From the NCBI GenBank assembly GCA_030599585.1, contig JAUVNS010000007.1, positions 209,694-273,693 on the forward strand: a DNA stretch of 64,000 nt. The letters are read 5' to 3'. The notes under the pieces were generated by a model, which saw only the letters and a list, made by a program, of their open reading frames with translations, searched no databases and was not told the DNA's origin. Made by a program: the position numbers and the translations under genes. Shown here in pieces: positions 1-64,000 of the stretch (the stretch's first letter is position 1; each line of letters starts with the position of its first letter). Origin of the DNA: Promethearchaeota archaeon. Lineage in GTDB: Archaea > Asgardarchaeota > Lokiarchaeia > Sigyniarchaeales > SOKP01.

Positions 1-1
1 T

Positions 2-1879
2 GCTACTGATGTAGTCCTCACTATTACTCAAATTCTTAGAGCCCACGGTGTAGTTGGTAAGTTTGTTGAATTCTATGGGCCAAGTCTTGACAAGTTAAGG
101 CTACCAGATCGAGCTACGATTGCAAATATGGCTCCTGAATACGGTGCTACAATGGGATTTTTTCCTGTAGATGATAAAACCATAGACTATCTTATTTTGA
201 GTGGTCGCGAAAAAGAGCACATTGAATTTGTAAGGGAATATTTAAAAAAAGTAGGTCTGTATTATGCTCCATCTACATCAACTCCAAATTTTAGTGAAAC
301 CTTAGAAATTAATTTAACTGAGATAGAGCCTAGTTTAGCAGGACCAAAGAGACCACAAGATAGAATTTCTCTTAAAGATATGAGAAAAGAATTTATCAAT
401 CAACTAAAAACTTCTTATACCAAATCAGACGAAGTAGACTTAATAGCTGGTATTGATTCCGGCACCCTTAAACATGGGTCAGTTGTTATAGCGGCAATCA
501 CCTCATGCACAAATACTTCCAATCCTTCAGTTATGGTTGGAGCAGGAATGATTGCGAAAGCTGCTGTCGATAAGGGTTTAAAAGTCAAAAAACATGTTAA
601 AACCAGTTTTGCTCCCGGATCTCGAGTTGTTAGAGATTATTTAGAAAGCGCTGGATTATTACCTTATCTTGAAGAATTAGGATTTAATATTGTTGGTTAT
701 GGTTGTACTACTTGCATTGGAAATAGTGGACCACTCTCTAGTGATATAATTAAAAAAATCGAGGATAAAAATCTCACAGTTGCTTCAGTTCTTAGCGGGA
801 ATCGCAATTTCGAAGGCAGAATCAGTCCTTACACAAAAGCAAATTACTTAGCATCACCCCCCTTAGTAGTTGCTTACGCAATAGCAGGTACTATTGCAAT
901 TGATCTTGAAAATGAATCCTTAGGTCTAGATTCAGAGGGAAATCCCGTATTCTTAAAAGATATTTGGCCATCTCATAAAGAATGTCAACAAATTTACATG
1001 AGTAACGTCAACCCAGATCAATTTACTAAAGAATATGGAGAAATTTTTAAAGGGTGGGAATTATGGAATAATTTAAAACCTCCAACAGAGAATGTCTATA
1101 AATGGGAAGAACAATCTACTTATGTAAGAGAGCCTCCTTTTTTCATGAATTTTCCCCTAGATACTCCTCCCTTAAAGGACATAGAAAGCGCAAAAATTCT
1201 TGCAATTTTAGGTGAAAGTGTAACTACCGACCATATTTCTCCAGCAGGAGCAATACCTGAAGAAATGCCTGCAGGGCGTTATCTAATTTCAAAAGGAATC
1301 GAACCTGAAGATTTCAATTCTTTTGGCTCTAGAAGGGGCAATCACGAGGTAATGATGAGGGGAACATTTGGAAACATACGAATCAAGAATTTACTTGTCG
1401 ATAAAGAAGGTGGTTGGACACTTTATCATCCTACGGGAGAAATAATGCCATTATATGATGCAGCTATGAAATACATTGCTTCTGAAACGCCATTGATAGT
1501 TATTGCTGGAAATGATTACGGAATGGGGAGTTCTCGAGATTGGGCAGCTAAAGGTACCCAACTACAAGGAGTAAAAGCAGTTATCGCTGAATCGTTCGAA
1601 AGAATTCACAGAAGCAATCTTGTAGGAATGGGCGTTTTGCCCTTAGAATTCAAAAAAGGAGAATCTGCAACAACTTTAAAACTAAAGGGAAATGAAACAA
1701 TTACTATCTCTGGAATAAAGAATATTAAGCCTTTCTCTGATCTGACAGTGAGAGTGAAAAAAGAAAATGGAGACATTTTTACATTTGATGTAGTCGTAAG
1801 ACTTGATAGTGAGGTAGATATTGAATATTACCAAAATGGCGGAATATTACATACAGTTCTAAGGAAAATGTTAAATTAG
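2..1879 (+). CDS. acnA: Aconitate hydratase A (AcnA/IRP type), 5'-truncated by window edge
   Basis: Frame open from position 2 (ATDVVLTITQILRAHGVVGKFVEFYGP...DRATIANMAPEYGAT); motifs AAITSCTNTSNP, GYGCTTCIGNSG, SGNRNFEGR, TTDHISPAG, YGMGSSRDWAAKG. Confidence 0.95.
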   Translation, partial: ATDVVLTITQILRAHGVVGKFVEFYGPSLDKLRLPDRATIANMAPEYGATMGFFPVDDKTIDYLILSGREKEHIEFVREYLKKVGLYYAPSTSTPNFSETLEINLTEIEPSLAGPKRPQDRISLKDMRKEFINQLKTSYTKSDEVDLIAGIDSGTLKHGSVVIAAITSCTNTSNPSVMVGAGMIAKAAVDKGLKVKKHVKTSFAPGSRVVRDYLESAGLLPYLEELGFNIVGYGCTTCIGNSGPLSSDIIKKIEDKNLTVASVLSGNRNFEGRISPYTKANYLASPPLVVAYAIAGTIAIDLENESLGLDSEGNPVFLKDIWPSHKECQQIYMSNVNPDQFTKEYGEIFKGWELWNNLKPPTENVYKWEEQSTYVREPPFFMNFPLDTPPLKDIESAKILAILGESVTTDHISPAGAIPEEMPAGRYLISKGIEPEDFNSFGSRRGNHEVMMRGTFGNIRIKNLLVDKEGGWTLYHPTGEIMPLYDAAMKYIASETPLIVIAGNDYGMGSSRDWAAKGTQLQGVKAVIAESFERIHRSNLVGMGVLPLEFKKGESATTLKLKGNETITISGIKNIKPFSDLTVRVKKENGDIFTFDVVVRLDSEVDIEYYQNGGILHTVLRKMLN

Positions 1880-2908
1880 ATCGCTTAATCTAAAATGTTG
1901 ATATTCATTTTTCTCTTGAGTAGCTGGGAAAAATTTCAAATCTATATCCTCACCTTCTTTCATTTCTACTAATGCAGTGCCATTTGTTTGGAATCTATTT
2001 CCAGTTTCTCGAAACTTTACAAACACCGAATCATCAGAAAGAACTCGAAGTAATCCTTCAGCATTCTTTTCTACATTATAAAGTAATTTAAGTCCACCTT
2101 CTAGCCTTTCCTTGGAAATAGATCCTTCCCCAATAGGAAAGTTCTTTGGACTAAAACCTTCTGAAATATAATGATTCGTATGAAAAAATCGATCCGTAAT
2201 ATCTGTCCTATAAGAAGCATTACCAGTAGTCTCTAGATTTACCGCAACATTTGTTTTTAAAGAACTTATGTTGTAGTTAGCTCCGCCAGAACGCGGGTTA
2301 TATCTTTGGGCTGCAAAAAGTGCATCCTCAATAGTTTTCTGTTCAAGCATATTTCTTCCAAGAAAAATACGAGATATACCTACGCTTTTTGCAGGATCTG
2401 GTAATGAATTACAACAAAAAAAGATTCCATGAGAATTAAATCCAAACGACATTCCAGGTAAGATTCCGGGATATGAATACGCGAAGAAAGAGGTCCCATT
2501 TTCTAATTCTTCGTATAAGAAATACGCATTTTTACCCATAATTGGATGCGCATCTTCATTATGAGCAATTAAAGTATTTCTTTCAAATTTAAAAATCCCT
2601 GTTGAACAATTATCTGCTCTTGGCATGTGTTTATAATTATGAATGAAAATATCGCGAAATTCTATTCCAGATCCTTCGGCATAACCCTTGAGCTCTTCCA
2701 TGTATTGTGGAAAATATTTCTCTGAAATGTTCTTTACTTTGTTTAATCTCTCGGGATTTTTTTCGTCCCATTCTTTATTTTCTTTAAAAGCAGGTAAATT
2801 GTCTAAAGTATTCTTTATTCGATCCCTAAAGTGCTGTCCAATTTGAAATCCGATTTCGTAATTGGTTCCACTAACTCTTAAAAACGGAAGTGTATCTTGA
2901 GTATTCAT
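1871..2908 (-). CDS. Peptidase C45 family (acyl-CoA:6-APA acyltransferase-like) Ntn-hydrolase
   Basis: G-T-x-Y-E-I-G-x-Q-x-G N-terminus, E-L-x-G-x-A-x-G, autoprocessing CST followed by AHNED, G-F-N-x-x-G and HTNHY. Confidence 0.8.
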   Translation of the reverse strand: MNTQDTLPFLRVSGTNYEIGFQIGQHFRDRIKNTLDNLPAFKENKEWDEKNPERLNKVKNISEKYFPQYMEELKGYAEGSGIEFRDIFIHNYKHMPRADNCSTGIFKFERNTLIAHNEDAHPIMGKNAYFLYEELENGTSFFAYSYPGILPGMSFGFNSHGIFFCCNSLPDPAKSVGISRIFLGRNMLEQKTIEDALFAAQRYNPRSGGANYNISSLKTNVAVNLETTGNASYRTDITDRFFHTNHYISEGFSPKNFPIGEGSISKERLEGGLKLLYNVEKNAEGLLRVLSDDSVFVKFRETGNRFQTNGTALVEMKEGEDIDLKFFPATQEKNEYQHFRLSDLI

Positions 2909-3247
2909 ATTATGAAAAAAGTAAGCTGATTTTTAATTATTATAATTATTTATCCAATTAAATAAAATATTTTTTATAAAATTATTCAAATGGATAATAT
3001 AATATTTTAAGTAATATCGGGATTTAAAAAAAAAAGAATGCTTAGAACCAAAATTAAAAATTGAGTTATATTGATAATCTAACATACTAAATATTAACGA
3101 AGGTTGGGGGATTGACCAATTCAAAAAGAGAAGCGTTAAGTATCTCACTCACAACATAATATATACAGTACAAGAAAATATTTATGAACCTAATATGCAC
3201 ATGGATGATGTGGCGGTACAAATAAAAAAATAAGAGGATGCAGAAAT

Positions 3248-3832
3248 ATGAGCAAAAATAAACATTTCGGTATGGTAATTGATCAAGAAAGATGTATTGG
3301 ATGCGAGGCGTGTAGCTTAGCTTGTCGGATTGAAAATAATTCAACGGAATTCTGGATTAAAGTTGAAACTCAAGGAGGAAAAGCAAAAAATACTCCAGCT
3401 GGCAAATATCAAAATCTAACTTTAAATTATCTCCCCAAATTATGCAATCATTGTTCAAATCCGCCGTGTGTTGAAGTTTGTCCCGTTGATGCGCTTCAAA
3501 AACGAGATGATGGGCCAGTAGTATTAGATCAGAATTTATGCACAGGTTGTAAAGCTTGTATTAAAGCATGTCCATACGATGTTATTGTTTTCGATGAAAA
3601 AAGTAATCATGCTGAAAAATGTAATTTATGCGTTCATCGAATTGATAAGGGTCTCGAACCTTTTTGCGTTATTTGTTGCGAGGGACAAGCTATGTATTTT
3701 GGTGATTTGAACGATCCAACTAGTGAAGTTTCCCAACTTCTTTTAAAGAGGATCAATTTTCAATTAAAGCCAGAAGAGCTAACGAATCCTTCGATCCATT
3801 ATCTTCCACCTAAACCAAAAAGAGAACTGTAA
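3248..3832 (+). CDS. 4x[4Fe-4S] electron-transfer subunit (DmsB/NrfC/TtrB family)
   Basis: CIGCEACSLAC, CNHCSNPPCVEVCP, CTGCKACIKACPY, KCNLC...PFCVICC, GDLNDP. Confidence 0.9.
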   Translation: MSKNKHFGMVIDQERCIGCEACSLACRIENNSTEFWIKVETQGGKAKNTPAGKYQNLTLNYLPKLCNHCSNPPCVEVCPVDALQKRDDGPVVLDQNLCTGCKACIKACPYDVIVFDEKSNHAEKCNLCVHRIDKGLEPFCVICCEGQAMYFGDLNDPTSEVSQLLLKRINFQLKPEELTNPSIHYLPPKPKREL

Positions 3833-3897
3833 AAAATAATATATTAAAGAAGGAGAATGTCTTTTAAAAAAAAAAATTGAGATAAATTTTTAGTTTA

Positions 3898-4584
3898 TTA
3901 TTCTCTCTTCTTGAAAAAGCGACTATAGGATGTATATTGCCACAACATATAAACAATTGTTCCTATTATCATGAGCATTCCAAGCATTGGGGCAATCTCT
4001 CCGAAGAAGATCACTGGCATGTAGAAAAAATACGAAACAAAAATGTAAATTCCAATTCTAACTAATTGTTTGTCATCAACCGCTTTTGCGTCTCGATATA
4101 TTAATATTGAAAGTGCTATTCCTTGTATCAGCCATGGTATGTTTCGGAATACTAACCATTCGTAAGGAGCTGATTGAGCTGTCCATTGATTTTGAGGAAA
4201 TACAAATATTATCAATCCAACTATTCCGATACCAATTAATACTTTAAACAGTAAATTCTTCGGATGATTAAACTGTACCCGCCAAGCATCTGTGAAAAAC
4301 ATAAATAGAAAGATTAAACCAACCGCTTCTAAGAGAGATCCGATTCCTGAAATAGCATAGCTCATTTCTCCCTCTCCAGAGAAAAAAACGATTAGTCGAG
4401 CACCTACATGCCCTAAATCACCTATAAATAACATTATAAATGCTAATCGTATTCTTTTTGCTGTCGTGATTTCTTTCTGATTTACCTTTTTCAGGTTTTT
4501 TGACATCAGAATTACAATTGCACAGATATATATTAAATAGATAACACTGAATGTTATCTCCATTATAACTTGAGGTTCCGCCAT
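3898..4584 (-). CDS. Integral membrane protein (~7 TM), unknown function
   Basis: Several hydrophobic segments and a GDLGH motif; ATG at 4584 follows a GGTGA RBS (track start 4593 is the GTG inside the RBS). Confidence 0.7.
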   Translation of the reverse strand: MAEPQVIMEITFSVIYLIYICAIVILMSKNLKKVNQKEITTAKRIRLAFIMLFIGDLGHVGARLIVFFSGEGEMSYAISGIGSLLEAVGLIFLFMFFTDAWRVQFNHPKNLLFKVLIGIGIVGLIIFVFPQNQWTAQSAPYEWLVFRNIPWLIQGIALSILIYRDAKAVDDKQLVRIGIYIFVSYFFYMPVIFFGEIAPMLGMLMIIGTIVYMLWQYTSYSRFFKKRE

Positions 4585-4737
4585 AATTGTCACCGAATTT
4601 CGTGTTCTTAAAATCTATCTAATTTTCATAAATATATACATTTCTATTCTTGAAGAAATAATCGTAATAAACGGGCAAAGGAGTTAAGGATTTCAAGCAA
4701 ACTCGAAAATTGATGCTCGTAATGAAAAAAAAGAATA

Positions 4738-5322
4738 TTAAGTATTAAGTTTTTGGAGCAAGTAAGCCATGTTTTTACCTAAATTTTGAAAAGTAGCTAT
4801 ACCTTCTCTGTCTTCCATAATTTTTTCAGGGTTTAAAACATTTGGATTTACACCTAAATTCCAATAGCTACTACCAACTACAAACATCTGGTTAATTAGG
4901 AAAAAATAATTTATACTTGAAAAAACATGAGTTGCTCCTGCTCTTCTGACCGATACTACAGCGGCACCAACTTTATGTTTTAACAGGCTATCGTTTACTT
5001 TACTTACAAGACCTGCTCTTTCGATTAAAGCTTTCATTCTTGTGGTAGTATCTGCAAAATAAGTAGGTGATCCTAATATTATCCCATCAGCATTGAGCAT
5101 CTTTTCTAAATACTCATTTAATTTGTCAGTTTTGACACTACATCTCTTATCTTGATTTTCAACGCATCGATAACATGAGATACATCCCTGGATTTTATCC
5201 ATACCCATCCAAACATATTCAGTCTCAATTCCGGCACTCTTCAATTCGTCCATTACCACATTTAAACATATGGCGGTATTACCCTCACTCCTTGGACTTC
5301 CATTAAAAACAACTACTTTCAT
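4738..5322 (-). CDS. Iron-sulfur flavoprotein / NADPH-dependent FMN reductase (flavodoxin-like)
   Basis: NGSPRSEGNT, compact CISCYRC-x7-C cluster motif, ADGIILGSPTYF, RRAG. Confidence 0.88.
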   Translation of the reverse strand: MKVVVFNGSPRSEGNTAICLNVVMDELKSAGIETEYVWMGMDKIQGCISCYRCVENQDKRCSVKTDKLNEYLEKMLNADGIILGSPTYFADTTTRMKALIERAGLVSKVNDSLLKHKVGAAVVSVRRAGATHVFSSINYFFLINQMFVVGSSYWNLGVNPNVLNPEKIMEDREGIATFQNLGKNMAYLLQKLNT

Positions 5323-5474
5323 ATTTTAACATCTACTAATTAGTATTTTTTATTAACTATTGTATAATTTAATAACTTTCTTCTTCAATTTCTTAATATT
5401 GACTTCTATTCGTCTTCATTAGCAATAACTGGAATGTCAATAATCTTAATTATTTCCAAACATAAATATTTCTT

Positions 5475-6137
5475 TTAATCTAGTATTCTGAACTCAATCT
5501 CCCGTCCTTTATTATTAAAGCATTTTATACTGTGTAAATTATACGGAGAAGCGATAATAAAATTGAATTGTTTTGTTTTAAAAACATGATTAATATCAGT
5601 AAGAGAAGGATTAGGATTTCCAGAAGGATGGGAATGAATAGATCCCTTGAGAGTTGAATCAAAGCCCAACCTACTAGGAATAAAAAGTCCAGAAGTGTTA
5701 GAGGTAATTGCTCCTGGAGGTAATATAAATTCTATCGCAATTCCATCAATGATTCTTAGAAGTCCTAATATTTCTCTCGGATGTTGATTTTTACATAACG
5801 CAAAAAGTCCATTAAGTAATTCTTTTTTAATTTTTATTTCTTTAGAATCCAAATTATTAATGAAAGTTAATATTTCATCAATGAGATCGACAATAGAAGG
5901 AGGATTTTTTTTTTCCCATCGATTTAATAAAGGAATAATTTTATCAACTTTTCGATAAACGCGGTCATCTTTACTAATTAAATTAACAATTGGTTTTTTT
6001 GGGTAATTTTTGAAGTTGATTTTCAAAAAAAATTTATCTCTTAAAGGAATTTTTACATGAGAAATACGAGCGTCCTCAAGAATTGCATTAGGATAAAATT
6101 CAATTATCTTTTGATATTGATCTTCAATAATTTTCAT
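5475..6137 (-). CDS. UEV/RWD(E2)-like domain fused to JAB/MPN+ metalloprotease
   Basis: C-terminal JAMM motif E(HPRE)...HSHPSGNPNPSLTD (HxHx7SxxD); N-terminal F-x-N-Y-P-x-x-P and L-x-x-W-x5-P-x-I-x-x-L-I-x-E-I pattern typical of the UBC fold; no Cys in that domain. Confidence 0.75.
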   Translation of the reverse strand: MKIIEDQYQKIIEFYPNAILEDARISHVKIPLRDKFFLKINFKNYPKKPIVNLISKDDRVYRKVDKIIPLLNRWEKKNPPSIVDLIDEILTFINNLDSKEIKIKKELLNGLFALCKNQHPREILGLLRIIDGIAIEFILPPGAITSNTSGLFIPSRLGFDSTLKGSIHSHPSGNPNPSLTDINHVFKTKQFNFIIASPYNLHSIKCFNNKGREIEFRILD

Positions 6138-6151
6138 AACAATCCCTAAAA

Positions 6152-6913
6152 TTATTCTAATTTGCCAAGATATATTTCGGTATCGTATTCAATTCTAATA
6201 ATTCCATTCCGTTGGTGCTTGTTAAACAAATCTTCCAATTCAAGTATCATTTTTGGGAAAATAGGATTATCAACTAAAGGAATATAAGATGAAGAAAGGA
6301 CTCTACCTTTAAAACTGGTAAAACTTAAATCTTGAAAATTATCAAATGTTTCTTTTTGGTAATTAAAGAAGAGATCAACATTTTTCTCATTTTTCCTTAC
6401 TTCTTTATAATCTATACCGTATTTTAAAATGAAATTTTCATAGCTACTATTAAACTCTGCTCCGGATTTTCCACGATTGTTCCAAATTAACGCTACATTT
6501 CCATTCGGTTTTAATATTCTTTTAAATTCTCTCTTAGACTCCTCTACATCGAACCAATGAAAAGCTTGTCCAGCAGTGATAAGCTCTACAGAATTCTCTT
6601 CTAATCCCGTGGACTCAGCCGAACCGTCAAGACTTGTAAAATTTGGATATCCTTGGAGGGTTTTTTCAGCTGCTTCTCTCATATCTTTATTAGGTTCAAT
6701 ACCATAAACCTCGTTTCCGTTATCCAAGAATAGTTTAGCGAGAATTCCTGTACCTGAACCTATATCGGCGATTACAGCATCTTCTGCTAAATTTTTTTTC
6801 CCTTTTAGAAATTCTATAATTTTTAGTGGGTAGCTTGGTCGGTATTTGATATAGTTTTCTACTCTGGAAGAAAATCTCTTCTTCGGTTCAATAGCATATT
6901 TCCTATTGCTCAT
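6152..6913 (-). CDS. Class I SAM-dependent methyltransferase
   Basis: ADIGSGTG motif I, Y-x-x-Y-R-P-S-Y-P, AGQAFHWFD, RILKPNG. Confidence 0.9.
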   Translation of the reverse strand: MSNRKYAIEPKKRFSSRVENYIKYRPSYPLKIIEFLKGKKNLAEDAVIADIGSGTGILAKLFLDNGNEVYGIEPNKDMREAAEKTLQGYPNFTSLDGSAESTGLEENSVELITAGQAFHWFDVEESKREFKRILKPNGNVALIWNNRGKSGAEFNSSYENFILKYGIDYKEVRKNEKNVDLFFNYQKETFDNFQDLSFTSFKGRVLSSSYIPLVDNPIFPKMILELEDLFNKHQRNGIIRIEYDTEIYLGKLE

Positions 6914-7032
6914 TGAATCTCGATAACACTTAATTGAATTAATTATTTTCTAAAAATCTTTAAATACCATTAGATCATAGTATTGTCTGTAAATGAATAG
7001 CTAATTTTACATTATTATTTTTGGTGTTATCC

Positions 7033-8121
7033 ATGGTTGAAAAAAAAAAAATAGAGTCAATTCCGAGTAATACACCTATTGAAAATGTTCCAGTTGATTA
7101 TTACCCACAAGGCTGTGGAAATTGGTATGAAATCGAGGAAGACATTGATGCTGGAAAAAAAATGTTTTTCAGAGATAGCAAACACGGGACTGGAGATTCA
7201 GAAAATACGATTGTTTTTGTTCATGGCAACCCTGAGTGTTCGTACACATATAGAGGTGTTATAAAGCACTTAGTTAGCACAGCTAAAAAACCTATTAGGA
7301 TTGTAGCAATGGATCACATTGGTTTTGGTTTATCTGATCAGGCTTCTTTTGAGATGGTTTGCATGGATCACGCTCAAAATTTGGGTCAATTAATACGACA
7401 TTTGAATTTACGAAATGTTACTTTTATCATCCACGATTGGGGTGGCCCAATCGGTGTTGGAGCGTTTTTAAAATTACCCGAACGCATATCAAATTTAGTG
7501 ATATTAAATAGTACTGTTTTTCCAATACCACTTACAGGATTAACATTTAAGAATTATCCCCTGAAGCGATTACCATGGAGTAAGTTACCAAAAACAATAC
7601 CTAATAATTATTGGGGAGCGTTTTCATCGTTTGCTATTTTTTATACTCTTGAAAACCCTGATGATTTATTAACAAACATGCCAACCATGCTTGCCAACGC
7701 AAAAGAGAAGGGTACGCTAATGGAAAACGAGAGCGTTAGTCAAAGGATATTTAGAGAACAATTCCAATCTAAACCGAATACATTAAGCTCAAAACGCTTA
7801 GTTCTTCAAACACCATTATGGGGTCACGGAAATATATATAAAGAACCAGCATTAGGAGAACGCGATACAACTCCCTTTTATCGCTTTATACAGGACAATA
7901 TTAGTAATCTTTGGGGTCCTGATGGCCAAAATATCGGTGTTCGGGCGGTTATTGGCAAAAAGGATCCATTAGCAAAAGAGGAAGTCTTACAGCAATGGGT
8001 TGATCATCTTCCTCAACTTGAAGGTCACATAAAGATTTTTGAAAACAGAAACCATTTTATTGAAGAATTTGAACCGGAAGCGATTGCTAATGCCATTATC
8101 GATGTAGCAAGGTTAAAATAA
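7033..8121 (+). CDS. Alpha/beta hydrolase, haloalkane-dehalogenase/OleB-like
   Basis: HGNP-x-x-S-Y-x-Y-R, DHIGFGLSD, nucleophile motif HDWGG, C-terminal HFIEE; ATG at 7033 preferred to TTG at 7021. Confidence 0.8.
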   Translation: MVEKKKIESIPSNTPIENVPVDYYPQGCGNWYEIEEDIDAGKKMFFRDSKHGTGDSENTIVFVHGNPECSYTYRGVIKHLVSTAKKPIRIVAMDHIGFGLSDQASFEMVCMDHAQNLGQLIRHLNLRNVTFIIHDWGGPIGVGAFLKLPERISNLVILNSTVFPIPLTGLTFKNYPLKRLPWSKLPKTIPNNYWGAFSSFAIFYTLENPDDLLTNMPTMLANAKEKGTLMENESVSQRIFREQFQSKPNTLSSKRLVLQTPLWGHGNIYKEPALGERDTTPFYRFIQDNISNLWGPDGQNIGVRAVIGKKDPLAKEEVLQQWVDHLPQLEGHIKIFENRNHFIEEFEPEAIANAIIDVARLK

Positions 8122-8151
8122 GTAAAAAAATGAAAAAAATAAATAATAAAA

Positions 8152-10071
8152 TTAACTGTGTTTTTGTTTTATAAACGGAAGTTTTCCTCCCGCTTTTAGA
8201 ACATTAATCTCTGTTACGCTTAAAGAATGAGTTAAATTAATTTCAGTACCTTTAGAGAGATTTTTTAATGCTACATTCCCTGATTCTATCGTAGTTAGAT
8301 CGATTTCTAAGTTATCTCCTTGTTCAACCTTAGCATAATCATCTGTATTTGCAAATGTTAATGGTACGATACCAAAGTTTACAAGGTTAGCTAGATGGAT
8401 TCGAGCAAACGATTTCACTATAACTGCTTTAAGTCCGAGATATTTTGGTGCTATAGCTGCGTGTTCTCTACTTGAACCTTGACCATAGTTTTCTCCTCCA
8501 ACAATAAAACCACCATTCTTTTCTAAAGATCTCTCTGGAAAAGTTGAGTCTACCAGATTGAAGACAAATTTACTGATTTCAGGAATATTAGATCTTAAAG
8601 GCAAAATTTTAGCCCCTGCTGGCATTATATGATCGGTAGTAATATCATCTTCGACTTTAAGAAGAAGTTCCCCTTCTAATTTGTTTGGTAAAGGATTGAA
8701 TTCTGGTAAGGGCTTTATATTAGGTCCACGGACGATTTCAATAGATTCTTGACCTGCCTTTGGTGGAATGATCATATTATCGTTAACCATAAATTTTTCT
8801 GGCATTATTATCTCTGGAAATTTGCCAAAAGATCTTGGATCAGTAATCTTGCCATGAATTGCAGATACAGCCGCAGTTTCGGGGCTTACTAGATATGCTT
8901 GAGCGCTTTTAGTTCCAGATCTTCCAAGAAAATTTCTATTAAAAGTTCTTAATGTAACGGCATCAGTTTTTGGCGCCAGTCCCATACCAATACAAGGACC
9001 GCATGCGTTTTCTAGAATTCTTGCTCCCGCTTCAATTAAATATGCCATCTCGCCAGATGTTATCATGTGATCAACAACTTGACGAGAACCAGGTGAGACG
9101 GTTAAGACAGTATGTTCATTAACAGTTTTTCCTTTTAAGATATTAGCAGAGATTTTAAGATCTCTTAAGGTTGAGTTCGTACAACTCCCAATGCAAACTT
9201 GATCAACTTTTAATCCTTCTATTTCCTTTACAGTTTTTATATTGCCCGGGCTATGTGGCGTGGCTACAAGAGGGACAAGTTCGCTCAGATTTATTTCTAT
9301 TGTTTCGTCATAGACTGCATCTTCATCTGGTTCTAAAAGAACCCATTGATCCCCTCTTTCTTGAGATACTAAGAATTCTTTTGTAATATCGTCAGATGGA
9401 AATATCGAGGTTGTGGCTCCCGTTTCAGTTCCCATGTTGGTTATTGTACCTCGCTCAGGTACACTTAGAGTCTTAATTCCTGGGCCAGTGTATTCCAATA
9501 CTTTATTAACTGCACCTTTAACACCAATTCTCCTTAAGACTTCGAGAATCACGTCTTTTGCTGCCACAAAATCAGGTAGTTTCCCGGTAAGAAGTACGTT
9601 TACAACCTTAGGCATTTTTAAATGAAAAGATTCTCCTGCCATCGCAGCTGCTACATCTAATCCACCGGCGCCTATAGCTATCATACCTACACCTCCACCA
9701 GTCGGAGTGTGGCTATCGCTCCCTAATAAAGTTTTTCCAGGGCGTGCAAAGCGTTCCAAATGCAGCTGGTGGCAAATACCATTTCCTGGGCGTGAAAAAT
9801 AAAGCCCGTATTTAGCAGCAATACTTTGTAGATATCTATGATCGTCGGGATTTTTAAAATCAGTCTGTAAAGTATTGTGATCTACATAACTGACCGATAA
9901 CTCAGTCTGAATGTGAGATATACCTATCGCTTCGAATTGCAAATAAGCCATAGTACCCGTAGCATCTTGGGTTAAGGTTTGGTCAATTTTTATACTAATA
10001 TCTGTTCCACGTTCTGATTTACCATCAACCAAGTGCTCTTCTATTACTTTTTCAGTTAAAGTTTTCCCCAT
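8152..10071 (-). CDS. Aconitate hydratase, short (~640 aa) type
   Basis: TQDATGTMA, DHNTLQ, GNGICHQ, GSDSHT, IGSCTNS, ACGPCIG, FNRNF-x-GRSG, TTDHIMPAG, YGQGSSREHAA. Confidence 0.92.
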   Translation of the reverse strand: MGKTLTEKVIEEHLVDGKSERGTDISIKIDQTLTQDATGTMAYLQFEAIGISHIQTELSVSYVDHNTLQTDFKNPDDHRYLQSIAAKYGLYFSRPGNGICHQLHLERFARPGKTLLGSDSHTPTGGGVGMIAIGAGGLDVAAAMAGESFHLKMPKVVNVLLTGKLPDFVAAKDVILEVLRRIGVKGAVNKVLEYTGPGIKTLSVPERGTITNMGTETGATTSIFPSDDITKEFLVSQERGDQWVLLEPDEDAVYDETIEINLSELVPLVATPHSPGNIKTVKEIEGLKVDQVCIGSCTNSTLRDLKISANILKGKTVNEHTVLTVSPGSRQVVDHMITSGEMAYLIEAGARILENACGPCIGMGLAPKTDAVTLRTFNRNFLGRSGTKSAQAYLVSPETAAVSAIHGKITDPRSFGKFPEIIMPEKFMVNDNMIIPPKAGQESIEIVRGPNIKPLPEFNPLPNKLEGELLLKVEDDITTDHIMPAGAKILPLRSNIPEISKFVFNLVDSTFPERSLEKNGGFIVGGENYGQGSSREHAAIAPKYLGLKAVIVKSFARIHLANLVNFGIVPLTFANTDDYAKVEQGDNLEIDLTTIESGNVALKNLSKGTEINLTHSLSVTEINVLKAGGKLPFIKQKHS

Positions 10072-10368
10072 AATAACTTTTAACCAATATCAATTTAGTT
10101 TTATTTTTTATTTTATTATTTTATTGAAAGTCTTAATTTAATCTATTTGTGAACAAAATAGATACAAGTTATCTAAAATGAAAATGTTATTAAACTTTTC
10201 CTTTGATAAGTTAGGTGATTTGCCCACTTTTCTCCCTTTAAACAAGGAGTTTAAAAAAAAATATCGTGTTGGATGATTCTCGTACTTTCACAAACAAAAT
10301 CTTTAACTTTATTAACTAATCTAACTAATTAATTTCTAGGCAAAAGCTTCAAAAAAATAAAAAATACG

Positions 10369-10866
10369 GTGGCTATTATTAGTCAAATTGAAGACCAAGA
10401 AAAAACGGGCATTGATGTTAGAGCAAATGACTTAATAAGAGAAACTAAAGTATTAACCATAGCACGATTAGCAATAATGTTAGTAGATTTATTTGGACTT
10501 GACGAACCATTTAAAAAAGTGGGAAAACATAGCGGTCAGGAAATCGAAATGTATTTCACCGAATTAGATGGATATATTACCTTCATTCTCGCATCCGAAA
10601 GAGAGAATTTTGATTGTGTTGCAGAAAAAGCTAACAGTCCAATTGCGAGACTTATTATAACTGTCGAAGAAGATAAAATCTTAAACCTTATTAGTAGCAT
10701 TATTCGCTCTAAAAACAACCTTTTCAGTTTAATTAAATTCTTGAAATACATAATCCCTGGTAAAGCAAAAATTAAAGGATCTTATGTAGCCGCCATTAAG
10801 TTAATTAGGTGTCTTATGATTGGAAAACATGATGTTTATAGTTACAACGGAGGATCATTTGCGTGA
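10369..10866 (+). CDS. SCP2 (sterol carrier protein 2)-like lipid-binding protein
   Basis: 165 aa with C-terminal G-K-A-K-I-K-G-S motif characteristic of the SCP2 fold; overlaps next gene (GTGA). Confidence 0.55.
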   Translation: MAIISQIEDQEKTGIDVRANDLIRETKVLTIARLAIMLVDLFGLDEPFKKVGKHSGQEIEMYFTELDGYITFILASERENFDCVAEKANSPIARLIITVEEDKILNLISSIIRSKNNLFSLIKFLKYIIPGKAKIKGSYVAAIKLIRCLMIGKHDVYSYNGGSFA

Positions 10867-12011
10867 GCTTAAAAAACGATCATTTTCTCCAGATTTCAGA
10901 CTCAATAACTAATCCCTACATAACAGAATGGCTAGCAGAAGGTAAAAAAGTTTTAGGATACTATTGTACTTATATCCCGGATGAACTCTTATACGCGGCG
11001 AATTTACTACCATATCGAATACGAGCAACCGGGAATACAGAAACGAATCTGGCGGATGTATATATGGTACGATTTACGTGCTCTTTTGTTCGCGCAACAT
11101 TTGACATGGCTTTAAGAGGTATCTATGATTTTTTAGACGGAATTTTAATTTGTAATTCCTGCGATCACTCTCGCCGAATGTTTGAACTTTTTGATTTAAA
11201 AATTTTTGGAAGAAAAGACTTTCCTAAACCAGCTTCCCAATTTTACTATTCTATACCTCATGTTATTACGGATGAAGGCTTTGAATGGTATTATACCGAG
11301 ATACAAGAATTAAAAACTGAGTTAGAAGAAAAATATAATCTAGAAACTATAACTAAACAAGATTTAATTGAAACTATTAACATCTACAATAAGAATCGTG
11401 ACCTTTTACGGGAAATACACGAAATGAGAGTTATTGACGCCCCCAAAATTACCGGTAGTGAAGCTTTGCAAATATCAATGTCGAACAATTCAATTCCCAA
11501 AGAAGCTGCTAACCGGGAATTAGAACGAATTGTCAACTCCTTGAAAGAAAGCGAAGGCATTAAATCCAATGCTAAAAGAATCATGCTTGTTGGAAGTGAA
11601 GTTGACAGCACTGATTTTACTGGATTAATAGAAGATTCTGGGGCTCTCATTGTTTCTGATTTTTTATGCTTTGGAACTCGCAATTTTCTGGATGATGTCC
11701 ACTTAGGTTTCAACCGCGATCCACTAAAAAGCATAGTAGAGCGAGTGTATTTCAGAATGTCTTGTCCTAGAATGATGGACGATCACGAACGGCGTTTAGA
11801 ATTTGTGAAAACTGAAATTAAAAGAGCAAAGGTTGATGGAGTCATCTTACAAAGAATAAACAATTGCGACCTACACGGTTGCGATAATATGCTATACGTT
11901 CACGAATTAAAGGATTTAGAGATTCCCGTATTGAATTTAGATCGCGAATTTTACCAAGCAGATACCACTAGACTTCAAACAAGAATAGAAGCCTTTTTAG
12001 AAATGATTTAG
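10863..12011 (+). CDS. 2-hydroxyacyl-CoA dehydratase / benzoyl-CoA reductase family subunit (HgdB/BcrC-like)
   Basis: GYYCTYIPDEL, CSFVRA, NSCDH, DFLCFGTR, SCPR, DGVI...CDLH, TRIEAFLEM. Confidence 0.88.
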   Translation: MSLKNDHFLQISDSITNPYITEWLAEGKKVLGYYCTYIPDELLYAANLLPYRIRATGNTETNLADVYMVRFTCSFVRATFDMALRGIYDFLDGILICNSCDHSRRMFELFDLKIFGRKDFPKPASQFYYSIPHVITDEGFEWYYTEIQELKTELEEKYNLETITKQDLIETINIYNKNRDLLREIHEMRVIDAPKITGSEALQISMSNNSIPKEAANRELERIVNSLKESEGIKSNAKRIMLVGSEVDSTDFTGLIEDSGALIVSDFLCFGTRNFLDDVHLGFNRDPLKSIVERVYFRMSCPRMMDDHERRLEFVKTEIKRAKVDGVILQRINNCDLHGCDNMLYVHELKDLEIPVLNLDREFYQADTTRLQTRIEAFLEMI

Positions 12012-12052
12012 ATTAGAATAATTTTAGAATAAAATAAAATACTAAGTGTGAA

Positions 12053-13345
12053 GTGGTGAATATTACAGCTAAGAATGAAACTAGGATTGTCCCTTATCAA
12101 ATGTTATTAGACGCGATGGAGACTACCTACGAATTAGTAGAAAATATCCTTCCCGAAACAGGAATCCCTTCTTTAAGAATAGGATTGGAAGAAATGATAC
12201 CTGTAGTTAGGAGAGATATTGAAAAAGCTCGAGAAGGCTTGCCTATCGTTGGATACCACTTTGCATTCCAAGCCGATTATCTTAAATGTTTTGATTGCGT
12301 ACCTATATGCATCGAAGGAGTTTCCTATTTTTTAGGAACTCTTTTAATGAATGGTGTTGAAAAATATTATGATGTAATAGGAAATTGGGGTCATCCCTTT
12401 CATACATGTTCGGCACAAAAAGGAGCAATGGGGATGAGTTTAGAAAACTTGTATCATTTTGACGCAATGATCACTCCAACAGCACCGTGCGATTCCACAT
12501 GCGCGTCTTATCCTTTTTTCAAATTTGAAAAAAAAATTCCTTTAATAATTGCCGATATGCCTTTTCTTCATGATGAAAAAAGTTACAAATATTACGGTGA
12601 GCAATTAAAGCTAAGTCTTCATAGTCTGGGGGAGGTAATTGGTCAAGAACCCGATTTTGATAAAATGAGAAAAGCTTTAGAAGTAGAGAATGAAGTGTCT
12701 AAATTAAGAATGGAATTGTTTGACTTAATAAAAGCTGTTCCAAGCCCAATTGAGAACATATTTAATCCTATTTCAGCTGCATCAACGATAATTATTTCTG
12801 GAACTCCTGAAAACATTTCGTTTTATCGTAGGATACTCGATATCGCAAAATCTAGATACAAGAACAAAGAACATCATGGAGGTGAAGAAAAAATAAGATC
12901 GATCTGGCCTTACATGCTTACTTTCTTTGATATTTCTTTATGTGAATGGTTAGACCGAAAAATGGGCATGAGTGTTTTACTCGATATCTTTAACTATAAT
13001 TTATCAGATCCCGTTGATACCAAAGCTGATTTAGATTCTCTATTTTATGAAATGGCCAGAAAGGCTATGGGATGGCCAATGATAAAACAATCAACTGAGT
13101 TCTATTACCCCTTCTTAGACGATTGTATTAGAATGGCTAAAGATTTTAGCGCTGATTGCTTCATTTATACACAGAGTATTGCGTGCAAGCAATTTGGAGG
13201 CGTACCGCAGCTGCTAAGGGAAGCTCTCATGGACGAAGTAGGAATCCCTATGTTGGTAATTGATTTTGATGTTGGAGACGCCAGAATAACGTCGGCAAAG
13301 GCTATTAAAGACAAAATATCGATGTTTGTTCAGACTTTACTATAG
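12053..13345 (+). CDS. 2-hydroxyacyl-CoA dehydratase family subunit (HgdA/BcrB-like)
   Basis: HTCS-x-x-KG, PCDS, D-x-P, ACKQ, GIPMLVIDFDVGDAR; adjacent to partner subunit. Confidence 0.85.
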   Translation: MVNITAKNETRIVPYQMLLDAMETTYELVENILPETGIPSLRIGLEEMIPVVRRDIEKAREGLPIVGYHFAFQADYLKCFDCVPICIEGVSYFLGTLLMNGVEKYYDVIGNWGHPFHTCSAQKGAMGMSLENLYHFDAMITPTAPCDSTCASYPFFKFEKKIPLIIADMPFLHDEKSYKYYGEQLKLSLHSLGEVIGQEPDFDKMRKALEVENEVSKLRMELFDLIKAVPSPIENIFNPISAASTIIISGTPENISFYRRILDIAKSRYKNKEHHGGEEKIRSIWPYMLTFFDISLCEWLDRKMGMSVLLDIFNYNLSDPVDTKADLDSLFYEMARKAMGWPMIKQSTEFYYPFLDDCIRMAKDFSADCFIYTQSIACKQFGGVPQLLREALMDEVGIPMLVIDFDVGDARITSAKAIKDKISMFVQTLL

Positions 13346-13416
13346 TTGAGAGGTTTCAATTATATTAATATTTTAAGAAGTTTTTTGTAATTTATAACGA
13401 ATAAAGAGGAATTTTA

Positions 13417-15129
13417 ATGCTCTATCCACAAAGAAATAGTAATCGTCATTTTATAGACCTATCTGGATTTTGGGATTTTCTATTAGACCACGATGATAAA
13501 GGGGTTGGAGAAAATTGGACCAAGGGTTTTGATAATGGATGTCCAATAGCTGTACCTGCCAGTTGGAACGATCAATTTGCTGACGACCGAGATTTTTTAG
13601 GACCTGCCTGGTATCAAATGAAATTTACAATACCTTTGGAATGGGATAAAAAGAAAATCTTGATAAGGTTTGGTTCGGTTAATTACCTTACTAATGTATG
13701 GTTAAATGGAGAGGTGGTAGGACATCACGAAGGAGGGCATCTACCTTTTGAGTTTGAGATATCTGATAAGATCGTGCCCGAAGATAATTTACTCGTAGTT
13801 AGAGTAGATGGAAGATTATCAGATAATCATGTGCCACCTCGGGGGCGTCCAATGAACAATCCGCATACAAATTTTGATTTTTATCCCTTTTGCGGAATTC
13901 ATCGGCCAGTGTTGCTTTACGCTATTCCCAAAGAAGGATTAAGAGACATAACTGTTAAAACATCTATAAAAGATACCACGGGAATATTAGATGTTACAAT
14001 AGAAACTATTGGTTTAGATGATGTCCATATGAATCTTTCTCTAAAAGGATTTGGTTCAGAAATAACTAATACATCGAAAAATCAGCAAAATATTCAAAAA
14101 ATAACTTTAGAAGTAAAACAAGCGAAGTTTTGGGATACGGAAACCCCTAATTTATACGATCTAACAGTTGACATCGTTAAAGAAAATGCTATAATCGATT
14201 CTTATTCGCTTAAAGTAGGAATTCGGACTATAGAAGTGAAAGGAGATAAGCTGTTATTAAATGGTAAACCCATTTATCTAACAGGATTTGGACGTCACGA
14301 GGATTTTCCAATTACGGGGAGAGGGTACGTTCCAGCAGTAATAGTCAAAGACTACTCTTTGATGAATTGGATCGGAGCTAATTCCTTTCGAACATCGCAT
14401 TATCCATATTCAGAACAAATGATGGATTTAGCAGATCGCCTAGGTTTTTTAGTCATTAACGAAATTCCTGCGGTAGGTCTTACGTTTAGTAAAGATGTAA
14501 TTGATAGAGAGCTCGAATTATGCGATCAATACATTGAAGAATTGATAAAGAGAGATAAAAACCATCCAAGCGTTATAATGTGGAGCTTGGCAAATGAACC
14601 TAAAAATAGTTTGAAATCGGGTGTATTTTTTAGAACTTTATATGATAAAGCAAAAGATTTAGATGATACTCGACCCGTAACTGTAGTAAATATGATGGGT
14701 GTAAAAGAAAAAGCTTTTGAATTCTGCGATGTATTATGTATCAATCGATATTATGGATGGTATTTGCAACCTGGAAACCTAGATGAAGCTTGCGAACTCC
14801 TTTCAAAAGAAATGGATAAATTATACGAAAAACATCGTAAACCAATCATTCTTAGTGAATTTGGAGCAGATACAATTCCTGGGTGGCATTCTCAACCGCC
14901 CGAAATGTTTAGCGAAGAATACCAGACTGAATTCATAAAAAAATATATTGAAGTCTGTCGGAGTAAATCTTACGTGGTAGGGGAGCATGTATGGAATATG
15001 TGCGACTTTAAAACGTCTCAAGGAATTACTCGAATGGGATCGATAAATTATAAAGGCGTGTTTACTCGAGATAGAAGACCTAAAATGGCAGCACATATGT
15101 TGCGTAACGTATGGAAGAAAAAAGACTAA
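13417..15129 (+). CDS. uidA: Beta-glucuronidase (GH2)
   Basis: GFGRHED, NSFRTSHYPYSE, WSLANEP (acid/base), SEFGADT (nucleophile), N-x-KG motif (INYKGVFTRDR) typical of glucuronidases. Confidence 0.88.
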   Translation: MLYPQRNSNRHFIDLSGFWDFLLDHDDKGVGENWTKGFDNGCPIAVPASWNDQFADDRDFLGPAWYQMKFTIPLEWDKKKILIRFGSVNYLTNVWLNGEVVGHHEGGHLPFEFEISDKIVPEDNLLVVRVDGRLSDNHVPPRGRPMNNPHTNFDFYPFCGIHRPVLLYAIPKEGLRDITVKTSIKDTTGILDVTIETIGLDDVHMNLSLKGFGSEITNTSKNQQNIQKITLEVKQAKFWDTETPNLYDLTVDIVKENAIIDSYSLKVGIRTIEVKGDKLLLNGKPIYLTGFGRHEDFPITGRGYVPAVIVKDYSLMNWIGANSFRTSHYPYSEQMMDLADRLGFLVINEIPAVGLTFSKDVIDRELELCDQYIEELIKRDKNHPSVIMWSLANEPKNSLKSGVFFRTLYDKAKDLDDTRPVTVVNMMGVKEKAFEFCDVLCINRYYGWYLQPGNLDEACELLSKEMDKLYEKHRKPIILSEFGADTIPGWHSQPPEMFSEEYQTEFIKKYIEVCRSKSYVVGEHVWNMCDFKTSQGITRMGSINYKGVFTRDRRPKMAAHMLRNVWKKKD

Positions 15130-15153
15130 AAATTAAAAAGTTGTGGTGGAATA

Positions 15154-15669
15154 ATGAGAAAAGATTTAAAAGGATTAACCAAAGAAGAGCTTATGGACTA
15201 CATCGAAGATTTAAGTAAGAATTGGCTCGCAATCGACGGAACTTGGTTTCAAGCTGTAGAAAAAGAATTTGGATTGGAGAAAGCTATTGAACTCGATGTA
15301 GCACAATGGAAAAGATTTACTATAATTGAAGCAAAACGAATAATGAAACGGTTCAATATTCAAAAAAATGGAGGAATTTCAGCCTTAGTTAAGTCGCTAA
15401 ATTATAGAGTTTACGCCAACATAAATGTACAAGAAACAGTTGAGATTTCTGATAATCGTTGTGTTTTTCGGATGAATGATTGTCGGGTACAATCTGCAAG
15501 AAAAAGAAGAAACCTTCCGGATTTCCCTTGTAAATCGGTAGGGATTGTTGAATACGAAGATTTCGCGAAGACCATAGATCCAAGAATAAAAACTAAGTGT
15601 ATATGTTGCCCTCCTGATCAACATCCAGATAACTATTATTGCGCTTGGGAATTCACGATTGAAGAATGA
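15154..15669 (+). CDS. DUF6125-like protein (V4R/ATC-hydrolase-like, Cys-rich)
   Basis: WLAIDGTWFQAVE, CRVQSAR, FPCK, CICCPPD-x-HP, CAWEF. Confidence 0.65.
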   Translation: MRKDLKGLTKEELMDYIEDLSKNWLAIDGTWFQAVEKEFGLEKAIELDVAQWKRFTIIEAKRIMKRFNIQKNGGISALVKSLNYRVYANINVQETVEISDNRCVFRMNDCRVQSARKRRNLPDFPCKSVGIVEYEDFAKTIDPRIKTKCICCPPDQHPDNYYCAWEFTIEE

Positions 15670-15768
15670 TGTCCAGAAAATAAAATTAATAATGGTTGTA
15701 GCGTGATTAAAACTAATAAAAAAATAAATAAATAATAATTATTCAAAATAACAAAAAGCTGTATAATT

Positions 15769-16797
15769 ATGTTTGACAAATCGCATTGTAAAGATTGTAA
15801 AACAGTTGCTTGCATGATGAAGTGTCAATGGATCAATTTTGAGAGCATTGACGCAGCAAGGAAAGAAGTTGATAAATTGATTAATGAGGACGAAGATTGT
15901 AGGATATTAAAGGAATGCATGCTATGTTTTTCCTGTGATGAGTATTGTACATATAATTCGCATCCTTTTGATTTAATCAATGAGCTTCAGGAAAAGTACA
16001 ATTCTCAGAATATTTTACCTGCAATTGCACAAAATGCAATCAACACGTATAAAGCAAAGGGAGAATTTGTACCGCGCCCGATTGATCATGAAAAGCCCAT
16101 TTTAAATAAGTGTGCGTTCCCCAAAATGAATGCAAAAGAAATGAAAGGGCCGATGTTTGATGATCTACAATCAGTTGGTGGTTTACATTACTTTTGTCAA
16201 TTAGTATATCAACACACGGTCACACCTTCCATTATCAAAGAAAGGGTACCAATAATTCTTGAAAACTTCAAAAAAGCTGGTGTTAAGAAGGATACCGAAG
16301 TTATCTGTTGGCATGACGAATGCTATGGACTGTATACTTCATATTGTCAAAGGAACAACATTGAGGTGCCTTTTAAACCCGTCCATATTTTTGAATATGT
16401 ATATAATTATCTTAAGGATCACGAATCTGAAATAACGAAACTTAACATGAAAGCTGCCTATCAACGTAACTGTTCCAATCGTTATGTAACTGAAACTGAT
16501 AAAATTCTTGATGACATATGTGAACTCATCGGGGTAGAACGGGTTGCTAGGAAATACGATAGGGAAAATGGTTTATGCTGCGCTGCACCCTTTGCAATGA
16601 GGGGACATAAAAATCTAGTTCGTAAAACTCAAAATAATAACGTTCAGGATATGGTAGATCATAGTGCTGAGGTTTGCATATTCAATTGCCCTATGTGCCT
16701 GGATACATTAAAAAGGAAAGTAACTGCTAAAGGAATGAAATGTTACTTCATTAGCGACTTAGCACGACTGGCGTTAGGGGAAAAGTTGGAATATTAA
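15769..16797 (+). CDS. Fe-S protein with ferredoxin-like N-terminus and CCG-type domains (HdrD/GlpC-like)
   Basis: CxxC-x4-C-x3-C, CMLCFSCDEYC, HDEC, YQRNC, LCCAA, FNCPMC. Confidence 0.8.
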   Translation: MFDKSHCKDCKTVACMMKCQWINFESIDAARKEVDKLINEDEDCRILKECMLCFSCDEYCTYNSHPFDLINELQEKYNSQNILPAIAQNAINTYKAKGEFVPRPIDHEKPILNKCAFPKMNAKEMKGPMFDDLQSVGGLHYFCQLVYQHTVTPSIIKERVPIILENFKKAGVKKDTEVICWHDECYGLYTSYCQRNNIEVPFKPVHIFEYVYNYLKDHESEITKLNMKAAYQRNCSNRYVTETDKILDDICELIGVERVARKYDRENGLCCAAPFAMRGHKNLVRKTQNNNVQDMVDHSAEVCIFNCPMCLDTLKRKVTAKGMKCYFISDLARLALGEKLEY

Positions 16798-16891
16798 ATA
16801 TTCCTGTTTTTTTTTATCTCATAATAATTATTATTAGTGTAGAGAGATTCATATACACAAATCAAATCAAATCATTAAAGGGTGATAGAAA

Positions 16892-17902
16892 ATTTTCGAC
16901 GAATCTAATTGTGATAAATGTGAAAATATAGATTGTTTGACTCGTTGTCAATGGATGGAATTTAGAGATGTTGAAGAAGCACGAGTAGAAAAAACTAAAA
17001 TGATCAACGGGGAGGAATCTCGAGTCTTGTCTGACTGTGTTACTTGTTTTGCTTGCGAGGAATATTGTCCTTATGAATCTCATCCCTTCGATCTAATAAC
17101 AGAATTGCAAGAGAAATATAATTCGTTAAAAATCAACCCTGGTATTATTGAGAATACGGTAAATAGATTTGCTCCTCACGATCAACTGAGATTAAAAGAA
17201 ATCGACCCTAATAAACCAGTGTTAAATAAGTGCGGATTGAGAAAAATAAATGCCAAAAATATGGAAGGGCAGCTGTTTGAAAATTTACAATATGTTAGTG
17301 GTCTTGACTTTTTTTGCAACCTAATGTATCATCACTACGGAAGAGATTCGATTATCAAAGAAAGGGCTCCGATAATACTAGCAAATATCAAGGCTCAAGG
17401 TATTAAAGAGATGATTTGTTTTCACGACGAATGCTATGGATTCTATGCTTCTTTTTGTCCCAGAAATAATATTGAGCTTCCATCTGGCTTTAAACCTGTT
17501 CACATTTACGAATATCTCTACAACTATTTAAAAGAACATAAATCGGCTGTTAAAAAACTAGGTATGAAAATAGCCTATCAAAGATCCTGCTCAAATCGTT
17601 TTCTCCCTGAAGTTGACGAATGGGTTGATAAGATTTGCGATTTAATAGGTGTTGAGAGGGTAGAGAGGGAATACGATCGAGAAAACGCCTTATGCTGTGG
17701 TGGAATCTTTGCGACTCTTGGTAAAAAATCTTTAGGTCGCAAAACTCAAAGCGATAACGTAAACGATATGATAAAACATGATGCTGAAGCGTGCGTTTAT
17801 AATTGTTCTATGTGTATGGAAAGCTTAGGCTCTAAAGTTGGGCGAAAAGGATTAAAAAATTATATTCTCAGCGATCTTTGCCGATTGGCCCTCGGAGAAT
17901 AA
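16892..17902 (+). CDS. Tandem paralog of 15769 Fe-S/CCG protein; probable ATT start
   Basis: Frame extends upstream of track TTG (16937) as IFDESNCDKCENIDCLTRCQW, colinear with paralog MFDKSHCKDCKTVACMMKCQW; in-frame TAG at 16886; GGTGAT RBS 5 nt before ATT. Confidence 0.8.
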   Translation: MFDESNCDKCENIDCLTRCQWMEFRDVEEARVEKTKMINGEESRVLSDCVTCFACEEYCPYESHPFDLITELQEKYNSLKINPGIIENTVNRFAPHDQLRLKEIDPNKPVLNKCGLRKINAKNMEGQLFENLQYVSGLDFFCNLMYHHYGRDSIIKERAPIILANIKAQGIKEMICFHDECYGFYASFCPRNNIELPSGFKPVHIYEYLYNYLKEHKSAVKKLGMKIAYQRSCSNRFLPEVDEWVDKICDLIGVERVEREYDRENALCCGGIFATLGKKSLGRKTQSDNVNDMIKHDAEACVYNCSMCMESLGSKVGRKGLKNYILSDLCRLALGE

Positions 17903-17944
17903 ATTAAGCAACAAATAGACGATAACGAACAAATTATCGTACTC

Positions 17945-19168
17945 TTATATTTTATTTTCAAGGCCTTTTATAATTATTATATATTTGTCATGGAAATGTA
18001 AAGCACTTAATTCTTTAGGAGGTACCGCGTTTTTTGGGTCTTCTAAGGGAAAGGGTTGAATAAAATGTAAACCGTGATTATTTAATGCATATGTCCATTC
18101 TTTTGTGACCCATTTTGATTGCTTTGCCTGAAGAGTCCAAAATAATAAAAGTACATCTGATTTTGAAATCTCATCATATATTCTCGATTCCCACTCTTCA
18201 CCTGGTTGCATGGACAAACAATCTACAAACACTTTTACTTCTGGACGGCTTGCTTCAACTGCTTGAACTCTCTTCATCACTTCAATTCGATCCTCACTTG
18301 AATAAGAAGCAAAAAATTTATTAATTTTACGTGTTTTTTGCGTAACATCTCTTATTTCTGTCTTTGATGCTCCAATTTCTAAAATGAATTCAATATCAAT
18401 TTTAATAAATCCATCAATAAAAATTTGTACTCTGCCTAGATGAGATCCAGAGGGTGTGTTTTTCGGTACTGAAACAGGAAAAGTTCCATTCGTTATTTTA
18501 CCCATCCAAGTTATAGTCTCAATCTTTTTCAATGCTTCAAGTGGAGGAGGCAATGTTAATACAATATTAAAAACTTCCCCCATTTTAGCTGTTATTGGCC
18601 CCTTTAGCCCCTTTTCCTTATACTCTCCCTCCATGCGCGCCATTTTGCTCATATCTGTTTTCTGCTCTAATATATAAGCCCAAACATATAGAATGAAGGT
18701 AGTACCGGGAGATAACGACGTTGGGGTATAAACAGAAAAATATACATCAGATAAATCTCTTCTAATATCTCCAGTTATTGTTCCATGTTGTGAGATTTTA
18801 TCAACTTGCTGCTCAAAGTCTTTAATTATTCCAATGTTTCCCGAGAATGCAATTTTAATTGGCTTTAACTTCTTTACAAATTCATCAATAATTTCTATCA
18901 ATACTTTACGAGTTCTATTAACATCATCATCCTTATCTACTAATCCAATACATAAGATATTATTTTTCGATACAAAAAGAATTTTCAAATTTTGTAGTAT
19001 GATTATCTCAAGTTCTTCACTTTCCTTAAAAAATATAGTAAAAAATGTTTTAAGACTAGTTAAATACGATATTGCTTCGTCATCGAATTCTATTTTTCCG
19101 TATTCTCTTTGAAATAATAAGATACCCGAATTGTTGATTAGATAGATATTGTGAAGAATTTTTAACAC
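17945..19168 (-). CDS. Longin-like domain + beta-rich middle domain + TIR domain protein
   Basis: N-terminal IYLINNSGILLFQREY...LCIGLVDKDDD longin-like pattern; C-terminal FASYSSED, FVD-x5-PGE-x-W, SKWVTKEW (TIR with conserved Glu). Confidence 0.78.
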   Translation of the reverse strand: MLKILHNIYLINNSGILLFQREYGKIEFDDEAISYLTSLKTFFTIFFKESEELEIIILQNLKILFVSKNNILCIGLVDKDDDVNRTRKVLIEIIDEFVKKLKPIKIAFSGNIGIIKDFEQQVDKISQHGTITGDIRRDLSDVYFSVYTPTSLSPGTTFILYVWAYILEQKTDMSKMARMEGEYKEKGLKGPITAKMGEVFNIVLTLPPPLEALKKIETITWMGKITNGTFPVSVPKNTPSGSHLGRVQIFIDGFIKIDIEFILEIGASKTEIRDVTQKTRKINKFFASYSSEDRIEVMKRVQAVEASRPEVKVFVDCLSMQPGEEWESRIYDEISKSDVLLLFWTLQAKQSKWVTKEWTYALNNHGLHFIQPFPLEDPKNAVPPKELSALHFHDKYIIIIKGLENKI

Positions 19169-19247
19169 CTTTATTTGGATTAAGTTACAAACTTATTGCT
19201 AAATATATAATTGTTTACAAAATATAGTTTTCATTCTAATTACTGAT

Positions 19248-19415
19248 TTAGAAAGATTAACCAAAAAAGAGCAAAAATTCTCCACCGCCAATATATCTTC
19301 CGTATAGAATAATGTTGGAAATGTAAACCTGTTTATAGGAGAATATGAAAAAGCCAAGCATTATTTTGATAAAGCGTTAGAGGATTATCACGCCAATGGT
19401 GATATTATAGATTAA
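19248..19415 (+). pseudogene. TPR gene remnant
   Basis: ...ISSV*NNVGNVNLFIGEYEKAKHYFDKALE...; TAG at 19305-19307 where the TPR consensus has Tyr; no start codon. Confidence 0.55.
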
Positions 19416-19552
19416 AAGACAGTAAAATTGCGGTATTTTAAAATAATTACTTTTTACTTTTTATCGGTTGTAAGTAGAGCGATTTAGAATTCAATCTTAA
19501 TAATTTTTAAGCTAGCGAATATATCAAAATATATAGAAAAAAGAAATAATTA

Positions 19553-19984
19553 ATGAGAAATAATATGACAGAACAAGAAATTAGGACACAAATCTCAGAA
19601 AAGGAAGATGAGATTACGAGAGTTGAAGAGGATGCCTCTAAAAAGGAAGCTTCTGCTGAGAAAGAAATTGAAGCTGATTTTGATGACAAGATTAAAGATA
19701 CCAAATCTAAACTTGAAGTAGGAGAAGTAGATTTAAAAGAAGCCACAGAAAAATCTAAAGAATGGACAAAAAAAATGAACAAATTAACTGTGGAAGTATC
19801 TTCAAATAAAAAGAAATATGATAATTTAGTTAAGGGAAAGGCTAAAGCTTTAAATAAGAAATTGGACAATATTCTCAAAGAGAAAAAGACAAAAATAAAA
19901 TCGTACGAAACAGACATTAAAGCTTTAAGAAAAAAATTGGACAAATTAGAAGCAGAGGAATTAAAAAACCAAACAGTAGAATAA
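19553..19984 (+). CDS. Coiled-coil protein (K/E-rich), unknown function
   Basis: 143 aa, no Pro/Cys, heptad-like K/E/L pattern. Confidence 0.7.
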   Translation: MRNNMTEQEIRTQISEKEDEITRVEEDASKKEASAEKEIEADFDDKIKDTKSKLEVGEVDLKEATEKSKEWTKKMNKLTVEVSSNKKKYDNLVKGKAKALNKKLDNILKEKKTKIKSYETDIKALRKKLDKLEAEELKNQTVE

Positions 19985-20322
19985 GTTTTCTGTTTAACCT
20001 TTTATTTTAAATCGAGAATTAACCAGTCTTCAATTATTTATAGGTAATTTTTGACCCTTTTCATTGAGGAGATCCTTAGAAAAACCCGATTGGATTTTAA
20101 TTTCGTCGTATAACCAAGTTAACAGCCTCATTTTAGCATTATAAATCTCGACTTCCTCTTCAAATATTTCCATTTTACCGAATTACTCATTATTTCTTAA
20201 TCTTGAAGAGCCTTGCCTCACAAAAACATATTTAACATACTATTATCTACGTATTACTAAGAAGGAGATTAAGATTTGGTTGTAATTGTGGATAAAGAAA
20301 AAGTTGAAATTAATGTTCTTTT

Positions 20323-20736
20323 CTATTTTTTCTTATAATTTGCTTCGATTTTCTCTAAATCGTAGGCCACATTTTCTATGAGACCGCCTTCGATGACCTT
20401 ATCTAATCGGTCTATTAAATCCCTTGGAAAAAGATCAATTTTCGACACGCCATTCCTAAAATCTTTAAAATTTTTTGTAACTTCATATTCACTGGTACTT
20501 CTTTTCTCGTCAAACTCATCCATCACGGCTTTCGAAAATAAATCAATAATTTCGTTCATGATTTTTTGTTCAAAATCGTCAACTTCACTGTTAGCGTCCA
20601 GGATCATATGGTCGTATTTTCTGTTTAAACTTTGGATTTCCTCAGCTTTTTTTGCTTCAATCTCATCAATTTTAGGTTGTAACTCCAGTTTTTTAATTTC
20701 TAACTCTTTTAGTTTCGATTCTAATTGTTCGGTCAT
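20323..20736 (-). CDS. Coiled-coil hypothetical protein
   Basis: GAGG RBS before ATG; helical K/E-rich sequence. Confidence 0.7.
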   Translation of the reverse strand: MTEQLESKLKELEIKKLELQPKIDEIEAKKAEEIQSLNRKYDHMILDANSEVDDFEQKIMNEIIDLFSKAVMDEFDEKRSTSEYEVTKNFKDFRNGVSKIDLFPRDLIDRLDKVIEGGLIENVAYDLEKIEANYKKK

Positions 20737-20865
20737 TATATCCTCTAAATAAAGTTGATTGATTAAAAATTTTATTACCTCCCTTAATTTGATATTTGAA
20801 CAAAGATTAAATTATTAGAACAACTTCATCATAAAATAAATTCCATATTATAGTTTTGAAACTCT

Positions 20866-21774
20866 ATGCCTAAGAAAATCAACATCCCAGAACCAGAAGA
20901 AAATCTGAAAATTATCGATGTTCATTGTCATCTACCATTCCCTAGACCTAAAAAAAACGATAGGTTACCTTCTGATGAGCAGCAATATCGAGATTTCTTG
21001 AACAATGGAGGTGTGTACTTAGTAACCAGCTCAATCAACAATAATACTCTTGAATTAATCCTAAATTTTATTAAAGGAAAGGAAAAAATTGGTTTTACGA
21101 TCGGCTGGGCCCCACAAACTGTCACATACACTGCTAAATCCCAATATGATAGAGATTGGAAAATTTGGGTTGAACATGTTCATAATTATAAAGAAAAGTT
21201 TCTGGCAATCGGAGAAATTGGATTGGATTTTCATCACGCTAAGAATCTCGAAAAGCGAGAAAAACAAGTTACGGAACTAAAGAAAATATTCGAGTTAACA
21301 AAGAAGTTTAATAAACCCTATGTTCTTCACGTTAGAAACGCTGCTGAACACGAGTTTGATCGAGACCACCCTAAACATCGATATAATAATAGGGATGGAG
21401 CAACAAAAGAAATTCTCAATATAATCAAAGAATTCAATATAAACCCTCAACAAATTATGTGGCATTGTTTCTCAGGTCCAGGTGAATATGGAATAAGTTT
21501 GCCCAAACAAGGCTACACCTTATCTGTTCCAAGTTCAGCTTATGGGATTAACAAATGGCGAAGAGTCACAAAACAATCTCCATTATCTGCTTTAGTTACG
21601 GAAACAGATAGCTATTATCAGCATCCTTATCTAAGAGGACCTGTAAATGTACCTTTAAATGTAAAATACTCTATAGCAGCAATTGCTCATTCTCACAATA
21701 TATCTCAACAAGAAGTAAGTAGTAAAACTGCTGAGAATGCGATAAAATTCTTCAATTTAAAATTAGATCTCTAA
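20866..21774 (+). CDS. tatD: TatD-family metal-dependent nuclease
   Basis: IIDVHCHL, AIGEIGLDF, LHVR, WHCFSG, ETDS. Confidence 0.88.
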   Translation: MPKKINIPEPEENLKIIDVHCHLPFPRPKKNDRLPSDEQQYRDFLNNGGVYLVTSSINNNTLELILNFIKGKEKIGFTIGWAPQTVTYTAKSQYDRDWKIWVEHVHNYKEKFLAIGEIGLDFHHAKNLEKREKQVTELKKIFELTKKFNKPYVLHVRNAAEHEFDRDHPKHRYNNRDGATKEILNIIKEFNINPQQIMWHCFSGPGEYGISLPKQGYTLSVPSSAYGINKWRRVTKQSPLSALVTETDSYYQHPYLRGPVNVPLNVKYSIAAIAHSHNISQQEVSSKTAENAIKFFNLKLDL

Positions 21775-22004
21775 TTGCTTCTAATTCAAATCTAATTACT
21801 CCATGTAAAGTGATCAGTATTAATATCGAGGATACTTATCCTCTGGATAAATTACCATTTTGGGATGGAAATCTCTCTTTATTCGAAAAGCTTAGGAAGA
21901 AAATTGCTCTCTACTATAAGATGAGCATGCTATAGATTACCTTTCTTTAGCAAAATTCTAAAAACAATAATAATTTCTTATTTTTATACTAAATTTAGAG
22001 TCAA

Positions 22005-22532
22005 GTGGATAAATTGAAGATTTTAATTACTTTTTTTTCAAATACGGGAAATACCGAAAAAGTAGCAAGTAGCATGAAAGACGGCTTAACAGACCACGAT
22101 GTGGACATGATTGCTGTTAAAGATGTTGCCCCAAAAACATTGAACTCATACGATATCGTGTTTTTAGGCTCAGGAGTTTATGCCAGTAGAATTGATAAAT
22201 CAGTCTTAACTCTGGTAAAAAAAGCAGTCCCTGATCTCCCTTCGAAACTTGTGTATTTTTGTACTCATGCGAGTTTAAAGCTATATCAAGAACCATTTAA
22301 ACGAATCAATAATATTGCTAAAGAACATAATTGTGAAATTATTGGCAAATTCGATTGCGTTGGTGAGAATTTAGGCATTCCTTTAGAGACTCAGTTAGGG
22401 ATGTTAGAAAAATTACCGGAAGATCAAAAAGAGAAAGCGATAAAAGATATGGAGAAAATGAAAGGTCGCCCTAATGAATTGGATCTCGAAAACGCTAAGA
22501 ATTTTGCTACTTCTTTGATGAAAAACCTCTAA
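22005..22532 (+). CDS. Flavodoxin-family protein
   Basis: FSNTGNTEKVA FMN loop, YDIVFLGSGVY, FCTH, GRPN-x-x-DLENA. Confidence 0.85.
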   Translation: MDKLKILITFFSNTGNTEKVASSMKDGLTDHDVDMIAVKDVAPKTLNSYDIVFLGSGVYASRIDKSVLTLVKKAVPDLPSKLVYFCTHASLKLYQEPFKRINNIAKEHNCEIIGKFDCVGENLGIPLETQLGMLEKLPEDQKEKAIKDMEKMKGRPNELDLENAKNFATSLMKNL

Positions 22533-22708
22533 ATTCATTTTTTTTAATAAGTTTTTATGAATAATTATCTTAAAATTCTATTTAAGACGCCAAATTTGCA
22601 TTAAAGTTTTTAACATCAGAGATACTTATAAAAATCAGTCTAAATTTCATTTAAATATAATCCAAAAATTTTCATTGTAAAGCAATTAAAAAAAAAAAAA
22701 AAATAATT

Positions 22709-23812
22709 GTGAAAAAAATGAGAAATTATAAAATTGCACTCATTATTTCAGTTGCTCTAATTGTTGGTGGTGGTTTAGGATTCTTTATCTACGGTTTCGT
22801 AGCTTCAGAGAGTATCGAAAACTCGTTTAATTTTACGTACGAGCCAAGTTCTCCCGATCCGATAGAAGAACTTACTTTCAATGTTGACATTGGAAAAATT
22901 CTCTTTGCGTATAATACTACTCCAATTACATCTTATGCTAAAATCGATGTAGACATAGAAGTTGCAGGTTTGTATATGGAAGGAAAGACCTATACGGATT
23001 TCTTTCATCCAAGTACAGAATGGTGGGATAATACGACCGGTACCTTTAATCTTCAAGCTCTACCAGATGCCTGGTACAATCCATCGCATTGGTTTAAATC
23101 GTATAACATTACAATAGCTGTTACTTTAAGAACAGACGTAGTATACGAGCTCACCGCCTTAACTGCTGTAGGGTCTATTGAAATGCTAGTTTCCGATGAT
23201 GTCATCCTAAATGGAACCTCATTAACTTCAAGCACGGGCTCAATCAAATTAACCACATTAGGGAACAACGAATTCCAAGGAAAAGTTAGACTTGAGAGTA
23301 GCACGGGTAGCGTAGAATCTTCTGCTGCTAAAACCAATTTTACTCGCGGTTTTCAAGCATTAACATCAACGGGCTCTTTATCGTTAAACTATACAAACTG
23401 TTTAATGGGGGATAACTTAATAGGCACAGTTTCCACGGGCAGTGTGACCTTTAAGAGTTACAATATGGTATACACGAAAGATATTAGTTTAAATTTAAAA
23501 ACGTCGACAGGTAGTATCGATGCGGAACTTTATCAGCATATATCTATGGGCGCAAATGTGTCCGGTAGTTGGGAAACTTCCACAGGAAGCGTTGATGTGC
23601 TTTATAGAGATAATTTAGTTAACACCAATGTTAGATTTGTTGGTTCAATCAGTACAGGATCAATTAATTACACGCCTCACGCAACTATGGAGATCACAGA
23701 ACCAGGAAACAATTTTTACTCCACTTTAAACTACGGGGATGCGATTTACAGGTATGTATTTTCACTGGACACATCAACTGGTAGTATCAATGCTAATGCT
23801 CAAAGCGCTTAA
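22709..23812 (+). CDS. Membrane-anchored beta-strand repeat protein (DUF4097/adhesin-like)
   Basis: N-terminal TM/signal anchor; about nine repeats of (T/S)-S-T-G-S-(I/V/L). Confidence 0.7.
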   Translation: MKKMRNYKIALIISVALIVGGGLGFFIYGFVASESIENSFNFTYEPSSPDPIEELTFNVDIGKILFAYNTTPITSYAKIDVDIEVAGLYMEGKTYTDFFHPSTEWWDNTTGTFNLQALPDAWYNPSHWFKSYNITIAVTLRTDVVYELTALTAVGSIEMLVSDDVILNGTSLTSSTGSIKLTTLGNNEFQGKVRLESSTGSVESSAAKTNFTRGFQALTSTGSLSLNYTNCLMGDNLIGTVSTGSVTFKSYNMVYTKDISLNLKTSTGSIDAELYQHISMGANVSGSWETSTGSVDVLYRDNLVNTNVRFVGSISTGSINYTPHATMEITEPGNNFYSTLNYGDAIYRYVFSLDTSTGSINANAQSA

Positions 23813-24117
23813 TCGATAATTTTTTTTAAATTTAAATCTCTTTTTTATTTTTATTTTGTATATTTTTATTATTGCCTTTAGTTTGTGCTTTTCAATCGTG
23901 GTAATTTTAGGATTAATCTACTACAACATTCGTGAAAAGAAAAGATCGTAATCTTATGATTCACAACCAGATATGTGAATGATAATTCATTTCAAAATAG
24001 TAATTAGGAAATGCTTATTAATAAGAACAAACTAATTCTTATTCGTTAAATTTACAATTTTTACGAAAAAAGTTTAACTACAAGCGAGAAAATAGATTCA
24101 TCTTAAAATGTGATAAT

Positions 24118-24918
24118 ATGGCAGATATCTATATTATACGAGGTGGTTTCTTCGGGTGGGAATTTACGATTAAACTCCTCTATGTTATTTTTGGACTTAT
24201 TCTTTGTATTTATGATTGGAAGAAGAATAAAAGAAAGGATTATTTCTGGGTATTACTATTTGGGACAATGTTGTACATTGGATCTGAAATAATGTTATTT
24301 TTATTTGGAGGGCGCGTTATGCAAGAAAAATTTTTATTCGGGATAAATATCACTTCAATGCACTGGCTAACAATTCCCTTAATGGCTGTGGGAGATGTCG
24401 TAGTAGTAGCGGTTATCACTCTATTTTTCGCCGATAGATTAAGAAATCGCGAAACACGCAAAAAGTGGGGTATCATTTTCATATTATGGATAGTTTGTAG
24501 AGATGTAATACCCTATGTAATTCTATTTGGTTTGGGTCATAGCTTTGCCACGATTTCTATTGGGGACCCTCTTATTCCATCCAGAAGAAATATGACAGAA
24601 ACGGGTACCATAATTGCCTTATCAACTCTAGTAGTGATAGGACTAATTTGGCTCTTCAGAACGGATAAGAAATCAAGAAAGCGAGGATTATATATGATTG
24701 GAGTAACAATCATTTATATGGCTGCATGGACAATTGGAGAATGGTTCGCAGGTCAAAGATGGATCGAATTTGGACCAGAAGGTGGTCCTTGGGAACTCGC
24801 TACTCCTCTTCTACAATTTGGGATGTTGATGTATGATATCGTAATTGAAATGGGGCTTTTTACACTATGTTTTCTTGCGATTCCCTCTCTTTTAAAATTA
24901 ATAAAGAAACAAGATTAA
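24118..24918 (+). CDS. Integral membrane protein (~7 TM), unknown function
   Basis: Multiple hydrophobic segments with intramembrane Glu/Asp residues. Confidence 0.7.
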   Translation: MADIYIIRGGFFGWEFTIKLLYVIFGLILCIYDWKKNKRKDYFWVLLFGTMLYIGSEIMLFLFGGRVMQEKFLFGINITSMHWLTIPLMAVGDVVVVAVITLFFADRLRNRETRKKWGIIFILWIVCRDVIPYVILFGLGHSFATISIGDPLIPSRRNMTETGTIIALSTLVVIGLIWLFRTDKKSRKRGLYMIGVTIIYMAAWTIGEWFAGQRWIEFGPEGGPWELATPLLQFGMLMYDIVIEMGLFTLCFLAIPSLLKLIKKQD

Positions 24919-24958
24919 CTTTACATAAAATTATAAAATTTTTATAGAGGAATAAAAA

Positions 24959-26197
24959 ATGAAAAAACGATTGTATTCACTTGATATTTTCCGCGGACTT
25001 GCTATTATGATGGTAGTGATCTTTCATAGATTCATGTACGATTGGCCAGGTTCAGATTTTTTCTTTACGAATCCAGCGGGATTTCTTGAAATTCCATGGT
25101 TCACTGCGATAATGTTTTTTGCAGGAATGGGTGGCATATTTTCAATAATTAGTGGTGTAGTTACAGGGTATTCAACTCATAATAGAATAACTTCTGGGAA
25201 GGGCAATAAAAAAATGATATTCTATGCAGGGCTTTTCTCTTTTTTATGGTTAATTGTGGTAGACTACATACGGAAATTTCTTTTCAGCACAAAGAGTTAT
25301 TTTGAAGGTGATTTTTTATTTGGACTAGTAACAGGGACACTTCTTGAAGGCACCCTAGTTGTTCCACAATTAGAATTACTATATTATACCAGCACATTGG
25401 CCATAATTGGTCTTTCTGGATTCATAGTTCCGGCATTAATGATTTTATTATCTCGAAAAGGTGGGATTGAAAAAGTTCGTCGCACTAAGTTTATTTTTGG
25501 AACTCTCGCCGCAGTTATTCTCGTTGCAACACCATTCTTATCAATTATACTCGATCCAATTGTGGTGGACTTATTTGTTAGTGGTAATTATTTATTAGGC
25601 TTCTTACTCGCACTACTTGTTTCACCTTATTTCCCTATTTTCCCAATCGTTGCTTATGCTTTACTCGGTGGAATAATAGGAATTTCTTTAGCTAGGGACG
25701 AGAAAAAGCGTAATATTACGATTATATGGTTAGTATTTGGATTTGCTCTGTTAAGTATTGGAAATTACATCCTGTTATCGGCTCTCATTCGCTTCAGTTT
25801 TTATAACTATAATTTCGTGAGATTTATGCAATTAGGAGTCTATATCATGATTATTATCGTTTTGCTTCGGTTGGTAGACCTTAGATCAGAAGAAAAGCAA
25901 GAGAAGATCGCAAAAAAATTCAGCCCCGTTATAATGTTCGGAAGAGTATCTCTAACGATCTTCGTTTTTGAAGCGTTCTTAGCTACTATATTTCATGTGA
26001 TTCTGAACCTGATTATTCCCGGATGGAACACTGAGCCTCTTGTTGTACTTATATTTGGCATCTTTAACTTAGCCGTATGGTGGATAATATTACACTTTTG
26101 GCAGAAGAAAGATTTTAAAGGTTCTATCGAATGGATGGGGGGTTATATTATTAGGAAACTCTCCAGTTTCGGTAGAAAGGAAGAAGAAGATAGGTAA
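24959..26197 (+). CDS. Membrane acyltransferase-like protein (HGSNAT/DUF1624 N-terminus, DUF418-like C-terminus)
   Basis: R-L-x-S-L-D-I-F-R-G-L-A-I-M-M-V-V-I-F-H, FPIFP, GRVSLTIF, KGSIEW. Confidence 0.75.
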   Translation: MKKRLYSLDIFRGLAIMMVVIFHRFMYDWPGSDFFFTNPAGFLEIPWFTAIMFFAGMGGIFSIISGVVTGYSTHNRITSGKGNKKMIFYAGLFSFLWLIVVDYIRKFLFSTKSYFEGDFLFGLVTGTLLEGTLVVPQLELLYYTSTLAIIGLSGFIVPALMILLSRKGGIEKVRRTKFIFGTLAAVILVATPFLSIILDPIVVDLFVSGNYLLGFLLALLVSPYFPIFPIVAYALLGGIIGISLARDEKKRNITIIWLVFGFALLSIGNYILLSALIRFSFYNYNFVRFMQLGVYIMIIIVLLRLVDLRSEEKQEKIAKKFSPVIMFGRVSLTIFVFEAFLATIFHVILNLIIPGWNTEPLVVLIFGIFNLAVWWIILHFWQKKDFKGSIEWMGGYIIRKLSSFGRKEEEDR

Positions 26198-26260
26198 TTC
26201 CATAAATCAATATTTTTTTTTTACGATTTAAATTAATTTATCAATAATTGAGGAAACAAT

Positions 26261-26479
26261 ATGGTAAATGTAAAAAGATGGGAAGATGGCGATAACTGGG
26301 TAGAAGTTGATCTGGATCGCTGCGTAGGAGCATCGAATTGTGTCAGCGTTTGCCCTGCAGAGGTATATAGCCTTGTAAACGGCAAAGTTGTTGCCGAAGA
26401 TATTATTGATTGTATTGAATGCCTAGCTTGCCAAGATGCATGCCCTACTAATGCAATACTAAAACATTTTGCGTGGTAA
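26261..26479 (+). CDS. 2x[4Fe-4S] ferredoxin
   Basis: CVGASNCVSVCP (second Cys missing, possibly 3Fe-4S) and CIECLACQDACP; GAGG RBS. Confidence 0.88.
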   Translation: MVNVKRWEDGDNWVEVDLDRCVGASNCVSVCPAEVYSLVNGKVVAEDIIDCIECLACQDACPTNAILKHFAW

Positions 26480-26571
26480 TGGATATTTGAACTCATTTTT
26501 TACGATTATCTGATAAAATCTTCTCAGAAAATAACAATAATAAAAAAAAAACAAGAAAAGAAGATGTAAAT

Positions 26572-27072
26572 TTATAATTTTGTTCCGCAATACGAGCAAA
26601 ATACTGCCGATTCTTTAACCTTGGCAGTTCCACAATTAGGACAATAAACTACTTTCCCTTCTGAAACTTCTCCTTGGGATTTTTTAATAATTTCTGCGTG
26701 CTTCAACTGTCCTGTCGTGGAAGAAAATTTGCCGCGCAATGAACCGTCTCCTTTTAAATCTAATACTATAGCTTGTACGTCTCTTACGGTAATTCCCGTG
26801 TTTTGACTAATTTTTTCGATGGTTGCTTCCGGATGTTCTTCATATTCGTATAAAACTGCGTTTCTTAACTTACTTTTATTCGCCAACGCTGCGATCTGTC
26901 CTATTATTATTGCTGCCGCAATACCAAGCCAAACAAACCCCCACCAATTTATCCCAGAGCCAACCCAGATGGGTACAAATATGTCGTTTACTCCCAAATA
27001 AATTAAAATACCTGCTATAATAAAAGAGCAAATGCTAACTCCTTCAGAATATTGATTTCTTTTATATTTCAT
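26572..27072 (-). CDS. 2-TM protein with PCI-like winged helix and C-terminal Zn ribbon
   Basis: Two TMs; TIEKISQNTGITVRDVQAIVLDLKGDGSLRGKFSSTTGQL; CPNCG...CSYCG. Confidence 0.65.
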   Translation of the reverse strand: MKYKRNQYSEGVSICSFIIAGILIYLGVNDIFVPIWVGSGINWWGFVWLGIAAAIIIGQIAALANKSKLRNAVLYEYEEHPEATIEKISQNTGITVRDVQAIVLDLKGDGSLRGKFSSTTGQLKHAEIIKKSQGEVSEGKVVYCPNCGTAKVKESAVFCSYCGTKL

Positions 27073-27301
27073 CCTTTTCTCACTCTAAATGTTGTCAATT
27101 CAAGTGTTAGGGTATATTAGAATTTCACTCAATTTAAATGTATACGCAATTATTACATCGAAACTACTTGTAAGGCTTGTTCTGAATGATTATTCCCTAA
27201 AGGTAAAAGAGAAATCTTCAGGAAATATCAAAAGAAGATATGGTATTACTTTAATTTTAGATTATTAGAGAGCTTCCCTATAGTTTTGCCTGCTATTTAA
27301 A

Positions 27302-28480
27302 TCAGTTTAAAATATTAATTTCAATCTGATCCAAAATTTCCATTAAATCCAATACTTGGAAATCGAAATTATAGTGTGCCGTAGCGTCAGCTAAATTTGT
27401 CTTACAAAAAGGACAAGTTGATGTTATAATTGTTGCTCCAGTTTCTTGTGCTTCTTCTAAGCGCTCTTTAGAAATCTCTATCGCCCAATCAGGATATCCA
27501 ATTTTCACTCCGCCCCCTGCACCACAACACCACGCAAAATTTCGATTTCTTTTCATTTCTACTAAATTTAATCCGGGTATCTGCTTGTAAATCTCTCTTG
27601 GTAACTCATAAACCCCCATATGCCGTCCAAGATGGCACGGATCGTGGTAGGTAACGGTTTTATTATATTCCGATTTAAATTCTATCTTTTTCTCGTCTAA
27701 GAGGTTCTTCACTAATTCGAGCGAATGATAGATTTCAAATTCTAAACCGTTTCCAAACCTCTCGAAATCTTTCGATAGAGTCTTATAACATCCTGCGCAT
27801 GAGGTGATTACTTTAGTCGCACCAGTTTTTTTTATTTGATCGATGTTATATTTCATATATTCATCAACAATGCTCAATTGGCCTGTTCTAATCATAGGAC
27901 TTGTACAGCAATGTTCGTCGATTAATGTAAAATCAATACCCGCTTTTTTCAAAAACCTCAGAGTAGAATCTCTTAGGCTGGTTTGCCTGTAATTTGAAGT
28001 ACATCCTATAAAATAGACCCACTCGGCTTTATCCGGTAGGTCGTACTCTTTTTTCAATTCTGCATTATCTGAATTTGGATCACCATAAGGGTTACAACTG
28101 TCCTCGCATCGGGTAACTAAGAATTTTTGGTTTTCTGCAGGCCCAATGTTTTTTACAGCTAATTCTCTCAGTGCTTCTATCATTTCAACAATATAATCGG
28201 CGTGAGGTGCTTGGCAAGAGTCCATACACGCGCCACAAGTTGTACACGCAAAAATTGGATCTATCAAATCCTTCGTCCATTCCAAATCGCCGTTTAGAAC
28301 ACCTCGTATTATTCTGATCCGACCTGATGCCCAATACGATTCGAATAGGAATTTTTCTCCACTTGGGCAAATCTTCTCGAAGTCCTTGTAGCTATACTTA
28401 CAAGTACTACACTTGATACAGCGATCAAATGCCATTTCCAAAACTTCTTTTCCAATTAAACTCTCATCAATTTCAACCAT
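27302..28480 (-). CDS. Fe-S oxidoreductase, HdrD/GlcF-like (2x4Fe-4S + two CCG domains)
   Basis: CIKCSTC...CPS, CTTCGACMDSC, YFIGC, EHCC, CAGC, YHDPCHLGR, CCGAGGG, CPFC. Confidence 0.9.
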   Translation of the reverse strand: MVEIDESLIGKEVLEMAFDRCIKCSTCKYSYKDFEKICPSGEKFLFESYWASGRIRIIRGVLNGDLEWTKDLIDPIFACTTCGACMDSCQAPHADYIVEMIEALRELAVKNIGPAENQKFLVTRCEDSCNPYGDPNSDNAELKKEYDLPDKAEWVYFIGCTSNYRQTSLRDSTLRFLKKAGIDFTLIDEHCCTSPMIRTGQLSIVDEYMKYNIDQIKKTGATKVITSCAGCYKTLSKDFERFGNGLEFEIYHSLELVKNLLDEKKIEFKSEYNKTVTYHDPCHLGRHMGVYELPREIYKQIPGLNLVEMKRNRNFAWCCGAGGGVKIGYPDWAIEISKERLEEAQETGATIITSTCPFCKTNLADATAHYNFDFQVLDLMEILDQIEINILN

Positions 28481-29956
28481 TTATGTGTTCCACCTTCCTG
28501 GATTAAATATATTATTAGGATCCATACAATGTTTTATCTTTTCAAAAAGACTAATCCATCCGGGATTGATTTTCTTACGCAATTTGGCAGTCAACCATGA
28601 TGGAGTTTTATAAGGTATACACCCTAAGTCTATACAAACATCAGCAATTTCTTCTAATAACTTTACGATTTTGTCTTGATCAGTAAATTTTTTGAACCGA
28701 AATATAGGTCTAAATATACCATAATGACCTCCTTTCATAATCTTAAGATAATTAAATGGGGGTACCCCATGCTTATGATATAACGCATCTGTTTTCTCAA
28801 TTAATTCTTCAAATTTATGAGAGGGCGCATAGGCGCCAAACCATGTCAAGCCACTGTATTCGTGGAGGGAAAGAATCTGTGATGGTAAGTTGTAAATATT
28901 GAGAGCTTTTAGACCAAAAAGCTTAGCAAACTCGCTATAATTAATTAAATGAATATTTGTTCCTCCTTTATTCAATTTTTCAACTATATCGTTAAGAATT
29001 TCTAATTTAGCATTCATTTGGTTTTCAGTTTTAGCGGACATCGGGATTACAGCAGTGTAATAAGGTTCTCCAGGATATCTTACTGGTTCTGGTATCCCAA
29101 CCTCCATTTTAGCAACTTCTACTGAAAATGCAGCAACATCGTTGACAATATCTGCTCTTCCGACTTCTCTCAAAAATGGTCCTAAATCAGTTAACCCAAA
29201 AAAGACAACGAGCTGTGGTTTTTCAATAGGTTCTTTTGGCCACAATTGAACGGCGCATTTGGTTACCAAGCCGGTCATGCCTTGGAAATTTACAAATAAT
29301 CCCATAAGGTCAGGCATCGGGTATCTACTCCACCAAGAATCATCATCTGCTTTATCATTCCCGTAGAAGCATGATCCAATTCGAGTTACAGTTCCATCAA
29401 CGGTTATAACCTCAAGACCATTTATAGAATCTGCCATTGAGCCAATTTTTGCACCCAAGTTTGTCATACCGCTTAATAAAGCGTTTCCAACTACGCCTGA
29501 GTAAGGGGGTGCGTTTGGGAAACTGTATCTTAGACTTGGGAAATTCTCATCTAAGTGTTTTTTAAGTTGACCAAAGGTAACACCGGGTTCTAAGAGTGCG
29601 TACATCATGTTATCATCTACATGTAAAATTCTATTCATCCTTTTTCCAAAATCTACAACAATACCTCCATAATCAGGGATTGTGAGCCCTCCTACATTGT
29701 TTCCCGTGGTATATGGAACTATTGGAATCGAATATTCGTTACAAAACTTAACAAGTTCCACTAACTGCTCTTTATTTTCAGGAATAACCACAAAATCGGG
29801 CATGTGGGGTTTGTTCTCTGTCATGTCTTGAGAATACGGATACAAGTCAACATCTTTTTTAGTAACATAAGTGCCACCAAAAATCTCGATCAATTTAGAA
29901 TAAACACTATCTTTTGAAATCTTTTCAAATACATTTCTCTGTTTTGTTGCTGTCAT
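28481..29956 (-). CDS. FAD-binding oxidoreductase (VAO/PCMH-GlcD superfamily)
   Basis: PDFVVIPEN, GNNVGG, EPGVTF, GLEVI-x-x-DG, GMTGLVTK, DPNNIFNPG. Confidence 0.88.
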   Translation of the reverse strand: MTATKQRNVFEKISKDSVYSKLIEIFGGTYVTKKDVDLYPYSQDMTENKPHMPDFVVIPENKEQLVELVKFCNEYSIPIVPYTTGNNVGGLTIPDYGGIVVDFGKRMNRILHVDDNMMYALLEPGVTFGQLKKHLDENFPSLRYSFPNAPPYSGVVGNALLSGMTNLGAKIGSMADSINGLEVITVDGTVTRIGSCFYGNDKADDDSWWSRYPMPDLMGLFVNFQGMTGLVTKCAVQLWPKEPIEKPQLVVFFGLTDLGPFLREVGRADIVNDVAAFSVEVAKMEVGIPEPVRYPGEPYYTAVIPMSAKTENQMNAKLEILNDIVEKLNKGGTNIHLINYSEFAKLFGLKALNIYNLPSQILSLHEYSGLTWFGAYAPSHKFEELIEKTDALYHKHGVPPFNYLKIMKGGHYGIFRPIFRFKKFTDQDKIVKLLEEIADVCIDLGCIPYKTPSWLTAKLRKKINPGWISLFEKIKHCMDPNNIFNPGRWNT

Positions 29957-29966
29957 TAGAGTAATA

Positions 29967-30395
29967 TCACCTAGTATCCTTATTTACTTCATAATAATTC
30001 ACATTTGGGTCTTGCGCGATCATCTGCATAGAGACAACAAAAATATTATAAAACCGCATTATTTTTCCGCTGTCTTCGCCTAAACCTTCAATTTCCATTT
30101 TCCCTTCTTCTATTGCAAAAAAAGGATTTAATCTATCGTTAGCGATCTCTAGCATGGTGTTGATATGGATTTTAACCTTCATGTCTGGTTCCGGATATTC
30201 TTTTCTTTCAAACCTTATATCGTTGCCGTCGAAGACTACTGTCACGGGATAGAATGGCTCGATGTGAAGCACGATTTTTGCATTCCAATCTTTCGCATGT
30301 TTTATGAATTTCCTATCGTCCTTCCTTGAATTGAAAACATTATATAACGATAAGGATATTAAATCGTCCGGGAATTCTATATTAAGCATGTTCAT
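29967..30395 (-). CDS. SCP2-domain lipid-binding protein
   Basis: P-D-x-K-V-K-I...L-N-P-x-x-A-x-x-x-G-K-M-E-I-E-G SCP2 signature. Confidence 0.7.
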   Translation of the reverse strand: MNMLNIEFPDDLISLSLYNVFNSRKDDRKFIKHAKDWNAKIVLHIEPFYPVTVVFDGNDIRFERKEYPEPDMKVKIHINTMLEIANDRLNPFFAIEEGKMEIEGLGEDSGKIMRFYNIFVVSMQMIAQDPNVNYYEVNKDTR

Positions 30396-30487
30396 TCTCT
30401 CTTATTTGTTTATTCAAATCAAATCAATTATTCTTTCAATTTATTAAAGAAAATAAAAATATAGTTATTTTTAGTTTATACTTGGTC

Positions 30488-31519
30488 TTATTTTAACATG
30501 GAATTATTCCTTCTGATAACTGTTTCAGCTTGTTTCATTATTCTTTCAATAATATCATTAACATCGTCTACACTATCAATAATTCCTATTGATTGACCAA
30601 GTAGAACAGCTCCGGTTTCAATATCTCCTTTATATACCCTGTCATAGGCACCCATATCTTTTGCTCTTTGTTCTGGAGATATAGAGTTTTCGTACGCTAT
30701 CATTTCTTCTTTACTGCTAGGCGCTGGATGCGATAATGCATACTTGTTTTTGTATAAACGAATAGGACCAAAGGATCCTGTAAAAAGCCCAGTATCTTGT
30801 GGATTTCCCGGGGGAATTAATGCTTTATAATCCGCGTGAAACTCACTCTGTTTGGAAGCTATAAATCTTGAACCCATTGCTACGGCTCCTGCACCTAGTG
30901 AAAGACCAGCAGCTAAAGCTTCTCCACTAGCAAAACCCCCACAAGCAATTTTTGGTAAATCAGGGAATTTATTATTAATTTGTTGAAGCAGAACAAGAGT
31001 GCTGACTCTCTCATATGATTGGTGCCCTCCACCTTCAGTACCAGTCACCACTATTCCATCTACTCCTGCATTTATACACTTTTGAGCCAACCATACAGCT
31101 GGAGCTACGTGAAAGTGTTTAACTTCTGAGTTCTCCCTTAATTCTACAAAACTTTTCGATTCTGCGAGAGTTTTTGAAGAACCTGCAGATGTTAACCAAT
31201 ATTTACATTGATCTCGCATTCTAACGTTATTTTTTACTATCCTTGGTAATGATCTGACCATTTGTCTCACTCCAGGATTGTTCCGAGATGTAAGAATATT
31301 TAGACCGAACGGTTTATCGGTGTGTTCAATCATATATTCAATGCTTTTCTTATGTTCTTCAACAGGATTTGTGCCAACAATATTAACATTTGATAACACT
31401 CCTAATCCCCCAGCTTCACTGACAGCTAGAGCTAAATCACGGGTAAAAAAGGGACCCATTGGAGCGCTAAAAATAGGATGTTTAATCCCAAACATTTTTG
31501 TTATATTTGTTTCTATCAT
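30488..31519 (-). CDS. Nitronate monooxygenase / FabK-like FMN-dependent enoyl reductase
   Basis: HPIFSAPMG, AVSEAGGLG, TDKPFGLN, GTEGGGH, ACGGF, GAGAVAMGSRF, GQSIG. Confidence 0.85.
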   Translation of the reverse strand: MIETNITKMFGIKHPIFSAPMGPFFTRDLALAVSEAGGLGVLSNVNIVGTNPVEEHKKSIEYMIEHTDKPFGLNILTSRNNPGVRQMVRSLPRIVKNNVRMRDQCKYWLTSAGSSKTLAESKSFVELRENSEVKHFHVAPAVWLAQKCINAGVDGIVVTGTEGGGHQSYERVSTLVLLQQINNKFPDLPKIACGGFASGEALAAGLSLGAGAVAMGSRFIASKQSEFHADYKALIPPGNPQDTGLFTGSFGPIRLYKNKYALSHPAPSSKEEMIAYENSISPEQRAKDMGAYDRVYKGDIETGAVLLGQSIGIIDSVDDVNDIIERIMKQAETVIRRNNSMLK

Positions 31520-31580
31520 TTAATATATCACCTTTATTTGAATAAATTAACAGAATTATTAAAAATTCTTAATTAATACT

Positions 31581-33056
31581 TCATGTGTTCCATCTTCCGG
31601 GATTAAATATGTTATTTGGATCAATGCAACTTTTAATTTTATCGAATAATTTTAGCCAGCCTGGATTTATTACTTTACGCATTTTTTCCGTCATCCAAGC
31701 AGGTGTCTTATAAGGAATACAGCCCTCAGCGATGCACAGTTCCGCAATTTCGTTTAGTAAGTTATGAATTTTTTCCTCATCTTTATATTTATTATATCTA
31801 AGGATAGGGCGAAAAATTCCGTAATGAGCATGCTTCATAATTTTCATGTAAATAAATGGGGGAACCTTGTATTTTATAAACAGATCATTCACTTTAGGTA
31901 TTAAAAGTTCGAGTTTATGAGTTGGAGCATAGGATCCAAACCATGTTAACCCAGAATATTCTACTAATGATAAAATTACTGCTGGTAGATCTAAATGACA
32001 TCTTACTCTTAAACTGAATAATTTTGTAAACTCATCAGCATCAACTAAAAGAATTTTTATACCTTTTTTCTTCAAATTTTCTATAGTTAACTTCAAATAT
32101 TCCTCTTTAGCTCTGAGAAGGCTTTCTGTTTTACCCGAAATTGAAAAAAGGCATGCAAAATCGGGTTCTCCGGCTATTTTTACCGGTTCTGGAAGTTCTA
32201 CAGCCATTTTTACAACTTCTATGCTTACTGCTGAAATATCATCTACAATTTCAGTTCTTCCAACTTCTCTTATGACCGGTCCGATATCAGGTAAGCCAAA
32301 AACAATTCCAAGATAGGTTTTTTTAAAAGGGGGGTTTGGCCATAATTGCACGGCGCATTTGGTTACTAAGCCGGTCATTCCTTGCCAATTGATAAATAAA
32401 CCCATTAAATCTGGCATTGGATACCTACTCCACCAAGAATCATCATCTGCGGTATCTTTACCATAAAAGCAAGAACCAATCCGAATAAGTTCACCATCAG
32501 CGGTTATGACTTCCAGTCCATTGATAGAATCCCCCATAGAACCAAGTTTGCACGAGAGATTGTTCATACCACTCAAAATTACATTTCCAACCACTCCTGC
32601 GTAGGGTGGAGCGAAGGGGTAACTATATCTTAGATGTGGATAATTGTCGTCTAGGTGTTTTTTTAATTCTCCGAAAGTAACTCCTGGTTCCAGAAGAGCG
32701 TACATCATATTATCATTGATATGGAGAATTTTGTTCATTTTCTTCCCAAAATCGACGACAATACCACCCTGTTCTGGGATTGTTAAACCACCAACATTAT
32801 TCCCAGATATGTAAGGTACAATTGGTATTGAATTTTGGTCACAAAATTTCACCAGTTCGATTAATTGACCTGAATTTTCAGGAATAACTACGAAATCAGG
32901 CATATGAGGTTCACACTCTGTCATATCGTATGAGTATGGATATAAATCGGCAGGTTTATCTGTTACATTCTTAATTCCAAATATATCCTCTAATTTTTTA
33001 AACACGGTCTCCTTACTTATTTTCTCGTACAAATTTCTTTCCTTTGTTTCAGTCAT
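31581..33056 (-). CDS. FAD-binding oxidoreductase, paralog of 28481
   Basis: Same motifs and length (491 aa); shared DDDSWWSRYPMPDLMGLF and GCIPYKTP. Confidence 0.88.
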   Translation of the reverse strand: MTETKERNLYEKISKETVFKKLEDIFGIKNVTDKPADLYPYSYDMTECEPHMPDFVVIPENSGQLIELVKFCDQNSIPIVPYISGNNVGGLTIPEQGGIVVDFGKKMNKILHINDNMMYALLEPGVTFGELKKHLDDNYPHLRYSYPFAPPYAGVVGNVILSGMNNLSCKLGSMGDSINGLEVITADGELIRIGSCFYGKDTADDDSWWSRYPMPDLMGLFINWQGMTGLVTKCAVQLWPNPPFKKTYLGIVFGLPDIGPVIREVGRTEIVDDISAVSIEVVKMAVELPEPVKIAGEPDFACLFSISGKTESLLRAKEEYLKLTIENLKKKGIKILLVDADEFTKLFSLRVRCHLDLPAVILSLVEYSGLTWFGSYAPTHKLELLIPKVNDLFIKYKVPPFIYMKIMKHAHYGIFRPILRYNKYKDEEKIHNLLNEIAELCIAEGCIPYKTPAWMTEKMRKVINPGWLKLFDKIKSCIDPNNIFNPGRWNT

Positions 33057-33074
33057 ATGTTTTTTTTCACCTTC

Positions 33075-33497
33075 TTACCTGGTTTCTTTATTTATTTCGT
33101 AATAGTTGTTGTTAGGGTCTGAAGCGACCATTTGCATGCTTTTCAGAAAAATGTTCATAAATTTTAATAGAATTCTAAATTTCAGCAATCCCTTAATTCT
33201 TATTTTACGTTGAAAAACGGCTTTTACAGGGCTTGTCCTTCCATAAGCTAAATCTAAAAGTGTTATGATGTTCATTTTAACTTTTAGATCTACTTTTTTA
33301 TCGATATCGTTTACTTTAAAGTTAATTTCGTTGCGATGAAATATAATTTCAAGTGGATAGAAATCTTCGATATCAATCAGTATCTTCTTGTTCCAATCTA
33401 CAACAAGTTTTTGAAATTCGGGCTCGTCTTTCCTATAGTTTAAGATGGTGCTTATGGAAATTGAGAGCAAATCCTCCCCTTTTTGAATTGAAATCAC
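33075..33497 (-). CDS. SCP2-domain lipid-binding protein, paralog of 29967
   Basis: DLKVKM...SPVKAVFQRKIRIKG; shared C-terminus SMQM-x-A-x-DPN-x-NYYE-x-NK-x-TR. Confidence 0.7.
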   Translation of the reverse strand: MISIQKGEDLLSISISTILNYRKDEPEFQKLVVDWNKKILIDIEDFYPLEIIFHRNEINFKVNDIDKKVDLKVKMNIITLLDLAYGRTSPVKAVFQRKIRIKGLLKFRILLKFMNIFLKSMQMVASDPNNNYYEINKETR

Positions 33498-33852
33498 ATA
33501 TATAACCTAAATTTTATTTTTTTGATATATAGGTGACTGTTTATTTTCAAAATTTAAATATTCTTTTTTTAATCAAAAATTTAGGAAAAAGCTTACAAAA
33601 GAATTAGGGTATGTCTATTTATCTAAATATACAAATTTCTTTCTATTGGTCGTCTTCGTGCTTATTCCAATTGTATTATTATTCTAATAAGGATTATAAC
33701 ATCCCCTAGTAAATTAATTTCCACTCGTCTTCATGATTAGTAACTCCTGAATCCAATAAATCTATTGATTTACGAATATAAAAATCTTCTCTGTATCGTT
33801 AGTACTAATTTAAAAAATAATTGACTGAATTTAGATAAATATATGTTATAGC

Positions 33853-34812
33853 TCAAACCATAAGATTAAAAAGCAAAAAGTAGGAACTTAAATAGAGCAT
33901 AATGAAGAAAACTCCTGCTTTTTTGTCTATTTTCTGTCTTACTGCGACGGTAATAATAACGATAATACTAACGATAAGCGTATATAACACTGTTGGAACT
34001 GCTAATTCTGCTGTGACAGCTTGGGGGAAGAAGACCTGACCGATACCAATAGATAATGTAGAATCAACAATACAGGAACCAACGATATCCCCAATGGCAA
34101 TACCATGGTGACCAGCTCGGAGAGCGTGAATATCAACTACGAGTTCTGGGAGGGATGTGCCGATTGCAAGAACGAAGAAACTTATAATATATTCGTGAAC
34201 TTCTATATAAGTTGATATGAAAATTACCGATTGTACAATAGCATATGCACTAATAGTCACACCACCAAAACCGATTATAGCAATTAGAAGATGGTATCTT
34301 TTTTTCCTAGTGGGTTGCTTTATTTCTAGATGCTCTATTCTATGTTGTATACTGTCTTTATTCGTGCTGTAAATCAACCAAATATAAATAAATAGACTGA
34401 AAACCATGAAAATTGCATTAAGGCGTGTGATATATCCTTTCTCCACAATTGAAAATATGACAATAAGGGATAATACTTCACAAGAACCCAGAATTATTAT
34501 GTCTCTTCTATTTATATGAAATGCGCCGCAAACAATTGGCAAGAGTCCGAAGACCAAAGTGAGTTGGGTAAGATCTGAGCCTACAGAATCTCCTACATCA
34601 ATGTCTCCGTGACCTAAAGAACAAGAGATAATCGAATTAAATATTTCAGAAATATCCGTACCTATGGATACTAAAGTTACTCCAATTATTAATGGGGATA
34701 TTCCTAAAGCTGTGGCGAGTAGTGCTGAGTGTTTGACAGCATATTTACTTGAAAAGATTACTAGTGCAATGCCCCCGATAAGAATGAAAACTGCTAAGAC
34801 TAAATCGATCAT
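33853..34812 (-). CDS. Na+/Ca2+ antiporter (CaCA/YrbG family)
   Basis: Two alpha-repeats: SIGTDISE...GDSVGS and AIGTSLPE...GDIVGS; about 10 TMs. Confidence 0.88.
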   Translation of the reverse strand: MIDLVLAVFILIGGIALVIFSSKYAVKHSALLATALGISPLIIGVTLVSIGTDISEIFNSIISCSLGHGDIDVGDSVGSDLTQLTLVFGLLPIVCGAFHINRRDIIILGSCEVLSLIVIFSIVEKGYITRLNAIFMVFSLFIYIWLIYSTNKDSIQHRIEHLEIKQPTRKKRYHLLIAIIGFGGVTISAYAIVQSVIFISTYIEVHEYIISFFVLAIGTSLPELVVDIHALRAGHHGIAIGDIVGSCIVDSTLSIGIGQVFFPQAVTAELAVPTVLYTLIVSIIVIITVAVRQKIDKKAGVFFIMLYLSSYFLLFNLMV

Positions 34813-35113
34813 ATTATCCTCTCTATAAATTTGTAATTAAGATGTTATTCCCTAATTTGAATCTATCTGATATTCTCGAATAAATTTTTTGACCTTACTC
34901 TATTTTGCTACTAAAGGGATTCCAATAAGCGAATTTTCCGAATAATTTTCGATCTGAATAATTATTCGAATTAGTTCTCCGATCTATTATCTCATATATC
35001 CTATTTAAATTTATTCGAAATAAAATTGGAAATTATTATAAAAGTATCAAATTAAAAAAAAATGAAATAAAACAGCTCTTAGATATCGATTAAACAGCTT
35101 TACTTAAAAATAA

Positions 35114-36286
35114 TTAGCTTACTTCAATATGAGCTTCTAAATCTTTAATCAGTTTATCAACGTAACTAAGATCTGTAATAGTTATAGAGATGGCTTCGTT
35201 AGGACAAACGGTCTCACATCTACCACAGCCCAAACAGCTGTTCTGGTTCACTACAGCTTTGTTATCAATCATTTCCATGCCATTGAAGACGCAAACCTCG
35301 AGACATTCTTCGCAACCAACACAAAGATCCTCATCTACCTTCACAGTTATCCCATCCATCCTTTTAAACATCGTAGTTAGACCTTTTGAGGCATTTTGTA
35401 CGATAGTACCATCTATACAGCAACAAGGACAGCAAAAACACATTGATAAGAAATGTCCCGTATCTTGAACCCCAAATCCTTCAGCCTCATCCATTGCTCT
35501 TCCAAGTAATGGAATTAAACCGTCCTCAATAGCGAGTCTTACATGTTCTAAGGCTTCCTCCTTCGAAATGACATTACTCTTGAAATGGGGTGAAGGGAAA
35601 TTTAACGTATCATTACCCATGTGCATACATCCTAGATCAATATTGTGATCTTTACATTTATGATATGCTCTACAACCACAGTCATGCATCTTGACAATAT
35701 TACTCGCTTTATCAATAAAATGTTTAAAAACCTTGAGAGGAATGACTTGGCTTTCGTAGGTTCCAAGAGTCTTATTGATTGGTATAAATGCTCCAAAATC
35801 ATCTTCTGATACTCGTTGCGTTACAAGTTTTCTAAAAATAGGTATTTTTGAAAGGACAAAAGGATGGAACTCTTTTTCTTTGTTAAATCGAGCAACAACG
35901 AACGGTTTATTTATCCTAGCATTTTTTTTACCCGTTTCTTTTTCAATCTCTTTCCATCCGATAGTTTGATTGATTTTAAAATTACCACCATAAGCCGGGC
36001 CATAATCAAATTCAAAGAGTTCTCCCTTCAAGAAAGTAATTGCTATATCGCCGTCTCTAATTACTAGCGATATATCGGGCTTATCTAACTTTTCTCCAAA
36101 TTTATAGGAGACTTTATCTTGCTCGAAGATCTGATATCCTAGGATCCCACAAATCTTCCATTGAACTCTAAGAGTTCCGATAGTTTTGATGTCCTCCTGA
36201 TAAAGCGTGTCATTCGGAGCGTTTTCCTCTGTTTCTTTTAGCATTTTTTTAAACAATGCTTCAATTTCCACTTTACTTTCTACCAT
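35114..36286 (-). CDS. 4Fe-4S protein with SCP2-like N-terminus and C-terminal 2x4Fe-4S ferredoxin
   Basis: CGCR-x3-C...GC, CFCCPCCC, CVGCEECLEVC, CLGCGRCETVCP; ATG at 36286 preferred to track start 36322. Confidence 0.8.
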   Translation of the reverse strand: MVESKVEIEALFKKMLKETEENAPNDTLYQEDIKTIGTLRVQWKICGILGYQIFEQDKVSYKFGEKLDKPDISLVIRDGDIAITFLKGELFEFDYGPAYGGNFKINQTIGWKEIEKETGKKNARINKPFVVARFNKEKEFHPFVLSKIPIFRKLVTQRVSEDDFGAFIPINKTLGTYESQVIPLKVFKHFIDKASNIVKMHDCGCRAYHKCKDHNIDLGCMHMGNDTLNFPSPHFKSNVISKEEALEHVRLAIEDGLIPLLGRAMDEAEGFGVQDTGHFLSMCFCCPCCCIDGTIVQNASKGLTTMFKRMDGITVKVDEDLCVGCEECLEVCVFNGMEMIDNKAVVNQNSCLGCGRCETVCPNEAISITITDLSYVDKLIKDLEAHIEVS

Positions 36287-36398
36287 TATAACCCCTTGCT
36301 TAATCCTAATTAATATTAACAATATGTTTCGAAGTATTAAAAATTTAATTCTTATGCAAATATCCTATTTTTATTTAATTATTGATAAAAAGCAAAAT

Positions 36399-36434
36399 CT
36401 AGTCGAGGATTATTTGTCCTTCTGACTTTGAATA
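36399..36434 (-). pseudogene. Short 3'-end remnant of an MFS gene (second copy)
   Basis: Reads ...KSEGQIILD*; 36399-36422 matches 37932-37955 (EGKIILD*) at 22/24 nt. Confidence 0.45.
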
Positions 36435-36596
36435 AAGCCATCTAATTCGCTCATCATATTTTTAAATAGAATTTCTAATTCTTTCATGGCTACACCTTCA
36501 TTATCTAATTCTCATAATTTATTTTAAAAAAAAAATAAATTTCACTTCTCGGAGTCCCGCGATGAGACATGAACCCATCGACAACTTGGCATCCCC

Positions 36597-37817
36597 CTAG
36601 CTGACATCCACATAGGACTCTATGCGAGCAATCATCCTATCCACACCATCATCCTCGATGGTGATGGTTATCGCTCCAGTGGGGCACACCCTCTCGCACC
36701 TTCCGCAGCCTCTGCAGTGATCCTTACCTTCTCTGTCGATCACTGCAACCTGGTCGATGACCTCCATCCCACCGTATATGCATACCTCGAGACATAGCTC
36801 GCATCCATTACAGAGAGCCTCATCGACTGTGACGGACACGCCCTCCATCTTCTGATGCCACAGTCTCAGATATCTGGGTGAGTCCTTGCCAGAGCCCTCG
36901 ACACAGCAACAGGGACAACAGAAGCAGATGTGCATCAGATCGCCCTGTTCAGGCAGAGCCCTATAGATGATCGTATCGGATTTGACTCTCCCCAGAGAAG
37001 GCAGGAGACCAGCAGCAACAGCACGACGCGATCGTTCCAATGCCTCTTCTTTGGTACCGATCCTTCCAAAGGTATTCATCCTCAGGGCCCCCTTGCCCAG
37101 GGCCATGCATCCGATGGACTGGTCATAATTCTCGCAATTGGCGAGCGAGCGACACGGGCACATAGTGAAGATATAGACGTCACTTGCCTTGTTTATGAAG
37201 TATTCGAGAACTGCAAGAGGTATCGACTGGTTCTCGTACGTGCCCAAGGACTCATTGATTGGAATGCGAACGTCGTTCGAGTTCTCGGGATCTGTGGTTC
37301 GCTCCATGATCGGTCGAAACACGGGAATTCTCACCAGGCGAGAAGACAATCTTTTTTGCTTGGGGGGGGCATTCTCTTTTGCGGTATTCAACTTAGGGGC
37401 ATTACCGGGTGTAAAACCAGTTAACTTTCCAATTCTCTTTTCCTTGTAAGTCCCGTCGGGGCCCTTTATGCCAACCAAGAACTTAGTCCCCAGGAGGGCC
37501 GGCCAATGACTGATTTCGTCGTTGAGGAACTGGTAGGCCAGATCAAGATCAGTGCACCCCAATACAAGGGTCGGGTCTTCAGCTTCTTCGTCGATCTTGA
37601 ATGAATACTCTGTCTCGTCGAATACTTGATATCCTCTGATAGGACCGAACTTCCATTGCACTATTTCGTGGAAGTCCTTCATGTCCTCTGCGTAGAACTC
37701 ATACTGCACTGCATACTTCGCGGCATCCTCTAACATCTTCACGAAAAGCTCTCTAACTTTGATATTTTTTTCCCGCATGGCTATTCCGCCATCTTCCTCT
37801 GTTTCTTTTCTACTCAT
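36597..37817 (-). CDS. GC-rich paralog of 35114 Fe-S protein
   Basis: CPCR-x3-C...GC, CFCCPCCC, CNGCELCLEVC, CRGCGRCERVCP; sampled 60-nt lines 48-62% GC versus 33-40% in the neighbour. Confidence 0.85.
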   Translation of the reverse strand: MSRKETEEDGGIAMREKNIKVRELFVKMLEDAAKYAVQYEFYAEDMKDFHEIVQWKFGPIRGYQVFDETEYSFKIDEEAEDPTLVLGCTDLDLAYQFLNDEISHWPALLGTKFLVGIKGPDGTYKEKRIGKLTGFTPGNAPKLNTAKENAPPKQKRLSSRLVRIPVFRPIMERTTDPENSNDVRIPINESLGTYENQSIPLAVLEYFINKASDVYIFTMCPCRSLANCENYDQSIGCMALGKGALRMNTFGRIGTKEEALERSRRAVAAGLLPSLGRVKSDTIIYRALPEQGDLMHICFCCPCCCVEGSGKDSPRYLRLWHQKMEGVSVTVDEALCNGCELCLEVCIYGGMEVIDQVAVIDREGKDHCRGCGRCERVCPTGAITITIEDDGVDRMIARIESYVDVS

Positions 37818-37931
37818 AATTTAACCTTGCTAATTCGCATAGATATTGTTATTTTACCTTTTATAATTCAATTACCTTTATTAAAAATATTAAAATTTGA
37901 ATTCTTGTATCTTTTTTTTATCTTGTATAAA

Positions 37932-38099
37932 CTAATCGAGGATTATTTTTCCTTCGGTTTTACTAATAAATAATATTGGAATCACTGATGATAGAGAAAT
38001 CACCCCTCCAAAAATGAATATCTCGGGGGTTGGAATGTATCCATCAGCTATAGGGATACCGAATGTGCTTATAATAGCCGATCCAATCGAAGGTCCTAA
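37932..38099 (-). pseudogene. 3'-terminal remnant of an MFS transporter gene
   Basis: 55-codon frame LGPSIGSAIISTFGIPIADGYIPTPEIFIFGGVISLSSVIPILFISKTEGKIILD*, no start, begins directly after the oligo-T terminator of the intact MFS gene. Confidence 0.6.
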
Positions 38100-38114
38100 A
38101 AAAAAAGAAAAAAA
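38098..38114 (-). terminator. Oligo-T terminator of the MFS gene
   Basis: A-rich run on + strand (T-run on -) about 12 nt after the stop at 38126; similar T-runs follow genes at 16807, 22538, 23820, 26213, 45938 and 53222. Confidence 0.5.
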
Positions 38115-38125
38115 GTTTAAAATTA

Positions 38126-39559
38126 TTAAAATCCGAGTTCTTCCATCTTAGCTTTATTAGCTAATATCTTTTCCTGAGTTAGAGGGAAAAACTTCCAAAT
38201 AATAAGAACTCCCACGAGTAACACTAACGCTGGAATGACACCCTGGATAAGGCGGATACCTATAAGCACGGGGGTCATATTAGAAACCACGACGGCCATT
38301 TCGTCATAAGTAGGATATCCGGGAAGGAAGCCTGAAACATCATGAACAACCGCAATAATTAACTCGTCAATAGATGCAACAAATCGAGCAAGCAATGCAG
38401 AAATCCCGAAGAGAACTCCTTTTTGATTTTTCCCCATCTTGACAATAACATCCTCGGTCACACTCGGACCGATTATAGTATATACATATGAGTTCAAACC
38501 TCCCAGGGCGAGTCCGTAAATGAATGCCATGATCATTAAATCTATAGGCCCTTGAAAGAAACTCAATGCAAATAACGTGACACATGATGCGAGACCCGCA
38601 ACAATGAGAGCTTTCTTATTATTGTTTATTTTCTTGATATACCTAAGCCAAATAGGAATAGATATCAAGGTACCTAGGAGATTTAAACCTAAAATAATAA
38701 AATAGGTTAAGCTACCAGCCTGTAAAACGTAAGTCGTTAGATACCACATATTTACTACTACAAGGGTTATTTGAATTCCAAGACAAGTGCCAAAGATAAA
38801 ATACACCACATAAGTTCTCGATTTTAAAGCTTCTTTAAAGACTTTAAAAAAATTCATTCGCTTTACAGAGTCGGGTGAATAAAACCGATCAATCATTATT
38901 TTATCCTCACGGTTACCAGGGAGAGACAAAATACCAAAAAGAAGAGCTATTATGGCGACTACTCCTCCCATTAAAGAATAACTGGCTAATGCGTTACCGG
39001 GATCGATGAATAGGGAAGGTAATAACATCCCGAGGAGTATAGCTACGATGTCGATTGGTGCATAATATTTTGTGAATCTTCGACGTTCGTATTCCGTTCG
39101 AAACTTTTCCATTTGAACTAACTTGTAATTAATATTCACAAGGGTGCCAAAGGTGTCGAGTAAAACTAATGTTAATAATAACCATAAAAAAGCAGGCAAA
39201 GGATTAGCAACAGCATCGATATTTGGGGCTGAAAAGTGAAGGTAAACAGAAAAAGCCCAAGGGATGATGCCTATGACAATCCATGGAAATCGTCTTCCCC
39301 ATTTTCTCGTGAATCTCAAATTCCGATCGATTAAAAAACCAAAAATAGGGTCGTTAACTCCGTTGTATACCAGAAAGATACTCATGGCGATAAAGACTAA
39401 CCACGCATTTAATCCAATAACAGTTTCATAATAGACTAGTGTAAATCCTTGAATAGAACCTATTAATGTAGAGCAAAGGAGACCGCTAGCATTGGAAAGG
39501 AAAGTCCGTCTTGAATGTCTTGTTTCATTAGATTCAGTATAAGTAATAGTTTCATTCAT
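38126..39559 (-). CDS. MFS transporter, glycoside-pentoside-hexuronide (MelB-like) family
   Basis: NGVNDPIFGFLIDR, KWGRRFPW, about 12 TMs, FPLT near the C-terminus. Confidence 0.88.
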   Translation of the reverse strand: MNETITYTESNETRHSRRTFLSNASGLLCSTLIGSIQGFTLVYYETVIGLNAWLVFIAMSIFLVYNGVNDPIFGFLIDRNLRFTRKWGRRFPWIVIGIIPWAFSVYLHFSAPNIDAVANPLPAFLWLLLTLVLLDTFGTLVNINYKLVQMEKFRTEYERRRFTKYYAPIDIVAILLGMLLPSLFIDPGNALASYSLMGGVVAIIALLFGILSLPGNREDKIMIDRFYSPDSVKRMNFFKVFKEALKSRTYVVYFIFGTCLGIQITLVVVNMWYLTTYVLQAGSLTYFIILGLNLLGTLISIPIWLRYIKKINNNKKALIVAGLASCVTLFALSFFQGPIDLMIMAFIYGLALGGLNSYVYTIIGPSVTEDVIVKMGKNQKGVLFGISALLARFVASIDELIIAVVHDVSGFLPGYPTYDEMAVVVSNMTPVLIGIRLIQGVIPALVLLVGVLIIWKFFPLTQEKILANKAKMEELGF

Positions 39560-39779
39560 AATTGATTACATCATATTTTTTTATTAAATTTATATATCAA
39601 TATGTATTGATATTAAAACACTATTGTTTCTTATTGTATATAAATACTATTTCTCTTGGAATAAGAGAGACTTCTAAAATCTTTATACATAATAAAAATA
39701 AATCTTAAGAAACGGGTAAAACCTAAATAAAGATTAATAGCTCTTTATTATAATTATATACTGGATTATCCCAGATGAA

Positions 39780-40553
39780 GTGAACAGTCTAATGGAAAAT
39801 AAAACTACTATTAAAAAGATAAGAGACTTCTTAGAGCAAGAGCAGAATAGTGGGAAAACTTTATTTTCCTATCAATCACCCTTAAACCAGAGCAATCTGT
39901 TAACTAATTCCAAAATCGGAATAGGTTTAAATAAGTACAATGAAATAATCCTTGAAGAGGAAATGGGTTTAGAGCTTGGTGGCATGAATAGAAAATCATT
40001 TTCAATAATATTTCCAATTAGCGAATCTCAATTAATCGAACACGGAAAAATAACATTATTAGGAAGAGAAATGAATAAGATAGGGGAGACAAATATAGAT
40101 TTTGGGATGATGATATTAATTGGAATCAATAACGGTACGGATAAGGAAATAGATGCGTTAAGACATTTGAATTTCTTATCAAACGGTATTGAAGGGTTTT
40201 CAATTCGAACGATTCCTCGTAGATTTTGGTGTAGAATTAATACTTCAGCTCTAAAGAAAGGTTTCTCGTTCGAATTCTTAGGCGATGCGATAATTTCTCT
40301 GTATCAACAAAAATTTAAAGGTTTAATTAAATCAATAGAAATCATTTTCATTAATTCTTATCAAGACTCTATCGAGCAATTTATTGTGCATTCCTCAGAT
40401 ATCTACTCTAAGCTAAAGGAAAAATGGAAAAATAAAATAGACGAATGGAGAAAAAGGATTGATTGTGATTACGATTGGGGCTGTGAAATATGCCCTTATA
40501 GGGAAGAATGCTACAAAATCAAACAAGTGTTAGTTTCTCGCGAAGAGATTTAA
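39780..40553 (+). CDS. Stand-alone acetyl-CoA synthase (CdhC/AcsB) middle-domain-like protein with C-terminal Cys cluster
   Basis: LELGG...SF, GKITLLG, IEGF-x-IR...W-x-R-I-x-x-x-A-x-x-K-G-F-S-F-x-x-L-G; C-terminal C-x5-CxxC-x5-C; adjacent to cooC. Confidence 0.6.
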   Translation: MNSLMENKTTIKKIRDFLEQEQNSGKTLFSYQSPLNQSNLLTNSKIGIGLNKYNEIILEEEMGLELGGMNRKSFSIIFPISESQLIEHGKITLLGREMNKIGETNIDFGMMILIGINNGTDKEIDALRHLNFLSNGIEGFSIRTIPRRFWCRINTSALKKGFSFEFLGDAIISLYQQKFKGLIKSIEIIFINSYQDSIEQFIVHSSDIYSKLKEKWKNKIDEWRKRIDCDYDWGCEICPYREECYKIKQVLVSREEI

Positions 40554-40584
40554 ATTACAAGAAAAGAATAGATGGAATCAGATA

Positions 40585-41355
40585 ATGGAGCTGAATAAAA
40601 CCCCACTTATAATTGCTATCACCGGAAAAGGAGGAGTCGGAAAAACAATTATAACTACGCTTATTGCTAAAGCTATTTCTACATCCTATAAATTTAAATT
40701 ATTGTTGATCGACGCAGATCCAACCCATCCACACCTTAGTAAAATGGTCAAATTAGTTCCGGAGGAAAGTCTCGAAAAGATTAGAGCTGATTTAATCGAT
40801 ACCACAATTAGTAAAAAGAAGGATATTCAATCAATAGCAGAGTCAATAGATTTTAAGGTATATAATGCCATAACGGAAAGTAAAGATTTTAGTTTGTTTT
40901 CAATTGGTCAACCTGAAGAACCAGGCTGTTTTTGCCCTTCCAACGCTCTCTTGCGAAAAGTTATTGAATCTATTTCAAAGGATTTTGATGTCGTATTGAT
41001 TGATTGTGAGGCCGGTCTTGAGCAAATTAATCGGATGGTTATAAAATCAGTAGATTACGTAATAATTATAACCGATATTTCTCTTAGGAGCGTAGAAACG
41101 GCATATTCGATAAGTCAAAGTGCCAAAAAATTTACAAATTACCGAAAAATCAGTGTTATTATCAATAGAGTTAAAGGAGATATTGCTAAAATCACAGATA
41201 AACTTAAAGAGTATGATCTAACTACTATAGCTTCGATTCCTGAGGATGAAATTTTAACAGAATTTGATTTGGAAGGCAAACCAATAATAGACATACCAGA
41301 CAAATCAACAAGCTATCAGGTGATAAAAGATAATATTCATCGGATATTGGAATAA
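40585..41355 (+). CDS. cooC: CooC/AcsF-type nickel-insertion ATPase
   Basis: TGKGGVGKT, IDADP, GCFCP (CxC), IDCEAGLEQ. Confidence 0.85.
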   Translation: MELNKTPLIIAITGKGGVGKTIITTLIAKAISTSYKFKLLLIDADPTHPHLSKMVKLVPEESLEKIRADLIDTTISKKKDIQSIAESIDFKVYNAITESKDFSLFSIGQPEEPGCFCPSNALLRKVIESISKDFDVVLIDCEAGLEQINRMVIKSVDYVIIITDISLRSVETAYSISQSAKKFTNYRKISVIINRVKGDIAKITDKLKEYDLTTIASIPEDEILTEFDLEGKPIIDIPDKSTSYQVIKDNIHRILE

Positions 41356-41382
41356 TGGTAAATTCTTTTCAAATTAGTTCGA

Positions 41383-42426
41383 TTATAAGTTGACAAGGCA
41401 ATATTCTACAAATTTTAATGGTTCTAAAGCACAACCACCTGAATCCAATCCACCGAGTTGTACTAGTAATTCCTTGTCAATTTCATTTCCATGAAGCCAT
41501 AAATCCTTCAAAACCATTAAAGATTCTAAACCTCTTATAACTTTAATAAAATTATTCCCTAGATCTAGGGTTTCTAAATTTTGGAGGGTTTCTAAACCTT
41601 TAATTGACGAAATTATATTGCTAGATAAAAATAGTTTATTTAATTTAGTTAATGGATATAAACCACTAATTTCAGAGATTTTATTATCTTTCAAGTTAAG
41701 AACTTGCAAGTTTTTACATTTTTCAAGCTTTTTGATTTTTTCAATTTGGTTTGCTGTTATCCACAGCGTATTTAATTCAGTAAGGGCTTCTAAACCTTTG
41801 ATTTCTTGTATTTTATTATCATTAAGATACATTTCACTTAAATTTTTTAAGTGATCAAGTCCCTGTATCTCAGAAATTTGATTTCCCGCTAAATTTAGAA
41901 CTTTTAATTTATTTAACTTATCCAATCCTTGGATTTTTGTAAGCTGATTTCCTGCTATCCACAAAACTTCTAAATTCTCCAAACTATCGAAATCTTCGAT
42001 TTTTTCAATCATATTCCAAGATAAATCTAATTTCTGAAGCGAGCTTAAAGAATCTAAACCTTTTAAATGAGTTATTTGATTAGCTCTTAAATAAAGTTCT
42101 TCTAAATTAGATAAATGATCAAGGCCATTAATTTCGGTAATCTGATTAGACGCTAGATGCAGAACTTTTAAATTTGTTAAATCTTCCAACCCAGATATTT
42201 TGACTAAGTTATTACTTCCACAATTAAGAATTTCTAAATTTTTAAGCTCTTCTAAGCCTTGTATTTCGATAATTTCGTTGGAACTCAGCTCTAAATGTTT
42301 GATATCACGTTTATTTAATCCCTTAATGTTAGTAATATTTTCAATTTCAAGCAGACCAAGGTCTAAAAATCCGTCTTTAACTTCGTATTTTTCGCCCTTG
42401 TATTCCACAGTTTCCATATATAGCAC
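41383..42426 (-). CDS. Leucine-rich repeat protein (SDS22-like)
   Basis: About 13 repeats of 22 aa L-x-x-L-x-L-x-x-N-x-I-x-x-I-x-G-L. Confidence 0.92.
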   Translation of the reverse strand: MLYMETVEYKGEKYEVKDGFLDLGLLEIENITNIKGLNKRDIKHLELSSNEIIEIQGLEELKNLEILNCGSNNLVKISGLEDLTNLKVLHLASNQITEINGLDHLSNLEELYLRANQITHLKGLDSLSSLQKLDLSWNMIEKIEDFDSLENLEVLWIAGNQLTKIQGLDKLNKLKVLNLAGNQISEIQGLDHLKNLSEMYLNDNKIQEIKGLEALTELNTLWITANQIEKIKKLEKCKNLQVLNLKDNKISEISGLYPLTKLNKLFLSSNIISSIKGLETLQNLETLDLGNNFIKVIRGLESLMVLKDLWLHGNEIDKELLVQLGGLDSGGCALEPLKFVEYCLVNL

Positions 42427-42607
42427 TTGATATTATAATTCGGTATTAAAATAATATGATATATCTGAGAATTATTATAAATTCTTTAAAATATATAGTT
42501 TTACCTTAAATTCCTAGCTTTTTTAAATATTAGTCAAGGCTATTATCCACCTATATCTTATAAATTGAAGCTTTAAAACGAATTGAGTGCTTTATTAAGT
42601 GATTACA

Positions 42608-42718
42608 ATGATATTTTGTCTTAATTGTAGAACAAAAGCTAGTGGCTCAAAAGAAGGCTACTATTATTGTCACATATGTGAAAAATTTACTAAGTTCTTT
42701 ACACTAAGATTTAAGTGA
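42608..42718 (+). CDS. 36-aa Zn-finger microprotein (below ORF-track cutoff)
   Basis: MIFCLNCRTKASGSKEGYYYCHICEKFTKFFTLRFK*; GTGAT RBS 4 nt upstream; same CxxC-x13-CxxC spacing as 44063. Confidence 0.6.
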   Translation: MIFCLNCRTKASGSKEGYYYCHICEKFTKFFTLRFK

Positions 42719-42828
42719 TAGGGAGCTTGGGTTATACTAAAATGAATTACCCTTTGAAGAATGAAACAAATATAAAAAATTATAGATGTTTGTTGACAAC
42801 CCCCGCTAGGGTTTTATAGGGTAACGAT

Positions 42829-43824
42829 TCAAATTTTTTTAATTAGATTTTTGTAGTCTCCAATATATAAATAGGATTCAATATTTTCGTCCATATTCCT
42901 TATCTCATCAATTTCCAATGAAAACTCTTCAGGAGAAATCTCTTTTCTGTAGATTAATTTTCTCGCTAAATTGTAGTATTTCTCGTAAACTTCTACAGGA
43001 GCAAAATTTTTTAATTTCGAACTAAAAGAATACAGATTCGAGTAAACTTCTTTAAAATCACCTCCTATTAGCCTCCTTTCTCCTAAAGTATTTGAGCTTA
43101 CTTTTAACGATTCCTTGACTCGATTTAAATAAAATTTCAATCGTATCTTCTGGTCATCGATTTCATTAGCTATAATTTTTTTCTTTTTTTGGTACTCTAA
43201 AAAGAATTGTTCATCTTCAAGCTTGTCTGAGATTTGTAGGATTACCTTACATAAGGCAAATTTTTGTAACATATTTTTTTCTTTAAGAAGTGCATTCACT
43301 ATAATTGTTCTCTCGTTTTCTAACTCTTTTCTTTCTTCTCTTAGTTGTTTTGAAATCTTGCCTCTCTGATCCCATATAGATTTTAATAAACCTATCTGCT
43401 TTTCAATTAATACATTAGGATCTAATATTTTTTGATGGGAAAGTATGATGTTATTAATTTCTTTATCAAATTTTTCGAAATCTTCAGATTTGACAGCGTT
43501 AACTAAGAATAACTCTTTATAATTTAAAATGATCCTTTTTAGTTTTAAGCTTAACTTTTGAATTTCTTTTTTATCATCTTCTTCAGCAATTATTACTAAA
43601 TCAATGTTGACCTCTGATATCCTAAATATTGAAGCTATTAAAGTTCCCAATCCAATTGTATTTAATTCCTCTCTACCATTATTTGCCATGCCTGAAATAA
43701 ATGATCTTATTGCAGCTAAAAAAGAACCAAATAGGTCCATGTTAAAATCAATATCTACTTGGACCTCTTTCTCGTAAAGTAATTCTCCTGATTCCATATG
43801 GTAAAGAAATAAAAAGTAAAGCAT
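42829..43824 (-). CDS. Longin-like domain + helical/coiled-coil protein
   Basis: LFLYHMESGELLYEK, LFGSFLAAIRSF, LVIIAEEDD pattern typical of Asgard longin/adaptin-like domains. Confidence 0.65.
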   Translation of the reverse strand: MLYFLFLYHMESGELLYEKEVQVDIDFNMDLFGSFLAAIRSFISGMANNGREELNTIGLGTLIASIFRISEVNIDLVIIAEEDDKKEIQKLSLKLKRIILNYKELFLVNAVKSEDFEKFDKEINNIILSHQKILDPNVLIEKQIGLLKSIWDQRGKISKQLREERKELENERTIIVNALLKEKNMLQKFALCKVILQISDKLEDEQFFLEYQKKKKIIANEIDDQKIRLKFYLNRVKESLKVSSNTLGERRLIGGDFKEVYSNLYSFSSKLKNFAPVEVYEKYYNLARKLIYRKEISPEEFSLEIDEIRNMDENIESYLYIGDYKNLIKKI

Positions 43825-44062
43825 AGGTTTATCCTCGAAAGTTAAGTAATCGTTTTTTTAAAATCTCTTAAAACTAGTCCTCTTTAATGTAAAAAATTCT
43901 TTTCTACTAAAATATAAATTTGGTTAGATAATATGATAATATACTATCTTTTTTTAAATATTAAGAAAACAATAAATGGCTTATCTTTTGTTTAAACAAA
44001 GCTTAACTAATTTCTATTTTATAACAAGAACATTTTATAATTCTATTCCTCATTTGAATAAT

Positions 44063-44215
44063 ATGAATGCTGTCGCTTGCAAAGAATGTGGTTATTCTTT
44101 TGAAGATAAGGAACCTGGAAAATATTATTGCCCTAATTGCTCCAAAGAAATGAAATTCATGAAGATTGAAGCTTTTTGTGGCGCGAAACCAGGAGAACTT
44201 TACGCGAAAGAATAA
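44063..44215 (+). CDS. 50-aa Zn-finger microprotein
   Basis: MNAVACKECGYSFEDKEPGKYYCPNCSKEMKF...; ATG at 44063 preferred to 43976. Confidence 0.65.
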   Translation: MNAVACKECGYSFEDKEPGKYYCPNCSKEMKFMKIEAFCGAKPGELYAKE

Positions 44216-44350
44216 TAAAATAAAAAAAAAAAATAGAGATTTTTAGGTTACTTTTTCCTTTTTTTACGCTCTACTAATACATTTATCTTAATCTTGTGAA
44301 TTGTAAGTTTTAAGATCAAAATTATAAGCATAACTACTTTTTTATACTCT

Positions 44351-45058
44351 ATGACTGAAGCTTTATACATGAACGACTCCTATTTAAAGAAATGGGATGC
44401 AAAAGTTATTTCTGTGAAAGACGATAAATTCATTGTCCTTAATAAAACCGCATTCTATCCTAAAGGAGGTGGCCAACCATGGGACGAGGGGTATATTATC
44501 AAAAATGGTGAGAAATTCAAGGTAGTATATGTAGGCAAATTTTCTGGAGAAATCAGCCACGAAGTAGAGAATCCTGGACTAAAAGAAGGAGACATAGTTT
44601 CGTGCGAAATCGATTGGGAGAGGCGATATACATATATGCGATACCATACTGCTTGTCATCTTCTTTCAAATCTGCTATATCGTAGAACGAACGCTAAAAT
44701 CACGGGCAACCAGATTGAATTGGACAAAGCAAGAATGGATTTCTCTATGGAGGATTATTCACCAGAAAAGTTACAGACCTATGTTGAAGAAGCTAATGAA
44801 ATTATTAATCAAGACCTTCCAATCACTATTGAGACGATGGCTAAAGCCGCAGTTTTAGGCGAACCCGAGCTTGCAAGATTAGCAGTTGGCTTACCCAAAA
44901 ATTTACAAGAATTCCGTATAGTTAAAATTGGAGACATCGATAAACAAGTTGACGGTGGAACCCATGTTAAAAATCTCAAAGAAATTGGCGAAATTCAGAT
45001 GACCAAAACTGTAAATAAGGGAAAGAAAAATAGGAGATTGTATTTCATACTCAAGTAA
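44351..45058 (+). CDS. alaXM: Alanyl-tRNA editing protein AlaX-M
   Basis: TAFYPKGGGQPWDEG, MRYHTACHLL (HxxxH), DGGTHV. Confidence 0.9.
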   Translation: MTEALYMNDSYLKKWDAKVISVKDDKFIVLNKTAFYPKGGGQPWDEGYIIKNGEKFKVVYVGKFSGEISHEVENPGLKEGDIVSCEIDWERRYTYMRYHTACHLLSNLLYRRTNAKITGNQIELDKARMDFSMEDYSPEKLQTYVEEANEIINQDLPITIETMAKAAVLGEPELARLAVGLPKNLQEFRIVKIGDIDKQVDGGTHVKNLKEIGEIQMTKTVNKGKKNRRLYFILK

Positions 45059-45110
45059 TTAACAAGCAAAACAGCTAATCTTTATTATTCTTTTTAAAAC
45101 TCAATTTTTT

Positions 45111-45126
45111 ACAAAAATGTTAAATA
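45111..45126 (+). promoter_or_regulatory. Putative BRE/TATA promoter, copy 1
   Basis: ACAAAAATGTTAAATA, identical to 52257-52272 and 38 nt (start to start) upstream of the conserved TGATCRT leader start in both copies. Confidence 0.6.
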
Positions 45127-45148
45127 CAAACTTATTTTACTTAGTCTT

Positions 45149-45249
45149 TGATCGTCTTCGATCAGTAATCCGATATTAAATAATGTTTTATGAATATTTA
45201 TTTGAAATTTATAAAGCTATTTGTTTGTAAATCTCTTGATCGATGATCA
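45149..45249 (+). promoter_or_regulatory. Putative structured 5' leader, copy 1
   Basis: TGATCGTCTTCGATCAG (45149-45165) can pair with TTGATCGATGATCA (45236-45249); same closing stem in copy 2. Confidence 0.45.
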
Positions 45250-45279
45250 TTTTTAAATCAAAAAAAAGGTAAAAAGAAA

Positions 45280-45807
45280 ATGAATAAAACAAAAAAAATG
45301 AGTATTTTATTTGCAACAATAGGTATCTTGGCGTTCAGTTTAATTCCCGCAGTTAGCGCAGGCGTTCCTGGTCACATGAAGGAGCGCCCGACGTACAATA
45401 ATCTTGCAGCGCCTTGGTTTCCCTGGATTCCAGATGATTTGCCGTTTAGCGCTTCAGAAGACCTCTATTTTAGAATGGGCTGGTACACAAGTCCTGAAGA
45501 AATAGAAGAGGATATTGCTCCTAAACATCCATGGAAAATTAAACTCTTTATTAACGATGAGGAAATCAATTTACAAAGATTTGGTTTTATAGGTGACAAA
45601 GTAAAAGTCTCATTCTGGTATCACGTCTTTGGACCGGGATATTTTGAAGCGGGCGGAGAATACCTTTTAAGATGGGAATTCTGGGTACGACGACCTTACA
45701 TGGGAGATGGCTTAAATCATTGGAGAATTATGGTAGATCATTGGGGATTATATCTTCCTATGGGTGCTGAATGGTGTTTTGAATATTATTTAAATATTGT
45801 TGCATAA
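45280..45807 (+). CDS. Secreted hypothetical protein (signal peptide)
   Basis: MNKTKK + hydrophobic stretch + PAVSA cleavage-like site; aromatic-rich beta mature domain. Confidence 0.75.
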   Translation: MNKTKKMSILFATIGILAFSLIPAVSAGVPGHMKERPTYNNLAAPWFPWIPDDLPFSASEDLYFRMGWYTSPEEIEEDIAPKHPWKIKLFINDEEINLQRFGFIGDKVKVSFWYHVFGPGYFEAGGEYLLRWEFWVRRPYMGDGLNHWRIMVDHWGLYLPMGAEWCFEYYLNIVA

Positions 45808-45852
45808 ATATTTGATACATTAAATTAAACAACAAAATTAATTAAATATAAA

Positions 45853-45934
45853 ATATAGAAAGCGGAGGAAAAAGTTTAGATAAAATGGCTTCTCGAAAGA
45901 CCACACCTAAACCAATTACCCTCCTACTCTATAT
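45853..45934. repeat. Conserved long imperfect hairpin (candidate structured RNA/ssDNA element), copy 1
   Basis: ATATAGA...GGAGG...GTTTAG...TGG(CTTCTCGAAAGA)CCA...CTAAAC...CCTCC...TCTATAT followed by oligo-T; 45885-45924 identical (40/40) to 53170-53209. Confidence 0.75.
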
Positions 45935-46162
45935 ATCTTTTTTTTCTTTTTATAATTTTGTATAAAATTCTATTATTCTCTTAGTAAAAACCTAAAGATA
46001 GCAATTAATCTTAAAACTCAAATCAAAATTATACTGAGAATCGTGGAATTCATGAATTAAATAGTAAATATAGCATTACTTTTTTGTACGTTAAAATATA
46101 ATTAAGACTAAAGATTACATTAATAATTTAATTATAAAGACAATAACGAGCTCTATACAATT

Positions 46163-46561
46163 ATGAAAGATATCTGTAAGGATTGTGGAAAATGCTGTAT
46201 TGAAACAGAGATGCTCTTATCTAGTTATGATATCGATCGTATTAAAAATGATAACCCCAAACATTTAAAAATAGCCAATTTTGCGCGAAAAACCGAAGAA
46301 GGATTTAACCAATTGATAAATGTTAAAGGTTATTGTGTATTCTTTGACAGTGATGTTAAATTGTGTACAATTTATGATGTAAGACCACAAGGGTGTCGTT
46401 TTTATCCATTGATTTATGATTCGGACAAAAAACATTGTATATTTGATGAGGAATGTCCGAAACCCAAATTATTATATCCAGATAAAGAGATCGCTGCAAA
46501 TACATGTAAGGAAATTAAAATCTTTTTAGAAAACCAAATCTTATTTGCTAAATTAGAATGA
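46163..46561 (+). CDS. YkgJ-family (CxxCxxCC) cysteine-cluster protein
   Basis: CKDCGKCC, CVFF...CTIYDVRPQGCRFYP. Confidence 0.85.
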   Translation: MKDICKDCGKCCIETEMLLSSYDIDRIKNDNPKHLKIANFARKTEEGFNQLINVKGYCVFFDSDVKLCTIYDVRPQGCRFYPLIYDSDKKHCIFDEECPKPKLLYPDKEIAANTCKEIKIFLENQILFAKLE

Positions 46562-46582
46562 TTGTCTTGATGGTATCGCGTT

Positions 46583-47371
46583 TTATTCAAGAGAATAGAA
46601 TTCAGTTCTTCTATCCTCAAAGACATTATTATACTTGTTAAGGTTTTTATCTCTCGCTTGTGTAACATCGATTTCAACAAAATCAATATGTGGTTTATCT
46701 ATTGGTGCGGACGAGAGTACTTTCCCATTATAAGAGGTAATTTGGCTACCCCCCGTAAATACAAAATTATCCTTTCCTCTAACTTCGTTTCCTATCCTAT
46801 TAGAAGTTACAGCGAAAACTCGATTTATCAAACAACGAGTTATCATAGCATTTTGGCAATAGGGAAGCACCAAGTTAGCGGGATGAGCTATAATGTCTGC
46901 TCCAAGAAGAGCAAGACTCCGAATAGTCTCAGGAAAAAACCAATCGAAACAAATCATGATTCCTACCTTTGTGTTTTTTACTTCATATATTTCTAAAGGT
47001 TTGTTTCCCGGAGAAAACCACAATTTTTCTTTGTAATAAAGGTGGAGTTTCCGATAAGTACCAAGAACCTCCCTATCAGATACGATCATGGAAGAATTAA
47101 AAATATGATTACCGTCTTTTTCTATGAATCCGCCTACAACCACAGCACCTGTTTTTTCAGCTAACCCCATTAAAAATTTGGCGGTTGCTCCTTCAGTGTT
47201 TTCAGCCATAGATTCTGCTTCTTCCTTAGATACAAATGTGTATCCTGTTGCGAAGAGTTCGGGTAAAACTATCAAATCTGCTTTCGTATTACCAAGCAAA
47301 TTTTCTACTTGTTCGAAGTTTTGAGTTATTTCACCAAAGATTGGAGAAGTTTGAATGTATCCAACTTTCAT
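46583..47371 (-). CDS. Nitrilase-superfamily C-N hydrolase / acyltransferase
   Basis: LPELFATGY (Glu), YRKLHL (Lys), ICFDWFFPE (Cys). Confidence 0.9.
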   Translation of the reverse strand: MKVGYIQTSPIFGEITQNFEQVENLLGNTKADLIVLPELFATGYTFVSKEEAESMAENTEGATAKFLMGLAEKTGAVVVGGFIEKDGNHIFNSSMIVSDREVLGTYRKLHLYYKEKLWFSPGNKPLEIYEVKNTKVGIMICFDWFFPETIRSLALLGADIIAHPANLVLPYCQNAMITRCLINRVFAVTSNRIGNEVRGKDNFVFTGGSQITSYNGKVLSSAPIDKPHIDFVEIDVTQARDKNLNKYNNVFEDRRTEFYSLE

Positions 47372-47373
47372 GT

Positions 47374-48270
47374 TTATTCTTTTTCTTCCGTTTCTTTTTC
47401 CTCTTTATCTTTTCTCCTAAGGGATCTCCGCTTCTTCATTACTCTAGCGACGCGTTGGTCGTCGTATTTCTTTAATAATTCGCCCATGTCTCCAATTGTT
47501 TTAGAAAGTTTTTCAATTGGGATATCTTCAAAAAACCTATTTCTCTTAAACTTTTTTGCCGGACCGCCGTTGTATATCCACCCTTCTTCTAATTCCTGTC
47601 CCACCATCGTAGAAGACCAAGTATTCAAAATACAGTTTTTTCCTATGTGTGTTCCAGGCATAATAATTACGTGCGCTCCAACTCTGACATTTTCTTCGAT
47701 AACTGTTTTTCTAATAATTAAAAAATTCCCTATTATAACCGAAGACTGAACAATAGCACCTTGTCCAATAACTACATTTTTACCGAACTCAATAAACTCT
47801 GTATCTACCCAACCTTCAAAAAGGGAATTAGAAAATTTAGTTTTTACGCCAAACATTTTAAAACATATATTATCTAAGAAGGGAAATGGAAATTTATGGG
47901 TGAGCCAAGTGGGCCATTTCTTTATAGTGTTCCTAAGACTCCAATAGCGGTAATCCTTATCTGAAGAATCTCTAAGAAACACCCCCTCTCTAGGTTTATG
48001 GAAAATGTTAATGATTCCTAACATAATTCTTGTGAAAAAGATGGCGGCAAAAACAGTTGTAATATAGATAACGAACAAATAAAGGGGCAAGAATACGTAA
48101 AAGTGGAGTGGCCGTGGCTCGTACCATAACATCTGCCAGTACCACCAAATTTCAAAAATAGCGGGAAGTAGGCTTATCCAAATCAAAAAAATGTAGGCTA
48201 TCAAGTACTTCTTTTTAGCTAAGACCGTCGCACAAAAAGGACCTACGCGCATAGAATTAGGAACGCTCAT
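47374..48270 (-). CDS. 2-TM left-handed beta-helix acyltransferase-like protein (array member 5)
   Basis: 2 TMs, PREGVF...YRYW, hexapeptide repeats, WIYNGGPAK; ATG at 48270 after GGTGAT. Confidence 0.8.
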   Translation of the reverse strand: MSVPNSMRVGPFCATVLAKKKYLIAYIFLIWISLLPAIFEIWWYWQMLWYEPRPLHFYVFLPLYLFVIYITTVFAAIFFTRIMLGIINIFHKPREGVFLRDSSDKDYRYWSLRNTIKKWPTWLTHKFPFPFLDNICFKMFGVKTKFSNSLFEGWVDTEFIEFGKNVVIGQGAIVQSSVIIGNFLIIRKTVIEENVRVGAHVIIMPGTHIGKNCILNTWSSTMVGQELEEGWIYNGGPAKKFKRNRFFEDIPIEKLSKTIGDMGELLKKYDDQRVARVMKKRRSLRRKDKEEKETEEKE

Positions 48271-48271
48271 T

Positions 48272-49186
48272 TTAATCACCCTCACTCTTTTTTTTAACTA
48301 AATGCTTCTTATCTTCGTCAATATTAACTTCGTGCTCGGTTTCGACTTTTTCTTCTTCGTCAACATCTACTTTATGAATAATATCCCTACGCATTTCGGC
48401 GTATTTGTTAGGCTTTAATTTCCTTGCGGGGATTCCGGTATAGATCCATCCAGCTTCTAATTTTTGATTTAGGGTTGTTACGGATACCGCACCGAGCACC
48501 GTATCTTCACCAAAATGCGTTCCGGGGGCGATAGTACACTGACCTCCTACGAGCGAATAATCATCAAATCTGATCGTTTTAATGATGAGGTAATTACCTA
48601 CTACCATCGAGCTCATAATAGCCGCTCCCTGACCGATGGTTACATTTTTACCAAAAGAAATGAATTCAGCGTCGCACCAGGCATCGTTTAAATGGCTTGA
48701 AAAATCCATCCTTATTCCAAACCAACGGAAAGCTATTACATCAATCCACGGTAGAGGCCAATTTCTTATCAGCCATAGAGTAATCTTCTTTATCTCGGTT
48801 CTAAATCGCCAAAATTCAAAGTCAGGGTTCCCTGAATCAGTGCGGAATATTCCTTCTTTAGGGAGGTGAATAAGGTTAACAAATATAAGAAATAATTTAC
48901 TGAAAAACAAGCAACTAAATATGAAAAGAAACGAAAAGAATAACAATAAAAGGGGTAAAAATAATAATTTGATAATCCAAGGTACTGGACTAACAACGTA
49001 ACCATACCATAGTGTTGCCACAACTAAACCACTAAACCAGAATATTGGGATATACACAACTAAAAATTTCAAAGTTACTTTATTTATTGCTGAACTTGTG
49101 GTAAAGTCTATAACAAATTCTGAGTCATCATCTGTCTCATCATCTTTCTTAACAATATCTTGCTTGTCTTTTTCTTCTTCTGTCAT
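48272..49186 (-). CDS. 2-TM left-handed beta-helix acyltransferase-like protein (array member 4)
   Basis: 2 TMs, PKEGIF...FEFW, hexapeptide repeats, WIYTGIPAR. Confidence 0.8.
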   Translation of the reverse strand: MTEEEKDKQDIVKKDDETDDDSEFVIDFTTSSAINKVTLKFLVVYIPIFWFSGLVVATLWYGYVVSPVPWIIKLLFLPLLLLFFSFLFIFSCLFFSKLFLIFVNLIHLPKEGIFRTDSGNPDFEFWRFRTEIKKITLWLIRNWPLPWIDVIAFRWFGIRMDFSSHLNDAWCDAEFISFGKNVTIGQGAAIMSSMVVGNYLIIKTIRFDDYSLVGGQCTIAPGTHFGEDTVLGAVSVTTLNQKLEAGWIYTGIPARKLKPNKYAEMRRDIIHKVDVDEEEKVETEHEVNIDEDKKHLVKKKSEGD

Positions 49187-49204
49187 TTTATCTCACAAAT
49201 AATT

Positions 49205-50125
49205 TTAATTTGGTTTTTCTTTATTGTTTATTTCATCTTTATTTGAACTTTTGAGTTTAGCGTTTACTTGTCTAACTCTTAATTCCTCAGCTCGTTTTAA
49301 ATCTTCTTCACTAACTTTTAGGTATTCCATTAATTTCTTCTTGAAGATTCGTCTAAAAGGCATCCCATAGTAGAAATTATCTCCTTTGGTTGTATTAAAT
49401 TTTGTTGCTGCGGCCATGGGTAATAGGTAAGTGTTATCCTTTAACACGCACCCAGGAGCAACAACATTAAAACCTCCGAGTGTGACATTATCTTCTGCTG
49501 TTACTTTAAAACAGATGATGTTACCAAAAATACCCTCAACAGTATGAGAAGCTAAAGCCGAATTAATACCAATATAACAATTTTTCCCAACATCAATGTG
49601 TCGATCGTTGCTTACAGATTCTTCGAAAGTTGTGCCTCTGTTAATAACGCAAGCACCTACAAAATTAAAAAACCAGTTTGCCAGCCACGGGAAAATTCCT
49701 TTCACGAAAGCATTCTTTCCATATTTAATCATAAAACTTCTGTAGTGGTAATAATCTGCTGCTTTAGAATCTATATTGCGAGGAATTATTCCATCTTTAG
49801 AAGGGCTTCTTTTCTCTGTAAATCTCCATGCAATTCTTGTAAACACTCCTAAGAGAAATAGGTGTGACAAATGGAAGACAATGAGTATAAATGGAATTGT
49901 TAAAAAAATAATTAAAGAATCAAGTCTTGTAAGGACAATAATAAAACTATCTACTTCTAAAAATAAGGGTTTTATAATTAGGAAAAGGTAAAACATTAGA
50001 GCTATGACTGGCACTAAATAAGAACCAACATAAATAAAAAAGAAGAAGGCAATGTATTTCTGATATTGGAATTGAACAATTTCCCGTTGAAGTTCAGGTC
50101 TAGAATCACTAGTATCTTCAATCAA
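49205..50125 (-). CDS. 2-TM left-handed beta-helix acyltransferase-like protein (array member 3)
   Basis: SPSKDGIIPR, VGKNCYIG, SHTVEG, YYGMPFRR. Confidence 0.8.
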   Translation of the reverse strand: MIEDTSDSRPELQREIVQFQYQKYIAFFFFIYVGSYLVPVIALMFYLFLIIKPLFLEVDSFIIVLTRLDSLIIFLTIPFILIVFHLSHLFLLGVFTRIAWRFTEKRSPSKDGIIPRNIDSKAADYYHYRSFMIKYGKNAFVKGIFPWLANWFFNFVGACVINRGTTFEESVSNDRHIDVGKNCYIGINSALASHTVEGIFGNIICFKVTAEDNVTLGGFNVVAPGCVLKDNTYLLPMAAATKFNTTKGDNFYYGMPFRRIFKKKLMEYLKVSEEDLKRAEELRVRQVNAKLKSSNKDEINNKEKPN

Positions 50126-50162
50126 AATCTACTACATTCCTCACTTTTTTATAATTTCTTTT

Positions 50163-51059
50163 TTATTTTTCTTTATTTTCTTCTTCTAATTTTTTTTTTT
50201 CTTGTCTAACTCTTAATTCTTCAGCTCGAGATAAATCCTCTTCGCTTATTTTTAAGTAATTCATTATTTTCTTCTTAAATATTCGACGTAATGGCATCCC
50301 GAAGTAGTAATTATCTCCCTTAGTTGTATTAAATTTTGTGGCTGCAGCCATAGGTAATAAGTAAGAATTTTCTTTTAAATCGCCCCCAGGTCCAATTTGA
50401 TTGAATCCGCCAAGGGTGACATTTTCCCCTAATACAATTTTAAAGTAAATAATATTTCCGAAGATCCCTTCTACTACATGAGTACATAGCGTGGAATTTA
50501 CGCCAATATAGCAATTTTTACCAACGATTATGTTTCTATCGTTAAGTACCGATTCTTCAAATGTGGTGCCTTTATCAATAACGCCAGCACCCACAAAATT
50601 GAGAAACCAATTAACCAACCAAGGGAAAAATCCTTTCATGAAAGCGTTCTTTCCGTATTTAATCATGAAGCTTCTGTAGTGGTAAAAATCTGCTGTTTTT
50701 GAAGGTATGTCACGAGGAATTATACCATCCTTCGAAGGGCTCTTTTTTTCAGTATACCTCCAAAAAATTCGTGTAAACACTCCTAAGAAAAATAGGTGAG
50801 ATAAATAGAATATAATAACCACAAGTGGAATGGTTAAAAAAACAATTAAAGAATCAAGACTCGTAAGAATAACAATAAAACTTCCTACTTCTAAGAACAA
50901 GGGTTTTAAGATTAGGAAGAGGTAAAACATGAGAACTATGACTGGCACTAAATAAGAACCAACATAGATAGCAAAGAAGAATGCCATGTATTTATGATAC
51001 TGGAAGTGAACTAATTCCCGTGGAATATCCGATCCAGAATCACTTATATCTTCAAGCAA
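50163..51059 (-). CDS. 2-TM left-handed beta-helix acyltransferase-like protein (array member 2)
   Basis: SPSKDGIIPR, VGKNCYIG, THVVEG, YFGMPLRR. Confidence 0.8.
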   Translation of the reverse strand: MLEDISDSGSDIPRELVHFQYHKYMAFFFAIYVGSYLVPVIVLMFYLFLILKPLFLEVGSFIVILTSLDSLIVFLTIPLVVIIFYLSHLFFLGVFTRIFWRYTEKKSPSKDGIIPRDIPSKTADFYHYRSFMIKYGKNAFMKGFFPWLVNWFLNFVGAGVIDKGTTFEESVLNDRNIIVGKNCYIGVNSTLCTHVVEGIFGNIIYFKIVLGENVTLGGFNQIGPGGDLKENSYLLPMAAATKFNTTKGDNYYFGMPLRRIFKKKIMNYLKISEEDLSRAEELRVRQEKKKLEEENKEK

Positions 51060-51085
51060 AATCTAATACATTCCTCTCTATTTTA

Positions 51086-52006
51086 TTATGAATTCTCATC
51101 ATTTGTTACTTTTTTCTGTCTTTTTAATTTTTCATTCTCTTGTTTAACTCTTAATTTCTCAGCTCGTTCTAAATCTTCTTCGCTTACTTTTAAGTAATCC
51201 ATTATTTTCTTCTTAAATATTCGTCGGAATGGCATCCCAAAGTAATAATTATCCCCTTTAGTTTTATTATGCTTTGTCGCAGCCGCTATTGGTAAGAGAT
51301 ACGAGTTATCGCTTAACTCACATCCAGGCGCAATATTGTTAAATCCACCTAGTGTAACATTTTCGCCTAATTTGATTTCAAAAAAGACGATATTGCCAAA
51401 TATTCCTTCTACAAAGTGAGAAGATAATGCAGAATTAACACCGATATAGCAATTCCTTCCAACATTTATGTTTTTATCGGTAACAACTGATTCTTCTAAT
51501 GTGGAGCCTTTATTAATAACCCCAGTTCCTACAAAATTAAAGAACCAATTTGCTAACCAAGGAAAAACTCCTTTCATAAATGAGTTTTTTCCGTATTTTA
51601 GCATAAAAGATCTTATATGGTAATAATTAGCGGTTTTGGAACCGATATTTCGTGGAATTACGCCATCTTTCGTAGGACTTCTATATTCAGTGAACCTCCA
51701 GAAAATTCGAGATATTAAACCTACAATAAATAAGCGAGATAAGTAACTAACAACAATTACTAACGGCAAAGCTAAAAATGCCATTAACGAATCAATATTT
51801 GTAAATATAACAAGGAGGTTATCTACTAACAAGACATATGGAACAAATACAATAATTATGTAAGTCATAAAAATGATACCCGAGACTACATAAGACAAAT
51901 AATAAATTACAAAGAATATACTTAAGTACCAATGAAACTGGAGTTTAATTTTTTCTCTTGGAACTTCCGTATCGTCTTCATCATTACCTTCAATTTCATC
52001 TAGCAC
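51086..52006 (-). CDS. 2-TM left-handed beta-helix acyltransferase-like protein (array member 1)
   Basis: SPTKDGVIPR, VGRNCYIG, SHFVEG, YFGMPFRR; GGTGA RBS. Confidence 0.8.
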   Translation of the reverse strand: MLDEIEGNDEDDTEVPREKIKLQFHWYLSIFFVIYYLSYVVSGIIFMTYIIIVFVPYVLLVDNLLVIFTNIDSLMAFLALPLVIVVSYLSRLFIVGLISRIFWRFTEYRSPTKDGVIPRNIGSKTANYYHIRSFMLKYGKNSFMKGVFPWLANWFFNFVGTGVINKGSTLEESVVTDKNINVGRNCYIGVNSALSSHFVEGIFGNIVFFEIKLGENVTLGGFNNIAPGCELSDNSYLLPIAAATKHNKTKGDNYYFGMPFRRIFKKKIMDYLKVSEEDLERAEKLRVKQENEKLKRQKKVTNDENS

Positions 52007-52256
52007 TTCTATTCACCTTTCTTTTTTTTAATTTTTTTCTTGATTTCAATTAGGCTTCATAGTTAAGCTTACCAGATCAAATTTGAATTAGTTAATATAT
52101 ATTATAAGTAATACTCTACTTAATTTCTGTGGTTTTCTTTTAAAAATGCTAATTTGAAAATCATAAATCTGATCTATTTTCCTTTAAGAATAGAGAAGGG
52201 TGTATCTTGTGCTAAAATAATAGAGAAGAACAGCTTTTCCCCAAATTTAATATCTG

Positions 52257-52272
52257 ACAAAAATGTTAAATA
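52257..52272 (+). promoter_or_regulatory. Putative BRE/TATA promoter, copy 2
   Basis: ACAAAAATGTTAAATA, identical to 45111-45126. Confidence 0.6.
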
Positions 52273-52294
52273 GGATGTTATCTCATTTGTAATT

Positions 52295-52393
52295 TGATCA
52301 TTTCCGATCAAAGATATAGGATGGGCGTTCCTAATTGAAAAACGACTTCACCTATCTTAACTAAAACCTATCTTTGGTGTTAAAAAATGATCA
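52295..52393 (+). promoter_or_regulatory. Putative structured 5' leader, copy 2
   Basis: TGATCAT...ATGATCA closing stem; AAGATATAGG can pair (with a bulge) to either of two downstream CCTATCTT copies. Confidence 0.45.
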
Positions 52394-52444
52394 TTTTCGA
52401 AAACGGAAAAATTGAATTTGAAAAAAAATAGAGGAATAGAAAAA

Positions 52445-53080
52445 ATGAAAAAAACAAAAATAATTCTCGTAGCGGCTTTGGGAATTTGCATGTTAAGCTT
52501 TATGCCAACAGTACTAGGAAAAGCAGACGTTAGACCAATTTCGGACTTCACTGATACTAACGGTTATGTAGCAGCATGGATGGATCCTGAAACCAACTTA
52601 ATCATTTTCCCTCATGGATTTTTTGTAACTCCTCCAGGCTTCAACACTATTTCGGACTGCGAATACCATGGCTCTGTACTCGAGAGAGAATTGAAAGATG
52701 GACGAATTATGTATAAAATTAATTTGCACGTAAAAGGTGCCTATATGTTGGTCGGTGATTTTGGTATTAATCCATATGTATTTGAAGGCGAAATGGATTA
52801 TAATTTCCAAGTAACCATAATTGTTGAGGGAGAATTGGGTGGTCCTGTCCCAAATCTTATGGATATATGGTTTTTTGGTGCAGCAGGTGAAACACCATAT
52901 CTGCATATAACGGGGAGTGGTACCGGGACATTTCTAGTTGATGCATTTGGTTTCACTGCTGGGGATACTGCGAAAGTAAAAGTGAATCAAGTTGGTATTG
53001 TAATACCAGATGACCACCCCCAATATGATCCATTTTATGCACCATTTATGTATCCTGTAGAATTCGTCTTTTTCCACTAA
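52445..53080 (+). CDS. Secreted hypothetical protein (signal peptide)
   Basis: MKKTK + hydrophobic stretch + PTVLG-KA; ATG at 52445 after GAGG preferred to TTG at 52412. Confidence 0.75.
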   Translation: MKKTKIILVAALGICMLSFMPTVLGKADVRPISDFTDTNGYVAAWMDPETNLIIFPHGFFVTPPGFNTISDCEYHGSVLERELKDGRIMYKINLHVKGAYMLVGDFGINPYVFEGEMDYNFQVTIIVEGELGGPVPNLMDIWFFGAAGETPYLHITGSGTGTFLVDAFGFTAGDTAKVKVNQVGIVIPDDHPQYDPFYAPFMYPVEFVFFH

Positions 53081-53137
53081 AAAAGTCAAAAGCAAGTACT
53101 ATAACAAATTGAAGTAAAAAAATTATCTTAATTAAAC

Positions 53138-53220
53138 ATATAGAAAAGGAGAGGAACTTGTTTAGATACATGGCTTCTCGAAAGACCACACCTAAACCAA
53201 TTACCCTCCATTCTCTATAT
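53138..53220. repeat. Conserved long imperfect hairpin, copy 2
   Basis: Same architecture as 45853-45934, identical 40-nt core 53170-53209, followed by T9. Confidence 0.75.
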
Positions 53221-53346
53221 CTTTTTTTTTATTTTTAAAATTAATCTAAAAAAACTCACTATTTTACTATTTAATTAGTTTCAAAGACATTAAGAGGGTT
53301 GGAGAACGCTAAAAAAATTCGGAGTATTCATTTTTCAATGGACTAA

Positions 53347-53766
53347 CTAGCAATTTTGTGGATTTTTGCTTTTTAGAATTTCAATGTCTTTTTTGATATC
53401 TTTAGCATTCGGAGATTCACCTAATCCTAGTCCCGTTAAAATCTCTAATCCCTCTTCCAAATTTTTTAACGCCTTGAGATATTTTCCATTCGCGTAATGA
53501 ATTATCCCGATGTTATTAAGACGAATAGCTTTCCCGCTCAAATCTCCTAGTTGCTCGTCGATTTGTAGTGCCTGCTCGTACTGCTCCAATGCTTCTGGAT
53601 AGTTTTTTTTTGCTCGATAAACCTCTCCGATGTTGTTAAGGACAGTAGCTTTCCCGCTCAAATCTCCTAATTACTCGGCTACTTTTAGTTCCTCTTCGTA
53701 TCGCTTTAATGTTTCTGGATAGTTACTCTCTTTAAAATAAATCATCCCAATATTAATAAGAAAATT
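53347..53766 (-). pseudogene. TPR-repeat gene fragment with internal stop
   Basis: NFLINIGMIYFKESNYPETLKRYEEELKVAE*LGDLSGKATVLNNIG...; TAA at 53671-53673 where the next repeat has CAA (EQLGDLSGKA); 5' end missing. Confidence 0.7.
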
Positions 53767-54165
53767 ATAAGATTAGTAGGGTTCATAATTTAATTTCTTT
53801 TAGTAACAATTGAATCACATGTGTAAACAAATCATAAATCGAGCATGCAATTTTTGTTTAAAAGCAATCTACTACTTATTAACATAACAGTATCGACATA
53901 ATTACGACTCAATCAGCAAAAAATCTTATGCAAATAAATCGATAAAAACTAGTACGCGAATTACTACTAGATTCATGGATTTAGCAAATTAACCCACGAC
54001 TCGAATTTAGTAGTTTAATCAATCGCTTAATATCTTCCAAACAATAATTTTAAATTAGTGAAAAACTTAAATTAAGAATTAGGTTAAGGCATTAAAAATT
54101 TAAATTTAGTTAAAGACCTCGATAAAATTAACTAATTAACATAATCACAAATAAAGAGTAAGATA

Positions 54166-56421
54166 ATGACCGATAATTCGTTTTCGTTAGGAGATTTATA
54201 TCCTAAGTATGTAATTAACTCTAAAGGTGAAAAAAAAGAGTTTGAAGTTTCTAGCATAGCTAAAGTCTTAAATAAGGAAACTGGACTTGACATAAATATC
54301 GCAGAGAAAGTTACGGAGGAAGTCGTGCGTAAAATAATTGGGCTTGGGATTGATGAAATAACTACTAATTATATAAGGGAATTAGTCTGCGTAGAACTAA
54401 CTCAACGAGGGCTGAATAAATACCGAAATTTGTTTGCCCGTGCTATTAATTTAGAAAGCATCTCTTTTACGTTAGATGAAGCTTTCATTAATGAATTCAA
54501 AGGGAAACAACCAAAGTGGGGACCATTAGGACAAATTACTTACAAAAGAACGTATGCCCGATTTATTGAAAAGGAAGGGAGGAAAGAGGATTTTTGGGAA
54601 ACTATTAGGAGGGTCGTTGAAGGTTGTTATTCGATACAAAAAGAACATTGTATGAAGTTAAGCTTGCCTTGGAGCGATTCAAAGGCTCAAAGATCGGCTC
54701 AAATTATGTACCAGAAAATCTGGGATTTTAAGTTCTTACCTCCTGGAAGAGGACTTTGGATGATGGGCACTGAATTTATTGCTCGACATGGATCGATGTC
54801 GTTGAACAACTGCGGATTTGCCTCCACCGAAGACATCGATTTAAAATACTCAAAAGCATTTGAATTTGTAATGGATGCTCTAATGCTTGGTGTGGGTGTT
54901 GGATTCGATACTAAGGGTGCAGGAAAAATATCAATTAAGAAGCCTCAAGAAGGTGATATTGCTTTTGAGATCCCTGATAGTAGAGAAGGTTGGGTTGAAG
55001 CGCTTCGAATAGTTTTAGAAGCGTATTTCTTAGGGAAACAGCGCCCTATTTTTGATTATACTTTAATAAGATCTGCAGGTGAACCCATTAGAGGTTTTGG
55101 TGGAATTGCCAGCGGTCCTGCTCCATTAAAGGATATGTTAGAAAGCATTCAAGAAATTCTGGAAGTTAGAATAAATAAAGAAATAACATCCCTTGATATT
55201 TTAGACATCATGAATTTAATCGGAAAGTGCGTCGTAGCAGGAAACGTTAGGCGTAGCGCCGAAATTGCTCTTGGAGAAGCTACAGATTTGGATTTCATAA
55301 CATCTAAACAAGACGAAGAAAAACTGTATTCGCATAGATGGGCAAGCAATAATAGCGTATTTGCTGTTAAAGGATTAGATTACTCATTTATCGCAGATCA
55401 AATTGCTGTAAATGGTGAGCCAGGAATTTTTTGGCTTGAAAACGCTAAAATCTATTCTCGGATGGGAGATAAACCAGATTATAAGGATAAAAAAGCTGCT
55501 GGCGTAAATCCTTGTGGAGAACAGACTTTAGAATCGTTTGAACTTTGTTGTCTTGTAGAAACTTTTCCATCGCACCACGATACTTACGAGGAGTTTCAAG
55601 AAACTTTAAAGTTCGCTTATCTCTACTCTAAGTCCGTAACTCTCGTTAACACTCATTGGCAAGAAACCAATGCAGTAATGCTTAAGAATCGGCGAATGGG
55701 GGTTTCACAAACAGGAATAATTGAAGCATTTGTCAAGAACGGCAGGAGAACTGTGTTGGAATGGTGTAAAAAAGGATATAACTATTTACAAAAGTTAGAC
55801 GAACAATATTCTGGCTGGCTTTGTATACCGAAGAGTATTAAGTTAACCACCGTTAAACCTAGTGGTACTGTGAGTCTTCTTCCAGGTGTTCCTCCAGGAA
55901 TTCATTACCCTCATTCGGAGTATTACATTAGGCGGATACGTATTTCAAAGAATTCAGACTTGATAGAACCCATAAAAAAGGCAGGTTATTTCGTTGAAGA
56001 TGATTCTTATTCTCCCAATACAATTGTAGTTGAATTTCCTGTGCACGAACAATATTTCGAACGCTCAAAAAATGATGTTTCTATATGGGAACAAGCCGAA
56101 AATGCAGCAGATTATCAGAAATATTGGTCTGACAATCAAGTGTCTATTACAATTACATTTCAGCCACATGAAGCAAGTCAGATCAAACATGTCCTTGAAT
56201 GCTTTGAAGACAAATTAAAAAGCGTTTCATTTTTGCCAATTAAAGAACATGGTTACAAGCAAGCGCCTTACGAAGAAATAACTAAAGAAAAATATGAAGA
56301 AATGAGCTCAAACCTCAAACCTGTGTTCTTAGATGATACACAAGATAGAGCAATCGGAGAAAAATTCTGTGACAGCGATAAATGCGAAGTAAATTTCGAT
56401 GATAAGGTAATCAGCGGATAA
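54166..56421 (+). CDS. nrdJ: Class II (AdoCbl-dependent) ribonucleotide reductase, monomeric-type, with N-terminal ATP cone
   Basis: FLPPGRGLW, LNNC, GNVRRSAEI, NGEPG, NPCGEQ, KPSGTVS, C-terminal CDSDKC; N-terminal VINSKG-x-x-x-EF...TNYIRELV cone. Confidence 0.92.
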   Translation: MTDNSFSLGDLYPKYVINSKGEKKEFEVSSIAKVLNKETGLDINIAEKVTEEVVRKIIGLGIDEITTNYIRELVCVELTQRGLNKYRNLFARAINLESISFTLDEAFINEFKGKQPKWGPLGQITYKRTYARFIEKEGRKEDFWETIRRVVEGCYSIQKEHCMKLSLPWSDSKAQRSAQIMYQKIWDFKFLPPGRGLWMMGTEFIARHGSMSLNNCGFASTEDIDLKYSKAFEFVMDALMLGVGVGFDTKGAGKISIKKPQEGDIAFEIPDSREGWVEALRIVLEAYFLGKQRPIFDYTLIRSAGEPIRGFGGIASGPAPLKDMLESIQEILEVRINKEITSLDILDIMNLIGKCVVAGNVRRSAEIALGEATDLDFITSKQDEEKLYSHRWASNNSVFAVKGLDYSFIADQIAVNGEPGIFWLENAKIYSRMGDKPDYKDKKAAGVNPCGEQTLESFELCCLVETFPSHHDTYEEFQETLKFAYLYSKSVTLVNTHWQETNAVMLKNRRMGVSQTGIIEAFVKNGRRTVLEWCKKGYNYLQKLDEQYSGWLCIPKSIKLTTVKPSGTVSLLPGVPPGIHYPHSEYYIRRIRISKNSDLIEPIKKAGYFVEDDSYSPNTIVVEFPVHEQYFERSKNDVSIWEQAENAADYQKYWSDNQVSITITFQPHEASQIKHVLECFEDKLKSVSFLPIKEHGYKQAPYEEITKEKYEEMSSNLKPVFLDDTQDRAIGEKFCDSDKCEVNFDDKVISG

Positions 56422-56558
56422 GTTTGAAACCTTAACTTCAACTTTTTTTAAATTATATTAGTATAAAGTGAATAAGATTTTTAATCGGAAATCATATTAT
56501 TATTACTAAGAAATTTAAATTATTAAATTATAAAATTAGATTCTAAAAGTGATTAAAA

Positions 56559-57479
56559 ATTTTAAACGATCCTGAAGAAGATAAGAAAACAAGGAAAGAA
56601 CGCGAGAAAGCAAGAGATACACCTACAAAGAAGAAGAAAGCTACGAAGAAAGCAACGACAGTAAAACCAGGCGATGTTCCTAAACCCCCTTCAAAAAAAA
56701 TTGTTCATAAGAAATTTGTAGTTAATTTTTGGAGGACTCGGCTACACGACGAAGAATTGGGAGTACATCAACAGTTAAAGTATACTGCCAAAACTCGATG
56801 GTTTTCAAAAAATTTTGACATTGAAGGTAACATCTCAATTGATGGTGAAAAGAAATGTATCATAGCTTTTAATAAAGATCAATGGGAAGGCCCAATCGAG
56901 AAAAAAAGGCTTGTTTGCCGATATTTCACCACAATGGAAGAAACAATGGATTCAAAAGCCAAGGGCGGCAACTTTAAAGGTGGTATTGAGCTTAGCATAA
57001 CTCATTCTCTTATTCAAAGTTATGAAATAAAACACCCAGCTCCAGTTTTCTACGCTCAAATTCCCGGTGTGAAAGTTTTAATTCGATTCGTTAGGGGTTG
57101 GAGATTCTGGGGTACTCGTTGGACGTTCCCTCTCCTTCCAGAACAAAAAGGCGATAAGCTTCAAATGATCTTAGCTAAAGGAGTTGTTGGTCCGGGCAGG
57201 AACTATAAATTATATATCGGAAAAAAATTGATCGGCCGAGTTGATGGAAAACCAATAAAAAAAGAATACGAAATTGAAATTTACGACGAAGATTACGCTA
57301 AAGATAAAACTTTCGGGCGTTATATGATTTTGTTTGGTCTAACATGTGAATTCATGGACGATGCTAAGAAAATCGTTAAGAGATTGTTCAAAAAGATGAA
57401 ATCTACAGGTACTTCTGATTACATACCTCCGAAGTCTGAAATGGATTTATTCAGAAATCCACGTATGATGAGAAGATGA
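56559..57479 (+). CDS. Hypothetical protein (possibly LURP-one/Tubby-C-like), Lys-rich N-terminus, probable ATT start
   Basis: Frame open 66 codons upstream of track TTG 56757 with no ATG/GTG/TTG; GTGAT-N5-ATT at 56549-56561; in-frame TGA just upstream. Confidence 0.6.
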   Translation: MLNDPEEDKKTRKEREKARDTPTKKKKATKKATTVKPGDVPKPPSKKIVHKKFVVNFWRTRLHDEELGVHQQLKYTAKTRWFSKNFDIEGNISIDGEKKCIIAFNKDQWEGPIEKKRLVCRYFTTMEETMDSKAKGGNFKGGIELSITHSLIQSYEIKHPAPVFYAQIPGVKVLIRFVRGWRFWGTRWTFPLLPEQKGDKLQMILAKGVVGPGRNYKLYIGKKLIGRVDGKPIKKEYEIEIYDEDYAKDKTFGRYMILFGLTCEFMDDAKKIVKRLFKKMKSTGTSDYIPPKSEMDLFRNPRMMRR

Positions 57480-57553
57480 TCAAAAAGCTAAATTTAAAGA
57501 TAAAAACAAAAATAAAAATATAAAATTTTTTTATTTCTTAATTTTTTAAGTAT

Positions 57554-58333
57554 TTAAGAAAGCATACTTTTTTTCCACGATTTATATGCTCTAGTTTCTT
57601 TTCCGCGATAGATTGCTTTCTTACCCGTTTGTTTGCTGTATACTTTCTGAAGAGTTTCTTCATCTACTCCTTTTAATTCGTCTCTTTTGATTTGTTGATC
57701 GACTTCCTCTTCCTCTTCTATTCTTTTTACGCGTTTAAGTACTGTGAACACTCCGTGATTCCAAAGCACAAAAGCTAAATATACTAGAATAACGATTATG
57801 AATAGGACGAGTCCAATAAATAGAACCCATTCTCCAGGATTTGTAATAACTGATGAAAATAAAAAAACCCAGAAGTCTGCCACAATACCCCATAGAGATG
57901 GTAAAATTACTAGCAAGAATGTGATTACAAATAAATAAATACTCGCGAGAGTCACTGCTATTAAAAGTCTCAAAGTAGTGTAGTCTTCGTATTTTTTAGC
58001 TAGTACTCTGTCTTTGAATAATCGTTGGCATAACCTTAATATTCCTCCTCTGAATAATACGTAAAAAAGTACGAGTAAGAAAAGGTGGAGAACAATTATT
58101 CCGACAATAATAAGCACCCCTGCACCAAATCCCCAACCTTCAATAATCTTCCATCTATCTGATTCAATTAGCCAACCGATTATCGTTAGCCATATACCTA
58201 AAATTGTTGTAGCAGAAGCTATGATTATCGAATAATATATTGATTTAGCAATGCGTAAATCCCATGTACTATAATCGTCTAGTGGATCAGCTGATCTTTT
58301 AGGTTCTTTTCGAGCTTTTCTTGGCATTTTCAA
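57554..58333 (-). CDS. 4-TM membrane protein
   Basis: Four long hydrophobic segments and charged C-terminal tail. Confidence 0.7.
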   Translation of the reverse strand: MKMPRKARKEPKRSADPLDDYSTWDLRIAKSIYYSIIIASATTILGIWLTIIGWLIESDRWKIIEGWGFGAGVLIIVGIIVLHLFLLVLFYVLFRGGILRLCQRLFKDRVLAKKYEDYTTLRLLIAVTLASIYLFVITFLLVILPSLWGIVADFWVFLFSSVITNPGEWVLFIGLVLFIIVILVYLAFVLWNHGVFTVLKRVKRIEEEEEVDQQIKRDELKGVDEETLQKVYSKQTGKKAIYRGKETRAYKSWKKSMLS

Positions 58334-58444
58334 TTCCTCTTATTCTTTAGTTTTTGAAATTTAATTATATATTTCTATTTTAGTTTATTTGAATAGTTTT
58401 CCTATTTAAATATTATGTGATTGATAAGATAGTATAAATTGAAA

Positions 58445-58888
58445 TTAATAAGGCGTTTTCAGAGATGAATGGCAGTATGGGCACTTACTTATCCCTGCAT
58501 CGATGTCCTCACCGCAGTAGGGACAGAATGTCTCATCTTTGTCAGGTTTTCCATCTTCCATAATTTCTGATGACGATTCTGCTTCTGCTTTAACTTTCTC
58601 TTCCTTTGCTTTCCCCGCTTTTTTAAGAATTCTTTCCCTTTGCGACATAGGTTCTCCTTCTTCTTTAGATTTTACGTGTGGTTTACTTGAAATTTGTACT
58701 TTTGATCGACAGGTAGGACAATGGATCTTCTTCCGATTCGCATAAACAATAGCAAAAATTATCGCAGCGACTCCAACCGTCGCTAATGATACCATAACCC
58801 AGATTACCTTTTGAGATGTATTCATTGGTTCTTTAACAGGGTTCTCTACTTCTTTTTCACAAATCGTACAATACGCGTATTTTGTCAT
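58445..58888 (-). CDS. LITAF-like Zn-ribbon membrane protein with second C-terminal Zn ribbon
   Basis: CTIC - hydrophobic segment - HCPTC, then CPYCG...CPYC. Confidence 0.65.
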   Translation of the reverse strand: MTKYAYCTICEKEVENPVKEPMNTSQKVIWVMVSLATVGVAAIIFAIVYANRKKIHCPTCRSKVQISSKPHVKSKEEGEPMSQRERILKKAGKAKEEKVKAEAESSSEIMEDGKPDKDETFCPYCGEDIDAGISKCPYCHSSLKTPY

Positions 58889-59022
58889 AATCCACTTATT
58901 AATTAAAATTAATTAATTCTAATAATATTTTTAGAAATATATTTACATGCATTATTCATCTAATCTCATAAATTTTTTACTTACTTTTCATTTATGTAAT
59001 TACTAACCAACTTGGATTTTGC

Positions 59023-60339
59023 ATGAGTATGGAAAAGAATTCTTTTTATATTGAAACATACGGTTGCGTTTCCAATAAGGCAGACTCATACATTATTTCA
59101 AGCGTCTTAAGCAAATCGGGATACATCTCGTCTACGATTGAAGAAGCAGAGTTTGTGATAATTAATACGTGCGCTGTGAAACAACAAACTGAAAATAAAA
59201 TAAAATCTCGTTTGAACGAGCTATATAATCGTTTTAAGAACGATACAAATAAGCATTTCATTATAGCGGGGTGTTTACCTCACATAGAACCCCGGTATTT
59301 AGATGTCATTAAAAATTTAATACCAAATTTCTCAGCAATTATCGATCTTGATAATTTAAGCGATGTTCCTTTCATTTTTGATGAAATTAATTCCGGAAAA
59401 ACAAATCTCATCTATAATTCAAAAGAATCAATCGATAAATCTAATTTCCTAATTGATCACCCTAAAGGAAAAATAACTGGAATAATTCCAATATCTGAAG
59501 GGTGTTTAGGTTCATGCACATATTGCTGTGTTAAAAATGCTCGTGGAAAATTGAATTGTTATGATCCCGAAAATATTGTGCGAAACGTAGAACATCAATT
59601 AAAACAAAATATAAAACAAATTTATCTTACATCTCAGGACTGTAGCACTTACAATTACAATAATACGCGCCTTCAGGATTTAGTTCAAAAAATAGTGGCA
59701 TTAAACTACGATTTCTTTTTAAGAATCGGAATGCTTAATCCAAGATTTTTAATTGATAAGTTTAGTCAGTTGCTTCAAATATTCAAATATAAGAAAGTTT
59801 ACCAATTTCTGCACGTTCCAATTCAATCTGGGAGCGACATTGTACTTGCAAATATGCAACGCACTTACAAAATATCTGATATTGAAGGAAAATTAAAAAC
59901 ATTAAGACAAAATTATCCTCTTTTAACTTTATCCACAGATATCATATGCGGGTTTCCGGGAGAAACTGAAGACGATTTTCAACAAACAATTGATTTAATT
60001 AAGTGGTTAAAGCCAGAAATCCTTAATATATCAAAGTTTACACCAAGACCAGGTACTAAAGCTAAGAGTATGAAACAAGTAGACAGTAGAGAAATCAAAG
60101 AACGCTCAATTAGACTTTCTAAGCTCTTTAGAGACTCATTAATTAACATAAATGAAGATTGGATAGGCTGGGAAGGAAAAATTTTAGTATTGCATGAAGG
60201 ATCAAAGCCAAACCAGGTGTTTGGTAGAAATTTCGCATATAAAAATATCTTTCTAGATCCCAAGAGTCCATTTGGTGAATTTGTATCTGCTCAAATCTAC
60301 AAAGTTAAAGGATTTAATTTATATGCTAAATTAGTCTAA
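59023..60339 (+). CDS. mtaB: tRNA t6A37 methylthiotransferase (archaeal MtaB/CDKAL1-like radical SAM)
   Basis: ETYGC-x-x-N, INTCAVK, AGCLP, EGCLGSCTYC, HVPIQSGSD, TDIICGFPGET, TRAM-like C-terminus. Confidence 0.88.
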   Translation: MSMEKNSFYIETYGCVSNKADSYIISSVLSKSGYISSTIEEAEFVIINTCAVKQQTENKIKSRLNELYNRFKNDTNKHFIIAGCLPHIEPRYLDVIKNLIPNFSAIIDLDNLSDVPFIFDEINSGKTNLIYNSKESIDKSNFLIDHPKGKITGIIPISEGCLGSCTYCCVKNARGKLNCYDPENIVRNVEHQLKQNIKQIYLTSQDCSTYNYNNTRLQDLVQKIVALNYDFFLRIGMLNPRFLIDKFSQLLQIFKYKKVYQFLHVPIQSGSDIVLANMQRTYKISDIEGKLKTLRQNYPLLTLSTDIICGFPGETEDDFQQTIDLIKWLKPEILNISKFTPRPGTKAKSMKQVDSREIKERSIRLSKLFRDSLININEDWIGWEGKILVLHEGSKPNQVFGRNFAYKNIFLDPKSPFGEFVSAQIYKVKGFNLYAKLV

Positions 60340-60896
60340 TTTCTCTTGAATTCAAATAGACCGGTATTCTTCTTCCTGTATTCTTCTCTCCCGGATAATC
60401 CAATTTCGTTAAAAAGCTCAATTAATTTCATTTCAGGAATCCCATGGGGGAGTGCTAAGAATTCTATTACATAGATTTTTCCATTTGGTTTTAAAGTATT
60501 AACTATGCTTTGCAATAAACCGGGTCTAACATCATCTGCTATATGATGAATTACCCATGTAATAACGATTTTATCGAATGTATTAGAAGGAATATCCATC
60601 TCTTGTATATTTCCTAATAGGTAGTTCACATTTGTATTTTTACGTAGTTTTTTACGAACCTTATTCAGAAAAGCTTCTGATAAATCTATACAAGTTAGGG
60701 TTCCTCCATTTGATAATTCTTTAATAATCTTTTTTGCTAATACGCCAGTTCCACTACCAAAATCTAAAACTGATTCTCCTCCATTTAACTTTAACGCTGG
60801 TAATAACTCCTTATAGAAATTTCTTCCATAAATTGGGCAAAATAATGAGTAGAACCAAGCAAATAATTTTGATGGATTTTTAAAATTAAAAGGCAT
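60336..60896 (-). CDS. Class I SAM-dependent methyltransferase
   Basis: VLDFGSGTG, CIDLS, FDKI...VIHHI, LKPNG. Confidence 0.85.
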   Translation of the reverse strand: MPFNFKNPSKLFAWFYSLFCPIYGRNFYKELLPALKLNGGESVLDFGSGTGVLAKKIIKELSNGGTLTCIDLSEAFLNKVRKKLRKNTNVNYLLGNIQEMDIPSNTFDKIVITWVIHHIADDVRPGLLQSIVNTLKPNGKIYVIEFLALPHGIPEMKLIELFNEIGLSGREEYRKKNTGLFEFKRN

Positions 60897-60933
60897 AATG
60901 GATGAAATTTTAAATATTATTTTATCGTATTGT

Positions 60934-61830
60934 CTATAAATTAAAAGCTTCTAACGCTTTTTTAGCTACGATTTCTCCCCATTCTTGGACAAAATGTCCT
61001 GCATCTTTAATTTTTAGAGGTTCAGGACATCTTGGAATCATCTTCCTTAACTTACGCATAACTGAAGGACCTAATATTGGATCTTGCATTCCAATTGCCA
61101 TAAACGATTCACCAGACCATTCATTTTGAAACCAATCTCGAGCTTTTCTGGATGTTTCCGCTCCTGGAGCATCATGTGTAGTTGGCACTAAATCTGGAAA
61201 TCGTCGAATTCCAGCTTTAAATTTAATATCAGGAAATGGTGCGTCATAGGCTTCGACTTCTTCTGGCGTTAAAATTGGGGTTCCTCGGAGCATTAAACGA
61301 CCAACATCCATATCTGGTGTCTTATTAACCCAGTCTCGAAAAGCTTTAAAACCTGGCGAGGGTACACCTTCACCCGTACCGAGAGCGGTATTCATTAAGA
61401 TCAACTTGGAAAACCTAGAAGACATCTCCACGGGTAATGTTAGGCCAATTAAACCTCCCCAATCTTGACAGACTAATATTACATTTTTTAAATCTAAATT
61501 TTCAATAAACCTTATTACCGAATTTCTATGAAAATCAAACGTGTAAATAGCGTCATCTACCGGCTTATCTGATCTCCCAAAACCGTAATAGTCTGGGGCA
61601 ACTACTCTATATCCCGCATTCACAAATATAGGAATCATTTTACGATATAAATAACTCCAAGTGGGTTGCCCGTGCAAGCATAAAAATGTATAATTGGAGG
61701 TTCTTGATCCCTCATCAATGTAGGCCAACCTTAAATCATCGTAGTCTTTAAGATTTGAAAGATAATGGGGCGTATAAGGAAAATTAGCTAAATTACTAAA
61801 TCTTTCTTCTGGAGTTCTTAAAACATCCAT
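60934..61830 (-). CDS. dhlA: Haloalkane dehalogenase (DhlA-like, HLD-I)
   Basis: RTPEERFSNL, LCLHGQPTWSYLYRKMIP, QDWGG, IGMQD, DAGHFVQE. Confidence 0.88.
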   Translation of the reverse strand: MDVLRTPEERFSNLANFPYTPHYLSNLKDYDDLRLAYIDEGSRTSNYTFLCLHGQPTWSYLYRKMIPIFVNAGYRVVAPDYYGFGRSDKPVDDAIYTFDFHRNSVIRFIENLDLKNVILVCQDWGGLIGLTLPVEMSSRFSKLILMNTALGTGEGVPSPGFKAFRDWVNKTPDMDVGRLMLRGTPILTPEEVEAYDAPFPDIKFKAGIRRFPDLVPTTHDAPGAETSRKARDWFQNEWSGESFMAIGMQDPILGPSVMRKLRKMIPRCPEPLKIKDAGHFVQEWGEIVAKKALEAFNL

Positions 61831-61884
61831 ACAATTATCAAACCTAAATTCTATTAATTAAAAAATAAAATCAAAAAAAAAGGC

Positions 61885-62790
61885 TTATTTTGCTACTTTT
61901 GGTTCTTTAAGCCCAAACTTCTCAAGAAAACTGGTTAATCGTGCCCGATGGAACTTCAGACCAAGATCATCCGGGTTAAATCCGAATGCTAAAGCGTATA
62001 GTTCGGTTAAATAGAGTATTGGAATATTAAATGTGTTGTTTGATTGAGCTCCGGCTTTCTTTTGATTTGTGTCTAATTGTTGAAAACACGCAGGACATAT
62101 AGCAACAAAAGCATCTGCTCCGGCTTTAATAGCACTGGATAGCTTATTTGCTAACATTTGGTTTCCTATTTCTGGTTCAGCATTTCCAACTCCAGTTCCA
62201 CAACAGACAAACTCTTCATCATATGCTACTGGTGTTGCTCCAGTCGCAGCGACTAATTCTCGTAACTTTATTGGCTCCATTGGGTCGTCAGTCTGAATTA
62301 TCTCTGAAGGTCTATTGTAATGGCATCCTGTGTGGCACGCTATTTTCAATCCGGAAAAGTCATGAGTGACGAATTCTTTAATTTTTTCAGGACCATAATC
62401 GTACAAAACTTCAACAAAATGCTTTACCTTAATACTACCCTTAAACTCTCGTCCTACTTTACTTAAAATCTCATTTATCTTTTTCCTCTCGTGGTCACTA
62501 TTAATCAATTCAGAATTTACCAACTTTAACGTTTGAAAGCAACCATTACAGAGGGAGATTATGTCTTTTCCTTCGTCCTCGGCAAGCGTAAGGTTACGTG
62601 CGCCCATAGTAAGCCAACTTGTATGATCAATAGCATGAAATCCTACGGGATCAGGACAACAAGCAAAGGCAGCATCGGAAGTTTTTATTCCCAGTTTATC
62701 AAATACTTTTCGGGAGCTAGCTTCAATGAATGGAATCCGATTACCAATTGTGCAGCCGGCGAACATTTTATATTCATCAACTTTTGCCAT
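61885..62790 (-). CDS. hdrB: Heterodisulfide reductase subunit B
   Basis: GCTI, ACCPDP, ARNL, LCNGC, HTGCHYNRP, CCGTG, CPACFQQLD. Confidence 0.92.
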   Translation of the reverse strand: MAKVDEYKMFAGCTIGNRIPFIEASSRKVFDKLGIKTSDAAFACCPDPVGFHAIDHTSWLTMGARNLTLAEDEGKDIISLCNGCFQTLKLVNSELINSDHERKKINEILSKVGREFKGSIKVKHFVEVLYDYGPEKIKEFVTHDFSGLKIACHTGCHYNRPSEIIQTDDPMEPIKLRELVAATGATPVAYDEEFVCCGTGVGNAEPEIGNQMLANKLSSAIKAGADAFVAICPACFQQLDTNQKKAGAQSNNTFNIPILYLTELYALAFGFNPDDLGLKFHRARLTSFLEKFGLKEPKVAK

Positions 62791-63300
62791 AATAAATCCT
62801 CTTTTTAATTTTGGAATAGTTATAATTATTCAAGTGCGAAATTTAATAAAAATATTGTTGAATCAAAGTATTTCTACATTGTTATATTATGTTTGTACTT
62901 GACATAAGATGTGCCTTTGTTTAACATGGATATTTGATACGAAATTCAAAACCTATCGTTATGAAATTCTATTTGTATCACCCACTTTTGGCAAAATATC
63001 ATTTCCAGTTAAATTCAACTCCTTAAATGTTTCTGAATGCTCGGTATGGAGGGGGTTAATTTCTTTAGGATTCTTTTTCAAAGGCTAATAAGTTCGATTT
63101 GTCAAATTTGTCTAAATCGTCATTGTCAATCTTTTAATTACATTCAACACATTCCAAACTCTCACATTAATCTCTTTCATTTGCAAAAATATCAGCAGAA
63201 ATATCTCCGTTTTCAATCAGTGACCAAATTCTTTATAAATAATACTATCTTAAAATTGTAACTATATCTTTAAGAAAATTAAAGATTGTGGTGTAAATCA

Positions 63301-64000
63301 ATGAAAAAATCAAAAAAAACGCACATCTTGTTAAAGGTTCTCCTTATTTCAATGTTTTTCGTAATTCCATATATGGTAATAAGTATACAGAGAGAGAGCG
63401 AAATTCTGATTGAGGAGAAGAATCCTAACGAGATTTTAAATACTCGGCCACCCCAAGCATCTTCTCCTTACTACGGAAACACGGCCGGAGATGCGCGTGA
63501 CGTTTACGTGAGTGGAGATAACGCCTACGTGGCGGATGGTTGGACGGGTTTGGCGGTCATCGACGTTTCCGACCCGACAAACCCGGGAACGCCCATCTAC
63601 GAAGACACGACCGGATTAGCAGATAGCGTTTACGTGAGCGGAGATTACGCCTATGTGGCGGATTATGGTTCGGGCTTGGCGGTCATCGATGTTTCCGACC
63701 CGACAAACCCGGGAACGCCCGTCTACGAAGATACGACTGGAGAAGCACGTGGCGTTTACGTGAGCGGAGATTACGCCTATGTGGCGGATGCTGGTTCGGG
63801 CTTGGCGGTCATCGACGTTTCCGACCCGACAAACCCGGGAACGCCCGTCTACGAAGACACGACCGGAGAAGCAGTTGACGTTTACGTGAGCGGAGATTAC
63901 GCCTATGTGGCGGATAATGCACAGGGCTTGGCGGTCATCGAAGTTTCCGACCCGACAAACCCGGGAACGACCCTCTACGAAGACGCGACCGGAGGTGAAC
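63301..64000 (+). CDS. Secreted/surface LVIVD-repeat (beta-propeller) protein, 3'-truncated by window edge
   Basis: MKKSKK + signal/TM, then repeats of VYVSGDYAYVADxxxGLAVIDVSDPTNPGTPVYEDTTGxAxx; absent from the ORF track because it has no stop in the window. Confidence 0.88.
   Translation, partial: MKKSKKTHILLKVLLISMFFVIPYMVISIQRESEILIEEKNPNEILNTRPPQASSPYYGNTAGDARDVYVSGDNAYVADGWTGLAVIDVSDPTNPGTPIYEDTTGLADSVYVSGDYAYVADYGSGLAVIDVSDPTNPGTPVYEDTTGEARGVYVSGDYAYVADAGSGLAVIDVSDPTNPGTPVYEDTTGEAVDVYVSGDYAYVADNAQGLAVIEVSDPTNPGTTLYEDATGGE
63481..64000 (+). repeat. 126-bp tandem coding repeats (at least 4 units)
   Basis: CGTTTACGTGAG recurs at 63501, 63627, 63753 and 63879; one sampled line is 60% GC. 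Confidence 0.92.

Follow-up and report, generated by a model that had tools for sequence, protein, structure and literature searches.

Two exported-protein genes in similar flanks

The window (the whole 64,000-nt stretch analysed) derives from a Promethearchaeota genome of 4.85 Mb (32.6% G+C, 100% complete by marker genes). It hosts two genes for exported proteins, P0001 and P0002, starting at 45280 and 52445 (Table 1). The sequence-only reading of this DNA had assigned them four common parts, namely a promoter box, a leader, a signal peptide and a 3' hairpin, and all four are present where it placed them. These parts are differing kinds of element. The cargo genes have a BRE/TATA box each, no array arrangement is seen in the window, and seven unrelated ORFs separate the two copies of the 3' element, hereafter type A, which are 7.3 kb apart.

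Table 1. Features of the two loci (window positions).
Feature	Position	Strand	Description
BRE/TATA-type promoter box	45111..45126	+	ACAAAAATGTTAAATA; resident promoter, locus downstream of AlaX-like gene; orthologous to L097 and L084 promoters
TGATC-N6-GATCA palindrome	45149..45164	+	TGATCGTCTTCGATCA; 22 nt past TATA end; probable operator at transcription start
Cargo-promoter remnant	45208..45249	+	TATA-like 45208-45216; degenerate GATC palindrome 45237-45249, includes the "closing ATGATCA"
P0001 gene	45280..45807	+	175-aa exported protein; signal peptide and Ig-like beta-sandwich (model pLDDT 90)
P0001 3' UTR	45808..45849	+	~45 nt; arrived with P0001 cargo; aligned with ortholog 3' UTRs (A7)
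Type A 3' element, copy 1	45850..45945	+	Hairpin 45853-45934, T8 at 45938-45945; covariance model R1, 108 bits
BRE/TATA-type promoter box, gene 52445	52257..52272	+	ACAAAAATGTTAAATA, identical to 45111-45126
TGATC-N6-GATCA palindrome	52295..52310	+	TGATCATTTCCGATCA; at probable transcription start; conserved in orthologs L065, L116, L129
Second TGATCATTTTC box	52389..52399	+	~21 nt past TATA-like stretch, ~45 nt before ATG
P0002 gene	52445..53080	+	211-aa exported protein; large family with RP(I/L)xD(W/F) motif
Type A 3' element, copy 2	53135..53230	+	Hairpin 53138-53220 and T9; R1, 105.7 bits

P0001 has no Pfam match, and its fold weakly matches the CD22 Ig domain (Z 7.1) and many other Ig/FN3 domains. 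P0002 has 111 homologs, paralogs on C34 and C20, and a model (pLDDT 87) with weak fold matches only (Z up to 5.8). Foldseek searches of the PDB found nothing at E up to 0.001 for either protein. The resemblance of the signal peptides and the dissimilarity of the mature domains, both remarked upon earlier, were borne out. BLASTP aligns residues 1-25 and 1-23 of the two proteins at 48% identity and finds nothing significant further on, and profile comparison confines the similarity to the N-terminal ~70 columns (HHalign 95.7%). The signal peptide is part of a lineage-typical N-terminal module. The mature domains are predicted to differ in fold, an Ig-like sandwich in P0001 versus an open beta-barrel-like structure in P0002, as the confident models match different fold classes, albeit weakly in both cases.

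Promoters and leaders

The 16-nt box is indeed identical at 45111 and 52257. The genome holds 7 exact copies of it and 14 with at most one mismatch (chance expectation, estimated from base composition and genome size, ~0.06 per genome), and some exact copies precede unrelated cytoplasmic genes. The box is a generic strong promoter of the BRE/TATA type, and not the cassette-specific part it had been taken for. Both palindromes start exactly 38 nt past the start of the box, as had been reported for the leader; the ATGATCA said to close it is found 94 nt on at 45243-45249, again as reported, and 93 rather than 92 nt on at 52388-52394. TGATC-N4-8-GATCA sites number 21 genome-wide, and only the two in the window lie 22 nt past this box. 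The same palindrome and spacing recur in L070, L084, L097, L073 and L129, and also in P0001 orthologs (L158-L160, L165, L174). The GATC palindromes are probably operators at the transcription start.

The leader of gene 45280 had been described as one unit, but consists of the resident promoter with its operator and then of what is left of the cargo's promoter and operator: in alignment A8, 45208-45249 is matched to the entire native promoter-operator-SD region of P0001 orthologs (G059, G019, G131). In gene 52445 the second TGATCATTTTC box may mark a second promoter, and a direct repeat of this box type is found also in L065, L116, L123 and L070. What was called a leader is a pair of stacked promoter modules, each with a TGATC-N6-GATCA-type palindrome ~22 nt on. 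Leader class and 3' element assort independently among genes, which does not support the single frame previously envisaged.

Structure of the type A element

The ~82-nt hairpin with a 40-nt identical core and oligo-T was found as described: the cores at 45885-45924 and 53170-53209 match at 40/40 positions, and T8-T9 runs follow. Predicted folding energies are -18.6 (copy 1) and -19.8 kcal/mol (copy 2), with z of -2.5 and -2.9 against shuffles. At the corresponding locus, G074, G042 and G056 carry the ortholog of copy 1. Every full copy is followed by a T8-T10 run, the outer arms are an inverted repeat of 14-15 nt, and loops are conserved as much as stems. Stem positions are paired in 86-87% of cells, versus 36-52% when the partner is slid. 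A check for covariation, suggested by the sequence-only reading, gave a divided answer. In the MAFFT alignment, unbiased as to structure, there is none (0.077 vs 0.077, a score reached by 201 of 500 shuffles), and RNAalifold obtained no consensus structure from it; in the model-fitted alignment with antisense rows removed, which leans to the structure, covariation is modest (31 compensated cells vs 11.8 shuffled). Since G-U cells (56) are not above A-C cells (81), wobble pairs carry no strand signal.

Rfam gave no match at E up to 1 for 44000-54500 on both strands. Readings of the apical loop as H/ACA, C/D-box, K-turn or T-loop were discarded, as no ACA or C/D boxes are seen by eye and Rfam is silent. 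A small ORF from the core ATG is broken in many copies by an ACG or TTG start or an in-frame TAA or TGA; a second possible ORF across the 5' arm lacks a start codon in copy 1 and is frame-shifted in copy 2.

Distribution and conservation

The search for copies elsewhere was fruitful. R1 has matches in 59 of the 151 genomes searched in the order, every one of them in a single Asgard family, f1 (g1, 22/41; g11, 35/53; g5, 1/8); these amount to ~170 copies, to which 26 metagenome contigs add; BLAST detects the element in 31 of 101 genomes of the family. Genomes host 1-8 copies, presence at a given locus varies, and in some relatives copies are 1-5 kb apart. Copies lie 35-70 nt past the stop codon, in the orientation of the gene, save ~10 orphans and some copies at contig ends. 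The 61 complete ORFs ending at most 120 nt upstream of a copy look like signal-peptide or TM proteins by a hydropathy heuristic in 53 instances, against 13.7% of background ORFs; most of the other 8 seem to have mis-called starts, judging their sequences by eye. They fall into 9 BLAST clusters, one of which holds 43 ORFs, and because most upstream genes are thus paralogs, the link with export stems partly from shared descent. The element is nevertheless found behind at least 7 BLAST-unrelated groups of exported proteins, in many genomes.

Type A copies are 79.1% identical within and 77.5% between genomes, and only 6 of 69 copies have their nearest neighbour in their own genome (label permutations: mean 2.6, maximum 8). 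Equal divergence within and between genomes speaks for purifying selection and not for recent spread. It also dismisses concerted evolution as a general cause of conservation, the common 40-nt core of the window pair notwithstanding. Between paralogs with 28% protein identity, the element keeps 88-91%; hairpins are 79-90% identical and leaders 69-93%, no less than coding DNA (69-82%), while downstream DNA is mostly 56-68%. The ~95-nt type A hairpin with its T-run is conserved, by purifying selection, within one archaeal family. No description of such an element was found in the literature, and the paper on circularised Asgard genomes by Wu et al. (2022) makes no mention of hairpins, palindromes or intergenic repeats.

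A selfish nature, as a repeat of the MITE, REP or ERIC kind that has terminal inverted repeats and inserts near gene ends, is very improbable for type A. Its arms, its 1-8 copies per genome and its variable presence would suit such a repeat, but identities reveal no burst, and orientation and distance to the upstream gene are fixed. In this genome no longer element has the same ends, and no other locus carries both arms. The Y1 profile of IS200/IS605-type transposases (PF01797) has no match in the genome, though it matched 6 of 14 control genomes, and no target-site duplication is visible by eye at the junctions (alignments A7, A8). A MITE was rejected in particular, given no autonomous element with both arms, no excess of within-genome similarity and no duplication by eye.

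The hairpin and T-run directly downstream of a same-strand gene have the arrangement of a hairpin-plus-U-tract terminator. Type A might be a mere terminator region, in which a T-run and an incidental hairpin were inherited with duplicating genes. The constant T-run and the paralogy of most cargo genes agree with this, as does the convergent setting of half of the copies, in which one palindromic terminator could act for the genes on either side; with 32 convergent and 34 tandem arrangements, a bias towards convergent neighbours was rejected. Termination in Archaea is known to need a U-tract but no hairpin. Sequences before post-gene T-runs are not unusually structured across this genome (median z -0.06). 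Type A copies keep ~78% identity next to unalignable coding regions, with loops conserved as stems, and occur behind BLAST-unrelated gene groups and as conserved orphans. We regard this explanation as quite unlikely.

Replacement of cargo

Window segments 44707-45175 and 45835-45960 match L097, L064 and L066, in which the cargo in between is either lacking or a 297-305-aa protein of the other family. Upstream, contig L198 agrees with the window at mostly 94-100% identity (two 50-nt blocks are 76% and 82%), and from the hairpin onward at 84-96%, but at only 34-88% in the mature domain, where third-position identity is 74%. The alignments show two loci at which mature-domain cargo has evidently been replaced between a conserved 5' part and the hairpin, and in both the 3' junction falls directly before the hairpin. 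The AlaX and IMPase/Mpg loci carry different cargo in different genomes. The 3' UTRs of P0001 orthologs run on into a different hairpin (type B); as the closest P0001 orthologs carry that hairpin, type A is not obligatory for the P0001 cargo.

Comparing synteny in relatives, as had been advised, thus revealed cargo swaps at two loci, but no clean excision at the empty sites: in L088 an untidy deletion took half of the type A element, and in L066 a short remnant persists between AlaX and the element. The co-occurring recombinase or reverse transcriptase that was to be looked for did not turn up. None of the type A copies has a recombinase, reverse transcriptase or Y1 transposase linked to it (RVT_1 and PF01797 were examined), and the two RVT_1 genes, on C15 and C21, are away from all copies. 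A diversity-generating retroelement target was likewise rejected, lacking a template repeat: apart from the full-length C20 paralog (71%), neither coding region has a further match.

Type A could work as DNA, being a boundary or hotspot of recombination for cargo exchange, like the pilin-cassette 3' repeat or attC, and be kept because turnover is advantageous. The position of the junctions and the loci with changing cargo fit this reading. So does the 40-nt core of the window copies, with derived states absent elsewhere in the alignment (AAG, three variable loop positions), which suggests local gene conversion between the two. Yet any conserved flank acts as a homology arm, hence the junctions do not show recombination to be the selected function. 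No Y1 transposase or reverse transcriptase is linked, the empty sites do not resemble clean excision, and the window genes have own promoters and lie outside arrays. Type A copies are not more alike within genomes, as archaeal attC sites are (PMC9668308). All considered, a selected role as DNA appears rather improbable.

A role at the RNA level

The modular unit first proposed holds insofar as a conserved non-coding frame accompanies differing cargo; its cassette-specific promoter and a linked recombinase or reverse transcriptase do not. We see an even chance that the two genes are members of a lineage-specific, fast-evolving set of exported-protein genes of one Asgard (Promethearchaeota) family, built from exchangeable modules, and that the following mechanism applies. 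The T-run would end transcription, leaving the hairpin as part of the mRNA 3' end, where it would act in cis as a sequence-specific binding site for a putative factor setting stability, translation or placement of exported-protein mRNAs. The GATC palindromes would be operators of a dimeric regulator, and winged-helix and MalT-type TPR gene pairs, which are found beside many of these modules, are the candidate regulators. Being conserved among otherwise unrelated genes, the non-coding modules may serve as homology arms, so that cargo would be exchanged by ordinary recombination with no dedicated cassette machinery.

Alternatively, type A may be a small RNA gene of its own, transcribed from an AT-rich TATA-like stretch directly upstream and ended by the T-run; its place behind exported-protein genes would then point to sibling sRNAs, 3'-UTR-derived or in tandem, which work in trans or titrate a shared factor. 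About 10 copies have no upstream gene on their strand; orphans are conserved in both genera between an IMPase-like and an Mpg-like gene, retain the T-run, and include the best model match (L062, 126 bits). In many copies the hairpin is immediately preceded by a TTTAAATA-like stretch. A start ~22 nt past the TATA-like stretch, however, would lie within the 5' arm, although conservation and pairing (87-95%) extend over both arms. Moreover, copies other than orphans (and some at contig ends) keep their distance and orientation to a gene, and no complementary target was found in the genome besides the copies themselves. The sRNA explanation is unlikely.

Going beyond the cis-acting mechanism preferred here, the hairpin might be a 3'-UTR address or regulon mark, its conserved loops read by a dedicated RNA-binding factor which couples the mRNAs of exported proteins to membrane or secretion machinery, or co-regulates them, while the frame also permits cassette-like turnover of surface-protein cargo. 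This is a speculative extension, to which we assign a low probability; if true, prokaryotes would have in this mark an equivalent of the 3'-UTR zipcodes of eukaryotes.

Hardly any non-coding regulatory elements have been charted in Asgard archaea, and type A is long, strongly conserved, family-specific and linked to exported proteins of several unrelated groups. It offers a concrete starting point for testing post-transcriptional control, or the diversification of surface proteins, in the archaea most closely related to eukaryotes. Replacement of mature domains between conserved flanks bears on surface variation in uncultured organisms. Usable products are a covariance model for annotation and, at the transcription start, TGATC-N6-GATCA as a candidate operator with candidate regulators close by.

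Comparison with known systems

ERIC/IRU and REP/BIME elements are bacterial imperfect palindromes, from tens to ~130 nt long, found in transcribed intergenic DNA, frequently at the 3' end of a gene. They are conserved in sequence from species to species, vary in their presence at a given locus, and may affect mRNA stability. Type A is similarly an imperfect palindrome at gene 3' ends with variable presence. It differs in being archaeal, present in 1-8 copies per genome, fixed in orientation and distance, always followed by a T-run, and associated with exported-protein genes. Unlike REP/RAYT systems, its host genome has no Y1 (RAYT) transposase (PF01797).

Bacterial intrinsic terminators and 3'-UTR stabiliser hairpins, as well as archaeal U-tract/aCPSF1 termination, have in common with type A a hairpin followed by a U-tract at the end of the transcription unit. 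The type A hairpin, in contrast, is long and AT-rich, with internal loops conserved in sequence across two genera, and hairpins of this type are not general in the genome.

Integron gene cassettes with attC sites are reportedly enriched in Asgard genomes; they are recognized as tandem arrays of mostly promoterless short genes with attC sites <4 kb apart, and archaeal attC sites are more alike within genomes (PMC9668308). Type A shares with them an imperfect hairpin 3' of short, diverse genes. Yet the window copies are too far apart and form no tandem promoterless array, and within- and between-genome identities are close. Taking the order of attC core sites as reference, the inner GTT...AAC arms of type A stand in reverse order. 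Type A thus departs from integron cassettes in array, promoterless genes and within-genome similarity.

Neisseria pilin cassettes have a constant 5' region and a conserved 3' repeat (Sma/Cla), and their variable parts are exchanged by homologous recombination. Type A genes are distinct, as each has its own promoter, silent donor arrays are absent, and the cargo includes different folds and not variants of one protein. They resemble pilin cassettes in the constant 5' part with the signal region, the variable exported domain and the conserved non-coding 3' repeat.

A 3' element shared by genes for exported proteins

A new conserved 3' element on genes for exported proteins, combined with modular non-coding parts and with turnover of the cargo (the mature coding part) inside the frame, is well supported. 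The element, called here type A, is a hairpin followed by a T-run. BLAST with 45850-45950 detected copies in 31 of 101 family genomes (73-91% identity, 1-7 copies per genome). The wider search suggested by the sequence-only reading was run with a covariance model, R1, built from 70 copies (alignment A3), and located the element in 59 of the 151 genomes of the order, all within family f1 (22/41, 35/53 and 1/8 genomes in genera g1, g11 and g5, respectively), and in none belonging to three other families. An exact 23-base pattern matched 26 metagenome contigs, in which the gene context repeats the same picture. Rfam, also proposed for searching, gave no match to the element, and the literature examined holds no description of it.

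The window is C26:209694-273693 of the source genome (4.85 Mb, 32.6% G+C). Besides the two window copies, this genome carries one on contig C34 and two altered ones, a variant on C20 and, on C39, a degenerate copy. In the C20 variant the outer arms are retained along with the T-run and the GGAGG/CCTCC stem, whereas a short loop of ~16 nt replaces the inner 48 nt. Many copies have a conserved 5' extension beginning near the stop codon, GGAGA followed after ~10 nt by TGAGGGTTGAAATCTCTAAAT, seen ~25-60 nt upstream of the hairpin in L074, L096, L099, L110 and L119, and reduced to a mere trace in the two window copies.

Coordinates of the genes and elements discussed
Feature	Location	Strand	Remarks
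P0001 gene	45280-45807		175 aa
P0002 gene	52445-53080		211 aa
Type A element, window copies	45850-45945; 53135-53230		
Short-loop variant of type A	G000:C20:345638-345708 (L145:1501-1571)		3' of another P0002 paralog
Type B 3' hairpin and T-run	L158:2060-2145; L159:820-905; L160:1375-1465	minus	close P0001 orthologs
Winged-helix and MalT-type TPR genes	G000:C34:210993-213072; L149:5100-7539; L150:1987-4117; L153:1450-4669		near element-bearing exported-protein genes

A complete same-strand ORF ends within 120 nt of 61 of the 86 distinct copies, at a distance of mostly 35-70 nt. A simple hydropathy test classes 53 of these 61 ORFs as signal-peptide or TM-like, whereas among background ORFs the share is 13.7%, and most of the 8 exceptions, read by eye, look like mis-called starts. 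BLAST clustering of the proteins, after removal of the N-terminal 35 residues, yielded 9 clusters: the P0002 family (43 members), the P0001 family (7), secreted proteins of ~450 aa (5), one further family (3), a 388-aa secreted protein resembling beta-lactamase by eye plus a fragment, three singletons with a signal peptide or TM segment, and one non-exported, HEAT-repeat-like protein preceding a degenerate copy.

About 10 copies lack an upstream gene on their own strand, and for such orphans an independent sRNA role is a less favoured possibility. One orphan locus, conserved in both genera and including the best-scoring copy overall, sits in antisense orientation with an IMPase-like gene on one side and an Mpg-like gene on the other; in other genomes it hosts different exported-protein genes with the element, along with a winged-helix and a MalT-type TPR gene. 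The same gene pair adjoins the C34 copy. The winged-helix gene has weak ArsR/MarR/TrmB matches, and both genes are candidate regulators.

Structure of the hairpin

Folded singly, the sequences form a hairpin that is long but imperfect (z from about -2.3 to -2.9). Covariation in the stems, a check proposed along with the sequence-only reading, depends on the alignment. With MAFFT, 86% of cells pair, against 36-52% with slid partners, covariation is the same as after shuffling, and RNAalifold returns no consensus structure; a model-fitted alignment freed of antisense rows, which leans towards structure, has 31 compensated cells against 11.8 in shuffles (0/1000 reach 31). G-U cells (56) are not above A-C cells (81), so that pairing carries no strand signal; the plus strand is indicated by the fixed place behind an ORF of the same strand and by a T8-T10 run on one side only. 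Conservation of the loops GGCTTCTCGA and ACCACACCTAAAC matches that of the stems, which suggests sequence-specific recognition. Type B hairpins, conserved 3' of close P0001 orthologs, have AT-rich arms and an apical GGCTTCAAGAA that is similar to GGCTTCTCGAA in the type A loop; types A and B may have diverged from a common origin.

The two exported proteins, their promoters and leaders

Box, leader, signal peptide and 3' hairpin are all present at both window genes, as first described, and the mature domains, for which no similarity had been noticed, look unrelated also in predicted structures, within the limits of weak Z-scores, because the two lists of fold matches share no entry. The AlphaFold models are confident (pLDDT 90 for P0001, 87 for P0002): P0001 matches sandwiches of the Ig/FN3 type (Z up to 7.1; 80-95 residues at rmsd 2.4-3.1 Å), and the only matches of P0002, to open barrels and beta-taco folds, are weak (Z up to 5.8). 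Alignment of the two proteins is limited to the first ~25 residues by BLASTP and to the N-terminal ~70 profile columns by HHalign (95.7% probability), and neither has a Pfam match. Between the two genes, on the minus strand (47374-52006), reside five paralogous genes in tandem, each of ~303 aa and matching hexapeptide repeats (LbH); DNA identity among their repeat blocks is 73-77%. At ~63301 (ATGAAAAAATCAAAAAAAA; region 63300-63974) there may be another ORF start, similar to the two signal-peptide starts, and three 126-nt tandem repeats (63471-63974) follow at the window edge.

The 16-nt box, first counted among the parts of the frame, is a general strong BRE/TATA-type promoter, since it has 7 exact copies genome-wide, some ahead of proteins without signal peptide. 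A TGATC-N6-GATCA palindrome begins 22 nt past the TATA end, plausibly where transcription should start according to established archaeal promoter geometry. Box and palindrome are combined in this genome only at the two window genes; a near variant precedes a secreted-protein gene on C49. There (25509-25560, minus strand) the exact box has TGATCAGTTTTGATC after it, 37 nt from the box start, and the site may be a member of the same operator set. The arrangement recurs in other genomes before orthologs and paralogs, and before P0001 orthologs.

The ~100-nt leader closed by ATGATCA exists as described, but at gene 45280 it is composite (alignment A8). Nucleotides 45095-45175 are orthologous to promoter and operator in the related genomes G074 and G014, where the locus likewise follows an AlaX-like gene; ~45208-45279 aligns with everything that P0001 orthologs natively have there, from promoter through palindrome to SD region, which makes the closing ATGATCA a degenerate form of the operator that belongs to the promoter of the cargo itself. 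At gene 52445, too, a second TGATCATTTTC box lies ~21 nt past a TATA-like stretch. Leader and 3' element assort independently, as other element-bearing genes show at least 4 further conserved leader types. Leader classes conserved across genomes were noticed upstream in L067, L071, L072, L079, L115 and L096, one of them with GATCACAATATTTAAATATAAATCTTTCCCAT ahead of a GGGAC segment complementary to it; any of these classes may by itself act as operator or regulatory RNA.

Age of the element and replacement of cargo

Copies are 79.1% identical within a genome and 77.5% between genomes, and only 6 of 69 have their nearest neighbour in the same genome, inside the permutation range. Since copies within a genome are no more alike than those between genomes, they are old and kept by purifying selection, neither homogenised nor recently spread. 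The element is 88-91% identical between paralogs with 28% protein identity. In comparisons of genomes where the adjacent AlaX coding DNA shows 72-74% identity, it reaches 82-85%. Among gene 52445 orthologs the figures are 79-90% for the hairpin, 69-82% for coding DNA and 56-68% for downstream DNA (92% in contig L198).

The proposal that cargo is swapped within a conserved non-coding frame held at two places. At the AlaX locus, 44707-45175 (AlaX end, promoter, first palindrome) matches G074, and 45835-45960 (element and downstream flank) matches G074, G042 and G056; the cargo there is a 297-305-aa member of the other family (L097, L064). The closest P0001 orthologs (L158-L160) have their own promoter and the type B hairpin, and in the window gene ~45 nt of this native 3' UTR are retained, after which the sequence becomes type A. 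As to empty sites in relatives, a comparison proposed with the sequence-only reading, G056 (L066) has no cargo gene at this locus but a short remnant, and in L088 (G065) a deletion has brought a leader up against the element's second half.

The second place is L198, mostly 94-100% identical to 51912-52461 (two 50-nt blocks at 76% and 82%) and 84-96% identical from 53129 onward, but only 34-88% in mature domain and spacer. In the mature domain third positions are 74% identical, and codons differ at 21 of 113 conserved residues. Synonymous change far above what the flanks allow indicates that recombination replaced one allele by another, or that the alleles are balanced and very old. At the AlaX locus as in L198, the 3' junction falls just ahead of the hairpin.

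Mobility, termination and proposed function

That position would fit a DNA-level recombination role of the element, a less probable reading. The mobilisation cassette imagined at first, with a co-occurring recombinase or reverse transcriptase, found no support in what was searched: in the genome neither a Y1 transposase, nor a longer element sharing the type A ends, nor a template-repeat-like copy of either coding region was found, and reverse transcriptase genes are located away from element copies. An integron cassette was also considered, and those integron features that were examined are missing.

We infer, and favour, a cis-acting RNA 3'-end module, in which the T-run would act as transcription terminator and the hairpin as binding site for a factor; recombination at the flanks would be a consequence of their conservation. 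A plain terminator is a less probable alternative; the 80 nt preceding T-runs downstream of ORFs are unstructured genome-wide (median z -0.06, 6% below -2), and the type A hairpin is therefore not the ordinary terminator design of this organism.

Follow-up and report, generated by a model that had tools for sequence, protein, structure and literature searches.

A conserved stem-loop and T-tract behind secreted-protein genes in one genus of Promethearchaeota

Background

Two genes for small signal-peptide proteins, about 7 kb apart in the stretch of archaeal DNA analysed here (64,000 nucleotides, referred to as the window), are each followed by a long imperfect palindrome and a run of T. What does this palindrome do? 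The original prediction, made from the sequence alone, held that it is more than a terminator and that it folds better when read from the minus strand, and proposed an antisense small RNA, a protein-binding RNA element or a single-stranded DNA recombination site comparable to integron attC. Termination at oligo-U tracts is established for archaea and requires no hairpin, so a role of the hairpin in termination is something that we can only infer. We therefore looked at the structure, the strand preference, the neighbouring genes and the distribution of the element, and weighed the possible explanations against each other.

Results

The two window copies share one architecture

All four nested stems described by the original prediction are present at the expected places in both window copies (Table 1). 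The element covers 82 nt of AT-rich sequence and consists of four nested helices, P1 to P4, separated by internal loops and closed by a 12-nt loop. The outer arms read ATATAGA and TCTATAT, and a tract of eight or nine T starts 3 nt past P1. A 40-nt block spanning the loop and the 3' arms (45885-45924 and 53170-53209) is 100% identical between the two copies, and the 5' arms differ in sequence. The proposed pattern of an invariant 3' arm and a variable 5' arm describes the window copies, but in the 31 copies found by similarity the two arms change about equally, with 15 transitions in each arm of P2-P4. The apical loop had also been read as a C(GAAA)G tetraloop, or UUCG on the minus strand; the window copies carry the AAG triplet needed for it, but most homologues have ATG, TAA or TTA. 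K-turn, GNRA and UUCG motifs were rejected, as the flanking bases that they require vary among the homologues.

Table 1. Features of the two hairpin loci in the window
Feature	Position	Strand	Evidence or remark
Hairpin copy 1	45853-45934	+	R1 covariance-model match, 98 bits; folds on both strands
Stems of copy 1	P1 45853-59/45928-34; P2 45864-68/45920-24; P3 45874-79/45907-12; P4 45886-88/45901-03		Apical loop 45889-45900
Hairpin copy 2	53138-53220	+	R1 match, 93.9 bits; sequence and folds
Stems of copy 2	P1 53138-44/53214-20; P2 53148-54/53205-09; P3 53160-65/53192-97; P4 53171-73/53186-88		
T8 + C + T5 after copy 1	45938-45951	+	Likely oligo-U termination signal of the sense transcript
T9 + A + T5 after copy 2	53222-53236	+	Minus strand reads TTTTAAAAATA, then an A-run
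BRE/TATA-like box AAAATTATAAAAAG	45946-45959	-	About 24 nt upstream of the minus-strand P2 GGAGG; candidate antisense promoter
Copy-1 gene, 175-aa signal-peptide protein, cluster c10	45280-45807	+	ORF list; no Pfam family
Copy-2 gene, 211-222-aa signal-peptide protein, cluster c0	52412-53080 (ATG at 52445)	+	ORF list; profile A4 match
Promoter and leader block of the copy-1 gene	45097-45164	+	68 nt, 72% identical to 52243-52310 upstream of the copy-2 gene

The element is restricted to one genus and built on a common scaffold

A covariance model built here (R1) found the element in 24 of the 42 species genomes of one Promethearchaeota (Loki) genus, with 1-8 copies each, and a DNA search of 16 genomes from three other families of the same order gave zero copies. 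The genome from which the window comes (4.85 Mb, 52 contigs) has three full copies, one short form and one degenerate copy. No Rfam family matched anywhere in the window at the gathering score; at E up to 10, region 45000-46200 gave three chance-level matches only, with no SECIS among them. Our literature searches found no description of the element. If it is a terminator hairpin only, the gain in annotation would be modest and would consist of a candidate new RNA family for one genus.

P1 (ATAGAA/TTCTAT), P2 (GGAGG/CCTCC) and the T8-10 tract are common to all variants. The tract is kept at the same position in nearly all homologues and always lies on the far side of the hairpin. In one variant P2 reads GGGAT/ATCCC, a true compensatory change. 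The centre comes in several types: the P3/P4 insert with a near-invariant TGGCTTCTCGA-NNN-ACCACACCTAAAC, other hairpins, or a 13-15-nt loop alone (the 62-nt forms). The inner P3/P4 part with its loop CUUCUCGA is one among several interchangeable inserts. The short form in the window's own genome is 66 nt long and keeps P1, P2 and a T11 tract, but where P3/P4 would be it has an inner segment that is short and of another sequence; it follows the fourth c0-family gene (G000:C20:344948-345703, L005 1501-1566). The degenerate copy (G000:C39:8839-8928, L004 1468-1557) lies behind an unrelated gene and keeps ACCACACCTAAACCA and a weak T-run, with its 5' arms eroded.

The element follows genes for unrelated secreted proteins

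The hairpin starts 45 nt after the stop codon of the copy-1 gene and 57 nt after that of the copy-2 gene. BLAST single linkage had suggested one paralogous family behind the hairpin. We rejected this, as the mature domains of the two proteins show no profile similarity (hhalign probability 0.1%, c10 versus c0), and we attribute the BLAST linkage to the signal peptides for the same reason. The element therefore frames unrelated proteins, as do the promoter, leader and signal peptide that the two genes share. The promoter block of the copy-1 gene holds a BRE/TATA-like AAAAATGTTAAATA. The 68-nt block upstream of both hairpin-bearing genes has a TGATCG...CGATCA palindrome, and the signal peptides of the two proteins are similar too.

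The same arrangement is seen across the genus. Among 62 instances, some of which are loci fetched twice, an ORF on the same strand ends upstream in 53 (within 134 nt). In 46 it is a gene of cluster c0, c10 or c13 with its stop codon 17-164 nt away (17-61 nt in 43), and in seven it is another gene, mostly for a signal-peptide protein too. The c0, c10 and c13 proteins are 145-290 aa long; almost all have a signal peptide, and none belongs to a Pfam family. The remaining nine instances, which are seven unique copies since two loci were counted twice, have no plus-strand gene upstream, and five of the seven (L020, L050, L072, L073 and L077) have a minus-strand gene on either side. To the right, the next gene is convergent in roughly half of the instances (28-148 nt away) and co-directional in the remainder. 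Over the 42 genus genomes the hairpin and the c0 gene family are found together in 21, the hairpin alone in three, the family alone in three and neither in 15. All four c0 or c10 genes that the A4 profile identified in the window's own genome have the P1/P2 scaffold and a T-run behind them.

Several other features of these loci were recorded. Many c0 genes have a divergent gene for a winged-helix-like regulator (cluster c1) about 1 kb upstream (L002, L029-L032, L041, L047, L048, L053, L056, L058-L060, L064, L069, L071 and L074), and its product may be a dedicated regulator. Tandem units of gene plus hairpin, two or three on one strand, form small arrays in L048/L087 (G047:C206:16406-20511), L049 and L060. 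A single in-frame TAG or TAA interrupts several c0-family genes (G018:C47, G054:C77, G046:C40, G053:C38, G009:C110 and G017:C17), which could be pseudogenes or cases of read-through. The window itself has three successive repeats of about 935 nt, 73-77% identical, at 49214-51408, which are tandem genes for hexapeptide-repeat proteins on the minus strand; a pair of 300-nt stretches, 74% identical and 3.1 kb apart (29059-29358 and 32159-32458); and, towards its end, a tandem repeat with a 126-nt period in at least three overlapping copies, 87-88% identical (63471-63974).

The minus strand folds better as RNA

The prediction that the minus strand folds better is borne out when both strands of both window copies are folded as RNA. 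The minus strand is far more stable in each, with -29.6 and -33.5 kcal/mol for copies 1 and 2 (z-scores -4.5 and -6.6) against -18.3 and -19.3 kcal/mol on the plus strand (z-scores -2.5 and -2.6). The same holds for 53 of 53 homologous copies, which are however kin to one another and whose means are -26.9 and -18.2 kcal/mol, and the composition-corrected z-score is lower on the minus strand in 44 of the 53, or in 50 of the 53 if the inner part alone is considered. With one fixed structure, 88-90% of the cells pair on the minus strand versus 75% on the plus strand. The energy gap shrinks to 2-2.6 kcal/mol when DNA parameters are used, and the strand asymmetry is therefore an effect of G.U pairing in RNA.

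The original prediction pointed to plus-strand A-C mismatches that become G-U pairs on the minus strand. Three consensus A.C juxtapositions beside P3 and P4 account for most of the gap; they are inherited and found throughout the subfamily. A small surplus of transitions compatible with minus-strand pairing contributes as well. The folding advantage is confined to copies with the P3/P4 insert, and variants with another insert or none fold about equally well on both strands.

Is the minus-strand pairing maintained? A tree count over the 31 similarity-found copies gave 21 changes from Watson-Crick to minus-strand wobble pairs in P2-P4 against nine to plus-strand wobble pairs (p = 0.043), and seven of each in P1; the copies are related by descent, so such counts overstate their independence. 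The set of 81 copies gave 34 against 13 in P2-P4, a count biased in P3/P4 because many of its loci were retrieved by exact match to a pattern covering the loop and the 3' arm. A contrast between P1 and P2-P4 appeared in the 81 copies (p = 0.003), but it vanished in the less biased set once P1 was re-registered (7 to 7, Fisher 0.31), and we discarded it. The minus-strand wobble bias is real but modest, and it is contrary to what a purely plus-strand RNA structure predicts.

Covariation does not strengthen the case. Additional copies of the P3/P4-insert subfamily, by which the original prediction proposed to test it, show no compensatory double changes, and shuffle controls were not convincingly exceeded. 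RNAalifold, run on 22 sequences, found 14 true minus-strand pairs, and its only five plus-strand pairs were spurious; on 81 sequences its consensus collapsed on both strands and was uninformative.

A minus-strand transcript is possible

The strand asymmetry could reflect an antisense hairpin RNA. Such a small RNA of about 65-70 nt would be a minus-strand transcript of the inner part, P2-P4. It would have its own BRE/TATA box immediately past the T-run, start near the P2 GGAGG and end in the U-rich stretch after P2. Its complementarity to the 3' UTR of its own gene would be full and that to the 3' UTRs of the other genes almost full, so that pairing through the complementary apical loops could co-regulate the set, and such an RNA could coexist with a terminator role on the sense strand. 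A box reading TTTAAATA or TTATAAAA is found on the minus strand just past the A-run and at a fixed spacing. It is present in 62.5% of 80 copies but in only 16% of 659 generic T-runs after ORFs of this genome, an enrichment of about four times, and it resembles a tRNA promoter of the same genome, AAACTTTAAATA. Because this box is enriched at a fixed spacing, an antisense hairpin RNA stays plausible. Other observations that agree with it are the wobble bias in P2-P4 with no such bias in P1, the RNA-specific nature of the asymmetry and the persistence of the element between two minus-strand genes. One of these gene-less copies, L073, is broken inside the P1-P2 linker and has lost the far P1 arm alone.

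Several points weaken this reading. Most of the energy gap comes from the three A.C sites shared by descent, and on the 31-copy tree these A.C states went to a mismatch (seven events) about as often as to a Watson-Crick pair (five events). The P3/P4 subfamily shows no compensatory covariation, and the 34-to-13 count carries the bias of the pattern-fetched loci. The TATA-like stretch can also be read, in AT-rich DNA, as the second U-tract of a sense terminator, and on the minus strand a run of U4 or longer follows P2 in only about half of the copies. The antisense small RNA of the original prediction is thus compatible with the wobble asymmetry, the minus-strand box and the gene-less copies, but covariation gives it no backing, and we consider it possible though rather doubtful. 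The stronger form, in which the P2-P4 core is transcribed on its own into an RNA of about 65-70 nt that acts in trans through its invariant loop as a regulon tag on the mRNAs of unrelated, fast-changing secreted proteins, seems unlikely to us.

A portable module or recombination site is improbable

The observed pattern could also stem from a portable module of palindromic DNA, similar to a MITE or REP, or from an anchor at which cassettes are exchanged by homology, with P1 and P2 as terminal inverted repeats round a variable centre; such a module would move or recombine apart from the upstream gene, and any termination would be a by-product. The ends do resemble terminal inverted repeats and the centre is variable, and the element follows mature domains without detectable mutual similarity as well as other unrelated genes. 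Mosaic loci point the same way. The copy-1 gene has orthologues 62-69% identical in two genomes (L163, G005:C129, and L164, G047:C153), which share the end of the coding region and the 45-nt spacer at 92% but have a different hairpin and T-run. Conversely, the G013 locus L022 shares the hairpin at 84% and the next 90 alignment columns at 79%, with a protein only 41% identical. In these three loci, aligned to window positions 45760-46030, the homology breaks at the 5' edge of the hairpin. The break of L073 in the P1-P2 linker and the tandem sets of two or three units may be added.

Against mobility, the element nearly always points the same way relative to the upstream gene and the T-run, no genome has more than eight copies, and homologous recombination alone could yield the mosaics. 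The window's own genome, 100% complete by marker genes, has no match to the Y1/HUH transposase family PF01797 and hence no Y1/RAYT transposase, and its two tyrosine recombinases (PF00589) are on contigs C31 and C32, with the hairpin copies on C26, C34, C20 and C39. We regard a portable module as quite improbable.

The third proposal was a site comparable to integron attC, at which a site-specific integrase would recombine a hairpin of bottom-strand single-stranded DNA. Like attC, the element is an imperfect palindrome located 3' of unrelated ORFs, with two conserved outer helices and a variable centre or terminal structure, and its bottom strand is more stable as DNA too, by the small gap given above. 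But it has no RYYYAAC...GTTRRRY cores: the outer arms are ATATAGA/TCTATAT, and GTTTAG...CTAAAC is reversed and off consensus. No copy-bearing contig has an integrase. Each gene has its own promoter and leader, unlike a promoterless cassette array, the copies are dispersed, the T-tract is always attached, and the asymmetry is an RNA effect. The analogy fails in every defining feature that could be tested here (cores, integrase and promoterless array), and an attC-like function is extremely improbable.

Coding and other RNA readings were rejected

A plus-strand peptide (ATG GCT TCT CGA ...) was rejected since its start varies among ATG, TTG, CTG and ACG and many copies have an in-frame CGA-TAA or CGA-TGA. 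A leaderless minus-strand ORF (MEEYWFRCG...) loses its ATG in about one third of the copies, has TGG changed to TAG in at least eight and an in-frame TAA in L030, and its third codon positions are invariant. A SECIS element is not indicated: both window ORFs are uninterrupted and end in TAA, with no in-frame UGA, and no SECIS model matched. ARAGORN, run on the whole genome, predicted no tRNA at the hairpin sites. A link to Argonaute was rejected as well, since PIWI is found in two of the 42 genus genomes and the hairpin in 24, with no co-occurrence; the window's own genome encodes a PIWI-domain (Argonaute-like) ORF at G000:C24:2671-3516 on the minus strand.

Discussion

The element is best explained as a 3'-end module of the sense mRNAs of a specific gene set, because its orientation is fixed, the T-tract is attached to it, it co-occurs with its genes and all variants share one scaffold. 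Its role would be in termination together with 3'-end protection or factor binding, and we give this reading about an even chance of being correct. RNA polymerase would read through the 82-nt stem-loop and stop in the T8-10 tract that starts 3 nt later. The mRNA would be left with a long terminal stem-loop, which may hinder decay in the 3'-to-5' direction. The invariant outer helices (P1, ATAGAA/TTCTAT; P2, GGAGG/CCTCC), together with the CUUCUCGA loop at the apex, are a probable binding site for a common factor, and such a site would provide one post-transcriptional handle on unrelated secreted proteins. The protein-binding RNA of the original prediction is plausible in this sense. Three observations count against a sense module, namely the minus-strand wobble bias in P2-P4, the seven unique gene-less copies and the L160 family gene, which has a T11 tract only and no hairpin.

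Is it more than a terminator? The element is conserved in sequence and tied to a specific gene set, unlike a generic terminator hairpin, and to this extent the proposal stands. Hairpin terminators as such are not enriched in the window (15 found versus 10.1 +/- 3.3 expected), and the element is not listed by the consensus scan of the window for them (short GC-rich stem, small loop). It resembles a bacterial intrinsic terminator in having a stem-loop followed by a U-tract, tens of nucleotides past the stop codon and on the strand of the gene. But here the host is an archaeon, and the hairpin differs in its length of 82 nt, its AT-rich composition and its four helices with internal loops; its sequence is conserved, and only a small set of genes carries it.

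Enterobacterial REP/BIME elements are repeated imperfect palindromes in 3' UTRs with conserved ends, and they can stabilise the upstream mRNA. The present element is likewise a repeated 3'-UTR palindrome with conserved ends, but it has only 1-8 copies per genome, a fixed orientation and an attached T-tract, and its own genome has no RAYT-type transposase. Cis-antisense pairs that overlap at their 3' ends and carry complementary stem-loops are known from CopA/CopT of plasmid R1 and the type I toxin-antitoxin pair txpA/RatA. If a minus-strand RNA exists, the likeness would extend to mirror-image hairpins, kissing loops and convergent transcription over a shared end. Those pairs serve replication and toxin functions, however, and here the genes encode secreted proteins of 145-290 aa and the antisense RNA is a candidate only.

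Archaeal oligo-U terminators assisted by aCPSF1/FttA are defined by the U-tract alone (eLife 2021, PMC8716108). The likeness lies in the T8-10 tract downstream of the gene, often with a second tract of three to five T, and the difference lies in the conserved structured element that here precedes the U-tract.

Conclusions

The shared promoter, leader, signal peptide and 3'-end structure suggest that part of the secretome of these archaea is expressed within a common frame. Asgard archaea are the closest prokaryotic relatives of eukaryotes, and to our knowledge almost nothing is known about gene control at the RNA level in them. If the stronger antisense reading were true, an Asgard archaeon would use this RNA as a regulon tag that acts in trans after transcription.
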